IMG/VR virus record: IMGVR_UViG_3300026549_000040 | Location: 1-64,000 of that record | Strand: one strand, 5' to 3' | DNA length: 64,000 nt | Origin: a virus | Lineage: Duplodnaviria; Caudoviricetes | Part shown: in pieces, positions 1 to 64,000 of the stretch | Position numbering within the stretch: position 1 is the first letter of the stretch | Layout of the letters: every line of letters starts with the position of its first letter | The notes under the pieces: model-generated | What the model was told of the DNA's origin: nothing | Seen by the model: the letters and a program-made list of their open reading frames with translations, nothing else | The model's database searches: none | Program-made: the position numbers and the translations under genes

Positions 1-1
1 A

Positions 2-334
2 TACCATGAGCCGAATGCTATAAAAATTTCAGAAGCACTTGACATGGCAATAGAAGCACTAAAGACACAGTCGAAGTGGATACCATGCAGCGAGAGGTTG
101 CCTGAAAATAGCGGAGATTATCTTGTTTGTCCAAGCGATGGCGTTATTGAAGATTATAGCGATTGTAGAGATGTGATGATAATGCCATATGATGCAGATT
201 GTGAAGCGTTTGGATGGTGGACAGACCGATATGACCCAATATCACTTGGTTTTGTTGATAGCGACTTTAATGAATTTGAAGTACTTGCATGGATGCCACT
301 ACCGAAGCCGTACAGAGAGGATGGTGAAGCATGA
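2..334 (+). CDS. DUF551-like phage protein (5' end probably outside window)
   Basis: WIPCSERLPE...VLAWMPLPKPY signature; frame is open back to base 2. Confidence 0.7.
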   Translation, partial: YHEPNAIKISEALDMAIEALKTQSKWIPCSERLPENSGDYLVCPSDGVIEDYSDCRDVMIMPYDADCEAFGWWTDRYDPISLGFVDSDFNEFEVLAWMPLPKPYREDGEA

Positions 335-372
335 AGATAGATATACCAAAGAGAGCGAGAGGGTGAGGAAGA

Positions 373-717
373 ATGACGGAACGTGAAGTAATGGATGACC
401 TTATCAGAAGACAGGATGCGCTTAAACCATTTTGCATAGCACCGGATGGGACAAGAATACCGGAAGTCGATTGCGATAACTTCCCTGTGGAGTTCAGCGT
501 AGAGTTCATAAAAAAGCATTTGCTGTCGCTCCCATCCGCAGACAGACCGCAAGGGGAATGGATAGATAAAGGATGGCATGGCGATTGGCAATTTGAAACT
601 GATGGAAGAGGTAATTGTTGGAAAGCTTTTGAATGTTCAAATTGTAATACTATAAGCAAAGTACAAACAAACTTCTGTCCTAACTGCGGAGCGAAGATGC
701 TCAGAGAGGATGATTAA
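373..717 (+). CDS. small phage protein with C-terminal Zn ribbon
   Basis: LIRRQDA N-terminus; GEWI...CSNC...FCPNCGAKM. Confidence 0.7.
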   Translation: MTEREVMDDLIRRQDALKPFCIAPDGTRIPEVDCDNFPVEFSVEFIKKHLLSLPSADRPQGEWIDKGWHGDWQFETDGRGNCWKAFECSNCNTISKVQTNFCPNCGAKMLREDD

Positions 718-907
718 AAAAATGAATAGTTACTGCTATGAATGCAAAAAGAAAGCACCAAAAGGAAAGATTAATTTAGATTGTCTTGCCTGTATGCACG
801 CTTATGGCGTACATACACAAGCTGATAACAAGGAGGCATCAGCTATATTGTTAGGGTTTCCAAAAGTGGATTTATTCGAACCGCTGAAAGGAGCAGCCGA
901 TGAGTAA
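710..907 (+). CDS. hypothetical Cys-rich protein
   Basis: CYEC/CLAC motifs; overlaps neighbours. Confidence 0.55.
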   Translation: MIKKMNSYCYECKKKAPKGKINLDCLACMHAYGVHTQADNKEASAILLGFPKVDLFEPLKGAADE

Positions 908-1061
908 GGACTCTTTTAAATACGAATCATGGGTAGAAAAGTGTTTGACTTGCAAACACGCATATCGAACAAAAGCTGACGCTGATGAATTGCGCTGTCG
1001 CTGCCGTAAAGGTTGTAATTATCAACCGCACAAACAGCGTGAAAAAAGCAGAGATGAGTAG
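900..1061 (+). CDS. hypothetical Cys-rich protein (53 aa, not in ORF track)
   Basis: AAGGAG RBS; MSKDSFKYESWVEKCLTCKH...CRCRKGC. Confidence 0.5.
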   Translation: MSKDSFKYESWVEKCLTCKHAYRTKADADELRCRCRKGCNYQPHKQREKSRDE

Positions 1062-1067
1062 CCTTAA

Positions 1068-1265
1068 ATGCCAGGAATGCGAAACGTGAATGAAAGGTGG
1101 TGCAGAGTAATGTGTTGTGACAAGTGTAAATACTATATATGGTATTGGGATAAATGCACAAAATGGGATTGTATAGTAGACGCAAGAGAAGTACATAATT
1201 GTTTTGAGCCAATATCAACGCCAATATATGACTATATGGTTGGGAAAGGCGGTGATACAGAATGA
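1068..1265 (+). CDS. hypothetical Cys-rich protein (start probably 1110)
   Basis: CCDKCKY...C...C; AAAGGTGG RBS before ATG 1110. Confidence 0.55.
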   Translation: MPGMRNVNERWCRVMCCDKCKYYIWYWDKCTKWDCIVDAREVHNCFEPISTPIYDYMVGKGGDTE

Positions 1266-1546
1266 CAAAAGAAATGGAACTGTTCCGCAAGATGCTTGAT
1301 GATAACGACATTGAGTGGCATGACGCATCGGACATGGACGCATACCCTATCACAAGAACGCACTTCAACTACAGAGGGCATGATTGGTCTGTGATACATG
1401 GTTACTGCTCATACGGTGGATATAGTCTCTTTGAGAAAGACAAAGGGTTGTTAGAACTTATGAGCGATGCTGTGAATGGCGGAGATCCGGTAGGGTATCT
1501 CACCGCAAAAGAAGCGTTTGACTATGTGAGAGGTGATACAGAATGA
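1262..1546 (+). CDS. hypothetical protein
   Basis: ORF with ATGA coupling; SYGG...GLLELM motif resembles 40609-40876. Confidence 0.65.
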   Translation: MTKEMELFRKMLDDNDIEWHDASDMDAYPITRTHFNYRGHDWSVIHGYCSYGGYSLFEKDKGLLELMSDAVNGGDPVGYLTAKEAFDYVRGDTE

Positions 1547-1719
1547 CAAGGGAAGAGTTACAAACAGAATGGCTAAAAGCCTACTGCCCAACGTGTGCGA
1601 ATAACGATGATAGGGGTACCGAATACTGTAATTGCCAAGCAGAATACGAAGTAGAAAAAGACATAGGGATAGCCTGTATTCACTATGAGGAATATTACGA
1701 GGAAGGTGATACAGAATGA
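1543..1719 (+). CDS. hypothetical Cys-rich protein (58 aa, not in ORF track)
   Basis: Bounded by junction repeats; YCPTC...CNC...C. Confidence 0.55.
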   Translation: MTREELQTEWLKAYCPTCANNDDRGTEYCNCQAEYEVEKDIGIACIHYEEYYEEGDTE

Positions 1720-1888
1720 CCAACAAATATACAGTCGAAGAAGTAAAAGAAATTCTTGAACTCGCCATTGGTGAAGTTGAGGCACACATACCATCAGATA
1801 TTATAGAGCAAGCACTACTGTATTTAACTGAATACGAAAGGTTGAAAATTGCAGAATCGTATGATATTTATCCAGACGAAATGGGACG

Positions 1889-2206
1889 GTGGTGATGATG
1901 ACAAAAGAAGAAGCAATAAAGTGGATTGATGACCGAATGTGTTGGGGTAGAGGAGCATTCACAGAACACCACCCACCTAATTTTGATGAGTGCTGGGAAG
2001 CGGGACGCATAGCGATAGAAGCACTACAGATTGATTTGGTACGATGCAAAGATTGCAAGCACAGAGAAACTGACGATTGCCCAATGTATTGGACGGAGTG
2101 GGCGATATTCGAGTATTACGATGGTCATGCAGATAATAACGAGATTATTCATGATTACACAACAGACAATGGTTATTGTAATTACGGAGAAAGGGAAGAA
2201 CCATGA
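1889..2206 (+). CDS. hypothetical protein with Zn-binding motif
   Basis: MTKEEAI...AIEAL + VRCKDCKH...YCNYGER. Confidence 0.65.
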   Translation: MVMMTKEEAIKWIDDRMCWGRGAFTEHHPPNFDECWEAGRIAIEALQIDLVRCKDCKHRETDDCPMYWTEWAIFEYYDGHADNNEIIHDYTTDNGYCNYGEREEP

Positions 2207-2535
2207 CAAAGGAAGAGGCAAAGTTATTGTTAATTAGACCGACAGTATCAAGCAATGTAATTTCAGAGACAAAAGCGAGAGAAATCGAAGCATACAACAT
2301 GGCTATAGAAGCTCTGTCAGAACATACAGGAGAGTGGATTCTTGATCCTAATGGAATGGATTGGAATCTTCCCGCATGGAGATGCTCAGAATGTGGGTTT
2401 GTAGCCAATTATATTGGAGTATCAGCTAATGGTCTTGGAAACAATCCTATGCTTTGGGCTGGAAGTAAATTTTGTCCTCAATGTGGAGTGAGAATGACAG
2501 GATATAAAGATGAAATTGATGATATAAAAGGATAA
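2203..2535 (+). CDS. hypothetical protein with Zn ribbon
   Basis: MTKEEA...MAIEAL + GEWI...CSECG...FCPQCG. Confidence 0.65.
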   Translation: MTKEEAKLLLIRPTVSSNVISETKAREIEAYNMAIEALSEHTGEWILDPNGMDWNLPAWRCSECGFVANYIGVSANGLGNNPMLWAGSKFCPQCGVRMTGYKDEIDDIKG

Positions 2536-2542
2536 AAACCGG

Positions 2543-2571
2543 TTTACATCATACAAATAATAATATATAAT
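2543..2571 (+). promoter_or_regulatory. sigmaA-type promoter
   Basis: TTTACA-N17-TATAAT followed by ATAGGAAGGGAGG. Confidence 0.7.
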
Positions 2572-2596
2572 AAAAATAGGAAGGGAGGTAGATAAA

Positions 2597-2866
2597 ATGA
2601 AAACAAGAGAATATAAAGCCTATAAAATGTATAAGGCAAGTAACAACTATTCATTGTATGATGTGTATGGAAGATTTAGTGAAGCTAAAAGTGAAGCATG
2701 GAAGTACTGTAAAGAGTTATGTGAATATAAAAATGGAAATAATCTTAAGATTATTACAGCAAATAATTTTCAATTTACAGCAGGATTTGAATACGAAGAA
2801 ACCGGTAAGTTAATGTTTATGTATATTACAAAAGTATATGATACAGAATGTGAAGTTGATGTTTAA
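2597..2866 (+). CDS. hypothetical protein
   Basis: Strong GGAGG RBS; ORF. Confidence 0.65.
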   Translation: MKTREYKAYKMYKASNNYSLYDVYGRFSEAKSEAWKYCKELCEYKNGNNLKIITANNFQFTAGFEYEETGKLMFMYITKVYDTECEVDV

Positions 2867-2889
2867 ATGAGTAAAAAGGATGATGAAGT

Positions 2890-3075
2890 ATGAAAGTGTA
2901 CGATAGATTCACCGACGAGTACATTGACGAAAAAAAGAAAGATCCAACTGCACCACATGATAGATATATAAAGTTAAGTGAAGAACTGATTCTACAAAAC
3001 GCAGCAAGGTGGTTTTGTCAAGCATTTGTTGATAGTGCAGAAAAAGAACTTGATAGGGAGGATGATGAAATATGA
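2890..3075 (+). CDS. hypothetical protein
   Basis: AAGGA RBS; coupled to next gene. Confidence 0.55.
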   Translation: MKVYDRFTDEYIDEKKKDPTAPHDRYIKLSEELILQNAARWFCQAFVDSAEKELDREDDEI

Positions 3076-3608
3076 GATTATTTGATATGGACAGTGAAGA
3101 AGATTATTTACTTGATGGAAAATACAAAGTAGCTACTCCTTGTGCCCCAGGTGTTAATGTTACTGAGATAGTTAAGTGTGAAAATTGTAAAAATAATCAA
3201 GGATGGGATAGCTTCTATGGGGGTTATTGGTGTGGTCAACATTTAGAATATATAACAGATGCTACCTATTATTGTGGCGCTGGTATACCTAAAGAAGAGG
3301 AGGAAAGTATGGAAGAAGAAAATATGAGAATAGGTGATATCGTATTTGTTCATGGTATTATTGATGAAATTCGTAACGATTGTATAATCATTAAAAATAC
3401 TGGTGGTTATTTTGGAACATCTAAGGATGAGATTGTACATTATTCACAACTTATGAAAAATGATATTATAAAGTGTAAAGAATGTGAATTCTTTAAAGAT
3501 GACTATATTTGTACTGCTGATGGATGGGATTTATCAGCTACTCATTATCCGAAAGTTGATGCTGATGGTTTTTGTCATAGAGCAAAACATAAGGAAGGAG
3601 TAAAATAA
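3072..3608 (+). CDS. hypothetical protein with two Cys clusters
   Basis: IVKCENCK...YCG and IIKCKECE...FCH. Confidence 0.6.
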   Translation: MRLFDMDSEEDYLLDGKYKVATPCAPGVNVTEIVKCENCKNNQGWDSFYGGYWCGQHLEYITDATYYCGAGIPKEEEESMEEENMRIGDIVFVHGIIDEIRNDCIIIKNTGGYFGTSKDEIVHYSQLMKNDIIKCKECEFFKDDYICTADGWDLSATHYPKVDADGFCHRAKHKEGVK

Positions 3609-3609
3609 T

Positions 3610-3804
3610 ATGGATGATAAGTATGTTGTTCAAGAAAAATGTACTAGACAAGATTGTTATTGGTACCATGAATATCAAGATATGAGTGCTAGAGTTCCAA
3701 CTTGTGAATATTATGGAGAATACGGACATTGTGATTGCACTGCTGATTGTAAACATTATGTAAGTAAACAAAAAGTAAATGATATTGTACGTAGTATATA
3801 CTAA
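3610..3804 (+). CDS. hypothetical Cys-rich protein
   Basis: AAGGAG RBS; six Cys. Confidence 0.55.
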   Translation: MDDKYVVQEKCTRQDCYWYHEYQDMSARVPTCEYYGEYGHCDCTADCKHYVSKQKVNDIVRSIY

Positions 3805-3822
3805 AAAGTATAGGAGCTTAAT

Positions 3823-4329
3823 ATGGACAAAGATATGATATTTAAAACGGCTGCACGTAAATCTTTTGAAGGACTAGCTTCATATAATTCTGGGTATGAA
3901 GTAGGAGTGAATGATACTTTAAAGTGTCTTAATATACTATATAATGATGTGTATGAAGAATTAGATCCTGGTTGGAAAAAGGCTTTTGGTAAAGAATTAA
4001 TCTTTGATCTATTAGAATCTTTACATAATGATGATTGTATAGGCTCTTTCACAGTATCTCAAGTGAAAGAAAAATTTGGGGAGTTAAGACTATATTTTGA
4101 AAATTATGGAGAAGATACGACTAATGTAATTGAAAAATATACTGAACTATCTAAATATATATGTGGTAATTGTGGTAAGCCTGCTAAATATATCACTTCT
4201 GGTTGGGTATATCCTTTATGTGAAGATTGCATACAAAAGATAAATGATACCAACTGTAAAGCAATTGAGGAAGCTTATGATATTTCTGATGTTATATCTA
4301 CTATAGATAAGATTAAAAATAATTATTAG
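3823..4329 (+). CDS. conserved phage protein (QVKEKFGELR motif + Zn ribbon)
   Basis: QVKEKFGELRLY...ICGNCGKP...GW..PLCEDC. Confidence 0.7.
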   Translation: MDKDMIFKTAARKSFEGLASYNSGYEVGVNDTLKCLNILYNDVYEELDPGWKKAFGKELIFDLLESLHNDDCIGSFTVSQVKEKFGELRLYFENYGEDTTNVIEKYTELSKYICGNCGKPAKYITSGWVYPLCEDCIQKINDTNCKAIEEAYDISDVISTIDKIKNNY

Positions 4330-4351
4330 TATTAAAATAGGAGGGTATATT

Positions 4352-4642
4352 ATGTCTAGAACAAGAGCAGAAAGAAGACACAATGATTTTAAGAAAGCTA
4401 TTAGAAAAAGAAAATTAGCTAAAGAAGTTTATTGGACTGATCCTATGAATTCTGAAAAATGGGAGTGGTATGATAATCTCCATCAGTATTCTAAGAATAA
4501 GATACATTGTTCTTGTTCTTTATGTTCATCTAAAACTAAAAACAAGGGACATAGAAGAAAAAATCATGGCAATTACTTTCCTTCTTATAATCCACCTATT
4601 AGAGATGTAAAAAGAATTGAATACATGAACTATATGGAGTAG
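4352..4642 (+). CDS. basic hypothetical protein with HCSCxxC motif
   Basis: RTRAERRH...KIHCSCSLCS; GGAGG RBS. Confidence 0.65.
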   Translation: MSRTRAERRHNDFKKAIRKRKLAKEVYWTDPMNSEKWEWYDNLHQYSKNKIHCSCSLCSSKTKNKGHRRKNHGNYFPSYNPPIRDVKRIEYMNYME

Positions 4643-4740
4643 TAACATTTTTGTTAATACCCTATTAACATTATTGTATATAGGGTATTAACATTTTTGT
4701 TAAAGATAATAATATATTATAATAATACATATTAATAGTA
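4643..4740. repeat. putative replication origin: three palindromic iterons (~23-bp period) plus AT-rich tract
   Basis: TAACATTTTTGTTAA / TTAACATTATTGTATA / TTAACATTTTTGTTAA separated by TACCCTA/TAGGGTA, directly upstream of the initiator gene. Confidence 0.7.
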
Positions 4741-4753
4741 TATATATAGTGTA

Positions 4754-4782
4754 TTTACAAATCTATAAATCACATATACAAT
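4754..4782 (+). promoter_or_regulatory. sigmaA-type promoter of replication operon
   Basis: TTTACA-N17-TACAAT. Confidence 0.6.
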
Positions 4783-4811
4783 ATATAAGAATAACTCAAG
4801 GAGGTTTTTAG

Positions 4812-5543
4812 ATGGACATTAAAAAAAGTTATTATGCTGTCGTCCCCGCTAGTGTCAGGTACGATAGTAATTTATGTGCGAACTCAAAATTATTATATGG
4901 AGAGATAACTGCTTTATGTAATGAAAAAGGTTATTGTTGGGCTTCAAATCAATATTTTGCAGATTTATATGATGTTTCAAAGATAACAATTTCTAGATGG
5001 ATTTCTTCTTTGGAAAAATATGGTTATATAAAAGTAGAACTTATTTATAAGTCAAACACTAAAGAAATAGAGTCTAGAAAAATTTGGATTGTAGATAGTA
5101 ATACTAATAGTAATTTATCTAATAGATCAGTCAATGAAAATGTAGATAAACCTGATACTAATAATGGTAAGCAGAGTACAGAAAAATATAAAGATGAAAT
5201 CAAAGAAATAATTGATTATTTAAATACTAGAGCTAATTGTAGATATAGGTATAATACAGAAAGTACTAATAAACTAATTAGAGCAAAACTGAATAATGGA
5301 TTTACTGTTGATGACTTTAAAGTGGTAATTGATACAAAAGTTAATGAATGGGTAGGTACTGAGTTTGAAAAGTATTTAAGACCTTATACATTATTCGGTA
5401 ATAAGTTTGAACAATATTTGAATCAGAAACATCCATCAAGATCTTTCGATCCTAAACATCCCACTAGACAAACTCCAGTTACAGAAGAACGTAATAATGG
5501 TGAGTTTTTCACAGACGATAATGGAAATATGATTACATATTAA
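4812..5543 (+). CDS. phage replication initiator (N-terminal HTH + conserved phage C-terminal domain)
   Basis: YYAVVPASVRYD..L...KLLYGEITAL...GYCWASN.YFA; C-terminal IIDYLN...YLRPYTLFGNKFEQYLN. Confidence 0.85.
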   Translation: MDIKKSYYAVVPASVRYDSNLCANSKLLYGEITALCNEKGYCWASNQYFADLYDVSKITISRWISSLEKYGYIKVELIYKSNTKEIESRKIWIVDSNTNSNLSNRSVNENVDKPDTNNGKQSTEKYKDEIKEIIDYLNTRANCRYRYNTESTNKLIRAKLNNGFTVDDFKVVIDTKVNEWVGTEFEKYLRPYTLFGNKFEQYLNQKHPSRSFDPKHPTRQTPVTEERNNGEFFTDDNGNMITY

Positions 5544-5551
5544 GTGGTATA

Positions 5552-6262
5552 GTGTATAATATAGATATGGAATATATAAAGAAGAATTGTTATTTATCAG
5601 ATAACTGTAAGTTAAAAGAGTGTAATTATGTAAATGAAAATGATATGTGTATTAGATTTTTTAAGATAGATTTTCTATTGAACAAATCATTGTTATCTGA
5701 TAATCATAAAAAAGGAATACGATTAATATTAGACCAAGATGGTACAGACAAGTTAGAGTATGAGCAATTAAGTAAGATACAGGATAAAATAAGACCCTGG
5801 GTAAGACGAGGTAATAATTTATATTTGTGTTCTAATATACCTGGAAATGGTAAAACAAGTTGGGCTATAAAGTTATTAAAAGCATATATACTCAGTATAT
5901 GGCCTGAGTCTGAACTATCATGCAAAGCTTTATTCGTTAACGTACCTAAGTTCTTGATAGAATTAAAATCTAATATTACGAAAAAAAGTGAATATATTGA
6001 TTATATAAATGAAAATGTATTAAATGCTGATATAGTTGTATGGGACGATATAGCAACTAAATTAGTAACTGAGTTTGAACATGAACATCTATTAAGTTTA
6101 ATTGATAATAGGATGTTTAACAATAAGTCTAATATATTCACAAGTAATATAACACCTCATAATTTATCTGCAGTAATAGGTGATAGACTAGCAAGTAGAA
6201 TTAATTCAACCACTATTATTGAATTTAAGGGTAAAGATAAGAGAGGAGTTGATATATATTGA
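5552..6262 (+). CDS. dnaC: DnaC/IstB-like helicase loader ATPase
   Basis: Walker A PGNGKT; Walker B VVWDD; IFTSN, DRLASR, GKDKR. Confidence 0.85.
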   Translation: MYNIDMEYIKKNCYLSDNCKLKECNYVNENDMCIRFFKIDFLLNKSLLSDNHKKGIRLILDQDGTDKLEYEQLSKIQDKIRPWVRRGNNLYLCSNIPGNGKTSWAIKLLKAYILSIWPESELSCKALFVNVPKFLIELKSNITKKSEYIDYINENVLNADIVVWDDIATKLVTEFEHEHLLSLIDNRMFNNKSNIFTSNITPHNLSAVIGDRLASRINSTTIIEFKGKDKRGVDIY

Positions 6263-7527
6263 TTCAGCTGCAAGTTCTTAATTATATACTCAAAACTAAA
6301 GATAGTTCTCTTTTGTTAGTTAATAACATCAATAAAGAGTTCTTCTCAGATTATACTAATGAGTATGAGTATATTATTAATCATTTAAAAACTTATGGCA
6401 ATATACCTGATGAAACATCATTTTTATCTAAGTTTCCAAATTTTGATTTAATTGAAGTTAATGAGTCTCCATCATATCTTATTGATAAACTATATGAAGA
6501 TAAGAATACAAGGTCTTTGGCTTCTATATTCAATGAGATTAAAGATAATCTTATGTCTAATAACTTAGACAAAGCCATGGATATCTATTTGAATTCAACT
6601 GAAACTATGTTGAAAGCAAGGCATATAGATTCAGTCGATATATTAAGAAATACAGATAGATATGAAGCTTATTTAGAGCGATGTGATAACTTTGATAAAT
6701 ATTATGTACGAACAGGATTTAAGGAATTAGATGACATCATAGGTGGTTGGGATAGAGAAGAAGAATTAGCAACTATAGTTGCTAGATCTAATCAAGGAAA
6801 ATCTTGGGTATTATTTAAATGTGCAGTAGCAGCAGTAGAACAGGGATTAAGAGTTGGTTTATACTCAGGTGAGATGAGTGAAAGAAAAGTTGGGTATAGA
6901 GTAGATACTTTAATTTCAAATATTTCTAACAGTGCAATTATTAAAGGTGACAGAAGTGTACAGAACGTATATAAGAAGTATTTAGATGATCTGCCAAATA
7001 GATATACAGGATGCTTAAAGGTTTTAACTCCTAATATGATAGATGGACCAGCAGGTGTAAATTCTCTTAGAGCTTTTATCGAGAGAGATAATTTAGATAT
7101 ATTATTTATAGATCAACATTCATTACTTGAAGATGATAGACATGCTAGAGCACCTTTTGAAAAAGCTGCAAATATATCAAAAGATCTTAAGAATTTACAG
7201 ATGCTAAAAAAGATTCCAATAGTATCTGTATCTCAGCAGAATAGAAATTCAACAGAAAATGGTGTTGGGTTAGAGCATGTAGCTCAGTCAGATAGAATTG
7301 CACAAGATAGTACTATTGTTTTATTCTTTGAACAAAAGGACGGAATAATGACTATGCACCTTGTTAAGTCTAGGGATTCAGTTAATATGAAAGATTTGAA
7401 ATATAATATAAATCTTAATACTGGTACATTTATTTATATTCCAGAGGATGATAATGCAGTTAATGGGGAAGGTGTAGAAGATTTAAGAAAAACTTTTGAA
7501 GAAGAATTAGAGGAAGATGTATTTTAA
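6259..7527 (+). CDS. dnaB: DnaB-like replicative helicase
   Basis: TGFKELDDIIGG, ARSNQGKS, SGEM, FIDQ, VSQQNR, SDRIAQDS, KSR. Confidence 0.9.
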   Translation: MIQLQVLNYILKTKDSSLLLVNNINKEFFSDYTNEYEYIINHLKTYGNIPDETSFLSKFPNFDLIEVNESPSYLIDKLYEDKNTRSLASIFNEIKDNLMSNNLDKAMDIYLNSTETMLKARHIDSVDILRNTDRYEAYLERCDNFDKYYVRTGFKELDDIIGGWDREEELATIVARSNQGKSWVLFKCAVAAVEQGLRVGLYSGEMSERKVGYRVDTLISNISNSAIIKGDRSVQNVYKKYLDDLPNRYTGCLKVLTPNMIDGPAGVNSLRAFIERDNLDILFIDQHSLLEDDRHARAPFEKAANISKDLKNLQMLKKIPIVSVSQQNRNSTENGVGLEHVAQSDRIAQDSTIVLFFEQKDGIMTMHLVKSRDSVNMKDLKYNINLNTGTFIYIPEDDNAVNGEGVEDLRKTFEEELEEDVF

Positions 7528-7547
7528 GAAAGGGTATTAAATGTAAG

Positions 7548-8042
7548 ATGGAATTATTGCAAGATGGAATTGAAGAAAAAGTAGTATATTTTGAATTAAA
7601 TAATTGGTTTGCTGGTAGAGATTATCCTATTGGCGAACCATTTGAATCTTGGTTACGAAATGATTTAAACCAGATCTTATGCAATGAAGAATGGGTAAAA
7701 GAAAATAAACTTGTTGTTGTATGTGGTAATTTAGATATGTCTATGAATTATTGTATTTCAGCACCAAGAGAATGGGTAGAAGAAAATTGTCCAGATTTAT
7801 TAACAGATAAGTCATATGAATATAAAATTATACAATATCATGCAGGAGAAGAAAAGACCATTGTACATACAGGATTTTATAAGGATTTTTTAAGATTTCC
7901 ATTAAGCTATTCAGAAGAATATGAAGATTTACCAGAGGGTAGAGGTGGTATGAATTTCTTAGAATACAATGAAGATAATATAGGAGTTCATTGGTTAGTT
8001 GATTATCCTGTATATGATGACGATGATGAAGATGAGGATTAA
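7548..8042 (+). CDS. hypothetical protein
   Basis: 164-aa ORF, acidic C-terminus. Confidence 0.7.
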   Translation: MELLQDGIEEKVVYFELNNWFAGRDYPIGEPFESWLRNDLNQILCNEEWVKENKLVVVCGNLDMSMNYCISAPREWVEENCPDLLTDKSYEYKIIQYHAGEEKTIVHTGFYKDFLRFPLSYSEEYEDLPEGRGGMNFLEYNEDNIGVHWLVDYPVYDDDDEDED

Positions 8043-8057
8043 AAGGGTTATTAACTT

Positions 8058-8269
8058 ATGGAAAGATATACATTAATATTAAAACATACTTGGGTTGATG
8101 CTGAAGAATGTACTGAAAAAATATTGAAGAACCTTATATAATTAGATTTAACATATCAACTTTAGAAGATGATATTATGTATTCAAAGAAAAATATTGTT
8201 GTAAACTTACGTGATAAAATGGTTGAGGTTATTACTAACGGAGGTACAGAACATGATACAGATAAATGA
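8058..8269 (+). pseudogene. small ORF broken by a frameshift in an A6 run (8116-8121)
   Basis: One extra A gives a continuous MERYTLIL...EKNIEEPYIIRF...DTDK* ORF coupled to the next gene. Confidence 0.4.
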
Positions 8270-8435
8270 TAGTGAAGAAACGTCGTTAAAAGATTTTATT
8301 GAATTTCATTTTTTAGATTCTATAAGAAATGATAGTGAAGTTGATTCACTATTGTATGTATATAACATTCTAAATATTTATAAGAAACTTGGAGGGTTTG
8401 AACAGTTTTCAGATTATGAACCTGATAATAAATAA
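8253..8435 (+). CDS. hypothetical protein
   Basis: GGAGG RBS before ATG 8253. Confidence 0.55.
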   Translation: MIQINDSEETSLKDFIEFHFLDSIRNDSEVDSLLYVYNILNIYKKLGGFEQFSDYEPDNK

Positions 8436-9372
8436 TCATATCATAGATTCAAATTTAAAAACTATATTAGAAGCAGTAAGAGACTCATCTAATAACCTAT
8501 ATCTTCATGATATTAGACAAACTGGAGATAATATTGCAATAACTTGTCCTTTTCATAAAGATGGCAATGAAAAACATCCTTCTTGTTTTGTATACAATAG
8601 GACTGATAGTGATGAAGTTCCATTTGGATTTTTTAAATGCTTTACATGCTATGAACAAGGTCAATTATATGTTCTTGTAAGTAAATGTTTTGGTTGTACT
8701 ATTGAAGAAGCAAAGCAATGGTTAGTCGATAATTTTTCTGAGACTTTTAGTATAGAGTCATTAGATCTAACTGATATACAATTAGATAAAAAAGATGATA
8801 CTAAATATATTGATGAAAGTATCTTAGATAAGTATAAATATATTCATCCGTATCTTCTTAAAAGAAATATATCCCCGGAAGTAATTAAGAAGTTTATGGT
8901 TGGATGGAATGAAGATACAGACTCAATTACATTTCCTGTTTGGGATGAACATGATAATCTAGTAGGAATTACAGAAAGAAGTGTAAAGTCTAAAAACTTC
9001 TATATTCCTGAAGGTATAGATTTACCTATATATCTTCTTAACTATGTAATAAAGCAGAATATAAATGAAGTATATGTAGTTGAATCTCAAATAGATGCAT
9101 TAACTTTATGGGGATTTGGATATCCATCTATAGCATTATTTGGTACAGGGGGTAAAAAATCTTATAATAGATTAAAAAAGTCTGGTATAAGAATATATCA
9201 TTTATGTTTAGATGGGGATTTAGCAGGTAGACATGGTATATTAAGGTTTATTAAGAATATGCCAGATGATGTTGTTATAGATATTATTCAATTGCCACAG
9301 GGCAAAGATGTTAATGATTTATCTAAAGCAGAGTTCGATAACTTAGAACATTTTGATAAGTATACTTTTTAA
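8416..9372 (+). CDS. dnaG: DNA primase (CHC2 zinc finger + TOPRIM)
   Basis: CPFH...CFTC; VVESQIDAL; LDGDLAG; GKDVND. Confidence 0.9.
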   Translation: MNLIINNHIIDSNLKTILEAVRDSSNNLYLHDIRQTGDNIAITCPFHKDGNEKHPSCFVYNRTDSDEVPFGFFKCFTCYEQGQLYVLVSKCFGCTIEEAKQWLVDNFSETFSIESLDLTDIQLDKKDDTKYIDESILDKYKYIHPYLLKRNISPEVIKKFMVGWNEDTDSITFPVWDEHDNLVGITERSVKSKNFYIPEGIDLPIYLLNYVIKQNINEVYVVESQIDALTLWGFGYPSIALFGTGGKKSYNRLKKSGIRIYHLCLDGDLAGRHGILRFIKNMPDDVVIDIIQLPQGKDVNDLSKAEFDNLEHFDKYTF

Positions 9373-9392
9373 AAATAAATTTAAAATAAGTA

Positions 9393-9421
9393 TTTACAAA
9401 TGTCTTAAGATGTATTATAAT
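9393..9421 (+). promoter_or_regulatory. sigmaA-type promoter
   Basis: TTTACA-N17-TATAAT. Confidence 0.75.
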
Positions 9422-9484
9422 TACAACGTAATAAGTTAAAGCCTAAATGTAAAAAGAAAGATTTAATCAAAAGGAGAAAAAATT

Positions 9485-10318
9485 ATGGCTTACATTAATG
9501 CAGATCAAATTAGTTATTCAGAGGATGGAAATTTTTCAGTTGGATTCTTTTCCCTCAAGCATGATGGTGAAGAAGCTATTGTAAGAATTATGTGTGATTC
9601 TATGTCAGACTTGGAAATCATGACTGTTCATCCGATTACAGTTGGGGCGAGTTCGTTCCCCAACAGACAGGTTAATTGTCTTAGAGATCCAAGAGATCCA
9701 TTGGATATGTGTCCATTGTGTGCAGCTGGAGAAAAAATTAGACAGAAAGTATTCATCAGAATGATTCAGTATGATCCAACAACAAAAGAAGCTAAAGCAG
9801 TTGTATGGGATCGTGTTGCTTCAGTCTTTGCACCGAGAATTAAAAGTTTTCTTGAGAATTATGGACCACTGTCACACATCATGTGTAAGATTATTAGACA
9901 TGGTACGGGTAAGAATACTACTTATGATATTGTACCAAACCTGAATCCTCAGGAATTTAATGAGACCAATTATCCAATTCCAGAAGATGCATTTGAAGAC
10001 TTCTCAGTACTTGGAAGAATGGTTATGGATAAGAACGCAGAAGAGATTATCGAGTTTATGAGAACAGGTGCATTTCCTGAAAAAACTCCTAATCAGAGTC
10101 AGCCACCTCAGAATACAGCCCCATCTAATTATCCACAGAATAACAACTATGGTAATGTAGCTGGTAACGTGTACGGTGCACCTCCTAATAATGGTTATTC
10201 AGCACCAACTCCTAATAGTGGATATTCAACACCAAATCAAATGCCAGCTAATCAAGTTCAAGACCCTACTGTTCCACCAACAGGTCAAGGACTTGAAAGA
10301 CCAACTCGTTACTACTAA
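9485..10318 (+). CDS. phage single-stranded DNA-binding protein (gp32-like)
   Basis: FFSLK..GEEAIVR, H...C..CPLC, KIIRHG.GK.T.Y, low-complexity P/N/Q tail; located between primase and polymerase. Confidence 0.7.
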   Translation: MAYINADQISYSEDGNFSVGFFSLKHDGEEAIVRIMCDSMSDLEIMTVHPITVGASSFPNRQVNCLRDPRDPLDMCPLCAAGEKIRQKVFIRMIQYDPTTKEAKAVVWDRVASVFAPRIKSFLENYGPLSHIMCKIIRHGTGKNTTYDIVPNLNPQEFNETNYPIPEDAFEDFSVLGRMVMDKNAEEIIEFMRTGAFPEKTPNQSQPPQNTAPSNYPQNNNYGNVAGNVYGAPPNNGYSAPTPNSGYSTPNQMPANQVQDPTVPPTGQGLERPTRYY

Positions 10319-10332
10319 TAATCGTTAACAAT

Positions 10333-10364
10333 AAATATACCAGCCTTAATTGGCTGGTATATTT
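10333..10364 (+). terminator. intrinsic terminator hairpin
   Basis: AAATATACCAGCC-ttaatt-GGCTGGTATATTT. Confidence 0.7.
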
Positions 10365-10382
10365 GTATGGGGTGAATATTTA

Positions 10383-10694
10383 ATGAAACTTAAAAATTAT
10401 ATAAGAGTAAGGACACGAATACCTTTCATTGTTTCATATTGCTATATAGATTGTGATGAATATGTTGCTGATGAAATTTTTTCAGATCATGAGATGACTT
10501 TTATTTACTTTCATAAAAAAGAATTGTATAATGAAGATACAAATTTTGTTATATCAAGATGTTCTATATTAAAGAAGGACGAAGGAAAATTTATAGAATG
10601 TATGGAACATCTTAGAAGGAAACTTGAATTCTTAGATTATAATATGGAATTTTATGATGAGTTATCTGAGGCTTTAACGAAAGCGCAGGAGTAA
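10383..10694 (+). CDS. hypothetical protein
   Basis: ORF; GGGGTG RBS. Confidence 0.6.
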   Translation: MKLKNYIRVRTRIPFIVSYCYIDCDEYVADEIFSDHEMTFIYFHKKELYNEDTNFVISRCSILKKDEGKFIECMEHLRRKLEFLDYNMEFYDELSEALTKAQE

Positions 10695-10695
10695 T

Positions 10696-13134
10696 ATGGT
10701 AAAAGCTAATTTGTTTGGGATAAGTATTGAAAATAATAATGATAAAATCATTAAGAAGATTAATAATCCTAAGAAGGCAAAAACTACTACAACTAATATA
10801 AAATCAAAAAAATTACCAATAAAAGACAAATTAGTCATTATAAATGAAAATGTAGATAAAACTCTTGGTATCTATAAAGATCAAACTCAAGTTATCAAGT
10901 CTAAATCTGAGTTATTTGAGTATGTAGATAAAGCTTGGGAAAATGATATAATTGCAATAGATACAGAAACAAATAATTCTTTAGACCCTTTAACTTGTAA
11001 ATTGATGGGGTTATGTTTATATACTCCAGGATGTATGAATGCTTATATTCCTGTTAATCATACTGATTTAGAAAGCAATAGATTAGATTGGCAAGTTACG
11101 GAACAAGATATAAAAGAAGCATTAGAAAGAATAAAAGACATAAAGGTTTTAACCCATAATGGTAAGTTTGATTATCAAGTTATCTATTGCACTTGTGATG
11201 TAAAAATTCCCATCACTTGGGATTCAATGGTTGGTGCAAAGTTATTAAATGAAAATGAACATTCTGCAGGGTTAAAACAACAATATATAGATAAGATAGA
11301 TTCATCAATTGAGAAATATTCAATAGATAAGTTATTTGATAATATTGAATATAAATATGTAGATCCAGGGGTTTTTGCATTATACTCAGCTACAGATGCA
11401 TACATGACATATAAATTATATGAATATCAAAAAAAGAAATTTGAAGAAGTAGGCAATGAAAAATTATATAGTTTATTTATCAACATTGAAATGCCTATTG
11501 TAACTGTAGCGGCGGAAATGGAATTAACTGGTGTTTGTATTGATACTGAATATTCTAACAGGTTAAGTAAAAAATATCATAAAAAATATGATGATCTTCA
11601 GAATAAAATAAGTGTAGAATTATCTAAGTTTAATAAAAAGATAGAAGATTGGAGATTAACAGATGAAGCTAATCTTCACCCAACAAAATCTACGGGTAAA
11701 GGGTTTGGTAAATCAAAGTCTGAACAATTAGAATCTCCAGTAAATTTATCATCTCCAACTCAATTAGCAATATTATTATATGATGTATTAAAAATAAAGC
11801 CTGTAAGTAAAAAATCACCAAGAGGTACAGGAGAAGATATTTTAAAGAAAATCAATCTTCCTATATGTAATTTAATTCTAGAAGAAAGAGGGTTATTAAA
11901 ATTAATAAATACATATATAGACAAATTACCAGAGTGTGTGTCTAAAAAAGATGGAAGATTACATGCACATTTTAATCAGTATGGTGCAGCAACAGGTAGG
12001 TTTAGCTCAAGCGACCCTAATCTACAAAATATACCATCACATAATAATGAAATAAGAATGATGTTCACTGCTTCTCCTGGGTACGTAATGGTTGGTGGAG
12101 ATTATTCTCAACAAGAACCACGTCTATTGGCACATTATTCCAATGATGAACACATGATAGATGCCTACAGACAAGGAAAAGACTTGTATGCGTCTATAGC
12201 ATCAAAAGTTTATCATAATAACTATGAAGATAACAGAGAATTTAGACCTGATGGTACTATAAATCCAGAAGGAAAGAAAAGAAGAACTTCTGTAAAGAGT
12301 TTGTTATTAGGAATTATGTATGGTATGTCTACTCCATCTATTGCATCACAACTTGGGTGTGATATTAAAGAAGCTGAAAATATTAAACAAGGGTTCTTTA
12401 AAGAATTTCCAAAGGTAAATAGTTGGATTGATGAAACAAGAAATTTTGTTAAGAAGAATGGGTTTGTAGAAGATGCATGGGGTAGGAGGAGAAGACTTCC
12501 AGATATAAATTTAAGTAAATACGAAGTATATAGTAACGAAGATAAGGTATGCTTTAATCCTTTGTTATATACATCAGGGGTTAATAAATATATAAATACA
12601 GGACTAGTTGATCGTTACACTTCGGAATTATATAACTGCAAATCTAAGAAGCAAGTTGATGATATAAAAGCTAGGGCACAGAAGGATAATATAAGAATAA
12701 AAGATAATTCAGGATTTGTGGCACAAGCGGAAAGACAATGTGTTAATGCTAGAATTCAAGGTGGTGCGGCATCTATGTCAAAAAAAGCCATGATAAATGT
12801 ATTTAACAACGAAAGATTAAGAGAGTTAGGATTTAAACTATTGATAGTAGTACACGATGAGATAATAGGGGAATGTCCAGAGGAGAATAAAGAAGAATGT
12901 AAGCAATTGTTGTCCAAAGTTATGATTGATTCTGCTCTACCTGAAGTTACAGTTCCTATGAAGTGTGATACAGATTCATTTAAATCCTGGTACGAGGATG
13001 TATATTCTTCAGACATTAAAAAAGAGTATGATAAATTATTGTCCTCTTACAATGAAACAGATTCATATAATATGCTACTTGATAATCATACTGAATTAAC
13101 CAAAGATCAAATAAATAATATAATTAATCATTGA
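10696..13134 (+). CDS. polA: family A DNA polymerase with 3'-5' exonuclease, no 5'-3' exonuclease
   Basis: IDTET, HNGKFD, YSATDA; TGRFSSSDPNLQNIP; DYSQQEPR; RTSVKSLLLGIMYG; VHDE. Confidence 0.95.
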   Translation: MVKANLFGISIENNNDKIIKKINNPKKAKTTTTNIKSKKLPIKDKLVIINENVDKTLGIYKDQTQVIKSKSELFEYVDKAWENDIIAIDTETNNSLDPLTCKLMGLCLYTPGCMNAYIPVNHTDLESNRLDWQVTEQDIKEALERIKDIKVLTHNGKFDYQVIYCTCDVKIPITWDSMVGAKLLNENEHSAGLKQQYIDKIDSSIEKYSIDKLFDNIEYKYVDPGVFALYSATDAYMTYKLYEYQKKKFEEVGNEKLYSLFINIEMPIVTVAAEMELTGVCIDTEYSNRLSKKYHKKYDDLQNKISVELSKFNKKIEDWRLTDEANLHPTKSTGKGFGKSKSEQLESPVNLSSPTQLAILLYDVLKIKPVSKKSPRGTGEDILKKINLPICNLILEERGLLKLINTYIDKLPECVSKKDGRLHAHFNQYGAATGRFSSSDPNLQNIPSHNNEIRMMFTASPGYVMVGGDYSQQEPRLLAHYSNDEHMIDAYRQGKDLYASIASKVYHNNYEDNREFRPDGTINPEGKKRRTSVKSLLLGIMYGMSTPSIASQLGCDIKEAENIKQGFFKEFPKVNSWIDETRNFVKKNGFVEDAWGRRRRLPDINLSKYEVYSNEDKVCFNPLLYTSGVNKYINTGLVDRYTSELYNCKSKKQVDDIKARAQKDNIRIKDNSGFVAQAERQCVNARIQGGAASMSKKAMINVFNNERLRELGFKLLIVVHDEIIGECPEENKEECKQLLSKVMIDSALPEVTVPMKCDTDSFKSWYEDVYSSDIKKEYDKLLSSYNETDSYNMLLDNHTELTKDQINNIINH

Positions 13135-13136
13135 TA

Positions 13137-13165
13137 TTTACAATTTTTAAAATGTGTATTATTCT
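13137..13165 (+). promoter_or_regulatory. sigmaA-type promoter of the queD-dpdA-dnaN operon
   Basis: TTTACA-N17-TATTCT. Confidence 0.55.
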
Positions 13166-13199
13166 ATATATGTAATAACTTGGAAAGGAGTTGTTTATT

Positions 13200-13553
13200 A
13201 TGTATAATATTGTTAAAAGACTTGAAATAGCAGGTGCTCATAATTTAAAGTTAGATTATGAAAGTAAATGTTCAAACATACATGGTCATAATTGGGTAGT
13301 GACCATTTATGTGCGTTCTAAAGAATTAGACAATAACGGGATGGTACTTGATTTTACTCATATTAAGAAATTGATACATGATAAATTGGATCATAAGTAT
13401 CTTAATTATATATTTGATTTTAACCCTACAGCGGAGAATATTTCAAAATGGATAAGTGATGAATTAACAAATCATATGAATGGAAGAGGAGAGTGTTATA
13501 AGGTTAGTGTTCAAGAATCCGAAGGAAATATATGTATTTATGAAAGGGATTAA
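13200..13553 (+). CDS. queD: 6-carboxy-5,6,7,8-tetrahydropterin synthase
   Basis: AH.L...KC..IHGHNW; LDH.YLN; NPTAENI; VQESE. Confidence 0.95.
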   Translation: MYNIVKRLEIAGAHNLKLDYESKCSNIHGHNWVVTIYVRSKELDNNGMVLDFTHIKKLIHDKLDHKYLNYIFDFNPTAENISKWISDELTNHMNGRGECYKVSVQESEGNICIYERD

Positions 13554-13558
13554 TTAGC

Positions 13559-14194
13559 ATGAAGGTAGTTGAAATTTTTAACAGTATTGAAGGTGAAGGA
13601 AAAAGAGTGGGTAAACCTACAACATTTATAAGGTTGTATGGGTGCAACTTAAGATGTTCCTACTGTGATACACCCTACGGATATTCAGGAGGGGATTTTA
13701 TAAATATGTCAGTACAGGATATATTGGGAGTTGTGGCTGACATAGGTTGTAATAGTATAACAGTTACAGGAGGAGAACCTTTATATCACGAAGGTATTTC
13801 AACACTATTAGAAGCTTTGATAAACGAAAATTATTTTGTTAACGTAGAAACTAATGGGTCTATAGTACCAACTGTTAGGGCAAGTAATATATTCTATACT
13901 GTAGATTATAAAACTAAATCAAGTGGCATGGAATATATGATGAATGATGAAGTATTTAATTCCCTAAATCGTAAAGATGTCATAAAATGTGTTGTTTCTT
14001 CTGTAGAGGAAATGAACCATTGTTATGAAAAACTAAATAATATAGATGTTGATAATAAATACTTTAGTCCTGTATTTGGTAATATAAGTGGTGAAGAGAT
14101 AGTAACTCATGTACTAAATAATAAATGGTTTGATTGGAATGTGCAACTTCAGTTACATAAGATTATATGGGATCCAGATAAGAGAGGTGTATGA
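13559..14194 (+). CDS. queE: 7-carboxy-7-deazaguanine synthase (radical SAM)
   Basis: EIFNSIEGEG, FIRLYGCNLRCSYCDT, TGGEP, ETNG, QLHKIIW. Confidence 0.95.
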   Translation: MKVVEIFNSIEGEGKRVGKPTTFIRLYGCNLRCSYCDTPYGYSGGDFINMSVQDILGVVADIGCNSITVTGGEPLYHEGISTLLEALINENYFVNVETNGSIVPTVRASNIFYTVDYKTKSSGMEYMMNDEVFNSLNRKDVIKCVVSSVEEMNHCYEKLNNIDVDNKYFSPVFGNISGEEIVTHVLNNKWFDWNVQLQLHKIIWDPDKRGV

Positions 14195-14787
14195 TGGCTA
14201 AATTCAATGATAAAAAAGTAGAGAGTGCAATTAAACAATTATTAGAAGCCTTTGGGGAAGATATACACAGAGAAGGATTAACAGAAACACCTAAACGTGT
14301 TACTAAATATTGGAAGGAACTACTTGAGGGTAATAATTACACTAATGAAGAAATAGCACGTATGAATAATAAGTGTTTTACAGTTCCCTATGATTCTATG
14401 GTTGTTAAGGAAGTAAAGGATGTATTCAGTCATTGTGAACATCATTTGGCATTAATGTATAATATGAGGGTAGTTGTAGCTTATATTCCTATTCAAGTTG
14501 ACGGAGGTTATAAAGTATTAGGGTTAAGCAAAATACCACGTATTGTTAAATTATGTGCTAAAAGGTTACAGTTGCAGGAGAAATTAGCAACCGATATTGC
14601 AGAATGTATATCCTTTGCAACAGGAAGTACTGATGTTTATGTTAATATAGTAGGAGATCACGGATGTGTGTCTGCTAGAGGAAGTAATAGTGAAGGATTT
14701 ACAGATGTTACTACATTGTGGGGTCAATTTAAGGAAAATTCAGATCTCAGAAATGAAATAGAAAGAAAGATATATGAAAGGAGCTAA
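14191..14787 (+). CDS. folE: GTP cyclohydrolase I
   Basis: REGLTETPKRV, SHCEHH, GLSKIPR, RLQLQE, HGC..RG. Confidence 0.95.
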   Translation: MMAKFNDKKVESAIKQLLEAFGEDIHREGLTETPKRVTKYWKELLEGNNYTNEEIARMNNKCFTVPYDSMVVKEVKDVFSHCEHHLALMYNMRVVVAYIPIQVDGGYKVLGLSKIPRIVKLCAKRLQLQEKLATDIAECISFATGSTDVYVNIVGDHGCVSARGSNSEGFTDVTTLWGQFKENSDLRNEIERKIYERS

Positions 14788-14791
14788 TAGT

Positions 14792-15508
14792 ATGAAGAAA
14801 GTATTACTGTATAGTGGGGGTATGGATAGTTGGTTAATAAAGCAATTATGGAAACCCGATATTTGTTTATATATAGACATACACGGTAGTTATTCAAATG
14901 ATGAAATAAGAAGACTACCTGAGGATGTAAAGATAGTGGATTTTCCTTTGTTAGGGGAGTTTGAGTTGAATAACAAATTCATACCACTAAGAAATTTGTA
15001 TTTTTTAATGATTGCAAGTAATTATGGTGATGAAATATGCTTAGGAGCAACATCAGGGGACTGGGGGAATAAAGATAAAACACCAGATTTCTTAGATATG
15101 TCTGAAAATATACTTAATTATCTTTGGTCAGATAAGAAGGTATGTAAGAAAATTAAGGTTAATAAAGATTTTATTAATAGATCAAAAACTAATTTATTAA
15201 TGGAGTACCTTAGTAAAGGTAATGATATAAAAACAGTTAAAGAAAGTACATTTTCTTGTTATACACCAAAAGATGGGAACGAGTGCATGGAATGTTATCC
15301 ATGCTTTAGAAAATTTGCAATCCTGTATAGTTTTGGATATGTGTATTCAAAAGAAGAGGAATATAAAATGTGGGAATATATTAAACAAAATATCATACCG
15401 ACTAAAGAGCAAGGAGGTTATCAAGGCACATATTATACTGACCGAGGAGAAGAAAGTATCTATTTAATTGAATGTGTAGAAGGATTAAAACAGAAATATG
15501 GAAAATAA
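14792..15508 (+). CDS. queC: 7-cyano-7-deazaguanine synthase (QueC-like)
   Basis: PP-loop YSGGMDS, IPLRN, SCY...C..C.PC. Confidence 0.85.
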   Translation: MKKVLLYSGGMDSWLIKQLWKPDICLYIDIHGSYSNDEIRRLPEDVKIVDFPLLGEFELNNKFIPLRNLYFLMIASNYGDEICLGATSGDWGNKDKTPDFLDMSENILNYLWSDKKVCKKIKVNKDFINRSKTNLLMEYLSKGNDIKTVKESTFSCYTPKDGNECMECYPCFRKFAILYSFGYVYSKEEEYKMWEYIKQNIIPTKEQGGYQGTYYTDRGEESIYLIECVEGLKQKYGK

Positions 15509-15881
15509 ACGTGTCTGGGATAATAACATAATAGTTGCAGTTGATTATGACGGTACCATAGCAGAACAAGGTAAATTAACAGAAGAAGGAGTTGATATGG
15601 TAAAATTATTATCCTCGTTACCTGTAACTTTAGTATTATGGACTTGTAGACATGGATCTTCCTTAGATGAAGCACTTGAAGAAATTTCCAAATATAATTT
15701 GCATTTTGATTATATTAATGATACTGAGGGTGATAGGTATGATGGACGTAAAATAAATGCAGATCTTTATATTGACGATAAAAATCCTGGAGGTGTTCAG
15801 TGGGATTTAGCATTTGAATGTATACATGATTTAATAAGAAAAGGTAATGGTAAGTATAAAGACGGGGGTAATTATGTTTGA
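15498..15881 (+). CDS. small capless HAD-superfamily hydrolase
   Basis: VAVDYDGT, LWTCR, RKINADLYIDDK. Confidence 0.8.
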   Translation: MENKRVWDNNIIVAVDYDGTIAEQGKLTEEGVDMVKLLSSLPVTLVLWTCRHGSSLDEALEEISKYNLHFDYINDTEGDRYDGRKINADLYIDDKNPGGVQWDLAFECIHDLIRKGNGKYKDGGNYV

Positions 15882-16803
15882 TTTATATTTTGCTGGAAGT
15901 TATAATTCAATACCTGAAGAAACTATTAGAAAGTATAATCTTTGTAGGTTGTTTTCACAGTTGAATGATAGAAAAAATATAGAAGGTTATGTAGAGTATT
16001 TAAGAGAGCATAAAGAGTGTACTTGTAAATTATTCATAGATAGTGGTTCTTTTACAGCATTTACAAAAGGTAAAGTAGTAGATGTTGATGATTATATATC
16101 TTATATAAATTCTATTGACGATGTTGTAACGGTATTCGTTCAAGTTGACAAGATAACTGGTCCTAATGATACTGCGAAAGTTATAAATGAAGGTTCTGAG
16201 TATAATTGGGATAACTATTTATATATGTCAGAAAAAGTTAAGAGTAGAGATAAATTACTTCCTGTGTTTCATCAAAACGAAGATTTTAAGTGGCTTGATA
16301 ATATGTTAGAATATAAAAGAGAGGATGGAACATCAATACCCTATATATGCTTATCTACTATAAACGGAGCACCAACAACAGAAAAAATAACATGGTTACG
16401 TAAATGTTTCAATCATATAAAAAATAGTAGTAACAAGGATGTTAAGACACATGCATTAGGGATGACTATTAGAAAAGTTTTAGAAATGTTTCCAATTACA
16501 TCTGCAGATTCAACAGGTTGGTTGTTATCGGCAGCAATGGGGGGTGTATATGTTGGTAAGTATAACGAAGTAGTTAGTGTATCCCCTAAATCTGTTCATA
16601 AAACGAATTATGTGGATTTTATGCCTCAATACTATAAGAAGGAAATAGATAGATATTTATCAGAATTAGATTTATCTTTTGAAGATATACAGGATAATCC
16701 AGGATATAGAATGAGGGTTAATGTATTAAATTCATACGAGTGGGCTAAAGATTATAAGTGTAAATATAAAGAGGACCTTAATGTAAGAAAATCCTTGTGG
16801 TAA
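15874..16803 (+). CDS. dpdA: DpdA-like DNA guanine transglycosylase (TGT superfamily)
   Basis: LFIDSGSFT, VQVD, LPVFH..E, HALG.T, P..SADSTGW; preQ0 operon context. Confidence 0.85.
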   Translation: MFDLYFAGSYNSIPEETIRKYNLCRLFSQLNDRKNIEGYVEYLREHKECTCKLFIDSGSFTAFTKGKVVDVDDYISYINSIDDVVTVFVQVDKITGPNDTAKVINEGSEYNWDNYLYMSEKVKSRDKLLPVFHQNEDFKWLDNMLEYKREDGTSIPYICLSTINGAPTTEKITWLRKCFNHIKNSSNKDVKTHALGMTIRKVLEMFPITSADSTGWLLSAAMGGVYVGKYNEVVSVSPKSVHKTNYVDFMPQYYKKEIDRYLSELDLSFEDIQDNPGYRMRVNVLNSYEWAKDYKCKYKEDLNVRKSLW

Positions 16804-16818
16804 TCATAGGAGGGTTAT

Positions 16819-17940
16819 ATGATTATATTTAATACAAAAGAGATAAAAGAATTATGTCACAATATATTACAAGCAGTAGACAGCAATAGTCTGGAACGTA
16901 TAACTGAGGTTGTGCAACTTGATATATTGAATAGTGTGATTTGCATGTCAGTTAGTAATGGAGAATACTATGCAAGATTCAAAGTACCTATTAATTCCAA
17001 AGAGGAATTACATGCAACAGTCAATGCCTCAACATTCCTAAGATTAATAGAAAAGCTAACATGTGAATCAGTTAGTATGTATATATATGATAATAATACG
17101 TTAATCATAGAGGGTAATGGGAAGTATAAGATTCCTCTTGTATTTTCAGAGGATGAGTTATTAAATGTACCCGAGATTCCTATGAATAATGTTACTGTGT
17201 CTTTTAGTGTGAATTCGAACATACTAAAAAGTATATTAAAATATAATACACCCGAATTAAATAAGGGTGTGATAAGCAGTCCTGTTCAAAAAATGTACTA
17301 TGTGGATGAAAAGGGTGCTATAACATTTACTACAGGGGCATGTATTAATAAGTTTGCATTATCACAACCCGTTAAGTTATTACTGAATAAGAAGATAGTT
17401 AGTTTATTTAATTTATTTACAGAGGATACGGTATCTTTCAGCCTTAGTCAAGAAGTGCAGTCAGAGGTTAATGTTACTAAGATAAAGTTTGAAACTGCTT
17501 CCTTCACCTTAGTTTCATTTGTGACTTCTGATTCTGTTTTAATTAATTCAGTACCTAGTACAGCTATAAGGTCAAGGGCATATAAGACCTATGATAACTA
17601 TGTAACCATTAGTAAATCTTCTTTATTAGCCTGTTTAGATAGAATATCTTTATTCTACACTTCCTTATCACAACAATATATCAGAATAAAATATGAAAGT
17701 GATGGTATAGTAGTATCAGATATAGATAATAATAACGTGGAAAATATACCGTATGTAGGAGATAAAAAAGTACTTCGTGATTATGAAATGGTAGTTGATT
17801 TGAATGATATTCTGTATACATTAAAGTCTTATACTGATAATTATGTAAATATTAATTTTGGGGATCATGAGGCATTAGTATTAGTATCTAATGACATATA
17901 TATAGTAATACCAGAGGTTTTGTCATATGAGGTAGATTAG
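16819..17940 (+). CDS. dnaN: DNA polymerase sliding clamp (beta-like)
   Basis: 373 aa, three-domain beta-clamp-like pattern; clamp-loader genes nearby. Confidence 0.75.
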   Translation: MIIFNTKEIKELCHNILQAVDSNSLERITEVVQLDILNSVICMSVSNGEYYARFKVPINSKEELHATVNASTFLRLIEKLTCESVSMYIYDNNTLIIEGNGKYKIPLVFSEDELLNVPEIPMNNVTVSFSVNSNILKSILKYNTPELNKGVISSPVQKMYYVDEKGAITFTTGACINKFALSQPVKLLLNKKIVSLFNLFTEDTVSFSLSQEVQSEVNVTKIKFETASFTLVSFVTSDSVLINSVPSTAIRSRAYKTYDNYVTISKSSLLACLDRISLFYTSLSQQYIRIKYESDGIVVSDIDNNNVENIPYVGDKKVLRDYEMVVDLNDILYTLKSYTDNYVNINFGDHEALVLVSNDIYIVIPEVLSYEVD

Positions 17941-17945
17941 ATATT

Positions 17946-18185
17946 ATGGGATACGAATTAATAGGTATTTGTGGATCTTTATGGATAGTTATATCTATGT
18001 CTTTTCCTTCTACGGAAAAGAGAAAAAATATACTTATGAGAGTGCTTAATATGGTGGGGTCTGCTTGTTTTGTTATATATGGATTGTTAATACCAGCATA
18101 TAGTACTGCCTTAGTTAATTTTATAATGATATTCATTAATTTGTTCAACATATATAAACTAGTTAGAAGAGGGAATGATAATTGA
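17946..18185 (+). CDS. small membrane protein (YgjV-like)
   Basis: Three hydrophobic helices; [18 protein letters not shown]...N. Confidence 0.6.
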
Positions 18186-18613
18186 GTAGTATAAGAATAA
18201 AATATTTTTATGATGATATTAGTCATCTAGAAAAGTCTTTAAATGGAGATTGGGTAGATTTAAGAGCTGCTGAAACTGTAGAATTAAAAGTCGGTGAGTA
18301 TAAATTAATCCCGTTGGGTGTGGGCATGATATTGCCAGAGGGATACGAAGCATTACTAGTTCCAAGAAGTAGTACTTATAAAAAATTTGGTGTCATACAA
18401 ACAAACCACATAGGTGTGATTGATGAATCCTATTGTGGTGAGGATGACCAGTGGATGTTTCCTGCCTATGCTTTAAAGGATACGATTATTTATAAAGGGG
18501 ATAGAATTTGTCAGTTCAGAATAATCAAACATCAACCACAACTTGAATTTATTGAGGTTGATCATTTAAATTCAGTTAGTAGAGGTGGTTTTGGAAGTAC
18601 TGGAGTCAAATAA
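18182..18613 (+). CDS. dut: trimeric dUTPase
   Basis: [34 protein letters not shown]. Confidence 0.95.
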
Positions 18614-19080
18614 TGTCGTCTAGTATAGGTAAGAATTTTGAAGAAAGATTTAAAATTGATTGGCAAGATTCCTTCCCACAAGGAACTATAGATAGACTAT
18701 ATGATTCAATGTCAGGATATTTATCTATATCAACTGTGAGTGATTTTATTTGTTATAACTACCCAAACATTTATTATATAGAATGCAAAACTCATAAAGG
18801 GGCAAGTTTACCATTTACAAATATAACACAATATGTTAAAATAAATACGAAGGTGGGTATAAAAGGTGTTAGAGCCGGTATAGTACTTTGGTTGTATGAA
18901 AAGGATAGAGTTTTTTATATACCAGTATCCACAATACAAAAGATGAAGAAGGATGGAGAGAAGTCTGTTGGTATAAGATCGTTATCGAAGTACGATATAA
19001 TTGAAATACCATCTAAAAAATTAAAGACTTATATGAAATCGGATTATTCTATTTTGGCAGATTTAGAGGAGGGAAAGTAA
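18613..19080 (+). CDS. recU: RecU-like Holliday junction resolvase
   Basis: GKNFE...SDF...IECK. Confidence 0.7.
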   Translation: MSSSIGKNFEERFKIDWQDSFPQGTIDRLYDSMSGYLSISTVSDFICYNYPNIYYIECKTHKGASLPFTNITQYVKINTKVGIKGVRAGIVLWLYEKDRVFYIPVSTIQKMKKDGEKSVGIRSLSKYDIIEIPSKKLKTYMKSDYSILADLEEGK

Positions 19081-19640
19081 TGGATGAAAAAAGATTAAAT
19101 GAATCAATCATTAACACAACCGAAGATTCATCTCAAGTACTTACTATTATTAATGATGTTGTAAGTGAATATAGTAAAGAACTTGATGAAGTTATGAGTA
19201 ATATTTATGATAATATTATTATGGATAATTACCCAGCAATATCAGTGATAGAGAAGTATTTTTTAGAACTTTCAAATTGTTTGTACGTTATGTGTGAGAA
19301 AGTCGAAAAAGTTGGAGTATTTGATTCAATCAGCAAATCAAGGGCTCAGGAAACTTATAATAATAAGTATCTTGAACATCAGTCCTCCAACATTGGGAAA
19401 ACAGGGGTTAAGAAACCTACGGTGGCAGAGTCCACTGCAAATGCCGAAATTGGATCATTGTATGATAAAACCGTTAATGATATTTATTCAAAGGCTTATA
19501 AAATCCTTAAGAATAAAATTTCAGCCGCAGAAACAATGGTTACAACATTAAGTAAGATACTGAGTCACAGAATACAGGAATCTCAGTTAACGGTATCTCA
19601 AACAGGAAGACAAATCTTAAATGAAGGAGAAGTATTTTAA
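19080..19640 (+). CDS. helical hypothetical protein, possibly a UvsY-like recombination mediator
   Basis: All-helical, KPTVAE motif, translationally coupled to recA; function inferred only. Confidence 0.45.
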   Translation: MDEKRLNESIINTTEDSSQVLTIINDVVSEYSKELDEVMSNIYDNIIMDNYPAISVIEKYFLELSNCLYVMCEKVEKVGVFDSISKSRAQETYNNKYLEHQSSNIGKTGVKKPTVAESTANAEIGSLYDKTVNDIYSKAYKILKNKISAAETMVTTLSKILSHRIQESQLTVSQTGRQILNEGEVF

Positions 19641-20875
19641 TGTCAGATAATCTCGAGTCTGTTTTAAAGAAGATAACAAAAAAGTATGGTAATAGTGTTG
19701 CAAAGTTTGGAGCCGACGATCTAACTGTTGATGGTGTTTTATCCCTTGGCTCACCTATGATAGATTATTGTATCTATGGGGGTATTCCAGAAGGCAGAAT
19801 TATAGAGTTCAGTGGCGCTGAAGGTTCTGGAAAAACAAGTACAGCATTTTTAGTAGCAGCATCATTTCAAAGAGAAGAACTAAAAAGACATCCAATTGGT
19901 GAAGAATGGGAATTAAACGGTGAGATTCATTTTGGACCAAGAAATATTATTTTCTTAGATAATGAGGGAACTTTAGATCCTGTGTGGGCTAAAAATTTTG
20001 GATATGATTTATCGGAAGATGCAGAAGTTAAAACCATTGTTATTAGACCAGAAGGACAAAATGCAGAAGAAATATTTGACATGGCTCTTGATTGCTTAAA
20101 AACCGGTGAGGTGGGTCTTCTTATCTTTGATAGTATTGCAACTTTAGTACCTGCTCAAATTGCAGATGAATCTATGGAAAAATATCAAATGGGAGGTATT
20201 GCAAAATCATTAACAAGATTTGCAAATACTGCGTTAGGACTTTTAAGAAAATATAAAGCAACACTCGTGGCTATCAACCAAGTAAGAGAAAATATGAGTG
20301 CCTATGGAAATCCAATTACAACCCCCGGTGGTAGATCATGGAAGCATGCTTGTTCATCGAGACTAATGTTTAAGCGTGGTGATTTCTTTGATGAAGATGG
20401 TAATAAGTTAACAACTTCTGCTGAATCTCCTGCGGGTCACATAGTTAATGTTGCAGTACTAAAAACAAAGACTAGTAAATGGGATAGAAAAGGTGGTTCA
20501 TATAGATTAAATTATACAAGGGGTATTGATATACTTGCAGATACTATAGAAGCTGCTTTATATTTTGGACTGATTGATAATTCTACACAAGGCTCTTATA
20601 AAATAATTGATCCTCATACAGGTGATATAAAACTTGATAAAGATGGTAATGAAATTAAAATAAGGGGTAAAGCTAATGTAAAATCTTATTTTGAAGAGCA
20701 TATAGATGAATGGAAAGAACTATATGATTCTGTATATGAAAGAATAAGAGAAAAAGAGTCACCATATATAAAATCTTTTGAGGAGTTATTAAATCTTCAA
20801 ACTAAAGAGGCTTTTTCAGAACATGAATTAAATATGGCTGTAGATGAGGAGGGCATAGGAAATATAAATGTCTAA
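19640..20875 (+). CDS. recA: RecA/UvsX recombinase
   Basis: GGIPEGRIIE.SGAEGSGKT, IFDSIA, INQVRE, TPGG. Confidence 0.95.
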   Translation: MSDNLESVLKKITKKYGNSVAKFGADDLTVDGVLSLGSPMIDYCIYGGIPEGRIIEFSGAEGSGKTSTAFLVAASFQREELKRHPIGEEWELNGEIHFGPRNIIFLDNEGTLDPVWAKNFGYDLSEDAEVKTIVIRPEGQNAEEIFDMALDCLKTGEVGLLIFDSIATLVPAQIADESMEKYQMGGIAKSLTRFANTALGLLRKYKATLVAINQVRENMSAYGNPITTPGGRSWKHACSSRLMFKRGDFFDEDGNKLTTSAESPAGHIVNVAVLKTKTSKWDRKGGSYRLNYTRGIDILADTIEAALYFGLIDNSTQGSYKIIDPHTGDIKLDKDGNEIKIRGKANVKSYFEEHIDEWKELYDSVYERIREKESPYIKSFEELLNLQTKEAFSEHELNMAVDEEGIGNINV

Positions 20876-21212
20876 AAATGTTAGCACTCGACATTTTTCA
20901 GATTTACATGAAAAATCAGTCTGTAAAGCACTGTCAGCTAAACAACAACCAAATAGTGGAGCAGGTCTTTGGAGAAAAGGGGACGTTGTCCAAGAAGATG
21001 CTTCTTTACTTATTGAATGTAAATGTTCTATGAAAGAAAAGAATTCAGTTTCTATAAAGAAAGAATGGATAACGAAAACAAAGAAAGAAGCATTCTTCCA
21101 TAGATTGAATAATACTGTTTTATGTATAAACTTTGAACCTAATGGTGAAAACTATTATGTTATAGATGAAAAGTTAATGAAACTACTTTGTAATAAGCTA
21201 AAGGAGTACTAG
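20868..21212 (+). CDS. PD-(D/E)XK nuclease, Hjc-like
   Basis: HE...SGAG...KGDV...LIECK. Confidence 0.7.
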   Translation: MSKNVSTRHFSDLHEKSVCKALSAKQQPNSGAGLWRKGDVVQEDASLLIECKCSMKEKNSVSIKKEWITKTKKEAFFHRLNNTVLCINFEPNGENYYVIDEKLMKLLCNKLKEY

Positions 21213-21214
21213 GT

Positions 21215-21412
21215 ATGGTTTTGCGTAATAAGTTTAAATTCCAGGATAAAGTGAAAGAACCTAAAGGTAGTTTTATATATGTAGTTAAGAATTACCACTA
21301 TGATGAAGAATTAGGAACTACTATTTATGAGTTGGAAAGCATTGATTCTGGATACATTAAATATTTACCAGAAGAGGATTTACAGATTGTTTCTTGGGGA
21401 GGTGCTATATGA
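21215..21412 (+). CDS. small hypothetical protein
   Basis: AAGGAG RBS; beta-rich ORF. Confidence 0.5.
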   Translation: MVLRNKFKFQDKVKEPKGSFIYVVKNYHYDEELGTTIYELESIDSGYIKYLPEEDLQIVSWGGAI

Positions 21413-22062
21413 AAACTAAGTATTCAAATGATACGCTGGAAAAGTTAAAGACAGATTTTATAGAACTATTAAATAAAATAGAAAGACCTAATGCTAATAT
21501 TCAAGGTCTTATTACAAAATTAGAATCTACAGATTTTTTCAGAGCTCCTGCTTCAACCAAATATCATAATGCTTTCGAAGGGGGTTTAGTAGAACATTCT
21601 TTAAATGTTTATTATAATTTGGAACATTTAGTAGACATTAAAGGGTTAAAGAGTACTATTCCAGAGGAGAGTATTATAATCTGTGGTTTACTTCATGATA
21701 TTTCTAAAATGAATTTCTATGAACCGTCTTCAAGAAACAGGAAAGTATATCATGAGAATGGTTCTAAATATGATGAACTTGGTCGTTTTGATTGGGTTGC
21801 AGAGTTTGCTTATAAAATAAAAGATGCATCAGAACGCTTTATTTATGGTAATCATGAAGAAACTTCCGAGTTTATGATTAAAACTTATATACCTTTATCT
21901 GTTGATGAGTCTGTAGCTATTCTAAACCATCATGGTGGTATGTCCTATGATAGTATACAACCTTCAACTATTAGTGAAAAATATAATGTCTACCCATTAG
22001 CAGCTTTACTTCATATGGCAGATTTTTTAGCTACTTATATAGATGAGAATGAATTAGCGTGA
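21409..22062 (+). CDS. HD-domain phosphohydrolase
   Basis: APASTKYH..FEGGLVEHSLNV, LLHDISK, HH, LHMAD. Confidence 0.85.
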   Translation: MKTKYSNDTLEKLKTDFIELLNKIERPNANIQGLITKLESTDFFRAPASTKYHNAFEGGLVEHSLNVYYNLEHLVDIKGLKSTIPEESIIICGLLHDISKMNFYEPSSRNRKVYHENGSKYDELGRFDWVAEFAYKIKDASERFIYGNHEETSEFMIKTYIPLSVDESVAILNHHGGMSYDSIQPSTISEKYNVYPLAALLHMADFLATYIDENELA

Positions 22063-22403
22063 ATAAATTTATAAAGGAACAATTACAAAAAGTAACAGTA
22101 CCGATGGATTATTGGGATAATAATACAGATCATATTATTATCAAGAAACAAGGTGGAAGTATAACAAAAGATTTTATCGTTGGTGATATTTATGATATAA
22201 TTGTAGAGGATTATGTTATAAATCCACCGCCTAATTTTACCTTAGCTTCTAATTGGAATTTTAATACAAATCCACCTGAGAAAGAACTTCATGCTAGAGT
22301 TTTACAAACCGTTGGAAATATGTTAAAATTTCAATGTAAAGGAAAAACAACAGGTATTGAATGGGAAGGTTGGCTTCCAAGAAAAAGTATAAAGATAGTA
22401 TAA
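22059..22403 (+). CDS. hypothetical protein
   Basis: Coupled ORF. Confidence 0.65.
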   Translation: MNKFIKEQLQKVTVPMDYWDNNTDHIIIKKQGGSITKDFIVGDIYDIIVEDYVINPPPNFTLASNWNFNTNPPEKELHARVLQTVGNMLKFQCKGKTTGIEWEGWLPRKSIKIV

Positions 22404-22413
22404 AGAGGTAAAT

Positions 22414-23427
22414 ATGTCATTAGCTACTAAATATAGACCAAAAACGTGGGAAGAGGTAGTTGGTCAGGATAGTATAGTATCTATTCTAAATAAACAATTA
22501 GAAGCAAATAATATAAAAAATACATATATATTTTCTGGTGCTTCTGGTTGTGGTAAAACAACTGTAGCAAGATTGTTTATAGATAGGATAAATAAAGGTT
22601 GTGGTCAACCTTATGAACTAGATGCAGCATCAAACAGTGGTGTAGATAATATACGAGAGATAGTGAAGTCTTCCCAAGAAAGATCTTTAATTAGTGAATA
22701 TAAAGCATATATTATAGATGAATGTCATGCACTATCTAATCAGGCATGGCAAGCATTTTTGAAATGTATTGAGGAACCACCTAAGTATACTATATTTATC
22801 TTTTGTACTACAGAGCCCAATAAGATACCAGATACAATTAAAAATAGATGTATGAGATTCAATTTTAATAGAGTAGAATCCTCTTTAATCTATAAAAGAT
22901 TGTGTTATATAGCAGAGAATGAGGGTGCTATTAATTACATTGACTCTTGTGATTATATATCAAGAATATGTAGTGGTGAGTTAAGAAATGGAATAAGTAT
23001 GCTAGAAAAATGTTTAGATTATAGTAATGATCTAAACATAGAAAATGTTTTATATAGTTTGGGTGATTATTCTTATGATACTTATTTTAAGTTAGTAAAT
23101 GATATAATTGATGGTAATTTGACTGATATATTTTCAATATTAACTTCAGTTTATAATGAAGGTGTTGATCTTATAAGGTTTGTGGATAGTTTTATTGATT
23201 TTACTTTGGATATTACAAAATATATACTTTATGAGGATATTAAATATACAAAGTTTCCTTCCACATTAGAGGATGAATTAAAGTTTTGTACAGGCATAAA
23301 TGATGCAAAGAAATATTTCTTTTATATCATAGATAATTTACTTGAAACAAAAAATATGTTAAAATCAAATAGTGATACTAAATCAATAGTAGAAGTTATG
23401 TTTAGCAAAATGGGTAGATTGGTATGA
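22414..23427 (+). CDS. dnaX: clamp loader gamma/tau subunit
   Basis: LATKYRP..WEEVVGQ, GASGCGKT, ELDAASNSGVD, IIDECH, LK.IEEPP. Confidence 0.95.
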   Translation: MSLATKYRPKTWEEVVGQDSIVSILNKQLEANNIKNTYIFSGASGCGKTTVARLFIDRINKGCGQPYELDAASNSGVDNIREIVKSSQERSLISEYKAYIIDECHALSNQAWQAFLKCIEEPPKYTIFIFCTTEPNKIPDTIKNRCMRFNFNRVESSLIYKRLCYIAENEGAINYIDSCDYISRICSGELRNGISMLEKCLDYSNDLNIENVLYSLGDYSYDTYFKLVNDIIDGNLTDIFSILTSVYNEGVDLIRFVDSFIDFTLDITKYILYEDIKYTKFPSTLEDELKFCTGINDAKKYFFYIIDNLLETKNMLKSNSDTKSIVEVMFSKMGRLV

Positions 23428-24221
23428 TAAAGACTAATTTATTTGATGAAATAAATATATATACTGAATCTCCTTTATTACTCGTAGGGAGGAATGGGTC
23501 AGGTAAAAAAACATTAGTTTCATATCTTTCAGATAAGTATAATATAGAGGTTAAGTATATAAATAATGCAATATCTGATGATACTAAATTGGAATTATAT
23601 TCCTATTCTAATGAGATTCTACTTGTATTTGATTTAACCTCAAATTTAAAAGTAAAACAGTTTGTATCTTTTCAAAATTCTATATTGAAAATTTTAGAGG
23701 ATCCTCCGTATCTATGTAAGATTATAGTATTAGCAGAGGATACATCACACTTGTTAAACACTGTTAAAAATAGATGCAATATAAGATACATCGAAAGATA
23801 TTCTATAGATCAGTTAAGAGTTATAGCGAGGATGAATGATAATGAGAATATATTAGATTATACTAATTCTCAATTAGGGTATATAACTTATCCAATGGAT
23901 GCCATTAAAGCACCAAGTACTGATGAATTATCGAAATTAGAAAATCTAGTAAGAACAATTTTATCTTCTATATATACTGCTAATATATCTAACATATTAT
24001 CAATTTCTAAGAAGTTAGATTTTTCAGATGAGGGGTATAATATAAATCTATTTTTAACGATATTTAGATCAGAGCTTGTCAATGCACTAAAGCATGAATT
24101 TAATTTTAAATACTTTGATATCTTTAAAGTATTCATTGAATTAGATTGTAATATGGGAAACCCAAGTTTTAATAAGAAGAATTTGATAGAAGATTTTTTA
24201 CTCACATTAAAATATATATGA
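23424..24221 (+). CDS. holB: clamp loader delta-prime subunit
   Basis: GRNGSGK, QNSILKILEDPP, LLNTVKNRC. Confidence 0.75.
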   Translation: MIKTNLFDEINIYTESPLLLVGRNGSGKKTLVSYLSDKYNIEVKYINNAISDDTKLELYSYSNEILLVFDLTSNLKVKQFVSFQNSILKILEDPPYLCKIIVLAEDTSHLLNTVKNRCNIRYIERYSIDQLRVIARMNDNENILDYTNSQLGYITYPMDAIKAPSTDELSKLENLVRTILSSIYTANISNILSISKKLDFSDEGYNINLFLTIFRSELVNALKHEFNFKYFDIFKVFIELDCNMGNPSFNKKNLIEDFLLTLKYI

Positions 24222-24222
24222 T

Positions 24223-25116
24223 ATGGATATACAAGAATTAAAACATAAGTTAGAGAATAACAATAGTTTGCCAAATGTATTAATATTCAAATGTGACTCA
24301 GAAGATTCTAATTTTATATTTCATCAATATATTGATAAATATAAAGAGAATATTGGTTATAATGATATCAAATATATAGAGTCATTATCAGAATTGACTA
24401 ATACTTCTCTTTTTTCTAATAGTGTTTCTGATTCAATATATATTTATGATATTAAAAAATTAGATGAACTATATGATAATATCAAGGATATAGTTTGGAT
24501 AAAGTGTAAATCTTTATCAAAGAAAGTAAAAGATAAATTTAGTGATAATATAATAGAAATACCAAAGTTAGAAATCTGGCAGATCAAAGATTTTATTACT
24601 ACGAACTTAAATGGACTTGACAAAGAATATATAGATATATTATATAATACTTATAAAAAAGATATTTTTAGATTACAACTTGAAATGCAGAAATTGATGT
24701 TGTTTGATGATGTTAATTATGCATATAAGTTGGTTAATGATCAGTTATACATAGATGCTTCTGAATACAATATATTCGATTTAAGTAATTGCATACTAAA
24801 AAGAGATATAAAAACACTTAAAAAGTTAGATACTTCTATATTAGATATAGATACTTTTGGGTTAATAAAGATATTACTAGATAACTTTAGATACGTTATA
24901 GATATACAGTTAGCAGTAAATACATCACCAGAATATGTTGGTGTAACACCAAAAAGATTTTGGGCCATAAAAAATAATTCTTGTGGTTATTATTCCAAAG
25001 AAGAATTAGTACATATATATCAATTTTTATTGACACTAGATGGTAAGATAAAATCTGGATATATCAGTTCTTCTATTGTTATAGATTATATTATATGTAA
25101 GATAATGTTACTTTAA
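24223..25116 (+). CDS. holA: clamp loader delta subunit
   Basis: TSLF clamp-opening motif, LQLEMQKL, NIFDL, D.KIKSG. Confidence 0.7.
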   Translation: MDIQELKHKLENNNSLPNVLIFKCDSEDSNFIFHQYIDKYKENIGYNDIKYIESLSELTNTSLFSNSVSDSIYIYDIKKLDELYDNIKDIVWIKCKSLSKKVKDKFSDNIIEIPKLEIWQIKDFITTNLNGLDKEYIDILYNTYKKDIFRLQLEMQKLMLFDDVNYAYKLVNDQLYIDASEYNIFDLSNCILKRDIKTLKKLDTSILDIDTFGLIKILLDNFRYVIDIQLAVNTSPEYVGVTPKRFWAIKNNSCGYYSKEELVHIYQFLLTLDGKIKSGYISSSIVIDYIICKIMLL

Positions 25117-25126
25117 AGGAATTACT

Positions 25127-25495
25127 ATGAAGAAAACAACTATTAAATTTTACGATGGTGACTATACTATATCGGCGGGAGATATATTTCAGGCAAAAGT
25201 AGAAGACGGTGAAGTCGGTCAATTATTCTTGGTAAGTTGTAATGATAATGAACAGGTTACGTTAGAAGTTATTCAAAGAATAAATTACTCTTCTTGTCTT
25301 ATGCGTGTAAACGAAATATTGTACAAAGAAGATGATGTGTTGCTAACTGAATCTTATAAAAATAGAAATATATTACTTATGATAGAAGGTTTTACAAAGA
25401 AACAACTTGTTAGTTATATCAATGAAAATAATATAGATGTAGATACTAAACTTAAAAAGAAAGATTTGGTTCGTGCAGTGAAGGAATTATTGTGA
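25127..25495 (+). CDS. hypothetical protein with C-terminal Rho-N/HeH-like motif
   Basis: TKKQL......NI....KLKKKDLV. Confidence 0.55.
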   Translation: MKKTTIKFYDGDYTISAGDIFQAKVEDGEVGQLFLVSCNDNEQVTLEVIQRINYSSCLMRVNEILYKEDDVLLTESYKNRNILLMIEGFTKKQLVSYINENNIDVDTKLKKKDLVRAVKELL

Positions 25496-25502
25496 GGTAT
25501 AT

Positions 25503-26519
25503 ATGAAATTAGGAGTTGTAGGTGATATTCATTGGAGTAAATATTCTTCAATAATTAGACAAAGAGGTAATAAGTATTCTGTTAGGTTAGAAAATTGTAT
25601 TAAGTCTATAAATTGGGCAGAAGATATTTTAAGAGATTGTGATAAGATTATATACTTGGGTGACTTCTTTGATTCAGATGATTTAAAATCAGAAGAAATA
25701 ACTGCTTTATCTGAATTAAAATGGAATGACAAAGAACATATATTTTTGGTTGGTAATCATGAATTAGGGTTGAATGATCTATCATTTAGTTCTGCTCATT
25801 TATTTAACATTGCAAATAAAGTTGTTATTGATAAACCTGTAGTTCAAGTTGATAGTTATAATCGTGTAGAATTGTGTTTTCTTCCTTATATATTAGATAA
25901 TACAGGAAGAATAGAGGATTATATCTACAGCAGAACTAATAAGCTACCAAGAATAGTATTTTCTCATAATGATATAGCTGGAATACAACTTGGTAAATTT
26001 TTAACTACGTCTGGGTTTGATATTGAAGATATAAATGCTTCTTGTGATTTATTTATAAATGGTCATTTACATAATGAAACATGTATAAATAATAAAATAT
26101 ATAATATAGGAAATCTTACTGGACAAAATTTTTCAGAGGACGGAACAAAGTATGGACATAATATTTTCATATTAGATACAGATACGTTGTCCATACAAAA
26201 GGTAAAAAATCCTTATGCAATTAATTTTTTTAAGTTTGATACTCTAGAGGAACTACTGAAATATGATCTACCTATAAATTCTGTTGTAACTGCTAAATTA
26301 TATACGTCACAAATAAATAAGTGTGAAAGTATAAAGACTAATGAAAATGTAATAGCACATAGATTTATTATATTATCGGATTCAAAAAATTATTCTCGTG
26401 ATGAAGAGTCTACTGTTAAACTATCGGTTAATCATCTAGAAAAATTTCAAGAATTTATCCTAGATAGACTTGGTAATGATCCTATCGTGGTAGAAGAACT
26501 TTCGGAGGTGTTAAGTTAA
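25503..26519 (+). CDS. sbcD: Mre11/SbcD-like nuclease
   Basis: GDIH, LGDFFD, GNHE, SH, GHLH; adjacent to SbcC. Confidence 0.85.
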   Translation: MKLGVVGDIHWSKYSSIIRQRGNKYSVRLENCIKSINWAEDILRDCDKIIYLGDFFDSDDLKSEEITALSELKWNDKEHIFLVGNHELGLNDLSFSSAHLFNIANKVVIDKPVVQVDSYNRVELCFLPYILDNTGRIEDYIYSRTNKLPRIVFSHNDIAGIQLGKFLTTSGFDIEDINASCDLFINGHLHNETCINNKIYNIGNLTGQNFSEDGTKYGHNIFILDTDTLSIQKVKNPYAINFFKFDTLEELLKYDLPINSVVTAKLYTSQINKCESIKTNENVIAHRFIILSDSKNYSRDEESTVKLSVNHLEKFQEFILDRLGNDPIVVEELSEVLS

Positions 26520-26521
26520 TT

Positions 26522-28378
26522 ATGTCTGATATCTTTTTTAAATCTATTGTCTTACATCACTTTATGTCTTATGAACATGAAGAATTTGATCTTGATAGAA
26601 CTGGATATATATTTGTATCTGGACTAAATAATAACAATATAGATAATGCTAAATCTAATGGGTCAGGTAAGAGTAGTTTATTTTCTGCCATCTGTTGGTG
26701 CTTGACTGGGGAAACTCCAAATGGTAATAAGAAGGTAGAAAATATATATTTATCTGGTGAAACCTATGTGGAATTATCTTTTGAATCTGATGGCAAGCAT
26801 TATGTGCTTAAGCGTGTGAAGAATCCGAGTAATTTATTTATTAATATTGATGGTGTAGATAAATCAGGAAAAGGCATTAGAGATAGTGAAAAGCTATTAA
26901 GTGAATATCTTCCTGAAATAACTTCTTCTCTTATAAATTCAGTTATAATTCTAGGTCAAGGATTACCAAAAAGGTTTACTAATAATTCTCCTTCGGGCCG
27001 TAAAGAAATACTTGAAAAATTATCAAACTCAGATTTTATGATAGAAGATATTAAACTTAGGGTTGAGGAAAGAAAAGCTAAATTATTAATCGATAAGCAG
27101 CAGATTAGTAATAATACGATTAAACTGGAGACACAGAATAACATATTAAGTAAGGATAATGAAACATTACTTGCTAGACTCAATTCTATGAATAGTTCAT
27201 CGTTAGAATTACAATTAGAAAATCTGAAACTTTCAAAGAAAAGTAAAGAGTCAGATATTTATGAGTATAACTCTGCCATAGAGGAACTGACAGTATCTTT
27301 GAACTATCATACTAGCTTAATAGAAGAACTCACAGAGAACTACAAAAAAGAATATGATGTGATATCTACACAAGATCAAGATAGTATTGATAGTCTTATA
27401 TCTACCATATCTTCATTGGAAACTAAGATAGCAACTAAGAATTCAGAGATATATAAATATGAATCAGTTTCAGATACTTGTCCTACGTGTGGACAAAAGC
27501 TCCCAGGTGTTACAAAATTAGATACCACTGAACTTAGAAATGAGTGTAAAGAATTAAAATCATCTTTATCTTCATATAAAGAGGAGCTTAATATAAAGAA
27601 AGCCAACAAAGATAAAGCTGTACTTGAGTTAAATGAAAGATATGATGACAGTACTAAAGACTATAAAAGTAGAATAAATAAATTAAATTCTGATATCTCT
27701 AACTATCAATCAATCATAACTAAGATAGAGGATGAGTTAAGAAGTATAGATAGAGATATGATAAGAATAGAAACAAGTCTGTCAAACATAGATGAGGAAA
27801 AATCAAACATACTCACTACCATTGATAATAATAAGAAATTGATAGCACAGGGAAAGCAACTTATTTCTGATAATAATGAAAAATTATATGATATAGATAA
27901 TAGGCTTGACATAGTGTCAAAAATGGGTACATTCATAAAGAGAGATTTTAGAGGTTATCTACTTATGAATGTTATTGATTTTATATATGATAGAATAAAA
28001 CAGTACTCAAATATAGTTTTTGGTACTAACGATTTTTTCTTTGGATTAGATGGAAATAATATAGCTATTTCTTATGATGGCAAAGACTATGAATCATTAA
28101 GTGGGGGTGAAAAACAAAAGATAGATATCATTATACAGTTATCTATAAGGGATATGCTTTGTAATTATCTTAATTTTTCATCTAACATATTGGTATTAGA
28201 TGAGATAACAGATTCTTTAGATGTTATAGGAAGTCAGAATGTATTAAATCTAATTTCATGTACATTATCTGATGTTCAATCTATATACATAATATCTCAC
28301 CATACTGATTTTAGTATTCCCTGGGATGAAGAAATAACTATAGTTAAAGGTAATGATAAGATAAGTAGGATTGCATAA
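26522..28378 (+). CDS. sbcC: Rad50/SbcC-like SMC ATPase
   Basis: NGSGKSS, coiled coil with CPTC zinc hook, LSGGE, VLDE, ISH. Confidence 0.92.
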   Translation: MSDIFFKSIVLHHFMSYEHEEFDLDRTGYIFVSGLNNNNIDNAKSNGSGKSSLFSAICWCLTGETPNGNKKVENIYLSGETYVELSFESDGKHYVLKRVKNPSNLFINIDGVDKSGKGIRDSEKLLSEYLPEITSSLINSVIILGQGLPKRFTNNSPSGRKEILEKLSNSDFMIEDIKLRVEERKAKLLIDKQQISNNTIKLETQNNILSKDNETLLARLNSMNSSSLELQLENLKLSKKSKESDIYEYNSAIEELTVSLNYHTSLIEELTENYKKEYDVISTQDQDSIDSLISTISSLETKIATKNSEIYKYESVSDTCPTCGQKLPGVTKLDTTELRNECKELKSSLSSYKEELNIKKANKDKAVLELNERYDDSTKDYKSRINKLNSDISNYQSIITKIEDELRSIDRDMIRIETSLSNIDEEKSNILTTIDNNKKLIAQGKQLISDNNEKLYDIDNRLDIVSKMGTFIKRDFRGYLLMNVIDFIYDRIKQYSNIVFGTNDFFFGLDGNNIAISYDGKDYESLSGGEKQKIDIIIQLSIRDMLCNYLNFSSNILVLDEITDSLDVIGSQNVLNLISCTLSDVQSIYIISHHTDFSIPWDEEITIVKGNDKISRIA

Positions 28379-29244
28379 TGTTATATACTAAACCAAAAGA
28401 TGTTAGATATGTTGATATGTGTATCTATATAGACAATATTGTTAAGAGGGGTAATCCTACAGAGGATGAGGTGAACTTAATTTTTGAATATTTGTATCAC
28501 CTCTCTTTTATGTTATCTCATAAACATAAGTACTTTAATAAGTCACATTATTATGAAGAGTTTTCCATCTATTTGGCATCAGAAGTTTTGTATAGATTAT
28601 TCTATAATCCAAAGCTATTTAAAAAAGATGAGAATGGTGATCCACTGATGTTGCCTGTTAAGAGTGTTCTTAATTATATGAAGGCAATAATATATGGTAG
28701 AAAATGTATATTTGAAAATGAAAATTATAGTCAGAAGATATCAGAAAAGAAACTGAATCAATTAGACTATACTTCTAGTCTAAATTTAAAGCTTCAGGAT
28801 ACCTTAGTATATAATATAGAAGCTGATATAGATATATACCTAAAGACACTTTCGAAAGAAATCAGGAGTATAATATCCACAAATTGTGTTTATAAGAATG
28901 ATAAGATATTATTTAATAATATATATTTGAGTTGTTTGTTATCGGTTATTAACAGCTTCACCTTTACAGAAACAGAATTAAGTAATATTGAATCTACATA
29001 TTCCTTACCTAAGTCTAAGTATAAGTATATAACTAGAATGTATAAAAAGAACAGAGATAATTGTGTGATATTGTATAATTTACCTGATTCTTATTATGAT
29101 TATATAAAGATATTGGTGAGGCGTATTTTTAATAAGCTTAGAGAAGATATAGCATATCTTAGTAAAAGTGATTTGTCTATACCAGAAGATATACTTTCTG
29201 AACTTATCTATCTAGAATTGGACGGAAGTACTAGCACTGTTTAA
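28378..29244 (+). CDS. hypothetical helical protein (possible transcription factor)
   Basis: 288-aa ORF; no diagnostic motif. Confidence 0.55.
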   Translation: MLYTKPKDVRYVDMCIYIDNIVKRGNPTEDEVNLIFEYLYHLSFMLSHKHKYFNKSHYYEEFSIYLASEVLYRLFYNPKLFKKDENGDPLMLPVKSVLNYMKAIIYGRKCIFENENYSQKISEKKLNQLDYTSSLNLKLQDTLVYNIEADIDIYLKTLSKEIRSIISTNCVYKNDKILFNNIYLSCLLSVINSFTFTETELSNIESTYSLPKSKYKYITRMYKKNRDNCVILYNLPDSYYDYIKILVRRIFNKLREDIAYLSKSDLSIPEDILSELIYLELDGSTSTV

Positions 29245-29256
29245 AGGAGGTGGGTT

Positions 29257-29625
29257 ATGACTATAAAAAGTGAGCTAACCAAACTAAAGACCACAGATCT
29301 CTTTTCTCTTTTATTATTTGCTTTATATAAAATAAAAGATGTAGATGAGTACTCAACTATTAGTGAATTGGCTTTTGTATTAGATAAAGAAAATTTATTA
29401 AACTTGTGTGAGTACTTTGGTGGTATCACACTAAAGATACCGACAATAGATGAGTTAGAAAGCGTTATAAATTCTTTATTGGTATATCAATATGTTAATA
29501 TAGATGGGTATGATTATAAAGATGCTATTAAAGAGATTGGTTTTGATTCCAGTCAGTTAAGACAGGTTAAAAAAGATTATAATAAAATAGTTGAAATATT
29601 AAAGGATTATTCTTTTACAAAATGA
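29257..29625 (+). CDS. Mor-like transcription regulator
   Basis: LCEYFGGITLKIP resembles the Mor FGG..xIP motif; C-terminal HTH-like helices. Confidence 0.4.
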   Translation: MTIKSELTKLKTTDLFSLLLFALYKIKDVDEYSTISELAFVLDKENLLNLCEYFGGITLKIPTIDELESVINSLLVYQYVNIDGYDYKDAIKEIGFDSSQLRQVKKDYNKIVEILKDYSFTK

Positions 29626-29825
29626 GAAATATGTTGTATAATAAATTAGTACAAATAAAATATGAATTGTCTAAATATCATAGAGACAGACAATATCTTG
29701 AAAGGTATTATGTAAATAAAAGATTAACTGAGTCATTGAACTCTTATTATAAAGACCTTGAAGATAGCTTAAGATACTTAGACAATAGAAAAGAAGAGAA
29801 TGTATTTAAGCAGCTAGGGGGTTAA
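29622..29825 (+). CDS. hypothetical protein
   Basis: Coupled ORF. Confidence 0.55.
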   Translation: MRNMLYNKLVQIKYELSKYHRDRQYLERYYVNKRLTESLNSYYKDLEDSLRYLDNRKEENVFKQLGG

Positions 29826-29828
29826 TTT

Positions 29829-30155
29829 ATGTATGACATATTAAAAGATATACACTCATTGACGCAAATAAAAGAAGTAGTACTAAAATCTATATCTAGT
29901 ATCATAGAAGATAGTGTATGTCATTATATATTAGAATCTATCTCTCTTGACGAGGATATAATAGAGATTGATTTCGGGCTTGGTATTTTAAGTATAAATG
30001 CTTCATCAGATGAGTTGGAATACAAATTTGTACCCAGCAAACGATTAGAAAAGAAATTGTTAAAAGCTATCAATACCAATACTAGTCCACTTGTTTCTAA
30101 TATTGAGAAGAAACTAAATCAAAAAATTATAAATACTTACAAGGAATTGTTGTAA
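29829..30155 (+). CDS. hypothetical protein
   Basis: Coupled ORF. Confidence 0.6.
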   Translation: MYDILKDIHSLTQIKEVVLKSISSIIEDSVCHYILESISLDEDIIEIDFGLGILSINASSDELEYKFVPSKRLEKKLLKAINTNTSPLVSNIEKKLNQKIINTYKELL

Positions 30156-30595
30156 TGAAGAATGATTTATCTATAGTAACTCCCATAGAGGATTTAGAAA
30201 ATGAATTACTGAACGCAGATAAGACAGATGATCTTGTAGATATTATAGATCTTTTTAACCTTAATTTACAAAAGAAAAATATCATTAGAAATAAAAAACT
30301 AAGTGATGTTCAAGACAAAGTGGTCGATAGAATGCTTGAAAAAATACAAGATGAACCATGGGAGTTTTCTAATGATGATCTAATAAAATTTCACAAAGTT
30401 ATACAAGATACATTAAAGTCTACAGATACATTAGATAAAGAATCTATACCTACCATACAGGTTAATCAGCAGATAAATGTTTCTGCTCCTGAATTCAATA
30501 GAGAGTCTAGAGAAAAGATTTTATCTGCAGTTAGGGATATACTTAAAAGTAATAATGAAGAATTAGAAGAAGTGGAGACAGTTGATGATAAATAA
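30155..30595 (+). CDS. hypothetical helical protein
   Basis: Coupled ORF. Confidence 0.6.
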   Translation: MKNDLSIVTPIEDLENELLNADKTDDLVDIIDLFNLNLQKKNIIRNKKLSDVQDKVVDRMLEKIQDEPWEFSNDDLIKFHKVIQDTLKSTDTLDKESIPTIQVNQQINVSAPEFNRESREKILSAVRDILKSNNEELEEVETVDDK

Positions 30596-31742
30596 ACTAG
30601 ATAGATTATCTACAGAATCAATAGAAGAATATTGCATGAGAATATGTAGTTTGAAAGATGATTTAGATGTAAGTTGGCAAGACATTGCAGATTTCTTAAA
30701 TGAAAAATGTGGATTTGATTATTCAAAAGATACTTATAGAAAGAGATATTCTAAATTTGCAAGTAGTTATGAAGTAACTGATGAATTACAAAATGAATTA
30801 ATTGAATTAAAGAAAGAAAAAATAAAACTAGCAGAAGAAAGAACTCAGATTAATTCATTAGTAAGATCTATTGCAAGAGAAGAGACATTAAAAGAAATAG
30901 CTGCAGATATAGCTGAGTCTATATCTTCTAAAAAACTATTGGCTAGATCTAAGGGTGTTAATATAATTAGAAACACAGATGTTAAAGGGATTTTAGTAAT
31001 TAGTGATTGGCATTATGGTGTAGAAGTTTCTTCTTATTATAATACTTATAATACAGATATAGCAAAGGAGAGAATAAATAAACTATTAGATGAAAGCATA
31101 CGATTGATAAAGAGTGAACATATTTCTGAACTGTTTGTATTAAACCTTGGTGATATGATATCTGGCATAATACATTTACCTTTAAGATTAAATTCAAGAA
31201 TAGATGTTATAACACAGACAATTGAAGTATCTGAAATATTAGTAGAATTTCTTACAGAGTTAACTAATCATTGTAATATACGATACGGAAGTGTATCAGA
31301 TAATCATTCAAGATTAGATCCTAATAAGAAAGAAGCTCTACAAGTAGAATCTTTTACAAGGATTATAGATTGGTACTTGAAGAAAAGATTAGAAGAAAAT
31401 GAAAATATAGAGTTTTTAGATAATAAGTATGGTGATGATATATGCTCATTTGATATATTTGATTTTAAAGTATTAGCAGTGCATGGAGATAAGGATCCAC
31501 AAAAGAAGATATTAACTCAGTTAGTTAATTTTACACAGGAACATTACGATATTGTTTTATCTGCACATAAACATCACTTCTTTGCTGATGAACAGAATGA
31601 AACAGAATTGTATTCAAATGGTTCTTTAATGGGTACTGATGATTATGCAATTAAACTTAGGTGCAATAATAAGCCATCACAACTATTGATTGTTTGTGAT
31701 AAAGAAAATATATCTAGAAATATTTATAAGATAAAATTGTAA
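30582..31742 (+). CDS. calcineurin-like metallophosphoesterase with N-terminal HTH/coiled coil
   Basis: SDWHYG, LGDMI, DNH, HGD, AHKHH. Confidence 0.8.
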   Translation: MMINKLDRLSTESIEEYCMRICSLKDDLDVSWQDIADFLNEKCGFDYSKDTYRKRYSKFASSYEVTDELQNELIELKKEKIKLAEERTQINSLVRSIAREETLKEIAADIAESISSKKLLARSKGVNIIRNTDVKGILVISDWHYGVEVSSYYNTYNTDIAKERINKLLDESIRLIKSEHISELFVLNLGDMISGIIHLPLRLNSRIDVITQTIEVSEILVEFLTELTNHCNIRYGSVSDNHSRLDPNKKEALQVESFTRIIDWYLKKRLEENENIEFLDNKYGDDICSFDIFDFKVLAVHGDKDPQKKILTQLVNFTQEHYDIVLSAHKHHFFADEQNETELYSNGSLMGTDDYAIKLRCNNKPSQLLIVCDKENISRNIYKIKL

Positions 31743-32295
31743 AAAATAACTATCAATTCATATAATAATACAAAGTCTTTAGGTAAGTCCTTGTGAAAAG
31801 GTAAGTCCTAATGTAAATGTGGAGGAGAAAACAATGAGATACTACAGTGATAAGTTAAAGAAATTATTTGAAAGTAAAGAAGAATTAGAGTCAGCAGAAA
31901 AGGAATTTGAAGAAACTCTTAGAAAACAAGAGAAAGAAAAAGATGAGCTTATTGTTTCTAAAAAGGAGATGGCTAAAGCTATTGAGAAAGCAAATTCTGA
32001 AATTGATGAAGCAAGAGAAAACTACACCAAAGTGTATAAGGAAGCAACAGAACTTGTTAATAAGGCCAAGAAAGAGGCAGAGGAACTTTTAAAGCCTGCT
32101 AAGGAATCAATTCAAGAGGCCCAAAAGAAAAAGTATGATGCTGTAAAAGAATTTAATAAAAAGTACGGAACGTACACAGTTTCCTATACCGGTGAAAAAG
32201 CTTATAATGAATTCAAAAGAAATTCTGACTGGTTTAACGATATGTTTAAAAGATTCTTTTGGTAATTTATAAAGATTAATTTGATAGTTATTTTT
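31742..32295. repeat. 15-bp inverted repeats bracketing one gene, plus 2x AGGTAAGTCCT in its leader
   Basis: AAAAATAACTATCAA (31742-31756) / TTGATAGTTATTTTT (32281-32295); direct repeats at 31781 and 31799. Confidence 0.75.
31834..32265 (+). CDS. coiled-coil hypothetical protein
   Basis: GGAGGAG RBS before ATG 31834; K/E-rich heptads. Confidence 0.75.
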   Translation: MRYYSDKLKKLFESKEELESAEKEFEETLRKQEKEKDELIVSKKEMAKAIEKANSEIDEARENYTKVYKEATELVNKAKKEAEELLKPAKESIQEAQKKKYDAVKEFNKKYGTYTVSYTGEKAYNEFKRNSDWFNDMFKRFFW

Positions 32296-32299
32296 AATA

Positions 32300-32335
32300 A
32301 AAGCTATAGTAAGTATTTCTTGCTATAGCTTTATA
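32300..32335 (+). terminator. intrinsic terminator hairpin
   Basis: AAAGCTATAGTAAG-tattt-CTTGCTATAGCTTT. Confidence 0.65.
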
Positions 32336-32353
32336 TTTATAGAGGGATAAAAG

Positions 32354-33142
32354 ATGAAAACTTTTTTTGTTGTATCAGATGTCCATAGTTTTTATAAAGA
32401 ACTTATGGAAGCACTCAATGACCAAGGGTTCGATATACATAATGATAATCATATATTCGTAAGTTGTGGCGATCTATTAGACAGAGGTCCTGATGCCGTA
32501 AAGTGCCTTGACTTTGTTAATAATCTTCCAGATAATAGGAAGATATTAATAAGAGGTAATCATGAAGATCTGTTGCAAGAAGCAATCTATAGGGGTTATT
32601 TTCAACATCATGATTATCATAATAGAACAAATGATACAGTATATCAATTAACAGGCATTAAACCAAACGATGAAAATAGCTTTGTTAGTGCAGATAGAGC
32701 TGCTTTAATGGATATGAAGTTTAATGGGGATTGGGATACATATATAGATTCTTGTGTTAACTACTATGAAACAAAAGATTATATATTTGTTCATGGATGG
32801 ATCCCAGTAATACAGAAATTTGTAGGATATAATAATGAACTTATGTATGATAAATATTGGAGAGATGATTTTTCTATTTGGGAAGAGGCACGTTGGTTAA
32901 ATGGCATGAATGCGTGGTCAAAGGGAGTTAGGGAACCTAATAAAACAATAGTGTGTGGACATTTCCATTCATCATGGGGACATAGTAATTTACATAATAA
33001 TGGAGTTGAATTTGCAGAAACTGATCAAGGAATACAATCAATACATACTCCATTCTACGATGATGGTATAATAGCAATTGATAGCTGCGTTGCCTATAGT
33101 GGATTTATTAATTGTATAAAACTGGAGGTTGAAGATGAGTAA
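32354..33142 (+). CDS. PPP-family (Ser/Thr phosphatase-like) metallophosphoesterase
   Basis: SDVHS, GDLLDRG, RGNHE, FVHG, CGH. Confidence 0.85.
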   Translation: MKTFFVVSDVHSFYKELMEALNDQGFDIHNDNHIFVSCGDLLDRGPDAVKCLDFVNNLPDNRKILIRGNHEDLLQEAIYRGYFQHHDYHNRTNDTVYQLTGIKPNDENSFVSADRAALMDMKFNGDWDTYIDSCVNYYETKDYIFVHGWIPVIQKFVGYNNELMYDKYWRDDFSIWEEARWLNGMNAWSKGVREPNKTIVCGHFHSSWGHSNLHNNGVEFAETDQGIQSIHTPFYDDGIIAIDSCVAYSGFINCIKLEVEDE

Positions 33143-33479
33143 AAGACACGTAGAAGAATATTATGCAAAGATGTATTCTGATTATAGAGAACTAAAAAAG
33201 GTTTTAGAAGAACTACAGAATACACTAACTGAAGAAGCAGCAAATAGTTATGTTTCTCAAATAGAAAGTATAAAAGAAAAAGTAAGGTTGCTTGAAGCGA
33301 ACTATAAGAGACTTTCATATATTATATTCCTGCTTAATAAACCTAACAGGAAAAAGAAAGAGACAAAATATATACGTAGTGAAAGTAAAAAACTAAATGC
33401 TATACCAGAAAAAGACAGGGAAGAAGCTGTTATTCAAGAAAATAAATCAGTATTGGATGATATAAAAAATATGATATGA
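33135..33479 (+). CDS. hypothetical protein
   Basis: GGAGG RBS; helical ORF. Confidence 0.6.
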   Translation: MSKRHVEEYYAKMYSDYRELKKVLEELQNTLTEEAANSYVSQIESIKEKVRLLEANYKRLSYIIFLLNKPNRKKKETKYIRSESKKLNAIPEKDREEAVIQENKSVLDDIKNMI

Positions 33480-33502
33480 TTGTAATCTTAATGATGTAAT
33501 TT

Positions 33503-33520
33503 ATTGCTAAATTTATTATA
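33503..33520 (+). promoter_or_regulatory. ATTGCTAAAT motif, copy 1 (candidate phage-specific promoter)
   Basis: ATTGCTAAATTTATTATA directly before ATG; also at 47593 and 63131. Confidence 0.45.
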
Positions 33521-33811
33521 ATGGAAAAACAAGTACAAGAGTTATTAAAGAAGCTGAATATAGATTATCCTGTTGAAAAGCAGGGAGAATATTGGGTAGC
33601 TACTTTAGATACGTATGAAGATTTTGTATCTATATACAATAAATTAGAAAAATCTTTAGATGTATTTAAAAATAGTCATGCATCTTTTTTTAATGAGGAA
33701 GATGGACATATACAATATGAAACTGATGATGGATTCATATTAGAGTTAGTTGCAGTACTAGATGAAGATGATTATACACTAAACATCTATAATGATGAGG
33801 AAGAAGACTAA
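33521..33811 (+). CDS. acidic hypothetical protein
   Basis: ORF. Confidence 0.6.
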   Translation: MEKQVQELLKKLNIDYPVEKQGEYWVATLDTYEDFVSIYNKLEKSLDVFKNSHASFFNEEDGHIQYETDDGFILELVAVLDEDDYTLNIYNDEEED

Positions 33812-34503
33812 TGAATGAAAAAACTATATTATCATATAGTGAACTAAATAGGTTAGGAAGAGCACAAGAGATAAGTAGAGAGAATGATGGGGAGCTGTTA
33901 AAAAAGATTACTTCTGACGTAAAGAAAACTATGAGGAAGAATAATCTTGTTTCATTATCAGCACCAGGTATTGGATATAATAAAAGGGTATTTTGTATTG
34001 ACTTCAGTGACAGTGAAATAAAAACCTTTATAAATCCAGTTATAGTCAATAAAACAGAATTAAAACTTGCCAGGGAAGTATGCTCTTCATTACCAGATAA
34101 AGAATATATAGTGCCAAGACACTATGAAGTAGATATTATTTATGAAACACCTACAGGTAAAATAAAAACAAATAGTTTTAAAGATGTTGCTGCTTATGTG
34201 GTGCAACATGAATTAGATCACTTGAATGGTGTTACATTAGAAGATATAGGTCTTGAAGTAGATAGTGATTTTGATGAAGGTACTGAAGAAGAAAGACAAG
34301 AAATTATAAGTATGTATATAGACTCCTTAGGGAAAAGACAAAAATTATTAGATGATGAAATAGAAGAAGATGAAGAATTAAGTACCGTATCTACTAGATT
34401 AAAATTTACAGAGGCCTTAGCAAGTGGTAAAGTAACTTTTGAGAATTTAGAAGAATTAACTAATAAGGATGAAGAATGTACGATAGTACAAAAATTAAAT
34501 TAA
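33811..34503 (+). CDS. def: peptide deformylase (divergent motif 1, acidic C-terminal extension)
   Basis: SLSAPGIG, FINPVI, EVCSSLP, QHELDHLNG. Confidence 0.85.
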   Translation: MNEKTILSYSELNRLGRAQEISRENDGELLKKITSDVKKTMRKNNLVSLSAPGIGYNKRVFCIDFSDSEIKTFINPVIVNKTELKLAREVCSSLPDKEYIVPRHYEVDIIYETPTGKIKTNSFKDVAAYVVQHELDHLNGVTLEDIGLEVDSDFDEGTEEERQEIISMYIDSLGKRQKLLDDEIEEDEELSTVSTRLKFTEALASGKVTFENLEELTNKDEECTIVQKLN

Positions 34504-35411
34504 AAAGAACTTTAAGATGGTTAAAGAATGTTCCTTCTAATGTAGAAGGTTCGAATATACAAGAAAAAGATATAGACTTCGGAGAACCTATATTTGTAGA
34601 TAATAACAATGGTTCAATACATGATTTATCTAAAAAATGTAAATCTTACATAGTAATAGGATCACCAGTAGAGCAGGAAGCAGAACGTAAAGTCAGAAAT
34701 GCAGCTGTATTTAAAGGCTTTTGGGATCCAGATCAATCAGATAAATTAGTTTTCTATAAAAATTCTGATCGAGCTGGATTAATAGATGAAGAAGGAAGGC
34801 CGGTATACGCTGATAAATTAGTAACAACTAATGTTGATTTTGGTGATACTGCTTCTGATAAGTACTACATTCTTTGTCAACCAGATATTAATAAAGCATC
34901 TGGGAATGTTCATTATGGAGATATAAATACTTTTAAAATTCCTGCAACTGGTGAATCTGCAGGACAAAATGGTATTTACGTTACTAATAAGGGTATAATG
35001 CACGGTGCTGCATGGAATGATTATGCTGAGAAGCGTCATGTAAAAACAAATGTTTTTCCTGGTACCGTTGTGTGTGAAGTAGGGGATGGATCACTTGTTA
35101 AGTCTTCTGCAAGACTTCAACCATGTCCTTATGTAGTTACAGATACTTATGGTTTTGTTATAGGTGAAGATAAAGATACACCTGTAGCAGTTGCTGGTAG
35201 AGCTTTAGTTTATATAAGCGCTGAAGAGAGAAATTCTGTATCTATAGGCGATTGTTTATGTGCCGGAGAATATGGTAAAGCTTCTATTATGACAAGAGAA
35301 GAGATAAAAGAATATCCTGATAGGATATTAGGTATAGTAACTGGAATTCCAATGGAAGATAAATGGAATGGAGTTGATGTAAATAACAGAGTGTGGATAA
35401 AAATTAAGTAA
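34476..35411 (+). CDS. protein with C-terminal peptidase-G2/intramolecular-chaperone-like domain
   Basis: AAWNDYAE...PGTVV...PVAVAGRALV...GD.L. Confidence 0.5.
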   Translation: MYDSTKIKLKRTLRWLKNVPSNVEGSNIQEKDIDFGEPIFVDNNNGSIHDLSKKCKSYIVIGSPVEQEAERKVRNAAVFKGFWDPDQSDKLVFYKNSDRAGLIDEEGRPVYADKLVTTNVDFGDTASDKYYILCQPDINKASGNVHYGDINTFKIPATGESAGQNGIYVTNKGIMHGAAWNDYAEKRHVKTNVFPGTVVCEVGDGSLVKSSARLQPCPYVVTDTYGFVIGEDKDTPVAVAGRALVYISAEERNSVSIGDCLCAGEYGKASIMTREEIKEYPDRILGIVTGIPMEDKWNGVDVNNRVWIKIK

Positions 35412-35428
35412 GTTTAATTGGATTATGG

Positions 35429-36022
35429 ATGAATAAGATAAGTTTAAGAGGATATTTAAGAGATATACAGTATTCTCATAATGTTGGTGATATAGAATAT
35501 GAAAAAGCAAATTTAATATGTCCTAATTCTTTTGGCAAAGATGAGGATATAATCTCTCTTAAGTATAAAAAATATTCTAATAAATATAAGGAAGGTGATT
35601 TTATAGAATTAGAAGGTAATTTAAGATCGTATTCTACATCTATAGAAGGAAAAAATTCAGTACAGATTTATGTATTTACTTATTTTGATCTTCCAGATGT
35701 AATATCATCGAATAATACGCAAATAGATGGTAGAGTATGTAAGATGAATGATATAAAAACCACTAACAATGGTAAGAAGTATTTGCACTTTATATTAGCA
35801 AATAATATATTTACAAATAATAACAAGAAGATAAATAATTATATACCATGTACTTGTTATGATGATTTAGCGGAAGAACTTTCTGATTTTGATGTGAATA
35901 CAAAACTTGATTTAAAAGGAGAATTTCATTCACATTATTATAAAAAGTACATTTCTGATGATGAGTTTGAATATAGAATAGCACATGAATTAGTGATAAA
36001 AAGTTATGAAAAACTTGATTAA
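35429..36022 (+). CDS. ssb: tandem OB-fold single-stranded DNA-binding protein
   Basis: NKISLRG...EG.LRSY; second fold DGRVCK...NYIPC...G.FHS. Confidence 0.75.
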   Translation: MNKISLRGYLRDIQYSHNVGDIEYEKANLICPNSFGKDEDIISLKYKKYSNKYKEGDFIELEGNLRSYSTSIEGKNSVQIYVFTYFDLPDVISSNNTQIDGRVCKMNDIKTTNNGKKYLHFILANNIFTNNNKKINNYIPCTCYDDLAEELSDFDVNTKLDLKGEFHSHYYKKYISDDEFEYRIAHELVIKSYEKLD

Positions 36023-36080
36023 CTTATATACATATTGTCATAAATAGTATATAATATTTATGATAAAGGATGAAATAGTT

Positions 36081-36281
36081 ATGAATAACAGAGAATTAGT
36101 TAAAGACTTTTATGGAAAAGTTATAGGTTCTATAGAAACAGTTGGTACTAAACAAATTGCTAGAGACTTTTATGGAAAAGTCTTAGGTAGATATGATAGC
36201 ACAGATAATAAAACAAGAGACTTCTATGGAAAGGTATTAACTCAGGGTAATACACTAATGGGTTTATTGTTTAAAAAATAA
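36081..36281 (+). CDS. small protein with three (R/K)DFYGKV repeats
   Basis: KDFYGKVIG / RDFYGKVLG / RDFYGKVLT. Confidence 0.65.
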   Translation: MNNRELVKDFYGKVIGSIETVGTKQIARDFYGKVLGRYDSTDNKTRDFYGKVLTQGNTLMGLLFKK

Positions 36282-36287
36282 GATGGT

Positions 36288-36833
36288 ATGAAAAGAAAAC
36301 TTGCTGTTGACATTGATAATACTATATGGGATCTTGTTTCTTCTTGGATAGAATACTATAACAATAAATATGATGATAATGTTAAAGCATCTAATATAAC
36401 TAAGTATGCTTTTTTTGATCTTACTAAGAAAGCTACTAAAGAAGAAATGTTTGATATACTATGCGTAGATGATTTTTGGTCTACGGTTAATCCATATAGA
36501 TACTCAGAAGAGTACTTAAGAAAATTAAATAAAGAATTTGATTTATATATAGTAACTAGCACTTCATATAAGACCTCAAGGAAAAAGTTTGAAAGATTTT
36601 TTGAATTATTTCCTTTTTTAGATGAGCATCAGCTAATAATAACTCATCATAAAGAGATAATAGATGTAGATATCATAGTGGATGATTGTCCAATAAATCT
36701 AACCAATACTGATCATATAAGATTTTTAATCAACCAATCTTATAATAAATCAGTTAAGGATGAATCTATTATAAGAGTTAATGATTTACGAGAAGTGTAT
36801 TACTATTTTTTTAACACTAATAATAACAAATAA
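36288..36833 (+). CDS. 5'(3')-deoxyribonucleotidase (NT5C, HAD)
   Basis: AVDIDNTI, IVTS, K...DIIVDD.P.NL. Confidence 0.85.
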   Translation: MKRKLAVDIDNTIWDLVSSWIEYYNNKYDDNVKASNITKYAFFDLTKKATKEEMFDILCVDDFWSTVNPYRYSEEYLRKLNKEFDLYIVTSTSYKTSRKKFERFFELFPFLDEHQLIITHHKEIIDVDIIVDDCPINLTNTDHIRFLINQSYNKSVKDESIIRVNDLREVYYYFFNTNNNK

Positions 36834-36849
36834 GAAGGATGATGACAAT

Positions 36850-37050
36850 ATGATTACTATTTATACAACAGAGACTTGCCCAAAATGTAAAATACTTAAA
36901 AAGAAATTATCTTCTAAAGGTGTGGACTTTGAAGAGATATGGGATGTAGACGTATTAAAAAGTCTGGATATATTTGAAGTACCTGTACTTGAGGTAGATG
37001 GAAAATATTTAGAATTTAGTGAAGCCAATGAATGGGTAAATAATCTGTAA
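36850..37050 (+). CDS. nrdH: NrdH/glutaredoxin-like redoxin
   Basis: IYTTETCPKC, VPVLEVDG. Confidence 0.85.
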   Translation: MITIYTTETCPKCKILKKKLSSKGVDFEEIWDVDVLKSLDIFEVPVLEVDGKYLEFSEANEWVNNL

Positions 37051-37064
37051 AGGGGTAAATAGTA

Positions 37065-38978
37065 ATGCTGATAAATTTAAAACTAAACAAGAATTTTACA
37101 ACTGCTTTCAATAGATTGTCAAATGAATATGGTACTGACATAGTTGAATTAAATGGTTTTTCAGAAGAACAGTTAAGTTGGACAGACTTTCTTGATAATT
37201 TTGTATCTAAAGAAACAGTAGCAGATGCAACTATTGATGGGAATGCAAATATTGGTACTAAAGATATATGCTCTTTAGAAGCTGAGATGAGTAAACCTCA
37301 TAGTAAGCTAATTGCTTTTAATAAGATCTATCAAGAGCTAAACCAGGAATTTGGATTTAAAGTTGCTAATGATTGGATTCAAAATGAATGGGATGGTCAT
37401 TTTTATCTACATGATGCAGCTAGTTCTACTTATAAACCTTATTGTTATGCATATGATCTGGAAAGATTGGTAAATGAGGGTCTTTACTTTATAGATACTT
37501 TTAATAACCAGCCACCAAAGCACCTTGTAACGTATACAGATTTTGTGGGTGAGTTTGTTAGTTGGGCTAGTAATAGAACAAGTGGTGCTTGTGGATTACC
37601 AAGCTTTCTTATATATTCTTTTTATTTCTGGAGGAAAGATATTGAGAATAACTACTTTGTATCTAGTCCCGAAGCATATAGGGACCAGGAATTTCAGAGA
37701 ATTATATATAAATTAAATCAACCATATCTTCGTGTTAATCAATCTGCTTTTACTAACTTTAGTATTTTTGATAGATCATACTTAGAGTCAATTTTTGGTG
37801 GAAAAGAATTTCCAGATGGTACTTTTATTATTGATTATATTGATGATATATTAGAGTATCAGAAATCTTTTATGGAAGTATGTAGTAAGATAAGATCAGA
37901 TAATATGATGACTTTTCCTGTTTTAACTTTTTCTTTATTGAGAACTAAAGAAGGAAAATTTGTTGATGAAGATTTTGCTAAATGGTGCTGCAGACATAAT
38001 ATGAAATGGGCAGATAGTAATTTCTTTATTAGTGACGATATTACAAGTCTAAGCAACTGCTGCAGGTTACTGTCAGATGTAAAAGAACTTGGTTACTTTA
38101 ATTCTATTGGTGGTACATCATTAGAAGTAGGCAGTATTAAAGTTAATACCATTAATCTTGCTAGGCTGTCCTATGAAAATAAGAAAGCTGATTATCTTGA
38201 TGCGCTAAAAGAAAAAGTATATCTGTGTCTACAGACACTTCATATAATTAGAAATATAATTTCTAAAAACGTACAAAGAGGTCTATTACCAAACTATAGT
38301 CATAAACTTATTAATATGGATTCTCAATATTCAACCATAGGTATTATTGGAATATATGAAACTTTACAAAAATATAGAATGGTAAAGAAGGATGAATTAG
38401 GTTATACTTATTATACGGATTCTGGAATTGAATTTGCAAAATCTATCTTCAATGCTATAAATGAAGTTAAGCAGAAGTTTATAGAAGAGAATGATGTAAC
38501 TTATTCCATAAATATAGAACAGATTCCGGGGGAAAGAGCTGCTTCAATACTTATGCAAAAAGATAAGTTCTTCTTCCCGAAAGAAAAGTATGAACTACCT
38601 TTATATGGTAATCAGTGGATTCCACTTGGTATTAAGACTTCCTTAGATGAGAAGATTAAACTCAGTGCTATACTTGATAAGGCTTGTAATGGTGGATCTA
38701 TTGCTCATATTAATATAGAATCTCCATTTAATAATTTTGAAACTGCCTGGAAGATGCTTAATAAAGTAGCTGATTCTGGAGTTGTATACTTTGCTTTCTG
38801 CACAAGAATAAGTGCATGTAAGCATAATCATGGTTTTTATGGGGATGTTTGTCCTGTATGTGGGGAACCTGTAGAAACAACTTATCAAAGAATAGTTGGA
38901 TTTCTAACTCCATGCAAAACATATAGTAAAGAAAGAAAAGAAGAGTTTAAGCTTAGAGATTGGTTTGATGTGAACTAA
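37065..38978 (+). CDS. nrdD: anaerobic class III ribonucleoside-triphosphate reductase (no ATP cone)
   Basis: YLHD...PYC, SNCCRL, EQIPGE, C...H...CPVC, glycyl loop YQRIVGFL. Confidence 0.92.
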   Translation: MLINLKLNKNFTTAFNRLSNEYGTDIVELNGFSEEQLSWTDFLDNFVSKETVADATIDGNANIGTKDICSLEAEMSKPHSKLIAFNKIYQELNQEFGFKVANDWIQNEWDGHFYLHDAASSTYKPYCYAYDLERLVNEGLYFIDTFNNQPPKHLVTYTDFVGEFVSWASNRTSGACGLPSFLIYSFYFWRKDIENNYFVSSPEAYRDQEFQRIIYKLNQPYLRVNQSAFTNFSIFDRSYLESIFGGKEFPDGTFIIDYIDDILEYQKSFMEVCSKIRSDNMMTFPVLTFSLLRTKEGKFVDEDFAKWCCRHNMKWADSNFFISDDITSLSNCCRLLSDVKELGYFNSIGGTSLEVGSIKVNTINLARLSYENKKADYLDALKEKVYLCLQTLHIIRNIISKNVQRGLLPNYSHKLINMDSQYSTIGIIGIYETLQKYRMVKKDELGYTYYTDSGIEFAKSIFNAINEVKQKFIEENDVTYSINIEQIPGERAASILMQKDKFFFPKEKYELPLYGNQWIPLGIKTSLDEKIKLSAILDKACNGGSIAHINIESPFNNFETAWKMLNKVADSGVVYFAFCTRISACKHNHGFYGDVCPVCGEPVETTYQRIVGFLTPCKTYSKERKEEFKLRDWFDVN

Positions 38979-39595
38979 TGAAGATACTAAATATAAAAGT
39001 AGAAGATTTTACAAATTACAAGAAACCAGCTATGTTTATTGGGATGGGTACCTGCAATTTTAAATGTTGTAATGAAGCAGGTATTCCTCATGAAATTTGT
39101 CAGAATTATTTACTTAAAAATGATTATATTGAGTTAGAACCTAAAACTATAGTTGGTAATTATTTAAGTAATACAATAAGTGAGTCAGTAGTTATAGGTG
39201 GGTTAGAACCTTTTGATGATTTTATGAATTTACTCGATTTAGTAGATGAGTTTAGAAGGAATACTTCTGATGATATAGTTATATATACAGGTTATTATCC
39301 ACATGAAATAACTACATACTTATTATATTTATCTGAATATGATAATATAATATTGAAGTTTGGTAGGTTTGTACCAAATAATAAACCTCATAAAGACAAA
39401 ATATTAGGAGTTAATTTAGCAAGTGATAATCAATATGGTGCTAAATTAATAAAAGGGTGTAAAGACATATTAAAAGCAATACATGATAATGATGGGTACT
39501 GCCCATGTAAAATAAATAAAGATGAAACAACTAAATGCTGCTGTGAAGATTTTGTTAAAACAAAAGAATGTATTTGTGGTGCATTTGAAAAATAA
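38978..39595 (+). CDS. nrdG: NrdG radical-SAM activase fused to a C-terminal ferredoxin:thioredoxin-reductase-like domain
   Basis: C.FKC......CQN, GGLEP, IYTGY, KFGRF, LASDNQ; tail GYCPC...KCCC...ECICG.F. Confidence 0.85.
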   Translation: MKILNIKVEDFTNYKKPAMFIGMGTCNFKCCNEAGIPHEICQNYLLKNDYIELEPKTIVGNYLSNTISESVVIGGLEPFDDFMNLLDLVDEFRRNTSDDIVIYTGYYPHEITTYLLYLSEYDNIILKFGRFVPNNKPHKDKILGVNLASDNQYGAKLIKGCKDILKAIHDNDGYCPCKINKDETTKCCCEDFVKTKECICGAFEK

Positions 39596-39605
39596 AGGAA
39601 TTTAA

Positions 39606-40541
39606 ATGTTATATGATTTTATTAATGAAGCATTTATCTTAGAGAGTGAAGAACTCAATGAAGATAAAATGGTTAAGTACGATGGAGAATTATCTCCTAA
39701 GTTTGGCTGGTGTGCTATTTACATAGGTGGTCCGGCTTCTGGTAAAGGAACTGCTACTAAGTTTCTTTCTAGATTAGAAGGTGATTATTTTAACGTAGAT
39801 AATCTTAAAGAAATAGAAAGAATGTGGCAGATAACAGATCCTAAGACTGGTAAGCCACACTCAGATAATTTCAAAACACCTTCCGAGATTGTACCAAAAC
39901 TTGATAAAAACGGTGATCCTGTTATAAGTAAAGAAAGAAAAAGCCCGTGGACTGGTAAGAAAACAGGTGGTGAAGAAGTATATTATGATAAATATCGTAA
40001 TATGGGAAATAGTGATTTCGTATCAGAACTTCATGGAGAGATGAAACCTCTTGGTAAGAAATGGCAAAATTCTATGCTTAATAATCCAGAAAATGAAACT
40101 CGTAATAAGGATAGGTTACCGAATCTTATATTTGATATAACGGGTGATGATCCAAGGAAGATTATGAAGATTATCGATCCATTAAAAGCACAGGGTTACA
40201 AAATTGCTATTATTTGGATGCTTACTACACCAGAAAAGGCTATATTAAATAATTTCAAGAGAGATAGAAGTGTAGACGTTAGACAGGTATTACTACCTAA
40301 ACATAAAGGTGTTATGGACGCTGTAGAAGATATGTTCTCTTCTGATAAGATTAAAAAAGTTGATGAATTCTGGGTTATCGATACAGATGCAGGTGTAGAT
40401 CCATTCAAGGATCCTGTAGGTTATCATAATGCACAGAATGTTTATCATATTCCAATTATGCAAGATGGAATTAAAACAATTTCATATATAGCTGATAGAA
40501 TAGCTACTAATAGAGAACAATTGAATACTTATGGCTTTTAA
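39606..40541 (+). CDS. P-loop kinase (zeta-toxin/AAA_33-like)
   Basis: IGGPASGKG, FNVD, LIFDITG, A...N..R.RSV. Confidence 0.65.
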   Translation: MLYDFINEAFILESEELNEDKMVKYDGELSPKFGWCAIYIGGPASGKGTATKFLSRLEGDYFNVDNLKEIERMWQITDPKTGKPHSDNFKTPSEIVPKLDKNGDPVISKERKSPWTGKKTGGEEVYYDKYRNMGNSDFVSELHGEMKPLGKKWQNSMLNNPENETRNKDRLPNLIFDITGDDPRKIMKIIDPLKAQGYKIAIIWMLTTPEKAILNNFKRDRSVDVRQVLLPKHKGVMDAVEDMFSSDKIKKVDEFWVIDTDAGVDPFKDPVGYHNAQNVYHIPIMQDGIKTISYIADRIATNREQLNTYGF

Positions 40542-40554
40542 TTTCAATTTTATG

Positions 40555-40596
40555 TTTACATATTTAAAATATGTGTTATAATAATTATAGGAAGAG
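40555..40596 (+). promoter_or_regulatory. sigmaA-type early promoter with conserved AATTATAGGAAGAG leader
   Basis: TTTACA-N16-TATAAT with TG extension; same leader at 46960 and 60019. Confidence 0.7.
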
Positions 40597-40609
40597 AGGA
40601 GGTAAACAT

Positions 40610-40876
40610 ATGAATACGGAAATGGCCAAGTTAGTAGAATTGCTTATGGATGATAAGCTTCCATTTCAGGTTGTTATACAGGAAGATCTTGAGGCTACTC
40701 AAATTTATATTCCAAATATAAATAATCCTATATTTGACGTGGTATGTAACAAATATAGTGAGGGTGGTGTTTCAGGACTTTTGGAAATATTAAATCATGT
40801 ATCAGGAAAGCATACTGGATATCTAAATTGTGAAGATGCTTTTGACATTATAAATCTATGGGCAGGGGGTGGTTAA
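40610..40876 (+). CDS. hypothetical protein
   Basis: GGAGG RBS; SEGG..GLLEI. Confidence 0.6.
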   Translation: MNTEMAKLVELLMDDKLPFQVVIQEDLEATQIYIPNINNPIFDVVCNKYSEGGVSGLLEILNHVSGKHTGYLNCEDAFDIINLWAGGG

Positions 40877-40877
40877 T

Positions 40878-41183
40878 ATGATGAGACTTGGGGATATTAG
40901 AGCAGATCTAGAGCAATTCGACTACTGTGAACTAATATTTAATCTTTCATCTTCTGGTTGTGATAGAGGTAATCTTGGATGTAAATATGTATATGAATTA
41001 CTTCAAAGAGAAGATGATTATGAAATACCTTATAATTGTTATGAAATCATATATGATTGGGATGATTTTGTAGATGTAGATGGAGTAGATTGTGTATGTT
41101 TTTATGATGATGACAAAGGTTTTTTAGAAAATAATAAGAAGTTTTTTGAAGTTTATGGAAAACCAAGAGAGGAATGGATATGA
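40878..41183 (+). CDS. acidic hypothetical protein
   Basis: ORF. Confidence 0.55.
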   Translation: MMRLGDIRADLEQFDYCELIFNLSSSGCDRGNLGCKYVYELLQREDDYEIPYNCYEIIYDWDDFVDVDGVDCVCFYDDDKGFLENNKKFFEVYGKPREEWI

Positions 41184-41479
41184 AAACAACATGTGTAAAT
41201 ACAAAAAATTCAAATATCAGCAGTAATACAGCTCCAGCTAGTATTAATATATCTGATATGTTTTTTAAGTCATACTCAGAACTAAAAGTATCTAAGGTTA
41301 TTTATAATAATCCAGCTACTATCGTATACTTTTCAGATGGATCTAAATCGGTTGTGAAGTTACATCCTGAAGATACTTTTAATGAAACAACAGGACTTCT
41401 TATGGCTATTTCAAAAAGATTGCTTGGCAGTAAAAATTTGCACAGAGCATTAAAAGATTTTACAAAAAATTACGATTAA
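41180..41479 (+). CDS. conserved phage protein
   Basis: KVIYNNPATIV.FSDGSK.VVK...D.F....GL..AI.KR. Confidence 0.7.
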   Translation: MKTTCVNTKNSNISSNTAPASINISDMFFKSYSELKVSKVIYNNPATIVYFSDGSKSVVKLHPEDTFNETTGLLMAISKRLLGSKNLHRALKDFTKNYD

Positions 41480-41482
41480 ATG

Positions 41483-41511
41483 TTTACAATATTGTAATTG
41501 TATGTTATATT
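41483..41511 (+). promoter_or_regulatory. sigmaA-type promoter of the tRNA/ncRNA island
   Basis: TTTACA-N17-TATATT with TG extension. Confidence 0.65.
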
Positions 41512-41590
41512 AATTATACAATCAGGAGTTGATTGGACTATAAGCAATACTTACCCTCTAGTGTATGGGGCAATATACACTAAATAATTT

Positions 41591-41664
41591 TGCGGGATCG
41601 TCAAGTGGCAAGACAACGGGCTCATTACCCGTTACCGTAGGTTCGAATCCTACTCCCGCATCCA
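41591..41664 (+). tRNA. tRNA-Met(CAT), initiator-like
   Basis: Cloverleaf; GGG/CCC anticodon stem, U1-A72, encoded CCA. Confidence 0.85.
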
Positions 41665-41668
41665 ATAT

Positions 41669-41750
41669 GGGGATGCGATGGGCGTTCGACTCGGCTTAAA
41701 CCCAAAGTGAACTGTCGAGGACATCGGTTCGAATCCGATCATCTCCACCA
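41669..41750 (+). ncRNA. ssrA: mini-tmRNA: tRNA-like domain only, no mRNA-like domain
   Basis: GGGGATG...TTCGAC 5' end, G3.U70, P2a CTCGGC/GTCGAG closing an 18-nt loop, GAC connector, T-arm, CATCTCC-ACCA. Confidence 0.8.
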
Positions 41751-41764
41751 TATTAATAAATTAA

Positions 41765-41851
41765 GCGGCTGTGTCGGAACTGGCAGACGACTCGGACTTA
41801 AAATCCGATGCTCCTGTGAGCGTGTGGGTTCAAATCCCACCAGCCGCACCA
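41765..41851 (+). tRNA. tRNA-Leu(TAA)
   Basis: Cloverleaf with long variable arm, CCA. Confidence 0.95.
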
Positions 41852-41858
41852 AAGGAAC

Positions 41859-41913
41859 AGACACAAACAGCAAATATGATGTTCTTAATAGGGTAAAAAG
41901 ATATTGTGTCTAG
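41859..41913 (+). ncRNA. AACAGCAA stem-bulge element 1 (candidate Y-RNA-like)
   Basis: AGACAC-aAACAGCA-AATAT...ATATT-GTGTCT-AG. Confidence 0.55.
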
Positions 41914-41938
41914 GTAAGTTTTATAGGAGGAAGTAAGC

Positions 41939-43465
41939 ATGGGATTTGTTGAAAACTTAAAAGTAGAACAGAATAACGATAACGAAATGAATCTAACGGA
42001 AAACTTAGCAGTTGCATATAAAACAACTGGTGAGTATTTGTTAGATTTTAATTTTAAGGTAACGAATTTAAGACATTCAAGCTATGAAGATGTAGTTACT
42101 AACTTTAAGAAAGTTTACTACAGTGATAGCACAACAGCATTGAAGTATTTATTCTATGTTGGTGACATTAGATATGGTTTAGGTGAAAGACATATCTTCA
42201 AATCTTGTTTTAAGTGGCTTGCAGAAACTCATGGAGATAAAGTAAAAGGTCTTCTGTTTCTTATTCCAGAATATTCAAGATGGGATGTTCTTGTATCATT
42301 AATTAATTGTGATAATAAGAAGATACAGAAAGAAGTTACTAATATCATCCGTATCCAATTAAATAAAGATAAATATGGCATGCTTAATAACAGATCTATT
42401 TCATTACTTTCTAAGTGGCTGCCATCAGAAAATGCTTCTTCTAAAGAAACAAAAGAGTTAGCAAAGATTGTAAGAACCAATCTTAAAATGACTCCTAAGA
42501 AGTATAGAAAAACTTTGAGTACATTAAGAGCTTATCTTGATGTGGTAGAAACTAAGATGAGTGCAAAAGATTGGGATAAGATAGATTATAGTTCTGTTCC
42601 ATCAATTGCTAATATAAACTACTCAAATGCTTTTATGAAGCATGACCCACAGAGAAGAACACAATACTTAACTGATCTTAAAGAAGGTAAAACTAAGATT
42701 AATGCAGGTGTACTTCAGCCACATCAGATTGTATATAGATATGTTAATGGTCATGATGGGTGGTATAATGATGTTTCAATCAAGTATGATGAAACTTTAG
42801 AAGAACTATGGAAATCATTGCCAGATGTTTGTACAGAATCTACTTTAGTAGTTAGAGATGGTTCTGGTTCAATGTATACTTCTGTTAGTGGAAGAATAAG
42901 AGCTGTGGATGTTGCAACAGCACTTGCTATTTACTGTGCAGAACATACAATGGGTGAATTTAACGATAAGTTTATTACTTTTTCTTCTCGTCCTAAGCTT
43001 GTAGATTTATCTTATTGTGAATCTTTAGCAGATAAGATTGATAAAGCTTATCTTGAAACAGAAATGTCAAATACAAATATTTTTAAAACTATGATGTTGG
43101 TTTTAGATACTGCTGTTAAATATAAGATGAAACAGGAAGAACTTCCACGTAATATTCTTATTATTTCAGATATGCAGTTTGATGGTTCAAGATTTAATCT
43201 ATCAAAATCTTTATTCGATGAAATAAAGGACGAATTTAAGAAGTATGGATATAAAATGCCAAGAATTTGTTTCTGGAATTTAGATCCATATGATTCAGAA
43301 ACTATTCCTCTTAAGCAAAATGATAATGGTTTAATCCTATGTAGTGGATTTTCAATAAATAATTTGAATATGTTTATGAGTGGAGAGATTGATCCTCTTA
43401 AAGTCTTATTAGACATATTAAATTCAAAACGGTATGATGCTGTTGAAGCAGCAATAGATAGATAA
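41939..43465 (+). CDS. DUF2828-family protein (helical domain + vWA, Ro60/TROVE-like)
   Basis: LTEN.A.A...TG...LD, DIR.GLGER, KWLPSE, IDYSSVPS, MIDAS DGSGSM, ISDMQFD, FWNL, SGFS. Confidence 0.85.
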   Translation: MGFVENLKVEQNNDNEMNLTENLAVAYKTTGEYLLDFNFKVTNLRHSSYEDVVTNFKKVYYSDSTTALKYLFYVGDIRYGLGERHIFKSCFKWLAETHGDKVKGLLFLIPEYSRWDVLVSLINCDNKKIQKEVTNIIRIQLNKDKYGMLNNRSISLLSKWLPSENASSKETKELAKIVRTNLKMTPKKYRKTLSTLRAYLDVVETKMSAKDWDKIDYSSVPSIANINYSNAFMKHDPQRRTQYLTDLKEGKTKINAGVLQPHQIVYRYVNGHDGWYNDVSIKYDETLEELWKSLPDVCTESTLVVRDGSGSMYTSVSGRIRAVDVATALAIYCAEHTMGEFNDKFITFSSRPKLVDLSYCESLADKIDKAYLETEMSNTNIFKTMMLVLDTAVKYKMKQEELPRNILIISDMQFDGSRFNLSKSLFDEIKDEFKKYGYKMPRICFWNLDPYDSETIPLKQNDNGLILCSGFSINNLNMFMSGEIDPLKVLLDILNSKRYDAVEAAIDR

Positions 43466-43469
43466 AATT

Positions 43470-43535
43470 TAGACACGAACAGCAATTTGCAAGATCAGTT
43501 TTATTAGCTTCAGAAATAATAAAAATTGTGTCTAG
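43470..43535 (+). ncRNA. AACAGCAA stem-bulge element 2
   Basis: TAGACAC-gAACAGC-AATTT...AAATT-GTGTCTA-G. Confidence 0.55.
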
Positions 43536-43555
43536 TTCATACTTACCTCCTTTTT

Positions 43556-43638
43556 TAGGCCCTAACAGCAATCAATATGTTTTATAAAAGCTTGTTACTA
43601 TGTTTATTTAGAGAAAATACTTTTATTATAGGGCCTAG
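43556..43638 (+). ncRNA. AACAGCAA stem-bulge element 3
   Basis: TAGGCCCT-AACAGCAAT...AGGGCCTA-G; compensatory stem changes relative to elements 1 and 2. Confidence 0.55.
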
Positions 43639-43645
43639 CCTATAT

Positions 43646-43721
43646 GACCCATTAGCTCAGTCGGCAGAGCACCTGACTTTTAATCAGGGTGTCCGGAGTT
43701 CGAATCTCCGATGGGCCACCA
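43646..43721 (+). tRNA. tRNA-Lys(TTT)
   Basis: Cloverleaf, CCA; A2-C71 mismatch. Confidence 0.9.
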
Positions 43722-43725
43722 AAGA

Positions 43726-43802
43726 GGACCATTAGCTCAGTAGGTTAGAGCATCCGGCTCATAACCGGCAGGTCGTAGGTTCAAGTCCTACATGGTCCAC
43801 CA
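43726..43802 (+). tRNA. tRNA-Ile2(CAT), lysidine type
   Basis: GGACCAT acceptor and body resemble Firmicute Ile2 tRNA. Confidence 0.8.
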
Positions 43803-44001
43803 AATATAACTTTTATATGATGAATATTAAAATATAACTTTTGTATGATGGATACTAAAAAACCTTATGTACTTTTAGAAGATATTGTAGGATTTTATGA
43901 AAAGTTAAATAAACTTAAAAAAAGTCATTATCCTATAAGATATATAAAGTATATAATGAAAAAAGATTTTGATAAACTTGATATAAAGTTTTTATAAATA
44001 T

Positions 44002-44077
44002 GGAGCTTGTCCTCGACGGTATTGAGGGCTGGTCTTATAAACCAGTACACGAAGTTCAACTCTTCGGGGCTCTACCA
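44002..44077 (+). tRNA. tRNA-Ile(TAT)
   Basis: CTGGT-CT-TAT-AA-ACCAG arm, T-arm, ACCA. Confidence 0.8.
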
Positions 44078-44083
44078 AAATAT

Positions 44084-44268
44084 AACTTCATGGCAATCCA
44101 ACATAAGTAGTTCTAGAACAATGCTTATGAGATAGCCGCCTGAAGCAACAGGTCGACTTTAATAAAGGGACGGAGTCGATACAACAATACTCACCGTGGG
44201 TTGATCACCACAAGAATTCCGGAAATATAGAGAAAGAATCCGTAGAACGAGCTTGAAGCCATGAAGTT
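44084..44268 (+). ncRNA. unclassified ~185-nt structured RNA
   Basis: 11-bp closing stem AACTTCATGGC/GCCATGAAGTT with several internal hairpins. Confidence 0.5.
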
Positions 44269-44275
44269 TACTTAT

Positions 44276-44349
44276 GTGATATTAGTGTAAGGGTAGCATA
44301 TCTGCCTTCCAAGCAGTTGGTATGAGTTCAAATCTCATATATCACTCCA
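44276..44349 (+). tRNA. tRNA-Gly(TCC)
   Basis: Cloverleaf, U73, CCA. Confidence 0.9.
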
Positions 44350-44351
44350 TA

Positions 44352-44555
44352 ATTAAGGGAACGGAAAACAGCGGATGCCCATAAAGAGAGAACCTGTCCG
44401 AAAGGTTCTGGAGTGTAGTGGCTACTCGGCTACCCTTAATAACTGATTTTATCCTGAATTATGTTACGGGCGCCACGGTGTCAGTAATCCGCCATAGTGG
44501 GGTATACCAAATGACGACTCCCCAGGGGTCCGGACATAAATAAGATAGAATTGGT
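44352..44555 (+). ncRNA. two adjacent unclassified structured RNAs (44352-44440, 44442-44555)
   Basis: Closing stems ATTAAGGG/CCCTTAAT and CTGATTTTATC/GATAGAATTGG; GC-rich internal hairpins. Confidence 0.4.
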
Positions 44556-44757
44556 AAAGTCCAGGTCAGCTCAAGACTATAAAAGGAAAAAAATAAGGCT
44601 CTTTGGCTGAACGAGGGCCACATACATGGGTTGTGACCCTTACGCTCATAGGTTTATTCCATACCAGTGAGAACATGATTTAAAAGGAATACGTTATCCA
44701 GTTTGCGTAAAATTATGGTTTGTAGTTATCCTTATACTGGAGAAAAACTACTTATAT

Positions 44758-44833
44758 GCTCCCGTAGTCTAACGGATAGGACACGTGGTTTTCATCCACG
44801 TAATGCGGAGTTCAACTCTCCCCGGGAGTACCA
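44758..44833 (+). tRNA. tRNA-Glu(TTC)
   Basis: Cloverleaf, CCA. Confidence 0.9.
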
Positions 44834-44921
44834 TATACGAGGTCGCCGCAAAAGTAATGATCTCATCTCCCAAGTCGTAGTAAGATTTGTGCGGTGAAAG
44901 CTTGGGAATATCATATTATAT

Positions 44922-44998
44922 GTCCGTGTAGCCGAATTGGCATAGGCATCTGACTTAGGATCAGAATTTTGGGGGTTCGAGTCCTCTCACGGACACCA
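44922..44998 (+). tRNA. tRNA-Leu(TAG), short variable loop
   Basis: Cloverleaf, A73, CCA. Confidence 0.85.
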
Positions 44999-45000
44999 AT

Positions 45001-45087
45001 CGAGGGTTGTCCGAGTTGGTTTAAGGTGCCAGTCTTGAAAACTGGTGGACGATAGTCCCCTGGGTTCGAATCCCAGACCCTCGGCCA
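45001..45087 (+). tRNA. tRNA-Ser(TGA)
   Basis: Long variable arm, G73, CCA. Confidence 0.92.
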
Positions 45088-45088
45088 T

Positions 45089-45173
45089 CGGAGAGTAGCG
45101 TAGTGGCGAACGCAGCGGACTGTAAATCCGTGACATAGAAACATCGGTGGTTCGAGTCCACCCTCTCCGACCA
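45089..45173 (+). tRNA. tRNA-Tyr(GTA)
   Basis: Cloverleaf, C1-G72, A73, CCA. Confidence 0.9.
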
Positions 45174-45189
45174 TTATAATTTACAATTA

Positions 45190-45264
45190 GGTCTGGTCGT
45201 TCAATGGATAGGATAGTGGATTGTCGCTCCACAGATCAGAGTTCAATTCTCTGTCAGACCGCCA
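45190..45264 (+). tRNA. tRNA-Asp(GTC) copy 1
   Basis: Cloverleaf, G73, CCA. Confidence 0.9.
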
Positions 45265-45276
45265 AAACAGTTGTAA

Positions 45277-45472
45277 GTCTGTAAGAGTATTCGGTTCAGC
45301 CTTTACCGCTCGTAAAACTTTCCGTGATGACAATCGTTAAGGTCAAGTGGTGGTAAGCACACAGCCAATGTAAAGTGTGGTTAAAGGTTAGAGAAATGCA
45401 GAAAGAGACGGCGATAACCGTTCAGACGTATCCTGAAAGCATAGTAAATAATCAACGATGCAAGATGCAGAT
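45277..45472 (+). ncRNA. unclassified ~195-nt structured RNA
   Basis: GTCTGTA/TGCAGAT closing stem; AGCCTTTA/TAAAGGTT arm; three small hairpins. Confidence 0.4.
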
Positions 45473-45487
45473 CTCGTAAATATTTAT

Positions 45488-45564
45488 GGCTCCATAGTTC
45501 AGTTGGTAGAGCGGCAGGTTGAAGCCCTGCGCTTGCGATAGTTCAATTCTATCTCGTTCCACCA
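45488..45564 (+). tRNA. tRNA-Phe(GAA) with disrupted acceptor stem (pseudo-tRNA or decoy)
   Basis: D, anticodon and T arms intact; GGCTCCA/TCGTTCC has three mismatches. Confidence 0.7.
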
Positions 45565-45571
45565 CAAATAT

Positions 45572-45648
45572 CTGGGTATGGCTCAGTTTGGTAGGGCATC
45601 TGATTTGGGTTCAGAAGGTCGCAGGTTCAAATCCTGCTACCCAGACCA
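45572..45648 (+). tRNA. tRNA-Pro(TGG) copy 1
   Basis: Cloverleaf, CCA. Confidence 0.92.
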
Positions 45649-45767
45649 TATAAAGCGCAGAATGGCTACCAGTCAACCGATTGCAAGGTTTTACTGAAAT
45701 ACAGTTTCGTGCGCTATATAAATAGATAGCCCCGTATGTGATGTAGGACTGGCGCATTACAAAATTT

Positions 45768-45842
45768 GGTCTATTGGTATAATGGTAATTATATTCGGTT
45801 GTCAGCCGAAAGATACGTGTTCAATTCACGTATAGACCGCCA
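45768..45842 (+). tRNA. tRNA-Asp(GTC) copy 2
   Basis: Cloverleaf, G73, CCA. Confidence 0.88.
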
Positions 45843-45968
45843 AACAAAGCACGCTTTATAGCCCAAGCAGACCCACCCTTACTCTGGCAAGCTATAAAGA
45901 AGACGATATAATAACATGTCACACAAGTAGTGTAACGGGAGGGGTGACAACTTTTATGGAAATTATGT

Positions 45969-46044
45969 GGGTTGGTAGCTTAAATAGTGAAGCGGTCGCC
46001 TGTTAAGCGACAGAGTGTGGGTGCAAGTCCTACCCTTCCCGCCA
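45969..46044 (+). tRNA. tRNA-Asn(GTT), atypical
   Basis: Two U-U pairs in acceptor, T-loop TGCAAGT, G73, CCA. Confidence 0.8.
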
Positions 46045-46050
46045 TAATGT

Positions 46051-46127
46051 GTAGCCTTAGTTTAATTGGTAAAACGCCAGTCTCCAAAACTGGAAGATAT
46101 GGGTTCGAGTCCCAATAGGTTATGCCA
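46051..46127 (+). tRNA. tRNA-Trp(CCA)
   Basis: CCAGT-CT-CCA-AA-ACTGG, G73, CCA. Confidence 0.88.
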
Positions 46128-46132
46128 ATAGT

Positions 46133-46346
46133 TCCTATATGCGCAATAGGATGGTGGAAAAGAACGACGAAGCAATAAGCGAGTGTAATGGTTCAAATCC
46201 AAAGTCGGAAGTAGGGTAGAAACGCAAGTAGTAGCCCAAAAGTCCTGTTCGTTATTGTGGATAGTAAACGTATCCCAATCAACTACCATAAGCGTAATAA
46301 GCCTATGCCAGTGGTATGCGTAACATGTTACGAAAAAGGTTGATTA
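46133..46346 (+). ncRNA. unclassified structured RNA with T-loop-like motif
   Basis: ATGGTGG/CTACCAT stem, GGTTCAAATCC at 46190-46200, several hairpins. Confidence 0.4.
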
Positions 46347-46359
46347 TTTAATATTTCGT

Positions 46360-46433
46360 TGCCCCGTTGTGTAGTGGTAGCACAACAGACTTTGACTCTG
46401 TTAGTCCTGGTTCGAACCCAGGCGGGGTAGCCA
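46360..46433 (+). tRNA. tRNA-Gln(TTG)
   Basis: Cloverleaf, U1-A72, CCA. Confidence 0.92.
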
Positions 46434-46505
46434 AAATACATATAGATCTCTTATTCGTTATTTCTTTTCCTCCTTTCATGTAGTGAATAAGGGATCTTTG
46501 TATTT
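46434..46505 (+). ncRNA. hairpin with anti-Shine-Dalgarno loop
   Basis: AGATCTCTTATTC/GAATAAGGGATCT stem; loop contains TTTTCCTCCTTT. Confidence 0.5.
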
Positions 46506-46509
46506 ATAT

Positions 46510-46594
46510 GGAGAAGTGGCGTAATGGTATCGCAGTGCCCTGCTAAGGCATCCTACCTATGGTAGTCCGAGTTCGATTCTCGGCTTCTCCGCCA
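46510..46594 (+). tRNA. tRNA-Ser(GCT)
   Basis: Long variable arm, G73, CCA. Confidence 0.92.
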
Positions 46595-46607
46595 ATAAAG
46601 TATTTGT

Positions 46608-46684
46608 CCGGGTATAGCTCAATTTGGCAGAGTGCATGGTTTGGGACCATGATGTTGCAGGTTCAAATCCTGCTACTCGGACCA
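46608..46684 (+). tRNA. tRNA-Pro(TGG) copy 2
   Basis: Cloverleaf, CCA. Confidence 0.92.
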
Positions 46685-46723
46685 TATATTATATTATGTA
46701 GATAACTAATGGAGGAACTATGT

Positions 46724-46903
46724 ATGAAACCATCAAGTATAGCATGGACAATTAGTATGATTCTATGGCTTATTTGCTTTATTGTAAGTCGTATATTACA
46801 AAAGAATGGTTATGAGACAGAAGCTGGAACATTTTTAGCTATGCAATGGTCTTTCTTAGGATTTAGTTTTATCTTTTTAGGTTTTGGTCATGACTGGTGG
46901 TAA
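46724..46903 (+). CDS. small two-helix membrane protein
   Basis: GGAGG RBS; two hydrophobic segments. Confidence 0.6.
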   Translation: MKPSSIAWTISMILWLICFIVSRILQKNGYETEAGTFLAMQWSFLGFSFIFLGFGHDWW

Positions 46904-46931
46904 AAATTAATAATTATTTATAAGAAACCTA

Positions 46932-46973
46932 TTTACATTAGATAAATTTATGTTATAATAATTATAGGAAGAG
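46932..46973 (+). promoter_or_regulatory. sigmaA-type early promoter with AATTATAGGAAGAG leader
   Basis: TTTACA-N16-TATAAT with TG extension. Confidence 0.7.
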
Positions 46974-47003
46974 GGTATAAAAAATGATAAGGAGGTAAGT
47001 AAG

Positions 47004-47249
47004 ATGATAACTAGAGAAATGTTCAACCTCGTAAATGATTGTTATAACGAAGTAATGGATGATCTCAATGATACATTTGAACAACCAGAACCTATAATGC
47101 CTCACAGTTCAGAAATCATTAGAGATTATAAATCAATAGCTGCAGAAGAATGGGAAGAACTCACAGTTGAAGAAGCAGATAAAATATTTGATAAGATCTA
47201 TAGAATGATAGATGAATCAAGACTTTTAAATGCTATTGCTTGGTCATAA
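47004..47249 (+). CDS. hypothetical early protein
   Basis: AAGGAGGT RBS. Confidence 0.65.
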   Translation: MITREMFNLVNDCYNEVMDDLNDTFEQPEPIMPHSSEIIRDYKSIAAEEWEELTVEEADKIFDKIYRMIDESRLLNAIAWS

Positions 47250-47353
47250 TAAGGAGGTAAGATTATGGGAGCTTTACAGATTTCAGTATTTTTAATCTTA
47301 ATGATTTGGGCTGCAGATAGTGACTACAATAAATTTTAAAGGAGGTAAATATT

Positions 47354-47569
47354 ATGGCTAATAAAAAAGAAGTAAACTCTATAATCAGAATAAATAAAAA
47401 GAATGTACCTTCAATACAGTCAAAAGGGTTGTTCTACTACGTAGATGCAAACAGAAATGAAGAAGGTGATATTACAAATGTAATCTATGGTCTAGTAGAT
47501 AATAGAAAAGGGAAGAAGGTAGTTAAAGAATTCGACTCCATAAAGGAACTGGAAGAATCAATAAAATAA
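47354..47569 (+). CDS. hypothetical protein
   Basis: AAGGAGGT RBS. Confidence 0.65.
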   Translation: MANKKEVNSIIRINKKNVPSIQSKGLFYYVDANRNEEGDITNVIYGLVDNRKGKKVVKEFDSIKELEESIK

Positions 47570-47592
47570 CAAAATAACAAAATATAAATATA

Positions 47593-47640
47593 TAAAAGAT
47601 TGCTAAATTATTTATAGAAAATAATAGCAATCTTTTTTTA
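47593..47640. promoter_or_regulatory. ATTGCTAAAT motif copy 2, embedded in a terminator-like inverted repeat
   Basis: AAAAGATTGCTA...TAGCAATCTTTTTTT; 24 bp identical to 63131-63154; precedes the structural genes. Confidence 0.55.
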
Positions 47641-47655
47641 TTGGGGTTAAATAGA

Positions 47656-47961
47656 ATGATACATAGAGGAACAACTCCTATTATAAGATTTAAATTAGAT
47701 GTAGATACATCTAAGATTTCTAATTTAACTATATTCTTTTCACAAGGTGGTAAAGTAATACTAACTAAGACTTTTGAAGATATAACAATAAAGCCTGAAG
47801 AAAGTTTAGTAGCTACTCCACTAACAAGAGAAGAAACATTACAATTAGAAGCAAATAAAGATCTTCATATGCAGTTAGTTTTAGAATTTAATGATGGAAG
47901 AATTTCTTCAAGTAGATATCTAACGGAATATGTTTATGATATTATGGATGAGGAAACATAA
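47656..47961 (+). CDS. BppU-N-like structural protein
   Basis: RGTTP..RF...FSQG...LTREETL. Confidence 0.55.
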   Translation: MIHRGTTPIIRFKLDVDTSKISNLTIFFSQGGKVILTKTFEDITIKPEESLVATPLTREETLQLEANKDLHMQLVLEFNDGRISSSRYLTEYVYDIMDEET

Positions 47962-48380
47962 TGAAAGATAAGTTTGATTCTATATTCAATGTAGATCTTA
48001 ATCATGACTATGATAATATAGAATTAGAAAGTGTAGATAAAAATTTAGAAGCTTATATAGATGTAGATCTTAATCATGACTATGATAATATAGAATTAGA
48101 AAGTGTAGATAAAAATTTAGAAGCTTATATAGATGTAGATCTTAATCATGACTATGATAATATAGAATTAGAAAGTGTAGATAAAAATTTAGAAGCTTAT
48201 ATAGATGTAGATGCAGATTTTATAACATCTACAGATACTTATGTAAGTTTATCTAAAGACTATAACGATTTATATAATAAACCTTCTATTAATGGAATAA
48301 CATTAATTGGAGATAAATCGTTACAGGAATTATTAGATATAGAAGCAATTGATTGTGGTACAAGTACGACAGTAATATAA
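47961..48380 (+). CDS. tail-fibre-associated protein with internal repeat
   Basis: DYNDLYNKPSINGITLIGDKS motif. Confidence 0.55.
   Translation: MKDKFDSIFNVDLNHDYDNIELESVDKNLEAYIDVDLNHDYDNIELESVDKNLEAYIDVDLNHDYDNIELESVDKNLEAYIDVDADFITSTDTYVSLSKDYNDLYNKPSINGITLIGDKSLQELLDIEAIDCGTSTTVI
47989..48212 (+). repeat. perfect 3x 72-bp in-frame tandem repeat
   Basis: Units start at 47989, 48061 and 48133. Confidence 0.95.
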
Positions 48381-48381
48381 A

Positions 48382-48762
48382 ATGCCTAAATTAAATACTA
48401 GAATACAACTAAAAAGAGATACAACAGAACATTGGGATAATGCTATAGGATTTATTCCATTACCTGGGGAAGTCATAGTATATACAGATTTTGATGAAAT
48501 AGAATATACAGATGAAACAGGTACAATAAAAACAAAACAAATTCCAAATATTAAAGTAGGTACAGGAAATGCGTATGTACAAGATCTAGCTTTTGTTGAT
48601 GAGAAAACTAGAGATTTATTATTACAGCATATATATGATCTAGATCTTCATACTACGATCAATGAAAAATTGTTTTGGAATAATAAGTTGAATGTTGATG
48701 ATGCTGAAGAACAAATTACAGGAGAATTAGAAGAAGAAACATTAATTCTAAATAGGAATTAA
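48382..48762 (+). CDS. Mtd-N/hyaluronidase-N-like tail-fibre anchor protein
   Basis: RIQLKRDT..HW......P..GE...IKVG.G. Confidence 0.7.
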   Translation: MPKLNTRIQLKRDTTEHWDNAIGFIPLPGEVIVYTDFDEIEYTDETGTIKTKQIPNIKVGTGNAYVQDLAFVDEKTRDLLLQHIYDLDLHTTINEKLFWNNKLNVDDAEEQITGELEEETLILNRN

Positions 48763-48778
48763 TTTAAGGATTTTATGA

Positions 48779-50080
48779 ATGGCAGAAATTAGTAAAATTA
48801 TTTTACCTTCTGGTAATACTTATGATATAAAGGACGCTACTGCTCGTGAGATGATTTCTGGTGGTGTTTCTTTTATTATTGCTTGGGATGGAACTGGCAC
48901 TCCAGTAGCAGCAGATATTCCAAAAGGAGTTAAAGCAGGAAGTGTAACAGGTACTTTAGAAGCAGCTGATGCTCAAGCTGGAGCTTTTTATTTAATTAAA
49001 TCTTCAAGTACTCCAAGCTCGGAAACTTTAGATATATATGATGAATATGTAGTAGTAGGTAGTACTACTAAGAGCTGGGAAAAACTTGGAGATACTCAAT
49101 TAAATTTATCTGATGTTGTAACAAATGTTAGTTTAACTAAACAAACTGACGTTGTTTTAGGAGAAGCAACTACTTTCACGAATGCTTCTTCATCAGTTAC
49201 TTTTACTGGTGGAACTACAGATAAAGTACTTGGTGAAGCTACAACTTTTTCTGTAAATAAACCAACTATTACAGTAACTCCATCAACTACAAATATAAAA
49301 GCCACTGCAAGTGGGACAGCAGTTGGAGCGAATGGTACAGCAAAAGCAATTACTGGATTTGGTACTCATACAACAGATACATTTGTAAAATCTGTTACTG
49401 CTGAAACTGGGAAGAATTTAGTTACAACTACGGTACCAAATGTTACAGGAAATACTTCTGTTTCTATTCCAAATGTAACTGGAAATACAAATGTTACAAT
49501 TCCAAATGTAACAAGTGCAGGAACTGCTTCTACATGGAATTTTGCAATGGGGAGTGGAAATGCTGCAGAAACATTAATTATTAGTGGAGCTAATTCAACT
49601 GCACCAACTTTAGGCACATCTTTAAGTGCTTCAAAAGTAACACTTGGAACTGCACTTACTGCAACAAATACAACACTTGGTACAGCAAAAACTGTAGCTA
49701 CTGGAGCTACATCAACTACTGGTACCGGTGATGCAGTTGTTACTGGAGTTACTGTTGGTGATTCAGCTGCCGCTATCACAGCTCTTGGAACTCCTACTAC
49801 AGCAGATGCATTAACAGGAGTTAAAGTTACTTCACAACCTACAGTTGCACTTGCTACCGGAGCTACGGCTGGTACTGGAGTAGTAAGCGTGGCAACCGGA
49901 ATTAGTTCTGCTACTGCTGGAGATCAAACAGTTACAGTCGGAACAAATGATAAAGTTACAGCAGTTACTGGTATTGGTACAGGTACTGCAGCAGCACAGA
50001 CAATTACTGTCGGAACTAATGATAAGGTTACTGTACTTAAGAATACAACAGATGTAAGTGTAACAAAAGGTAACGAATAA
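48779..50080 (+). CDS. Thr/Gly/Ala-rich fibre-like structural protein
   Basis: ISKI.LPSG.TYDIKDA.AR, YDEY...WEKLG; PNVT repeats. Confidence 0.65.
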   Translation: MAEISKIILPSGNTYDIKDATAREMISGGVSFIIAWDGTGTPVAADIPKGVKAGSVTGTLEAADAQAGAFYLIKSSSTPSSETLDIYDEYVVVGSTTKSWEKLGDTQLNLSDVVTNVSLTKQTDVVLGEATTFTNASSSVTFTGGTTDKVLGEATTFSVNKPTITVTPSTTNIKATASGTAVGANGTAKAITGFGTHTTDTFVKSVTAETGKNLVTTTVPNVTGNTSVSIPNVTGNTNVTIPNVTSAGTASTWNFAMGSGNAAETLIISGANSTAPTLGTSLSASKVTLGTALTATNTTLGTAKTVATGATSTTGTGDAVVTGVTVGDSAAAITALGTPTTADALTGVKVTSQPTVALATGATAGTGVVSVATGISSATAGDQTVTVGTNDKVTAVTGIGTGTAAAQTITVGTNDKVTVLKNTTDVSVTKGNE

Positions 50081-50095
50081 TAGGAGGTGATTTAA

Positions 50096-52957
50096 ATGGC
50101 TAATATAAGTGCTATTAAATTACCTAATAATACAACTTATAATCTTGTTGATAATACTAGTGGGTATACGAAAAATACAGGTACAATCACTAGTGTAAAA
50201 ACAACCGCAGGGACACATTCTGTGATTAATGTGACAAGTGGGGCAGCTAATTTTAATGTACCAACAAAAACAAGTCATTTAACAAATGATAGTGGATTTT
50301 TAACATCTCATCAGACTTTATATGAAGCTAATTTAAATTGGGGTAATACAGGTATTTCTGGTAATGTTACTCCTATGGGAGCTAGTTTATCTTCAGAACA
50401 TAGTGCAAATCGTATAGCATATTTAAATCCAGCAGCAATTCAAATTGAATACACAACAAACGGTGGATCTTCTTGGACTGATAGTGGATATAGTGGTACA
50501 GAGAAAACTTGGTTATGTACTGGTAGCCAAAATATTGCGGTTGGACAGTCAAAAAGTGGCTATTCACAATCTACTGCATTAACAACTAATCATTGGACTA
50601 GAATTACCTTAACTGGTCAAAATGGTACTAATACGTATGTTTATACTGCTCCTAGAAAATTATTAGTAAATATGTCTACGGCTGTAGGGGTAGAATGCTT
50701 AGTTGAGTATAAAACAGGAGCTTCTGGAGCTAGTTGGCAAACCTTTGGAACTTACACCGTATCTGGCTGGAGTGGCTGGAATGATATTCCTTTAGTATTA
50801 AGTACTTTTGGTGGGGGTACAACTCAAACCACTAATTATTGGTATTTACGCTTTACTTTTAAAGTTACATCAACAAGAACTGATAGTTATAAAGGTATGT
50901 CCTTTGTAAATGGTTTAAGATTATTTGGTTCAAATGATTGGACATCTGCGTCTTCTGCTAATGGTAAAGGCCCATTTTCATCCACAGGTCATTTATATAG
51001 TTATGATGTAGGAGCTAATGCAACTTTTCCAGCAAAAGTTACAGCTACAGGCGGTTTTAGTGGTAATGTAACTGGTACTGCAACTGGAAATCTTACAAGT
51101 GTTCAATATGATTCAACTAACGCAAAATTAACATATACCAAAAATGGTTCAAATACAGATATTGTAACGGTGGCTACCTTAAAATCTGCATTAGGTTCAA
51201 TGCCAGCTTCTGACGTATATAGTTGGGCAAAAGCTTCAACAAAACCAACCTATACAGCAAGTGAAGTTGGGGCATTACCAAGTACAGCAAGTATTCCAAC
51301 AAAAACCAGTGATCTTACAAACGATAGCGGTTTTATAACTACTGATACTAATACATGGAGAGCAATACAAGTAAATGGTACTCAGATATTAGCTGGTACA
51401 ACAGGTACAAATGCTCTTAATTTAAAAGCTGGAACAAATGTTTCTGTTACAAATTCTAGTGGTACTGTTACTATTGCAGCTACAGACACAACTTATTCAA
51501 GTAAAACTGCAGCAAGTGGTGGTACAGATGTATCATTAGTCACAACAGGTGAAAAATATACTTGGAATAATAAGAGTAATTTAGCTTTAGGTGAAACTTC
51601 TTCTGCTGCTTATAGAGGAGATAGGGGTAAAACTGCATATGATCATAGTCAGAGTACACATGCTAGAACTGATGCAACTGCAGTTACTTCAAGTACTACA
51701 AATGGAAAGATTAAAATAAATGGTACTGAAACAACTGTTTATACTCATCCAGGTTCTGGAACTAATCCTCATGGAACAACAAAATCAGATGTTGGTTTAG
51801 GAAATGTTGGTAATTTTAAGGCAGTTTCTACAGTAGCGAGTCAAGGACTTTCTACTACAGAACAGTCTAATGCTAGAGCTAATATAGGTGCAGGAACAAG
51901 CTCGTTAACTATAGGTACTTCTGGAACTACAGCAGCTGCTGGAAATCATACACATACTACTTCTTTAGCAACAGATACAGGAACTTCCACTGTTACATTA
52001 GCTAGTGCTACTAAATATAAATTAACTGCTGGTGGTAATTCTGTAATATTTGCCATGCCAACTATATCAGACACTAATGTTACTCAAAATTATTCTACTA
52101 CAGATGCAGAATATCCTTTATTGTTCAGCTCTGTTGCTGGAATTAGCTCTACTTCAACTAGAGGAGCAGTTACTGCTTCAGTAAATAATGAATTACATTA
52201 TAATCCACGTCATGGAATTCTTCAAATAAACGGTTTTAATGATTATCAAGGAAATTATTTTTCATTTGGGGAATTTACAATAAATAATTATGGTACTGAA
52301 TTAGGGTTTGTAGGCTATAGTAGTACGGATCATCATGATGCTTATGGATTAAAATTAGGTTCTGATTATGCTTCATTATTTTATACTAATGAAGATGGTG
52401 ATGAAACTTCTATCTCTGTAGGTCCTTCATACATAGATATGACTTGCAATAATAGTGGGATCATAACTATTGGAAGCGATAGTGATGTAGGAGTTGAAAT
52501 TCCTCACTTGTTAACCACAGCAACCGATACAAGAATTGGGGGTGCTAGGTCTTGGAAACACCATACCACAACATCAATAGGGCCCACCCCAGTACAAGTA
52601 AGTTCTAAGACTACTGTTAATTCTTTTTCTACAACATCAGGAAGATATTATGGTATTGAATCAGATCTTGATGGTAGACTATTTGTCAACGTACCATGGA
52701 CAGATACTGATACAAAAGTAACGGTAGCAGAAAATACAAAAACCACTAAATATTATCCTATACTGGCTACAGGTACAGGTACTGCTACAAGACAAATAGA
52801 TACAAATGATAAATTAAATTCAGAAACAGCTTCTGGTTTATATTATCAAAATGCTATATTAGGTACTCCAGGATTAAATGTAGGAGATATTGATTATACA
52901 ATTACAAATGATGAATATTCAGGATTATACGAGACAATTAATGCTTTAATAGGTTAA
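50096..52957 (+). CDS. tail fibre protein
   Basis: PTKTSxLTNDSGF x2, WAKASTKPTYTASEVGA, AYRGDRGK.AYDHS, YTHP, VNVPWTD. Confidence 0.8.
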   Translation: MANISAIKLPNNTTYNLVDNTSGYTKNTGTITSVKTTAGTHSVINVTSGAANFNVPTKTSHLTNDSGFLTSHQTLYEANLNWGNTGISGNVTPMGASLSSEHSANRIAYLNPAAIQIEYTTNGGSSWTDSGYSGTEKTWLCTGSQNIAVGQSKSGYSQSTALTTNHWTRITLTGQNGTNTYVYTAPRKLLVNMSTAVGVECLVEYKTGASGASWQTFGTYTVSGWSGWNDIPLVLSTFGGGTTQTTNYWYLRFTFKVTSTRTDSYKGMSFVNGLRLFGSNDWTSASSANGKGPFSSTGHLYSYDVGANATFPAKVTATGGFSGNVTGTATGNLTSVQYDSTNAKLTYTKNGSNTDIVTVATLKSALGSMPASDVYSWAKASTKPTYTASEVGALPSTASIPTKTSDLTNDSGFITTDTNTWRAIQVNGTQILAGTTGTNALNLKAGTNVSVTNSSGTVTIAATDTTYSSKTAASGGTDVSLVTTGEKYTWNNKSNLALGETSSAAYRGDRGKTAYDHSQSTHARTDATAVTSSTTNGKIKINGTETTVYTHPGSGTNPHGTTKSDVGLGNVGNFKAVSTVASQGLSTTEQSNARANIGAGTSSLTIGTSGTTAAAGNHTHTTSLATDTGTSTVTLASATKYKLTAGGNSVIFAMPTISDTNVTQNYSTTDAEYPLLFSSVAGISSTSTRGAVTASVNNELHYNPRHGILQINGFNDYQGNYFSFGEFTINNYGTELGFVGYSSTDHHDAYGLKLGSDYASLFYTNEDGDETSISVGPSYIDMTCNNSGIITIGSDSDVGVEIPHLLTTATDTRIGGARSWKHHTTTSIGPTPVQVSSKTTVNSFSTTSGRYYGIESDLDGRLFVNVPWTDTDTKVTVAENTKTTKYYPILATGTGTATRQIDTNDKLNSETASGLYYQNAILGTPGLNVGDIDYTITNDEYSGLYETINALIG

Positions 52958-52964
52958 CTAAAAG

Positions 52965-53528
52965 ATGGCTACAAAAACATTATATCAAATTTTAAATAAA
53001 ATAACTAGTATATTAGAAGCAAAAATTTCTAAAGCAGATTATTATTTAGCTATGTGTGAAAGAGTTTATACTCCTTCTGATTATGACTGTGTTTCTAATT
53101 TTCCTGGAGTGACCATATCTGCTAAAAATTTGACGTTATCAGGTAATATGCTTTTTCTTTATTTAAACGTAACAATGACAAGTGCAGCTCAAACTAACTT
53201 AGGTACGGGTAATGTAAAAAATAATTGTATTGCTACTTTTACTATTAATGATTTTTATGGTCCTAGTATCACTGATCCTTTTAATAATTCTGATAGAATT
53301 AAGCGTATAGCTGGAATTTATAACAGAATAGATGGTTTGAGTGGCTATTCTGCTGGAACAGCTTCTGTAGCTACATTTGATATACAATCTACGTTCTCTA
53401 TTCTTTCAGGAGTTGTGACTATTAAAGTATATACTGCTGCTATACAAGCTAAAACATCTAATTTTCGAATTAAAGCACTGATACCAGTTAGAAGAATGAG
53501 ATGGAATCCTGATGGAGGGACAGTATAA
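52965..53528 (+). CDS. putative fibre/receptor-binding accessory protein
   Basis: N-terminal LY.IL motif shared with the next two genes; beta-rich. Confidence 0.55.
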   Translation: MATKTLYQILNKITSILEAKISKADYYLAMCERVYTPSDYDCVSNFPGVTISAKNLTLSGNMLFLYLNVTMTSAAQTNLGTGNVKNNCIATFTINDFYGPSITDPFNNSDRIKRIAGIYNRIDGLSGYSAGTASVATFDIQSTFSILSGVVTIKVYTAAIQAKTSNFRIKALIPVRRMRWNPDGGTV

Positions 53529-53984
53529 ATGAGGTTATATGAATTATTAGATAATATACTATTTTTATTAAGTTGGAAAATATTAGATATATTAACAGAG
53601 CGCTTTATAGTAGGTGATGCAACTATGAATAGTCAAACAGTAGCTTCAGGATTTACAAAGTCAGAAAATTCTAATATTACACTATATGGAAATGTTTTAG
53701 TGGGTTATCATTTTTTGAATAAAAACTCTAATTGGGGTACTGGTAATATTACTAATACACTTGTTAATACAATAACATATACTTTACCTCATGCAGCTTA
53801 TCAATATGCGTCGGCTGGTGGCTCTGGTGCTACAGGATCATTAAAATTACAAAGATACCCGAGTATTGATATAGGTTCAGACTATGTAGGCAAAATTAAC
53901 TATTATGTAGATGCAGTCTATTCTGCAGATGCTTATGCACAAGCAAGATCTAAAAACTATATTCGATATGAATCTTTAATGTAA
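53529..53984 (+). CDS. putative fibre accessory protein
   Basis: MRLYELL; beta-rich. Confidence 0.55.
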   Translation: MRLYELLDNILFLLSWKILDILTERFIVGDATMNSQTVASGFTKSENSNITLYGNVLVGYHFLNKNSNWGTGNITNTLVNTITYTLPHAAYQYASAGGSGATGSLKLQRYPSIDIGSDYVGKINYYVDAVYSADAYAQARSKNYIRYESLM

Positions 53985-54001
53985 AGAGAGATATATAACT
54001 A

Positions 54002-54760
54002 ATGAGACTGTATACTATAATTAAAGGTATAGTAACTTCAACTAAGATGTATTATAACAAAATGAAAGCACTAGATGATTATTGGGCTACAAAACACACA
54101 TTTACGGTTACTGCAACTGCACAAAGTGGATTTTCTAATGTTTCTATGAGTGCTCATACTATTGGAAATGCTTTTAGTTTTGATATATCATTTAACGTAA
54201 CTTCTGCATTATCCACAAATACATACCCAAAGAAAAAAATATGTACTTTTGTTTTGCATGATGATAATCATATTCTTAATCATACAGTTGTTCCAGGAAT
54301 TGAAAATTCTACTCTGTACTCGACAGGTGGTTTAACTACTATTGCTACAACAGATCTTGTTTGGAATGCTACAGCAAGAACACTTTCTGGGAATGTGTGG
54401 CTTTGTGGTGTAGCTGCGGGTGCACTGTCTACAGGTACTACATATACCAGTTATCCTTATGGTATAGCAGGTAGAACTATGGGTGAGTTTAGTTTATCAA
54501 CTATTGATACAGTTCCAAGTCTTACAGTTGATTTTAAATACTTACATGGTTATACTTGGGAAGAGTTTGTAAATAGTAATTATAATACAGATAATTGTTT
54601 TAGTATTGATTCAAATAATTATATTAGATATACAGGTAGTGAATCAGAATTTAAATATTTTATTTGTTCACCTATTCCACGCGAAAACAATGGAAATCAA
54701 TATAGACGTATAGTGACTACAACTGATTATATAAAGTCTACAGAATATATAATTTACTAG
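54002..54760 (+). CDS. putative fibre accessory protein
   Basis: MRLYTII; C-terminal G.TWEEFVNS.YN motif. Confidence 0.55.
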   Translation: MRLYTIIKGIVTSTKMYYNKMKALDDYWATKHTFTVTATAQSGFSNVSMSAHTIGNAFSFDISFNVTSALSTNTYPKKKICTFVLHDDNHILNHTVVPGIENSTLYSTGGLTTIATTDLVWNATARTLSGNVWLCGVAAGALSTGTTYTSYPYGIAGRTMGEFSLSTIDTVPSLTVDFKYLHGYTWEEFVNSNYNTDNCFSIDSNNYIRYTGSESEFKYFICSPIPRENNGNQYRRIVTTTDYIKSTEYIIY

Positions 54761-54783
54761 AGAAAGTATGTGAAAGGAATAAA

Positions 54784-55119
54784 ATGAAAAAAGAAACATT
54801 AATTACTTCTATTGCTTCCATAATAGCATTTATATTAGTAGTTATTAAAATGCTAACTGGTGTTGATTTTAATATTGGAGCTGATGTGATTACAGCTATA
54901 GCAACTTTAATAGCTGCTGGTATTATGTGGTTTATATCTCATTATTATAACCAAGATTATTCTAAGGTTGCTCAAATATTAACACCAATTATGAGATACA
55001 TTAAGAAATTGGCAGAAGAGGGTGATTTAAGACTTCTTGATGAAATTCAAAATTTAGTATATACTTATCAAATGAATGAAGGTCAGGAAGAATCAGAAGA
55101 GGAAGAAAATGACAATTAA
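54784..55119 (+). CDS. holin-like membrane protein
   Basis: Two TM helices, YYNQDYS..A, acidic tail; precedes lysin. Confidence 0.6.
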   Translation: MKKETLITSIASIIAFILVVIKMLTGVDFNIGADVITAIATLIAAGIMWFISHYYNQDYSKVAQILTPIMRYIKKLAEEGDLRLLDEIQNLVYTYQMNEGQEESEEEENDN

Positions 55120-56725
55120 TGCAATTAATATAATTCCTATAAAGACAGATTATTGTCCTACTATGGGTGATTATGCCATAAAGAAAAAGATGAATGTTTC
55201 CTGGGCTAAGAAAAAGAAAGGAGACATTGTTCTTTTTGATTTTAATGGAAATGGCACATCTGATCATATAGGTATTGTTAAGAGTATAAATAAAGACGGA
55301 TCAATAACAACTATTGAGGGAAATACTGGCGCTGGAAATAATGCTAATGGTGGACAGGTACAAAGAAGAATCAGATATAAATATCAAGTTAATTTCTTTG
55401 TGAGACCTAAATATACAAAAGAGATAACTGCTGAAAAATTAATTGCTACTGCTGAATCTCAACTTGGTGTTAAAGAGAGTCCAAGAAATTCAAATAAAGT
55501 AGAATATAATAGATGGTTTTATGGCAGTAATAAATCAGCATATTGGTGTTGTACTTTTGTATGCTGGTGCTTTGCTCATATAGGTGCTACTAAACCAGCT
55601 AAGAAAACAATTCCAACGGTTAAGAAGCCAACTGGAAAATATAGTGGTACTATTCCAACTGGATTATTAAAGATTGGGTCAAGAGGTACTAAAGTTAAAC
55701 AGTTACAGAATTTCTTAACTTGGTATGGAATAAAACTTAATGCAGATGGTGAATTTGGTAGTAATACTCAAAACGCCGTTAAAGTATTTCAAAAGACAGA
55801 GGGATTGACAGCAGATGGCGAGTATGGTGATAAGTCTTATAGAAAGGCTCTTTTATATAAAGCTAGTAGTAAGACATCAAATACTACAACTAAAACTACG
55901 AAAGAAACAACAAACTCTAAAAAACCTGGAACAACGAACACAGGAGATACTAAGAAAGTATTAAAAGCTTATAGTGGAACATTTCCTACTTTAAATAACA
56001 ATCAAAAAATAATAAATGGATTAGCTTTTAGATTATGTTATCCATACGGAACTTCTAAGAAAAAATATACTTTTAAGAATGGCTCTCCTACAAAAGCATA
56101 TAAAGATGCTATTAATAAAGTTTTTCCTAATCATAATTCATGGTCTAATAAGAAACAAAAAGTAGGTGCTTGCTGTGATATTTTAACAGCAGTTGAATTA
56201 GGATTAGTTGGTATAAAGGTAAAAAAAGATTTAAAAGATCAATTAGTAGATATGCCTAAAATGACTAAACAATTAAAGTCTACTGGCTATTATAAAGCGT
56301 CGGACTTTAAAGGTGGTCAAATAGTACAAAGGGGTAGAAAAGATAAATCTGGACATACCTATACTATATGTGAACTTATTAATGGTAAAAGATACATAGC
56401 TAACTCACATTATAAAAAATTAGGTGGTACTTATGCTGTTATGGATTCTGTAGTTAAAACAGAATCTCCTAAGAAATGGAAGTATTATAAATGTTATACT
56501 CCATTAGGTGCAAGCAGAACATACTATAAGACAGGTGATTATGGTTATGATGTAGTATTTATACAGAAATTCTTAAATTGGTATGGTTATACTGTATCAG
56601 TTGATGGAGATTATGGAGAAAAAACATCAAAGGCAATTTCTAAATTTCAAACAGCGGTTGGGCTTAAAGCTTCTGGCAGATGTGGAAAAGATACTATTGC
56701 TAAGATGAAAGTGGTTAAAAAATAA
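55109..56725 (+). CDS. multi-domain endolysin: circularly permuted CHAP, PG-binding, second Cys/His domain, PG-binding
   Basis: GDIVLF..DHIGIV..TIEGNT precedes AESQLG..WCCTFVCW; two LQ.FL.W...DG.(F/Y)G..T..A...FQ domains. Confidence 0.85.
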   Translation: MTINAINIIPIKTDYCPTMGDYAIKKKMNVSWAKKKKGDIVLFDFNGNGTSDHIGIVKSINKDGSITTIEGNTGAGNNANGGQVQRRIRYKYQVNFFVRPKYTKEITAEKLIATAESQLGVKESPRNSNKVEYNRWFYGSNKSAYWCCTFVCWCFAHIGATKPAKKTIPTVKKPTGKYSGTIPTGLLKIGSRGTKVKQLQNFLTWYGIKLNADGEFGSNTQNAVKVFQKTEGLTADGEYGDKSYRKALLYKASSKTSNTTTKTTKETTNSKKPGTTNTGDTKKVLKAYSGTFPTLNNNQKIINGLAFRLCYPYGTSKKKYTFKNGSPTKAYKDAINKVFPNHNSWSNKKQKVGACCDILTAVELGLVGIKVKKDLKDQLVDMPKMTKQLKSTGYYKASDFKGGQIVQRGRKDKSGHTYTICELINGKRYIANSHYKKLGGTYAVMDSVVKTESPKKWKYYKCYTPLGASRTYYKTGDYGYDVVFIQKFLNWYGYTVSVDGDYGEKTSKAISKFQTAVGLKASGRCGKDTIAKMKVVKK

Positions 56726-56774
56726 TGAGTTATATGAAGAGGCGTTTAAATTACAACATAGATAGGATAAGCTA

Positions 56775-57020
56775 ATGACTGAAAGTATAATAGTAGCAAT
56801 AATTGCTGGTGGTGCTGCCATAGGAAGTAATGTAATAATTGCATCAGCTAATAACAGTAAAACAATTTATCGTATTGATCAACTTGAAAAGAAAGTAGAA
56901 AAACATAACAATCTCGTAGAAAGAATGTATGAAGTTGAAAAACAAAATAAGATTCTTGAAAAAGAGATTGAAGATACAAGTGATAAAATTGATGATTTAA
57001 AACATAAAATAAGGGAATAA
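56775..57020 (+). CDS. holin/XhlA-like protein
   Basis: N-terminal TM; YRIDQLEKKVEKHNNLVERMY. Confidence 0.65.
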   Translation: MTESIIVAIIAGGAAIGSNVIIASANNSKTIYRIDQLEKKVEKHNNLVERMYEVEKQNKILEKEIEDTSDKIDDLKHKIRE

Positions 57021-57025
57021 TTATA

Positions 57026-58564
57026 ATGAGCTATACGCCTACAAGATGGATTAATGGAGAGGATGGACATGATACTCCTATTAATGCTTCTAATTTAAAT
57101 AAAATAGAAGCTGGTATATCAGATAACTCTTCTGGTATTTCACAATTACAAGGTGGGATGAGGTTCATGGGAGAAACTTCTACTCTCCCGAATAACCCAC
57201 GTATTGGAGAAGTATATCAAGCATCTGCTACAGGACTTGTATATGGTAACAAAATAGGTGATTTATTAGTATATACTAAAACAAATTCTTGGCATGTAAT
57301 TCCTTCTGGTAATGAACATGACGGAACAGTTACAAGAATAAATCAAGGAGCAGGTATAATAGTTAATAATGGTTCTCCTCTTACAGAATCAGGAGAAATA
57401 AAACTAGATACCTCTTTTGTTGCTAATAATACTAGAAATGGATTATTATCCAGTACTTTGTTTAAAAAAATAAGTACTTTATCTAATGTAGCTGTTACTG
57501 GTTCTTGGTCAGACTTGGATCAATCTACAATACCAAATTCTGCTAAAAGACCTATAAGAGATGATGTTGATATAGAAGCTTCTGAGGATCCGTCACAAAC
57601 TGTAGTATCACAATATGGGATAAAAACATTATTAGATGGAAAAGCAGATACTTCACATAGTCATTTAATAGAAGATATAGAAGTTAAAGAAACAGCAGAA
57701 AGTGAACCACAACCTTTATCTAATTATCTTGCAAAAGATAATAATGGTGTTACAGATGTACTAACTCCAGCGGCGCCAAAACTTCACCCTCATGGTAATA
57801 TAACTGCTAATGGTTATGTTATGTCAGGAGATACATACGCTCAGAATCAAGTACTTCTTACAGATTCTGATGGAAGAATAGTACCAAGTCCAACTATTCC
57901 TTCTTCTATGTTAAGAGGATATTCTATATATAGTGCAGATGGTTCTTCTTCTATAAACATAAGTACTTTAAATAGTACTGTTGGTGTCACGGGTGATGAT
58001 GGTTTAAGGGGTGCTGTAAAAAATCTTAATACTTGGGTAGGTATAGATGATACTCAAGGTTTAAGAAAAGATGTATCAACTCTTTTAGAACAAGTAGGAA
58101 CAACTGATACTAATGGATTAATTAAAAAAGTATCAACATTAGAGTCTGCTTCTAATACTTATGCATCAAAATTTAATATTTTAAATTTTAGTACAACTGG
58201 TTCTGAGAAACATGGTGAGAAGCAAGGTGTAAATAGACTTAATCTAGTAGTTCCAGCTTCAGGTGTTTTACCTGCTGCTGATAGAGTTGTGAAATTAACT
58301 CCCCCTGCAGTACCAACAGCTATAAAATCTACGCATGAATATAAACCTATAGCTTTATATGGTTGGAATTTTAGTAATAGACCTAACACAGGTAAAGCAG
58401 CTCCTAATGGAAGAAATTGTTCTATGTGTACTTTATATGGAATTACATTTAATAAAAAATCTGATGGTTGGTATGCTAATGCTGAAGTAAGGAATAATGC
58501 AACAACTAGTGCAATTGTTTATTTAACTCTTTATGTAACTTGGAGAACTGTAAAAAAATCTTAA
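57026..58564 (+). CDS. tail fibre-like protein
   Basis: YTPT.W......TPINASNLNKIEAGI, VAVTGSWSDL, KADTSHSH, HGNIT..G. Confidence 0.7.
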   Translation: MSYTPTRWINGEDGHDTPINASNLNKIEAGISDNSSGISQLQGGMRFMGETSTLPNNPRIGEVYQASATGLVYGNKIGDLLVYTKTNSWHVIPSGNEHDGTVTRINQGAGIIVNNGSPLTESGEIKLDTSFVANNTRNGLLSSTLFKKISTLSNVAVTGSWSDLDQSTIPNSAKRPIRDDVDIEASEDPSQTVVSQYGIKTLLDGKADTSHSHLIEDIEVKETAESEPQPLSNYLAKDNNGVTDVLTPAAPKLHPHGNITANGYVMSGDTYAQNQVLLTDSDGRIVPSPTIPSSMLRGYSIYSADGSSSINISTLNSTVGVTGDDGLRGAVKNLNTWVGIDDTQGLRKDVSTLLEQVGTTDTNGLIKKVSTLESASNTYASKFNILNFSTTGSEKHGEKQGVNRLNLVVPASGVLPAADRVVKLTPPAVPTAIKSTHEYKPIALYGWNFSNRPNTGKAAPNGRNCSMCTLYGITFNKKSDGWYANAEVRNNATTSAIVYLTLYVTWRTVKKS

Positions 58565-58575
58565 GGGATTATTAA

Positions 58576-59475
58576 ATGTTTAAAAAACCAGTAATAAAAT
58601 ATAATGGTGTTATACCTAAACCTTTATTAAAGATAGGAAATAAAGGAAATGCTGTAAAAGATTTACAGAAATTTTTAAATTGGTATTTAACAGGAAAATT
58701 AGTTATAGATGGTGAATTTGGACCAAAGACTAAGAAAGCTTTAATATCTTTTCAGAAATATGAAAAACTTGTTAAAGATGGAGAGTATGGTGATAAATCC
58801 TACGCCAAAGCTAAATCTTACAAGAAACAAGAAGAAAAATCTAAATCTTCAATGTCTTATATAGTAGATGTTTCTTACTGGCAACATGATATTGATTGGA
58901 ATAAGGTTAAAAAAGATGATATTGCCGGAGCAATATTAAGAACTTCATATACATCACAAAGATCTTTTTCTTTATCTAAAGATTCTACTTTTGAAAAGAA
59001 TATTAAAAATGCTAAAAAAGCAGGTTTATATATAGGTGCATATCATTACTCACAAGCTATATCTGTAAAAGAAGCAGTAAAAGAAGCTAAATATATGTGT
59101 AAGATATTAAAGCCATATAAGAATGATATAAAACTTCCTGTTGTATGTGATTGGGAATTTGGTATAAGACTTGATGGAAGAAAAGCTAAGTCACTTGGAA
59201 AAGCAAAATGTACTGAAATAGTTAATGCATTTTGTAAAGAAGTGAAGAAGCAGGGCTTTGCTCCTATGGTTTATGCAAACTATATGACCTTCTCTAACTA
59301 TCTTAATACATCAAAAATAAAAGAAAATGATTACTTAATTTGGTTAGCTCAATATGCTTCTAAAGCATCTATGGATTATGATATGTGGCAGTATAGTTCA
59401 AATGGAAAAGTAGCTGGCATAAAAAATAGAGTAGATGTTAATAAAGCTAAGCAAACAATATTTATTAAAAAATAA
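58576..59475 (+). CDS. GH25 muramidase with N-terminal PG-binding domain
   Basis: VDVSYWQ..IDW, GAYHYS, PVVCDWE, WLAQY, MWQYSS.G...VD.N. Confidence 0.9.
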   Translation: MFKKPVIKYNGVIPKPLLKIGNKGNAVKDLQKFLNWYLTGKLVIDGEFGPKTKKALISFQKYEKLVKDGEYGDKSYAKAKSYKKQEEKSKSSMSYIVDVSYWQHDIDWNKVKKDDIAGAILRTSYTSQRSFSLSKDSTFEKNIKNAKKAGLYIGAYHYSQAISVKEAVKEAKYMCKILKPYKNDIKLPVVCDWEFGIRLDGRKAKSLGKAKCTEIVNAFCKEVKKQGFAPMVYANYMTFSNYLNTSKIKENDYLIWLAQYASKASMDYDMWQYSSNGKVAGIKNRVDVNKAKQTIFIKK

Positions 59476-59580
59476 TTTCAACTGAGTGATAAGCAAAAAT
59501 CGGGGGCAGCTTACTTGTGGGGAGTTGTGCAAAAGGTCTGGTGGGTAGTCCTTTTAACATATACTAAATGAATTAGGGTA

Positions 59581-59629
59581 TTTACAAAACTATTTTATTA
59601 ATATATAATTATATTAATAAAATAGTTTT
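59581..59629 (+). promoter_or_regulatory. sigmaA promoter overlapped by a 20-bp inverted repeat
   Basis: TTTACA-N17-TATAAT; arms 59586-59605 and 59610-59629. Confidence 0.6.
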
Positions 59630-59653
59630 TTAGTTTTAAGGAGACAATTAACA

Positions 59654-59956
59654 ATGAGTGAACAAGAATATTATACAGAAGATTATATGGGATTAGATGA
59701 TCTTAGTAAAACAATACCCATGATGACGAGTGATGATTGGAAACAAAGATTTATTGCAGAGTATGCTCAGTTAGTAACTAGAATCGACAAATTACTAGAT
59801 TATATTTATGATGCAGATACTATTGCGTTAAACTGTCCTGTTGAATTATTAAATATGCAGTTAGAAGCAATGAATGAGTATGAAAAGATATTAGAAATCA
59901 GAGCTACCTTATATGGTATTGATCTAAGTAAAGAACTTGAAAAAATGGACAGATAA
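59654..59956 (+). CDS. crAss001_48-related phage protein
   Basis: M.S.DWK.RF.AEY.QL..R..KL...CP.ELL..Q..AM..Y..ILE.RA. Confidence 0.65.
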   Translation: MSEQEYYTEDYMGLDDLSKTIPMMTSDDWKQRFIAEYAQLVTRIDKLLDYIYDADTIALNCPVELLNMQLEAMNEYEKILEIRATLYGIDLSKELEKMDR

Positions 59957-59989
59957 AATAAAAAAAATAGATAAAATACAAAAAAAGTA

Positions 59990-60032
59990 TGTACAAATAT
60001 CTAATCTTGTGTTATTATAATTATAGGAAGAG
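59990..60032 (+). promoter_or_regulatory. sigmaA-type early promoter with AATTATAGGAAGAG leader
   Basis: TGTACA-N17-TATTAT with TG extension. Confidence 0.55.
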
Positions 60033-60060
60033 GGGGTCATTAAAAAAGGAGGAAAAAGAC

Positions 60061-60246
60061 ATGATGAAGATCGACGGAAAAGAAATCAAGTATTTGTACA
60101 TGGCAGTTACGAAAGATGAGTACGAACTTCCTATTGCTGTTGCTGACAGTGTTTCAGAGTTGGCAGAAATGCTCGATATGAAACCAACGACCATTTCAAT
60201 TTATCTTTCACTTGGAAGACCAGGATTCGTTAAGATTGAAGTTTAA
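60061..60246 (+). CDS. small HTH DNA-binding protein
   Basis: YMAVTKDEYELPIAVADSVSELAEML. Confidence 0.65.
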   Translation: MMKIDGKEIKYLYMAVTKDEYELPIAVADSVSELAEMLDMKPTTISIYLSLGRPGFVKIEV

Positions 60247-60261
60247 TAAGGAGGTAAGAAT

Positions 60262-61173
60262 ATGAGTTATCTTAACAGAACACTACCACACACAAACGCT
60301 TTTGGTACTGTGGATATTTCATCTGCAACATCGGTACATGACGCACTTTCCCTTTCAGGTATGGATTGGAAGGTGGATTCAAGACCAATCTTCGATGTAA
60401 CAGGTAAGAAGTTCCCTAACTATGTAGCTAATGTTAGACAGGACACAGATGAACTTCTCGGTATTGTAACAGATAGGTATAGAATCGTTCAGAATGAAGA
60501 GGCTTTTGAATTTGTAAATAATCTTTCTTCTGAAGGATTTGAGTTTGAAAGTGCCGGGGTATTTAAGGGTGGCAGATCTACTTGGTTGATGGGACATCTT
60601 CCTGAAGAAACTATTCTCGGTGATGATATTGCGAATAATCTTGTATTTGTTAATTCACATGATGGATCGTCAGGTGTAAAAGTAATGATGACACCTGTAA
60701 GAGTTATTTGTTACAACATGCTTAACTTAGCATTACGTAGAGCCAACAGATCTTGGTCAACTAAACATACTACAAGTATTTATTCAAAACTGGAAGAAGC
60801 ACAGCATACTTTAGGACTCGCTCAGAAGTATATGGATGAACTTAAGATTGAAGCAGATAGACTTGCTAACATTACTATTACAGATAATGAAATTGAAGCA
60901 ATCTTTGATAAGATGTTTCCTGTAGATCCTGCTAAAGACTCTGCAAGAAAAATTAGAAATGTATCTACTTTGAAGGATGGTTTTATTAAATGTTATGATG
61001 AATCTGACATTAGAAAATTTAAAGGTACTGTCTATGGTGCAATTAATGCTATGGCAGATCTGGTAGATCATAAAGCACCCGCAAGAGTTACAGCAAATTA
61101 TTACGAAAATAATTGGAATAGACTTATCAATGGTCATTCAATGCTTGATACTTTCTATAGACTTGCAAGTTAA
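60262..61173 (+). CDS. DUF932 phage/plasmid-like protein
   Basis: LLGIV...Y..VQN.EAF.F, FESAG...GG, NSHDGS, TPVRVIC.N.L, GT.YG..NA. Confidence 0.85.
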   Translation: MSYLNRTLPHTNAFGTVDISSATSVHDALSLSGMDWKVDSRPIFDVTGKKFPNYVANVRQDTDELLGIVTDRYRIVQNEEAFEFVNNLSSEGFEFESAGVFKGGRSTWLMGHLPEETILGDDIANNLVFVNSHDGSSGVKVMMTPVRVICYNMLNLALRRANRSWSTKHTTSIYSKLEEAQHTLGLAQKYMDELKIEADRLANITITDNEIEAIFDKMFPVDPAKDSARKIRNVSTLKDGFIKCYDESDIRKFKGTVYGAINAMADLVDHKAPARVTANYYENNWNRLINGHSMLDTFYRLAS

Positions 61174-61202
61174 ATTGTTCTGTTAGGAGGTATGTTATCA
61201 TT

Positions 61203-61424
61203 ATGATAGAGGCATCTAATAACATTGTAAAGATTGAAGGTACTTCAAAAACTATATGTACAGAATTTACACATATTGTGGTTCATATTATGCAAACATT
61301 TGAAAAGGAATTTGAATTAGATCAGCAACAAGCTATATGTGTTATTAATGAATGTTGTAAGATTGCTTATATGGATGATGAAAGTAGATCAGAGTATTTA
61401 CGTAAATTAATTAAGGAGGAATAA
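61203..61424 (+). CDS. hypothetical protein
   Basis: AGGAGG RBS. Confidence 0.6.
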   Translation: MIEASNNIVKIEGTSKTICTEFTHIVVHIMQTFEKEFELDQQQAICVINECCKIAYMDDESRSEYLRKLIKEE

Positions 61425-61426
61425 TT

Positions 61427-61711
61427 ATGAACACTCAGTCCTATCTCGATCAAGCTGAAAAATATAAGTTTAATGAAATGCAAGCTCGGTTAGGAGGTGA
61501 TGAAGCATTAGCAGAAAAATACAAAGTCATGTCGGAGATGGCTGTAATTAATTCTGCAAAAGCAGCTAATCGGGATAGGACAAGAAACTATTATACTTAT
61601 CCTACTTCTAGTGGTTTTTCTATTCCAGAATCTCCTGCGGATATTGTACGTTTCATTGTATGTGGATTATTAGGATTTAGTATTGCAATGTTGCCATTTA
61701 TCTTGTTTTAA
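61427..61711 (+). CDS. hypothetical protein with C-terminal TM helix
   Basis: AAGGAGG RBS; hydrophobic C-terminus. Confidence 0.6.
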   Translation: MNTQSYLDQAEKYKFNEMQARLGGDEALAEKYKVMSEMAVINSAKAANRDRTRNYYTYPTSSGFSIPESPADIVRFIVCGLLGFSIAMLPFILF

Positions 61712-61727
61712 GGAGGTGTGGTAATAA

Positions 61728-62357
61728 ATGTTTAGGTACTTAGAAAAGTATACAGGAATATATAGAGTTTTGGGTTATCTTGATCTTAATACGAATGATT
61801 TCCCAAGAACTGATAACGGGGACATAGACCCTTCTTATGAAGACTTATATATACCTTGTTATAGAGGCAAGAGTGTTATAAAACATACCTATGAAAAAGA
61901 TATACTTGTTATATGTTTTTATGGAAAAAATTCAACTGCTAAGAATGTCTATAAAGAATTAAAAGATAAGTATAAGAAGATCTATCTTGAATATGAAGAC
62001 TGTGGAGAAGATGGTCTTATATATTTTAATGCTGATGATATAAAGAAAATAGCTACTATAGTAAGACCTAAAACAAGTGGAGCTTCTATAAAATGGAATT
62101 CTAATAAAAATCTTCCTAAGGTATCTTATGATATTCCAAAAGAAGATAATGATAAATTAGTAACTATAACAAAAAATTTGTCTAAACTACAGAAGATGCA
62201 TTTTGGAAAAGCTGTATCTTCATTGTTTTTAACTTCTAAAAATCTAAAAGAAGAACAGAAACAATCTAGGCTTACACCAAAACAATTTATACATAGTAAA
62301 GGTTTATGGGAAGAGTACATTAAATTAGCTAAGAAAGAGGTAAAGAATGTCAACTAA
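61728..62357 (+). CDS. conserved hypothetical phage protein
   Basis: Y.G.YRV....D..TNDFPR...DLYIPC; SGA.I...S.KNLPK. Confidence 0.7.
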   Translation: MFRYLEKYTGIYRVLGYLDLNTNDFPRTDNGDIDPSYEDLYIPCYRGKSVIKHTYEKDILVICFYGKNSTAKNVYKELKDKYKKIYLEYEDCGEDGLIYFNADDIKKIATIVRPKTSGASIKWNSNKNLPKVSYDIPKEDNDKLVTITKNLSKLQKMHFGKAVSSLFLTSKNLKEEQKQSRLTPKQFIHSKGLWEEYIKLAKKEVKNVN

Positions 62358-62586
62358 AAAAGAAATTGATAATGTAAATCATCCAAGTCATTATCTTGGA
62401 AATGTAGAAGTTATAGATTATATAGAGGATAAGTTAACAACTGATCAGTTTGAAGGATACTTGGTAGGTAATATTATTAAGTATATATCTAGATATAGAA
62501 AAAAGAATGGACTTGAGGATCTAGAAAAAGGTCAATGGTATCTTAACAGATTAATTGGATTTAAAAAGGGTATTAATGAAAAGTAA
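62347..62586 (+). CDS. DUF3310 protein
   Basis: DNVNHPSHY...EVID.I...GNIIKY..R...KNG.EDLEK..WYL. Confidence 0.9.
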   Translation: MSTKKEIDNVNHPSHYLGNVEVIDYIEDKLTTDQFEGYLVGNIIKYISRYRKKNGLEDLEKGQWYLNRLIGFKKGINEK

Positions 62587-63076
62587 TGAGCTAAATTTAT
62601 GCAATAATAGTAATTTGTTTAATTTGCCTTTTACAAAAAGGCATATATTGAAAAATTTATCATATATAAAATCTCGTATAATAAATTGCTACCAAAGAAT
62701 AAGATATGGCGTATCTAGGTATGATGCATGGGATTTTAATGACTTTTTATATGCAGTTATAGAAAATGGTTTAAAATATCTTAAAGACGCAGGTAATAGC
62801 TATCCTGGGTGGTGTACTTACGAAGAATGGCAAACTAAATTAGAGTATATGATAAAATTAAGTGAATTATCAAACCGATATGAAGATGAGGTTACTGAAA
62901 AATCTTTCGATAAATATTTAGACACCTTTTCTAAATATGGTAAAGACTCTGAGGAATGTAAAAAAGCACATGAGGAATGGATGGAGGATGAACAATCATT
63001 TGAAATAACTAAGTATAATTCACGACATAAATTACTAAAAGAGTTAGAAAAATACATAGATGATTTATGGGATTAG
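62576..63076 (+). CDS. hypothetical protein
   Basis: YQR..YG....DAW; ends ..DLWD. Confidence 0.65.
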   Translation: MKSNELNLCNNSNLFNLPFTKRHILKNLSYIKSRIINCYQRIRYGVSRYDAWDFNDFLYAVIENGLKYLKDAGNSYPGWCTYEEWQTKLEYMIKLSELSNRYEDEVTEKSFDKYLDTFSKYGKDSEECKKAHEEWMEDEQSFEITKYNSRHKLLKELEKYIDDLWD

Positions 63077-63097
63077 TTATTAATCCCATTTTTATTT
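63068..63097 (+). terminator. intrinsic terminator
   Basis: ATGGGATTA-gttat-TAATCCCAT-TTTT. Confidence 0.65.
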
Positions 63098-63130
63098 GTT
63101 AAACAAACAATAAGAGTCTTTATAAATGAG

Positions 63131-63154
63131 TAAAAGATTGCTAAATTATTTATA
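63131..63154 (+). promoter_or_regulatory. ATTGCTAAAT motif copy 3
   Basis: TAAAAGATTGCTAAATTATTTATA identical to 47593-47616. Confidence 0.55.
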
Positions 63155-63186
63155 AATTGATTTCAACAAGTAAGAGAGATTTGATA

Positions 63187-63582
63187 ATGCTTACAGAAAA
63201 ATATATGGACATTAAGGTTGAATTGCCAGATCTAAAAGGTGAAGAAGGTGATTCAAATACATACTATGAAGAAGTAGAAGTACCTGATAGTGAAATACGT
63301 CATTATATAGATACTTATTTATCTGCGGAAGATGTATTAGATTATGCTAAACAAATAGATCCTGAAAGTTTTTCAAAGGAGAACGGTGCAGATATAGATT
63401 TAGCATATGATATACTTATAAATGAATTTGATGAACATGATGATATTGAAGATATAAAAGATCTAAATGAATATATACAAGAACTTGTTTATCAAGATTA
63501 TGAAAAAGTAGCTGCGGAAAAAGTTCAAGATGATTTAGATACACTAGATTCTGACGAACAGCATAGGTATTGGGGACTATAG
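63187..63582 (+). CDS. acidic hypothetical protein
   Basis: ORF downstream of motif copy 3. Confidence 0.6.
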   Translation: MLTEKYMDIKVELPDLKGEEGDSNTYYEEVEVPDSEIRHYIDTYLSAEDVLDYAKQIDPESFSKENGADIDLAYDILINEFDEHDDIEDIKDLNEYIQELVYQDYEKVAAEKVQDDLDTLDSDEQHRYWGL

Positions 63583-63589
63583 TTTTTTG

Positions 63590-63700
63590 ACCCTATATAC
63601 AAAAATGTTAATAGGGTATATACAAAAATGTTAATACCCTATTAACAAAATTGTTAAGGATAATAATACAATATAATAATACATATTAATATAATATATA
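63590..63700. repeat. second putative origin: three iterons (23-bp period) plus AT-rich tract
   Basis: TATACAAAAATGTTAA x2, TTAACAAAATTGTTAA, TAGGGTA/TACCCTA spacers; tail shared with 4704-4737. Confidence 0.7.
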
Positions 63701-63727
63701 GTAAAGATACAAATTTTAGGAATTACT

Positions 63728-64000
63728 TTGGATAATACTTACACAGACATCTCGAAAGATCTTCAGATAATAGAAGATGTATTTATAGAAACAGATGAAG
63801 ATTATGAAAAACTATATAGACAGATAGACTTAACTGAGGAAGAATTTACAGATATAAAAGCGGGTAGATTGGAACCAGATAAAATTCAGTTAGAAAATAT
63901 TTACAACTTTGCTTATAATCATAATCTATATCTAAATGAAATATCGTGGCTGGAATGTCAGGATGAATATGAGACTGGTGATATAACAGTACATAGTCAT
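63728..64000 (+). CDS. partial ORF, possibly the N-terminus of an HTH-DUF3990-like protein
   Basis: Open to window end; LENIYNFAY...LNEI...VHSH. Confidence 0.35.
   Translation, partial: MDNTYTDISKDLQIIEDVFIETDEDYEKLYRQIDLTEEEFTDIKAGRLEPDKIQLENIYNFAYNHNLYLNEISWLECQDEYETGDITVHSH

What the first reader, a model, noticed from the sequence alone, without database searches (positions are those of the whole stretch)
36850..39595. Self-contained redoxin-driven anaerobic RNR: NrdH + NrdD + NrdG fused to an FTR-like Fe-S domain
Seen: after the NrdG end motif LASDNQ the ORF continues ~45 aa with GYCPC...KCCC...ECICGAF, matching the CPC/CPC/CHC pattern of the ferredoxin:thioredoxin reductase catalytic chain. 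A CPKC redoxin precedes NrdD, which has an adjacent Cys pair (SNCCRL). Known: some class III RNRs use thioredoxin/NrdH rather than formate, with a ferredoxin:disulfide reductase in Methanosarcina. Inference: the phage taps host reduced ferredoxin through an activase-reductase fusion (Fd to FTR to NrdH to NrdD). I do not recall such a fusion being characterised.
Basis: partly seen in the sequence, partly recalled or inferred. Interest (0 to 1): 0.7.

Follow-up and report, generated by a model that had tools for sequence, protein, structure and literature searches.

The report
RNR activase fused to mini-FTR domain
A 145-kb cattle-gut phage carries an oxygen-sensitive DNA-precursor enzyme set in which the activating enzyme has fused to a tiny iron-sulfur "ferredoxin:disulfide reductase" module; this module is usually a separate 60-residue gene in related phages and Clostridia and probably lets ferredoxin recharge the small redox protein that feeds the enzyme.

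Summary
Window 36850-39595 encodes three genes:
- a 66-aa CPKC glutaredoxin-like protein;
- a Thermotoga-type (NrdDh, "NCCR") class III ribonucleotide reductase;
- a 205-aa NrdG whose last ~50 residues carry six cysteines (CPC-x9-CCC-x8-CIC).

The window's own tail misses Pfam FeThRed_B. Even so, 16 of 26 close relatives hit it. A profile of 24 tails and stand-alone homologues finds only FTR/FDR chains in the PDB (M. acetivorans FDR 4TPU, E 6.5e-5), and all 12 Foldseek hits of the folded tail are FTR/FDR.

The fusion is genuine: independent assemblies are intact. It is also rare and arose at least three times. The usual state is a separate 58-77-aa gene straight after nrdG.

This mini-FTR family (≥1,555 clusters at 50% identity) has two main contexts. 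One is phage nrdH-nrdD-nrdG operons (72 of 80 viral loci). The other, in Clostridia, is directly beside a canonical thioredoxin gene (19 of 31 non-nrd loci).

That supports a chain ferredoxin → mini-FTR → redoxin → NrdD, as shown for Methanosarcina barkeri. No step is tested biochemically. This phage's copy has Ile where relatives have His. I rate it a new variant of a known kind.

The parts
36850..37050 (+). 66-aa glutaredoxin-like redoxin ('NrdH-like', YruB-type). CPKC at 36877-36888; cis-Pro motif VPV at 36979-36987.
   Evidence: Pfam Glutaredoxin 1e-08. NCBIfam YruB 43 bits and NrdH 30 bits, both below their cut-offs. C10, P11, C13 and P45 are invariant in 26 phage homologues. It is the only Grx-like gene in the 145-kb genome.
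37065..38978 (+). Class III ribonucleotide reductase NrdD, subclass NrdDh (Thermotoga type). Cys127 (PYCYAY, 37437-37454); CC pair (SNCCRL, 38052-38069); NSIGG finger-loop Ile348; Zn site 38817-38861; glycyl radical RIVGF 38889-38903.
   Evidence: PF13597 2e-82. NF006127 545.9 bits against a cut-off of 545. T. maritima NrdD 4COI/4U3E at E 2.4e-151, with motifs aligned. Motif definitions come from PMC4493059. Coordinates.
38978..39433 (+). Radical-SAM activase core of NrdG (residues 1-152). Non-canonical cluster motif C26-x3-C30-x10-C41 (39053-39106); GGLEP (39197-39211).
   Evidence: Pfam Fer4_12 2.7e-05; TIGR02491 NrdG 22.6 bits, below cut-off. C26, C30 and C41 are invariant in 62 sequences. 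AF2 pLDDT 95, with top Foldseek hits QueE 5TGS and PFL-AE 3CB8 at prob ≥0.99.
39434..39595 (+). C-terminal mini-FTR/FDR-like domain fused to NrdG (residues 153-205). Six-Cys core CPC-x9-CCC-x8-CIC at 39500-39577; stop codon at 39593-39595.
   Evidence: Six Cys plus N and F are invariant in 24 tails and stand-alone homologues. The profile hits only FTR/FDR chains in the PDB. The tail-only AF2 model (pLDDT 87.6) gives 12 of 12 Foldseek hits to FTR/FDR. 16 of 26 relatives hit PF02943.

Best explanation
The last ~50 residues of this phage's NrdG are a minimal ferredoxin:disulfide reductase (FDR/FTR-catalytic-like) module. Four of its six invariant cysteines are expected to hold a [4Fe-4S] cluster, and the other two (C177, C200) to form the adjacent redox-active disulfide. 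The module is proposed to take electrons from host reduced ferredoxin and reduce the phage's 66-aa CPKC glutaredoxin-like protein. That protein would then re-reduce the cysteines of the Thermotoga-type (NrdDh) class III reductase after each turnover. dNTP synthesis would thus run on ferredoxin rather than on formate or NADPH. The N-terminal part is the ordinary radical-SAM activase that installs the glycyl radical.

Shown here: domain homology, conservation of the six Cys, gene linkage, and the fused/split/absent distribution.

Inferred: cluster binding, ferredoxin as donor, the redoxin as substrate, and formate independence.

The fusion itself is most likely a lineage-specific merger of two neighbouring, translationally coupled genes, not a mechanistic requirement.
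For: (1) Homology. 16 of 26 relatives hit Pfam FeThRed_B, best 7.6e-9. The profile of 24 modules hits only FTR/FDR chains in the PDB, with the three Cys motifs aligned: 4TPU M. acetivorans FDR at 6.5e-5, 7PWE at 0.018, and plant/cyanobacterial FTR chains at about 1.5. All 12 Foldseek hits of the tail model are FTR/FDR, with TMq 0.52-0.64.

(2) All six Cys are invariant, including the two that in FTR are not cluster ligands but form the active disulfide. 143 of the top 150 family representatives keep the full pattern.

(3) Linkage to the RNR operon. Of 80 viral loci picked by the module alone, 72 carry nrdH, nrdD or nrdG within 6 kb, and 62 have nrdG.

(4) Independent link to redoxins. Of 31 bacterial (mostly Clostridia) loci without nrd genes, 19 have a canonical WCGPC thioredoxin gene directly adjacent. 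An example is L222: mini-FTR at 6001-6198, Trx at 6214-6516, PF00085 2.6e-29. 7PWE is a natural glutaredoxin-FDR fusion.

(5) NrdD is the SCCR-type NrdDh enzyme. For this type, N. bacilliformis NrdD uses thioredoxin, and T. maritima NrdD needs an unidentified >10-kDa protein factor (PMC4493059).

(6) Precedent. An FDR plus an NrdH-like protein reduce the M. barkeri class III RNR (Wei et al. 2015, cited in PMC6262447 and PMC9176816).

(7) The gene is intact and under purifying selection.
Against: - No biochemical data exist for any member of this mini family.
- The window's own tail falls below Pfam detection. It has Ile in place of the His/Tyr of CHC/CYC, plus a 4-residue loop deletion. Ile occurs in 1 of 143 representatives, although the 76%-identical P0002 shares it.
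- The redoxin gene is present equally in phages with and without the module. Two ≥95%-complete phage genomes with nrdH-D-G lack the module altogether. It is therefore dispensable, and the redoxin must also accept host reductants.
- The module most often lies directly after nrdG, and AF2 packs it tightly on the activase core (pTM 0.92). Both fit a role in activation equally well.
- The module is only about 60 aa, half of a canonical FTR catalytic chain, and has no variable subunit or rubredoxin domain.
Confidence: 0.62

Rival explanations
1. The FDR-like module serves the activation step rather than turnover. Docked on NrdD together with the activase, it either keeps NrdD cysteines (the C-terminal Zn-site cysteines or the CC loop) reduced so that the glycyl radical can be installed, or it passes ferredoxin electrons to the radical-SAM cluster of NrdG in place of flavodoxin.
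For: - The module lies immediately downstream of nrdG and is translationally coupled to it (TAAATG, ATGA overlaps) in 114 of 178 loci.
- It fused to NrdG at least 3 separate times.
- AF2 models the tail as one compact body with the activase core (pLDDT 95, pTM 0.92).
- Thioredoxin is known to be needed for activation of E. coli class III RNR (Padovani et al. 2001, cited in PMC4390871).
- This NrdG clade has an unusual CX3CX10C cluster motif.
Against: - The same module stands alone next to thioredoxin genes with no NrdG nearby.
- It also occurs in phages with no nrd genes nearby.
- In phage c-st it follows nrdD, not nrdG.
- It fuses just as readily to ThyX, dUTPase, DUF1653 and HAD neighbours.
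- Conservation of all six Cys points to disulfide chemistry rather than a simple one-electron relay.
Confidence: 0.22
2. In this particular phage lineage the tail is a degenerate, non-catalytic remnant. It would be a structural metal-binding (Zn or Fe-S) cap on NrdG that has lost disulfide-reductase activity.
For: - CIC instead of CHC, a 4-residue deletion, and CCC instead of CPC/CMC.
- No Pfam hit for the window's own tail.
- Close relatives (76-81% identical, 166 aa; also L008) have lost the tail altogether.
Against: - All six Cys, N and F are retained in the window, P0001, P0002 and L001.
- Independent assemblies show only synonymous or conservative changes.
- Functional FDRs (4TPU, 7PWE) also lack the His and have Tyr.
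- The tail is modelled with high confidence.
Confidence: 0.12
3. The fusion is an assembly or sequencing artefact that hides a stop codon or frameshift between nrdG and a separate FTR-like gene.
For: In most relatives the two parts are separate genes.
Against: - Contigs of other runs and studies cover the whole gene without any indel or stop.
- More than 15 independent protein clusters are fused in the same compact way.
- The fused lineage has lost the ~10 residues around the ancestral stop/start, which a single error cannot produce.
Confidence: 0.01

Closest known systems
Methanosarcina barkeri class III RNR (NrdD3) with NrdH-like redoxin and ferredoxin:disulfide reductase (Wei et al. 2015, Biochemistry 54:7019; cited in PMC6262447, PMC9176816)
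   Same: Same proposed logic: ferredoxin → FTR-like [4Fe-4S] disulfide reductase → small glutaredoxin-like protein → class III RNR. The FDR family is the closest solved relative of the tail (4TPU).
   Different: Here NrdD is the bacterial/phage NrdDh ('NrdD2', SCCR-type) enzyme, not NrdD3. The reductase is a ~55-65-aa minimal module without a rubredoxin domain. It is encoded inside the nrd operon and, in this phage, fused to the activase. The carrier is a phage. Nothing has been tested biochemically.
M. acetivorans FDR (PDB 4TPU) and Desulfotalea psychrophila glutaredoxin-FDR fusion (PDB 7PWE)
   Same: The three Cys motifs align. These are the best sequence-profile hit (E 6.5e-5) and the best TM-scores (0.64 and 0.59). 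Like the window's copy, both lack the His of CHC (they have Tyr). 7PWE shows that FDR modules fuse to Grx-type partners.
   Different: They are 173-196-aa proteins with extra domains (rubredoxin, Grx). Their CPC-to-CxC spacing is longer. They are not linked to NrdG.
Plant/cyanobacterial ferredoxin:thioredoxin reductase catalytic subunit (PDB 1DJ7, 2PU9; Pfam PF02943)
   Same: Same six-Cys signature and fold core. The top Foldseek hit is 1DJ7_A.
   Different: FTR is a heterodimer with a variable subunit and has ~110 aa with CPC-x16-CPC-x8-CHC. The sequence-profile match is only E ~1.5.
Thermotoga maritima NrdD (4COI/4U3E) and N. bacilliformis NrdD (thioredoxin-dependent)
   Same: The window NrdD matches TmNrdD at E 2.4e-151 over the full length. 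It shares the Cys-Cys-Arg loop, NSIGG Ile, PYC, the Zn site and the Gly motif.
   Different: The window has NCCR rather than SCCR. It lacks the 14-residue insert after the motif. Its NrdG belongs to a different clade from the Thermotoga/c-st NrdG, with no BLASTP similarity.
Clostridium phage c-st genes CST074-CST077 (NC_007581)
   Same: Glutaredoxin, NrdG, NrdD and a 63-aa protein. The GenBank note already calls the last one 'weakly similar to ferredoxin-thioredoxin reductase catalytic chain'. The tail matches it at E 9e-09.
   Different: Gene order is Grx-NrdG-NrdD-FTR. The module is separate and follows NrdD. Its NrdG is the TIGR02826 type with CX5CX2C.

Membership tests
FTR catalytic chain / FDR (Pfam PF02943 FeThRed_B) | Match to the family HMM above the gathering score | tested here: not met
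   The window's own tail and whole protein give no hit. However, 16 of 26 aligned relatives do hit, best 7.6e-9, as do stand-alone homologues: L222 at 23.3 bits against a cut-off of 22. Membership therefore rests on transitive homology.
FTR catalytic chain / FDR (Pfam PF02943 FeThRed_B) | Six cysteines in three CxC motifs (four cluster ligands plus two forming the redox-active disulfide) | tested here: met
   C175/177, C187/189 and C198/200 are present. All six are invariant in 24 sequences and align to the CPC/CPC/C[HY]C motifs of 4TPU, 7PWE and 2PVD.
FTR catalytic chain / FDR (Pfam PF02943 FeThRed_B) | His (FTR) or Tyr (FDR) between the last two cysteines | tested here: not met
   The window has Ile (CIC). 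Among 143 family representatives the counts are 123 His, 5 Tyr and 1 Ile.
FTR catalytic chain / FDR (Pfam PF02943 FeThRed_B) | FTR-like fold | tested here: met
   Tail-only AF2 model has pLDDT 87.6. All 12 Foldseek PDB hits with E ≤ 10 are FTR/FDR chains, TMq 0.52-0.64. E-values are weak (best 0.29) because the domain is so small.
FTR catalytic chain / FDR (Pfam PF02943 FeThRed_B) | [4Fe-4S] binding and ferredoxin-dependent disulfide reduction | not testable with these tools
   Needs anaerobic reconstitution, spectroscopy and enzyme assays.
NrdG (class III RNR activase, radical SAM) | CX3CX2C radical-SAM cluster motif | tested here: not met
   The motif is C26-x3-C30-x10-C41-Q-N. These three Cys are invariant in 62 homologues. 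This looks like an insertion between the second and third Cys rather than loss of the site.
NrdG (class III RNR activase, radical SAM) | Family HMM, SAM-binding GGEP-type motif, radical-SAM fold, and pairing with nrdD | tested here: met
   TIGR02491 gives only 22.6 bits against a cut-off of 126; Pfam Fer4_12 is above its cut-off. GGLEP is conserved. Foldseek top hits are QueE and PFL-AE at prob ≥0.99. The start codon overlaps the nrdD stop.
Class III RNR, NrdDh / 'NrdD2' (redoxin-dependent type) | NrdD HMMs, glycyl-radical motif, conserved active-site Cys, C-terminal Zn site | tested here: met
   PF13597 2e-82; NF006127 545.9 against 545. RIVGF, PYC127 and C585/H588/C596/C599 align to TmNrdD.
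Class III RNR, NrdDh / 'NrdD2' (redoxin-dependent type) | SCCR motif and a hydrophobic residue at the finger-loop tip (PMC4493059) | tested here: met
   NCCR (an S-to-N variant) at residues 331-334, and NSIGG with Ile348, align to Tm 328-SCCR-331 and Ile359.
Class III RNR, NrdDh / 'NrdD2' (redoxin-dependent type) | Turnover driven by a thiol redoxin, not formate | not testable with these tools
   Shown only for N. bacilliformis NrdD. T. maritima NrdD needs an unidentified protein factor.
NrdH-redoxin | NrdH family HMM and signature motifs (CVQC, WSGFRP; recalled from the literature) | tested here: not met
   TIGR02194 gives 30.4 bits against a cut-off of 85.75. The best model is YruB-type Grx-like, also below its cut-off. 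The sequence has CPKC and no WSGFRP. It is a minimal Trx-fold redoxin in the NrdH position, not a bona fide NrdH.

The most novel reading that the evidence does not exclude
The NrdG-FDR fusion, and the coupled NrdG + mini-FTR pairs, form a two-cluster protein that acts as a single ferredoxin entry point for both electron needs of a class III RNR. One need is the one-electron reduction of the radical-SAM cluster for glycyl-radical installation. The other is the two-electron re-reduction of the redoxin or of NrdD cysteines at every turnover. If so, phages would make anaerobic dNTP synthesis independent of host flavodoxin, NADPH-thioredoxin reductase and formate.
Probability: 0.12. Interest if true: 0.8.

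Novelty: new variant of a known kind. Interest (0 to 1): 0.6.

Why it matters
The physiological reductant of the Thermotoga-type (NrdDh) class III reductases is still open. T. maritima NrdD needs an unidentified protein of more than 10 kDa, and E. coli thioredoxin does not substitute (PMC4493059).

The operon architecture found here is a Grx-like redoxin, NrdDh, NrdG and a ~60-residue FDR-like module. It recurs in hundreds of gut phages and in many Clostridia genome or MAG contigs, at least some of them phage-like. This names concrete candidates that can be expressed and assayed.

The work also uncovers a large, uncharacterised family of minimal FTR-like proteins: at least 1,555 clusters at 50% identity, with no NCBIfam model. 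Their second habitat, beside thioredoxin genes in gut Clostridia, suggests an unrecognised ferredoxin-linked thioredoxin reduction route in these anaerobes.

For phage biology, it shows phages wiring dNTP supply to the host's low-potential ferredoxin pool.

Tried and rejected
- Complex prediction of NrdG-FTR (A3) with the redoxin (A5) returned 'no answer' (score 0.07, mark 0.32). This is neither support nor evidence against binding.
- A PDB profile search with the full-length alignment A1 found no FTR or NrdG chain, only chance hits. It worked only with the tail-only profile.
- Foldseek of the full-length model sees only the radical-SAM part.
- Pfam and NCBIfam on the window's own tail gave nothing. 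NCBIfam has no model for the stand-alone modules either.
- The search for related loci on genome contigs with A2 failed because the alignment was too diverse. I repeated it with the tighter A4.
- Wei et al. 2014/2015 and Prakash et al. 2018 are not held, so their content is cited only through papers that cite them.
- Literature searches for an NrdG-FTR fusion or a phage FTR found nothing. This is weak evidence of novelty, because subscription journals are not covered.
- I looked for a phage-encoded ferredoxin by motif only and found none. That is a regex screen, not an HMM search.
- I considered stop-codon read-through or recoding as the link between nrdG and the module in same-frame split loci. 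I rejected it for most: the stop is TAA and is followed at once by ATG. TAG recoding does apply to a few relatives.
- No model coordinates were available, so the cluster-to-cluster distance could not be measured.
Full report
**1. What is in the sequence**

The stretch lies in a complete 144,875-base virus record. All its genes are on the + strand, it has 18 tRNA genes and about 30% G+C. The DNA is held by bovine-gut metagenome runs.

Four genes are packed head to tail:
- An NT5C 5'-nucleotidase at 36288-36833.
- A 66-aa glutaredoxin-like protein at 36850-37050, with CPKC at residues 10-13.
- NrdD at 37065-38978 (637 aa).
- NrdG at 38978-39595 (205 aa). Its ATG shares a base with the NrdD stop (TAATG).

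After the conserved LASDNQ, where unfused relatives end within a few residues, the NrdG frame continues for 53 residues. These contain CPC-x9-CCC-x8-CIC. Only this ORF in the whole genome has such a six-Cys pattern.

**2. The fusion is real**

Contigs from three other runs were laid on the gene. Two are from a 2025 study of a different habitat label and one is from a bovine-gut RNA library. Two contigs (X3, X4) span the whole gene, and the RNA-library contig covers 39059-39700, which includes the junction. None has an insertion or deletion. The only differences are three synonymous changes and V132L.

More than fifteen protein clusters from other metagenomes, 58-99% identical, are likewise 205-210 aa and fused.

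**3. What the tail is**

Pfam FeThRed_B does not reach the window's own tail. It does match 16 of 26 aligned relatives, best 7.6e-9.

I aligned the window tail, the tail of the fused L001 protein and 22 stand-alone homologues (A2). Six Cys, one Asn and one Phe are invariant.

A profile of A2 searched against all PDB sequences returns seven hits, and all are FTR/FDR proteins:
- M. acetivorans ferredoxin:disulfide reductase 4TPU, E 6.5e-5.
- 7PWE, E 0.018.
- Plant and cyanobacterial FTR catalytic chains, E ~1.5.

In each hit the three CxC motifs are in register.

The tail folded alone has pLDDT 87.6. All 12 Foldseek hits with E ≤ 10 are again FTR/FDR chains: 1DJ7, 2PU9, 7C2B, 4TPU (TMq 0.64) and 7PWE (TMq 0.59). 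The entry title of 7PWE calls it a glutaredoxin/ferredoxin-disulfide-reductase fusion protein of Desulfotalea psychrophila.

The tail is therefore a minimal member of the FTR/FDR superfamily, about half the size of a canonical catalytic chain. The window's copy is atypical. It has Ile where 123 of 143 representatives have His and the solved FDRs have Tyr, plus a 4-residue deletion. The 76%-identical P0002 shares both features.

**4. Fused, split and absent forms**

I fetched 80 viral loci with the NrdG alignment. The operon order is redoxin - NrdD - NrdG.

In most loci a separate 58-77-aa gene with the six-Cys motif follows immediately. It has its own start codon (…TAAATG…, or 1-4-base overlaps), so these are real two-gene arrangements, not read-through.

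The distribution is as follows:
- 53 of the 80 loci carry the motif. This sample is biased towards full-length matches.
- About a quarter have no such gene within 5 kb.
- Two ≥95%-complete phage genomes with the operon lack the module anywhere. A positive control scored 4 of 4.
- Fused genes are rare: 5 of 178 scored loci.
- On an NrdG-core tree the fused state needs at least three origins, even counting only well-supported branches. They are the window + L001, L011, and L062.
- The window's lineage is a compact fusion that has lost the ~10 residues around the old stop and start. The others are simple stop losses.
- The nearest relatives of the window (L008; P0017-19) have no tail at all.

**5. 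What the module travels with**

I ran the reverse test. Of 80 viral loci picked by the module alone, 72 have nrdH, nrdD or nrdG within 6 kb, and 62 have nrdG.

The family is large. It has 1,555 representative clusters at E ≤ 1e-3 and 644 at ≤ 1e-10, mostly proteins of 60-130 aa.

In species-representative bacterial genomes there are 581 hits, mostly Clostridia. Of the best 80:
- 49 sit in the nrd context. Several are nearly identical to viral contigs on the tree, so they are probably prophages or binned phage.
- 31 do not sit in the nrd context. In 19 of these a canonical WCGPC thioredoxin gene lies directly beside the module. An example is L222, with a 13-base gap and flanking glycoside hydrolases and regulators, i.e. 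ordinary chromosome.

This second habitat is independent evidence that the module's partner is a thiol redoxin.

The tiny gene also merges with other neighbours:
- ThyX (L088).
- dUTPase (P0252).
- DUF1653 (L060).
- A HAD phosphatase (P0202).
- An unknown ~100-aa domain.

In the cultured Clostridium phage c-st the order is Grx - NrdG - NrdD - module - dUTPase. The 2005 GenBank note already remarks on a weak similarity to FTR. Fusion to NrdG is therefore weak evidence for direct NrdG-module chemistry.

**6. The reductase and the redoxin**

NrdD matches T. maritima NrdD over its full length (E 2.4e-151). It shares the defining features of subclass NrdDh as set out in PMC4493059:
- the Cys-Cys-Arg loop (NCCR here, SCCR in Thermotoga);
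- Ile at the finger-loop tip (NSIGG);
- PYC;
- the Zn site;
- the glycyl motif.

That paper reports three relevant things. The CC cysteines are essential. T. maritima activity needs a protein factor of more than 10 kDa. N. bacilliformis NrdD (NrdDh3) uses thioredoxin.

The redoxin is the only Grx-like gene of the phage. Its CPxC and cis-Pro are invariant. It fails the NrdH model and lacks the NrdH signature motifs, so it is 'NrdH-like' by position only.

**7. The activase**

The core is a divergent NrdG clade: TIGR02491 scores 22.6 bits against a cut-off of 126. Its cluster motif is the invariant C-x3-C-x10-C-Q-N instead of CX3CX2C.

AF2 with 62 sequences gives pLDDT 95 and pTM 0.92, with the tail at 86-97. 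The tail is thus modelled as part of one compact body. Foldseek finds QueE and PFL-activase for this model.

**8. Mechanism**

Best supported (about 0.6): host reduced ferredoxin → mini-FDR cluster/disulfide → CPKC redoxin → NrdD cysteines. This parallels the M. barkeri NrdD3-NrdH-FDR system (cited). I found no ORF with the clostridial-type Fer4 motif in the phage genome, so any ferredoxin donor would have to come from the host; this was a regex screen only.

Main rival (about 0.2): the module acts in activation, either on NrdD cysteines or on the radical-SAM cluster. Three things favour it: gene position, repeated fusion, and the known thioredoxin requirement for activation of E. coli NrdD.

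A degenerate structural tail in this lineage is possible (about 0.1). An artefact is excluded.

**9. Novelty**

The logic (FDR + Grx-like protein + class III RNR) is published for a methanogen. The phage c-st gene was flagged by similarity in its GenBank record.

Within the searchable literature, the following appear to be new:
- the minimal ~60-aa module as a large phage/Clostridia family;
- its tie to NrdDh-type reductases;
- its alternative pairing with thioredoxin genes;
- its repeated fusion to the activase.

I class it as a new variant of a known kind, of moderate-to-good interest because it makes the NrdDh reductant question directly testable.

Noticed in passing
window 39053-39106 (NrdG residues 26-43); L242:461-988: This NrdG clade has an invariant C-x3-C-x10-C(QN) motif instead of the radical-SAM CX3CX2C (62 sequences). 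The unrelated NrdG of Clostridium phage c-st (TIGR02826 type) has CX5CX2C. The two NrdG clades share no BLASTP similarity although their NrdDs are close.
   Followed up: partly
L013:5891, L040:4846, L041:6445, L026:5606; L040:3852 and L025:5328 (NrdG): Several related phages have in-frame TAG codons inside conserved genes (for example LASDN-TAG where relatives have LASDNQ). Reading TAG through lengthens the longest ORF from 490 to about 654 codons, so these look like TAG-recoded phages. Their FTR-like gene has the longer, more canonical CPC-x15-CPC spacing.
   Followed up: partly
L088:5404-6156; P0252; L060:5814-6221; P0202; P0148/P0156/P0189/P0195/P0208/P0217: The mini-FTR module is also found fused to ThyX (Thy1 8.9e-11), dUTPase, DUF1653, a HAD-type phosphatase and an unannotated ~100-aa C-terminal domain. 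In L088 a class-V aminotransferase (cysteine-desulfurase-like) and a dUTPase lie just upstream.
   Followed up: partly
L222:6001-6516 and 18 further bacterial loci (L210-L240): In gut Clostridia chromosomes, a two-gene unit pairs a 65-66-aa mini-FTR with a canonical WCGPC thioredoxin. This suggests an undescribed ferredoxin-linked thioredoxin reduction route.
   Followed up: partly
L017, L023, L042, L044, L073, L074 (NrdD ORFs of 948-987 aa); L002, L043, L066, L067 (NrdD in two pieces): Many relatives have NrdD genes about 300 aa longer than normal, or interrupted by 1-2 kb. This is likely inteins or intron/homing-endonuclease insertions.
   Followed up: no
window 13559-14194: A QueE-like radical-SAM gene (CNLRCSYC, 211 aa), suggesting a 7-deazaguanine DNA or tRNA modification pathway in this phage.
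   Followed up: no
window 36288-36833 and 39606-40541: The nrd genes are flanked by an NT5C-type 5'(3')-deoxyribonucleotidase (2.5e-22) and by a 311-aa protein with a weak Zeta-toxin/AAA_33 kinase match (1.6e-05). This forms a nucleotide-metabolism block just upstream of the tRNA array (41591-46684).
   Followed up: no

Follow-up and report, generated by a model that had tools for sequence, protein, structure and literature searches.

A TLD-only mini-tmRNA gene in a low-GC phage and its relatives in viral genomes

In a phage genome recorded in IMG/VR, 82 nt lying between two tRNA genes read like the two ends of a tmRNA with nothing between them. Is this stretch an RNA gene in its own right or the remnant of something longer, and what could a tmRNA without a template do for a phage? 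The DNA analysed, here called the window, comprises the first 64 kb of a record of 144,875 bp, which CheckV rated 100% complete. A preliminary description, made from the letters of the window, had taken the 82 nt for an alanine-type tRNA-like domain (TLD) of tmRNA that lacked the entire mRNA-like domain (MLD).

Parts of the RNA and model tests

The mini-tmRNA gene, including its encoded CCA, occupies 41669-41750 on the plus strand, as do all parts given below, and its base-by-base parse in the preliminary description proved exact. The 5' strand of the acceptor stem, GGGGAUG (41669-41675, with G3 at 41671), pairs at all seven positions with the bases at 41740-41746. The 3' end (41740-41750) consists of the acceptor strand CAUCUCC with U70 at 41744, A73 at 41747 and the encoded CCA at 41748-41750. 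The alanine identity set, namely a 7-bp acceptor with G3.U70, A73 and a 3' CCA, could thus be read directly. The stemless D-loop region (41676-41691) comprises CGAUGGGCGUUC, then G20 and A21 (to 41689), then C22-U23, and was aligned to the consensus GGaUUCGAC of the tmRNA model RF00023. In that alignment G20 and A21 take the tandem G.A/A.G positions of the model and C22-U23 are bases 1 and 2 of helix 2a; the GG of the D region was nearly invariant in our alignment of the family (A1). Helix 2a (41690-41719) pairs CUCGGC with GUCGAG in 6 bp, one of them G.U, and closes an A-rich loop of 18 nt (41696-41713) that stands in place of the pseudoknots, tag frame and stop. The loop contains the A-rich motif typical of the family, and the distal hairpin common among its members is degenerate in the window copy. 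In the GAC connector (41720-41722), G52 and A53 lie opposite A21 and G20 and C54 is unpaired, and the T arm AUCGG-UUCGAAU-CCGAU (41723-41739) has a 5-bp stem and a 7-nt loop. The minimum-free-energy fold of the single sequence (-25.2 kcal/mol) differs from the TLD fold (-20.5 kcal/mol), which is common for tRNA-like RNAs, and we gave it no weight.

RF00023 scored 51.1 bits on 41669-41750, above its gathering score of 47, with an E value of 3e-17 for the window. The alignment spans model positions 1-374 with its two ends only, 14 nt standing for 308 internal positions, and this is the ends-only Infernal hit that the preliminary description had predicted. The aligned parts were the acceptor stem, the D loop GG...UUCGAC, the tandem G.A/A.G, helix 2a, the T arm and ACCA. 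Because the 308 missing model positions include the pseudoknots, resume codon, frame and stop, the RNA is unable to template a tag. A search of all three frames over the 82 nt for a tag frame met stops or no usable frame, and no mRNA-like domain, that is, no resume codon, tag frame with stop or flanking pseudoknots, was found in the RNA. A one-codon tag, GCU-UAA, can be read in the loop of the window copy and of the close relative in L025; it is lost in the one in L094 and was rejected. The tRNA model RF00005 reached 24.1 bits against a cut-off of 29, a shortfall due to the lack of an alignable anticodon arm, which was left unmatched. ARAGORN called neither a tRNA nor a tmRNA at 41669-41750.

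The missing template was then sought in the rest of the 144,875-bp genome. No permuted two-piece tmRNA (RF04321) or separate coding piece was found elsewhere; the best RF04321 scores, 21.7-24.7 bits (cut-off 47), overlapped the mini-tmRNA itself, and the mitochondrial tmRNA model RF02544 gave no match in the genome at E <= 1. SmpB (PF01668) was also absent from the complete genome, so that neither of the two partners that had been considered at the outset, a phage smpB and a detached MLD, is encoded. We concluded that 41669-41750 holds a genuine gene for an RNA of the TLD-only (CDS-less) class of tmRNA, with all the sequence features of a tmRNA TLD and nothing of the template. Chance falls far short of explaining the match, and the RNA has relatives whose pairs covary.

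Relatives and conservation in phages

A sub-family-specific pattern retrieved only two further copies from IMG/VR, on contigs L025 and L094. Both are 82 nt long (RF00023, 54.4 and 57.5 bits, respectively), and a tRNA-Met is also located upstream of each. Apart from the mini-tmRNA, the DNA that these contigs share with the window genome consists of tRNA-like stretches and, for L094, one 74-nt element. All paired positions that differ among the three RNAs changed on both sides, giving three compensatory changes: a U-A pair of helix 2a in the window is A-U in L025, a G-C pair of helix 2a is A-U in L094, and a U-A pair of the T stem is C-G in both. The other differences are confined to the 18-nt loop. 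The close relatives thus carry the mini form and not full-length ssrA, contrary to the outcome that the preliminary description had named as refuting. As independent relatives keep the 82-nt form with compensatory changes, assembly collapse is argued against; judged from these sequences, the mini-tmRNA is neither a one-off deletion nor the product of such a collapse.

A search of wider scope used the pattern UUCGAC within 12-42 nt of GGAC, followed by a T arm and CUCCA, and gave at least 119 matches in IMG/VR. Among 120 viral matches listed, 115 were complete mini-tmRNAs with a perfect 7-bp acceptor strand beginning with GGGG 8-25 nt upstream; these RNAs are 64-85 nt long and at least 84 of them are distinct. 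The remaining five were partial pieces without the 5' acceptor strand. Conservation was scored only at positions free of pattern constraints. All 84 distinct sequences were paired at the three free T-stem positions, each of which showed four pair types (43% paired in shuffles), and positions 1-5 of helix 2a were paired in 94% across the same 84 (45% in shuffles). Acceptor pairs 5 and 6 each occurred as five pair types, and pairs 4-6 vary freely. Position 3 was always G in the 84 sequences, although the filter also allowed A.

When the acceptor 3' strand was left free in a second scan, 29 loci were added, 28 of which were complete mini-tmRNAs; G1-C72, G2-C71, G3.U70 and A73 were kept in all 28, for which that strand had not been imposed, and pair 4 varied. 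A partition scan in which A-U was required as the first T-stem pair yielded 31 loci, and all 15 new ones were complete mini-tmRNAs. Since the other 16 of the 31 were already among the first 119, this overlap suggests that about 230 IMG/VR contigs match the strict pattern. Altogether at least 116 distinct mini-tmRNAs were collected, most of them from viral contigs, and the same design was present in about 160 viral contigs. G1-C72, G2-C71, G3.U70 and A73 were invariant in all 116 distinct sequences. The modal length was 79 nt, or 82 nt with CCA, the same as that of the window copy. A long type made up 106 of the 116, with the A-rich loop motif in 86, and the other ten were short hairpin-capped forms of 61-71 nt. 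In a bacterial control (one genome per species, acceptor pair 4 free), only nine of 119 matches listed were complete mini-tmRNAs and the rest were 3' ends of ordinary full-length ssrA. Comparison of 115/120 viral with 9/119 bacterial matches therefore indicated that the mini form is strongly enriched in phages. The earlier identification as an alanine-type TLD without any MLD was borne out by the ends-only match, the lack of a tag frame and the invariance of the alanine set. These alignments indicate that the family is conserved by selection on structure, in which the alanine identity set is invariant and neighbouring positions drift.

Such results bear on the view that the 82 nt are a decayed relic without function, whether a deletion fragment of tRNA-Ala or ssrA, an attP-type ssrA fragment or a collapsed assembly of full-length ssrA. 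At attachment sites, 3' ssrA fragments are frequent in phages and islands, and the five partial viral matches among the 120 listed are pieces of that kind. In the window copy, on the other hand, neither acceptor strand is missing and the tmRNA score exceeds the cut-off; independent metagenomes yield the same 82-nt form with compensatory changes, and the size of the copy is the modal size of the 116 family members. In addition, the complete genome contains no tyrosine integrase, because of which an attP-type fragment was ruled out. We regard the relic explanation as very improbable.

The genomic settings of the family are diverse. A search for covarying homologues in phage tRNA clusters had been proposed at the outset. 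Covarying homologues do exist, but most members lie outside tRNA clusters, with tRNAs nearby at only 21 of the 115 viral loci listed. The commonest context, at 23 of these loci (12 distinct RNAs), places the mini-tmRNA between the genes for prohead protease and major capsid protein, on their strand. This arrangement, with a Peptidase_S78 protease, was seen in L107, L108, L006 and about 20 more loci, in small HK97-type phages. Other copies lie beside portal or terminase genes, or beside DnaB or exonuclease genes, and the carriers include L003 and L063, records of 15.4 and 15.6 kb that are rated 96-97% complete. A further 50 virus records with a mini-tmRNA, of which 16 have a completeness of at least 90%, likewise contained no SmpB. 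Among cultured phages (50,697 phage records, megablast and blastn) there was no full-length match and only T-arm/acceptor matches to tRNA-Ala and similar genes. A match in Ralstonia phage RSP15 was dismissed as an ordinary tRNA-Gly plus tRNA-Leu, and other large mini-carrying phages were rejected as kin of the window phage, their PolA being only 30-34% identical.

The position between protease and capsid genes might suggest a tRNA-like processing or punctuation element, that is, an RNase P or 3'-end processing site in polycistronic transcripts or a stabiliser of transcript ends, with no role at the ribosome. The largest context class, on the same strand as both neighbours, is what such an element would predict, and the window copy is packed between two tRNAs with spacers of 4 and 14 nt. 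Any tRNA-like fold would do for that purpose, however, which leaves the retention of the tmRNA-specific D loop, the G.A pairs, helix 2a and the alanine identity unexplained, and we consider this explanation unlikely.

The window phage and its RNA genes

The genome has a GC content of 31%, and the window encodes a module of DnaB, a family-A DNA polymerase, clamp and clamp loader, UvsX, SbcCD and the anaerobic NrdD/NrdG. Among cultured relatives, the polymerase is closest to that of a human-faecal phage fragment (55%), followed by those of Clostridium phages (41-42%) and Streptococcus phages (39-40%), and a 549-aa ORF with PHROG endolysin matches contains CHAP and PG_binding_1 domains. On the basis of the polymerase relatives and the endolysin domains, the host is probably a Gram-positive anaerobe. 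The phage is of lytic type.

ARAGORN found 18 tRNAs in the genome, all within the window and none of them a tRNA-Ala. A tRNA-Met(CAU) (41591-41664, plus strand) ends 4 nt upstream of the mini-tmRNA, and a tRNA-Leu(UAA) (41765-41851, plus strand) starts 14 nt downstream of it; both were called by ARAGORN and Rfam, and CCA is encoded in all three genes. About 80 nt upstream of the trio, a consensus scan identified a sigma-70-like promoter candidate, TTTACA-17-TATATT with a TG (41483-41511, plus strand), which is a consensus match only, at 10 of 12 positions. The simplest reading of this layout, and one we infer from it, is that the three genes form one tRNA-type operon whose transcript would be trimmed by the tRNA-processing enzymes of the host. 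The foot of the anticodon stem of the tRNA-Met has three consecutive G-C pairs (ACGGG/CCCGU), as in an initiator, and its 1-72 pair is U-A; the genome also encodes a second tRNA-Met(CAU) and a tRNA-Ile(UAU). A tRNA-like gene at 45488-45561 was detected by Rfam only (41.7 bits), with ARAGORN silent; its anticodon loop reads GAA (Phe), its acceptor pairs poorly by eye, and it may be a decaying or unusual tRNA. The 74-nt element shared with L094 lies at 44179-44251, flanked by tRNA-Ile and tRNA-Gly; it has 93% identity with L094:4546-4619 and may be a small RNA or the end of a mobile element.

The preliminary description had also connected the RNA with anticodon-nuclease defence. This idea found no support: the genome encodes neither RtcB nor an RNA ligase, and nothing therefore ties the mini-tmRNA to the repair of nuclease-cut tRNAs.

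The first gene past the tRNA-Leu (41939-43465, 508 aa) matches phrog_850 'RNA-binding protein' and the Pfam families DUF2828 and DUF7788, and we take its product to be a Ro/TROVE-like protein. Three hairpins flank this gene (41855-43640), each 5' strand being followed by AACAGCAA, at 41866, 43478 and 43564, and their stems differ by compensatory changes (AGACAC../..GTGTCT versus GGCCCT../..AGGGCC). A functional link between the mini-tmRNA and the DUF2828 protein was considered and rejected. Since the protein was found near none of 114 other mini-tmRNAs, their adjacency is not conserved.

In the two nearest relatives the surroundings contain further RNA. In both, a ROOL RNA (RF03087) starts about 24 nt downstream of the mini-tmRNA on the same strand: in L025 it lies at 3239-3835 (minus strand, 285.9 bits), and in L094 only its start (5230-5318, plus strand) is present before the contig ends. 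ROOL RNA is absent from the genome of the window phage. It is known from the literature to occur near phage tRNA islands, and no report of a direct adjacency of mini-tmRNA and ROOL was found in the literature searched. Between tRNA-Met and mini-tmRNA, L025 (3942-4319, minus strand) and L094 (4853-5097, plus strand) have in common a non-coding stretch of about 350 nt (nhmmer E 1e-8), to which Rfam assigned no family at E <= 0.01. Further upstream, both contigs have twister-P1-like matches below threshold (48.8 and 36.3 bits, cut-off 67.2).

Proposed role and comparison with known tmRNA forms

The pair G3.U70 together with A73 specifies AlaRS, and SmpB binds the D-loop/helix-2a face of the TLD, where it stands in for the anticodon arm. 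With a probability of roughly 0.55, we propose that the mini-tmRNA is an alanine-charged, host-SmpB-dependent competitor of the host tmRNA, which would enter stalled ribosomes and take over the nascent chain without a tag. In this model the RNA would be transcribed together with tRNA-Met and tRNA-Leu, trimmed by the tRNA-processing enzymes of the host, and charged with alanine by host AlaRS through G3.U70 and A73. Host SmpB would bind it through the D loop, the tandem G.A pairs and helix 2a; the host protein is proposed here since none is encoded by the phage. The complex of Ala-RNA, SmpB and EF-Tu would then compete with host tmRNA for SmpB and for stalled ribosomes with an empty A site. As the mini-tmRNA has no template, the nascent chain would gain at most one alanine and no degradation tag, and the net outcome in infection would be a block or a bypass of trans-translation and tagging in the host.

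The same RNA could act as a passive sponge that merely sequesters host SmpB and thereby shuts down trans-translation, without any part for aminoacylation or ribosome entry. The absence of SmpB from the window phage and from the 50 other mini-carrying records is in keeping with this possibility. A sponge needs no AlaRS identity, and yet G3.U70 and A73 are invariant in 116 distinct sequences while covariation is free at the acceptor pairs next to them. Replacing one base would convert G3.U70 into G-C or A-U with pairing kept, and this was never seen in the 116. Were charging irrelevant, the G.U wobble would be expected to drift to such pairs, for which reason a charged competitor is favoured and the passive sponge appears doubtful. 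According to PMC4131195 and PMC11915505, Mao et al. (2009, RNA Biol 6:355) found E. coli tmRNA to be strongly inhibited by a DS6A-like molecule, chargeable or not, perhaps via SmpB titration. Because that inhibition, as reported there, did not need a chargeable RNA, charging is perhaps not needed for the effect.

It is also possible, though we hold it only tentatively, that alanine charging is itself under selection and that the mini-tmRNA, more than a sponge for SmpB, is a template-less acceptor providing the phage with its own tag-free route of ribosome rescue, in the window lineage as part of an RNA quality-control island. The nascent chain would then gain one or repeated alanines and be released by Pth/ArfB-type factors or by drop-off. 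The other parts of such an island would be the tRNAs and the Ro/TROVE-like DUF2828 protein with its Y-RNA-like hairpins, and in L025 and L094 the downstream ROOL RNA.

A TLD-only tmRNA in a phage has a precedent. 'Mycobacterium phage DS6A (TLD only)' is an entry in the list of Hudson, Lau and Williams 2014 (PMC4131195), who suggest SmpB titration, and the tmRNA database of 2025 (PMC11915505) contains 79 phage sequences, nine of the form 'Standard, no CDS'; the DS6A form is tmID 11587 of the tmRNA Website. The preliminary description had stated that MLD-less forms are known mainly from protist mitochondria. That statement is weakened, as both the phage form and the SmpB titration idea were already published (PMC4131195, PMC11915505), and with the DS6A precedent in print the novelty had been overstated. 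The possible functions it had suggested, an SmpB sponge or tag-free rescue, agree with the published hypothesis. We located the DS6A copy at JN698994 28478-28560 (L126:1501-1583). It is 83 nt long, unannotated in GenBank, and scores 43.2 bits with RF00023 (cut-off 47), so that standard pipelines miss even the type example.

The window copy matches the DS6A type in being phage-borne, about 80 nt long, built of a TLD with a capped helix 2, and without a tag frame or a phage smpB. The two RNAs share the GGGG acceptor with G3.U70 and A73, the stemless D loop, helix 2a, an A-rich loop, which holds a small hairpin in the DS6A copy, the T arm and the lack of a tag frame, and neither phage carries smpB. 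They differ in that DS6A has GGUCGAC and GCAC where the window copy has the consensus UUCGAC and GGAC. The DS6A copy stands alone after gp33 with no encoded CCA, whereas the window copy lies between two tRNA genes and encodes CCA. DS6A is a high-GC actinophage, in contrast to the 31% GC phage of a probable Gram-positive anaerobe described here.

Compared with the one-piece SsrA of bacteria (RF00023), the window copy has the same TLD, with an alanine-identity acceptor, D loop, tandem G.A, helix 2a, T arm and CCA, but no pseudoknots, resume codon, tag frame or stop. An MLD-less mitochondrial tmRNA of jakobids was reportedly described by Jacob and colleagues in 2004. The MLD-less mitochondrial tmRNAs of jakobids and other protists (RF02544) and the plastid forms of about 65 nt (PMC11915505) are, like the window copy, natural template-less derivatives of tmRNA with SmpB encoded elsewhere. 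The mitochondrial genes are usually circularly permuted and of organellar origin, whereas the window copy is viral and has no RF02544 match. Synthetic TLD constructs used in biochemistry and structures with SmpB, EF-Tu and the ribosome are built from the minimal parts seen here, and according to PMC3895274 Shimizu and Ueda (2006) measured peptidyl transfer in vitro to a truncated tmRNA that consisted of the TLD only. The ten short-type mini-tmRNAs have nearly the same design as these constructs, which are laboratory truncations, while the window copy is a gene found in nature and has an additional loop of 18 nt. No description of the breadth of the TLD-only phage family was found in the literature searched. 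As the TLD-only phage tmRNA is already published for DS6A, the window copy adds an example and no new principle.

This type of mini-tmRNA is common in phages and yet unannotated: the literature names essentially one phage example, DS6A, whose own record leaves the copy without annotation, and ARAGORN missed the window copy. Complete phages as small as about 15 kb are among its carriers, and conservation of the alanine identity set is strict throughout; to these the window contributes a well-scoring copy from a phage of low GC content that has a tRNA cluster. Bacteria have in trans-translation their main system for ribosome rescue and quality control, and it is pursued as a target for antibiotics. 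If the mini-tmRNA does block or bypass trans-translation, a widespread natural phage RNA would offer a ready-made tool for doing so and a clue to what the phage gains.
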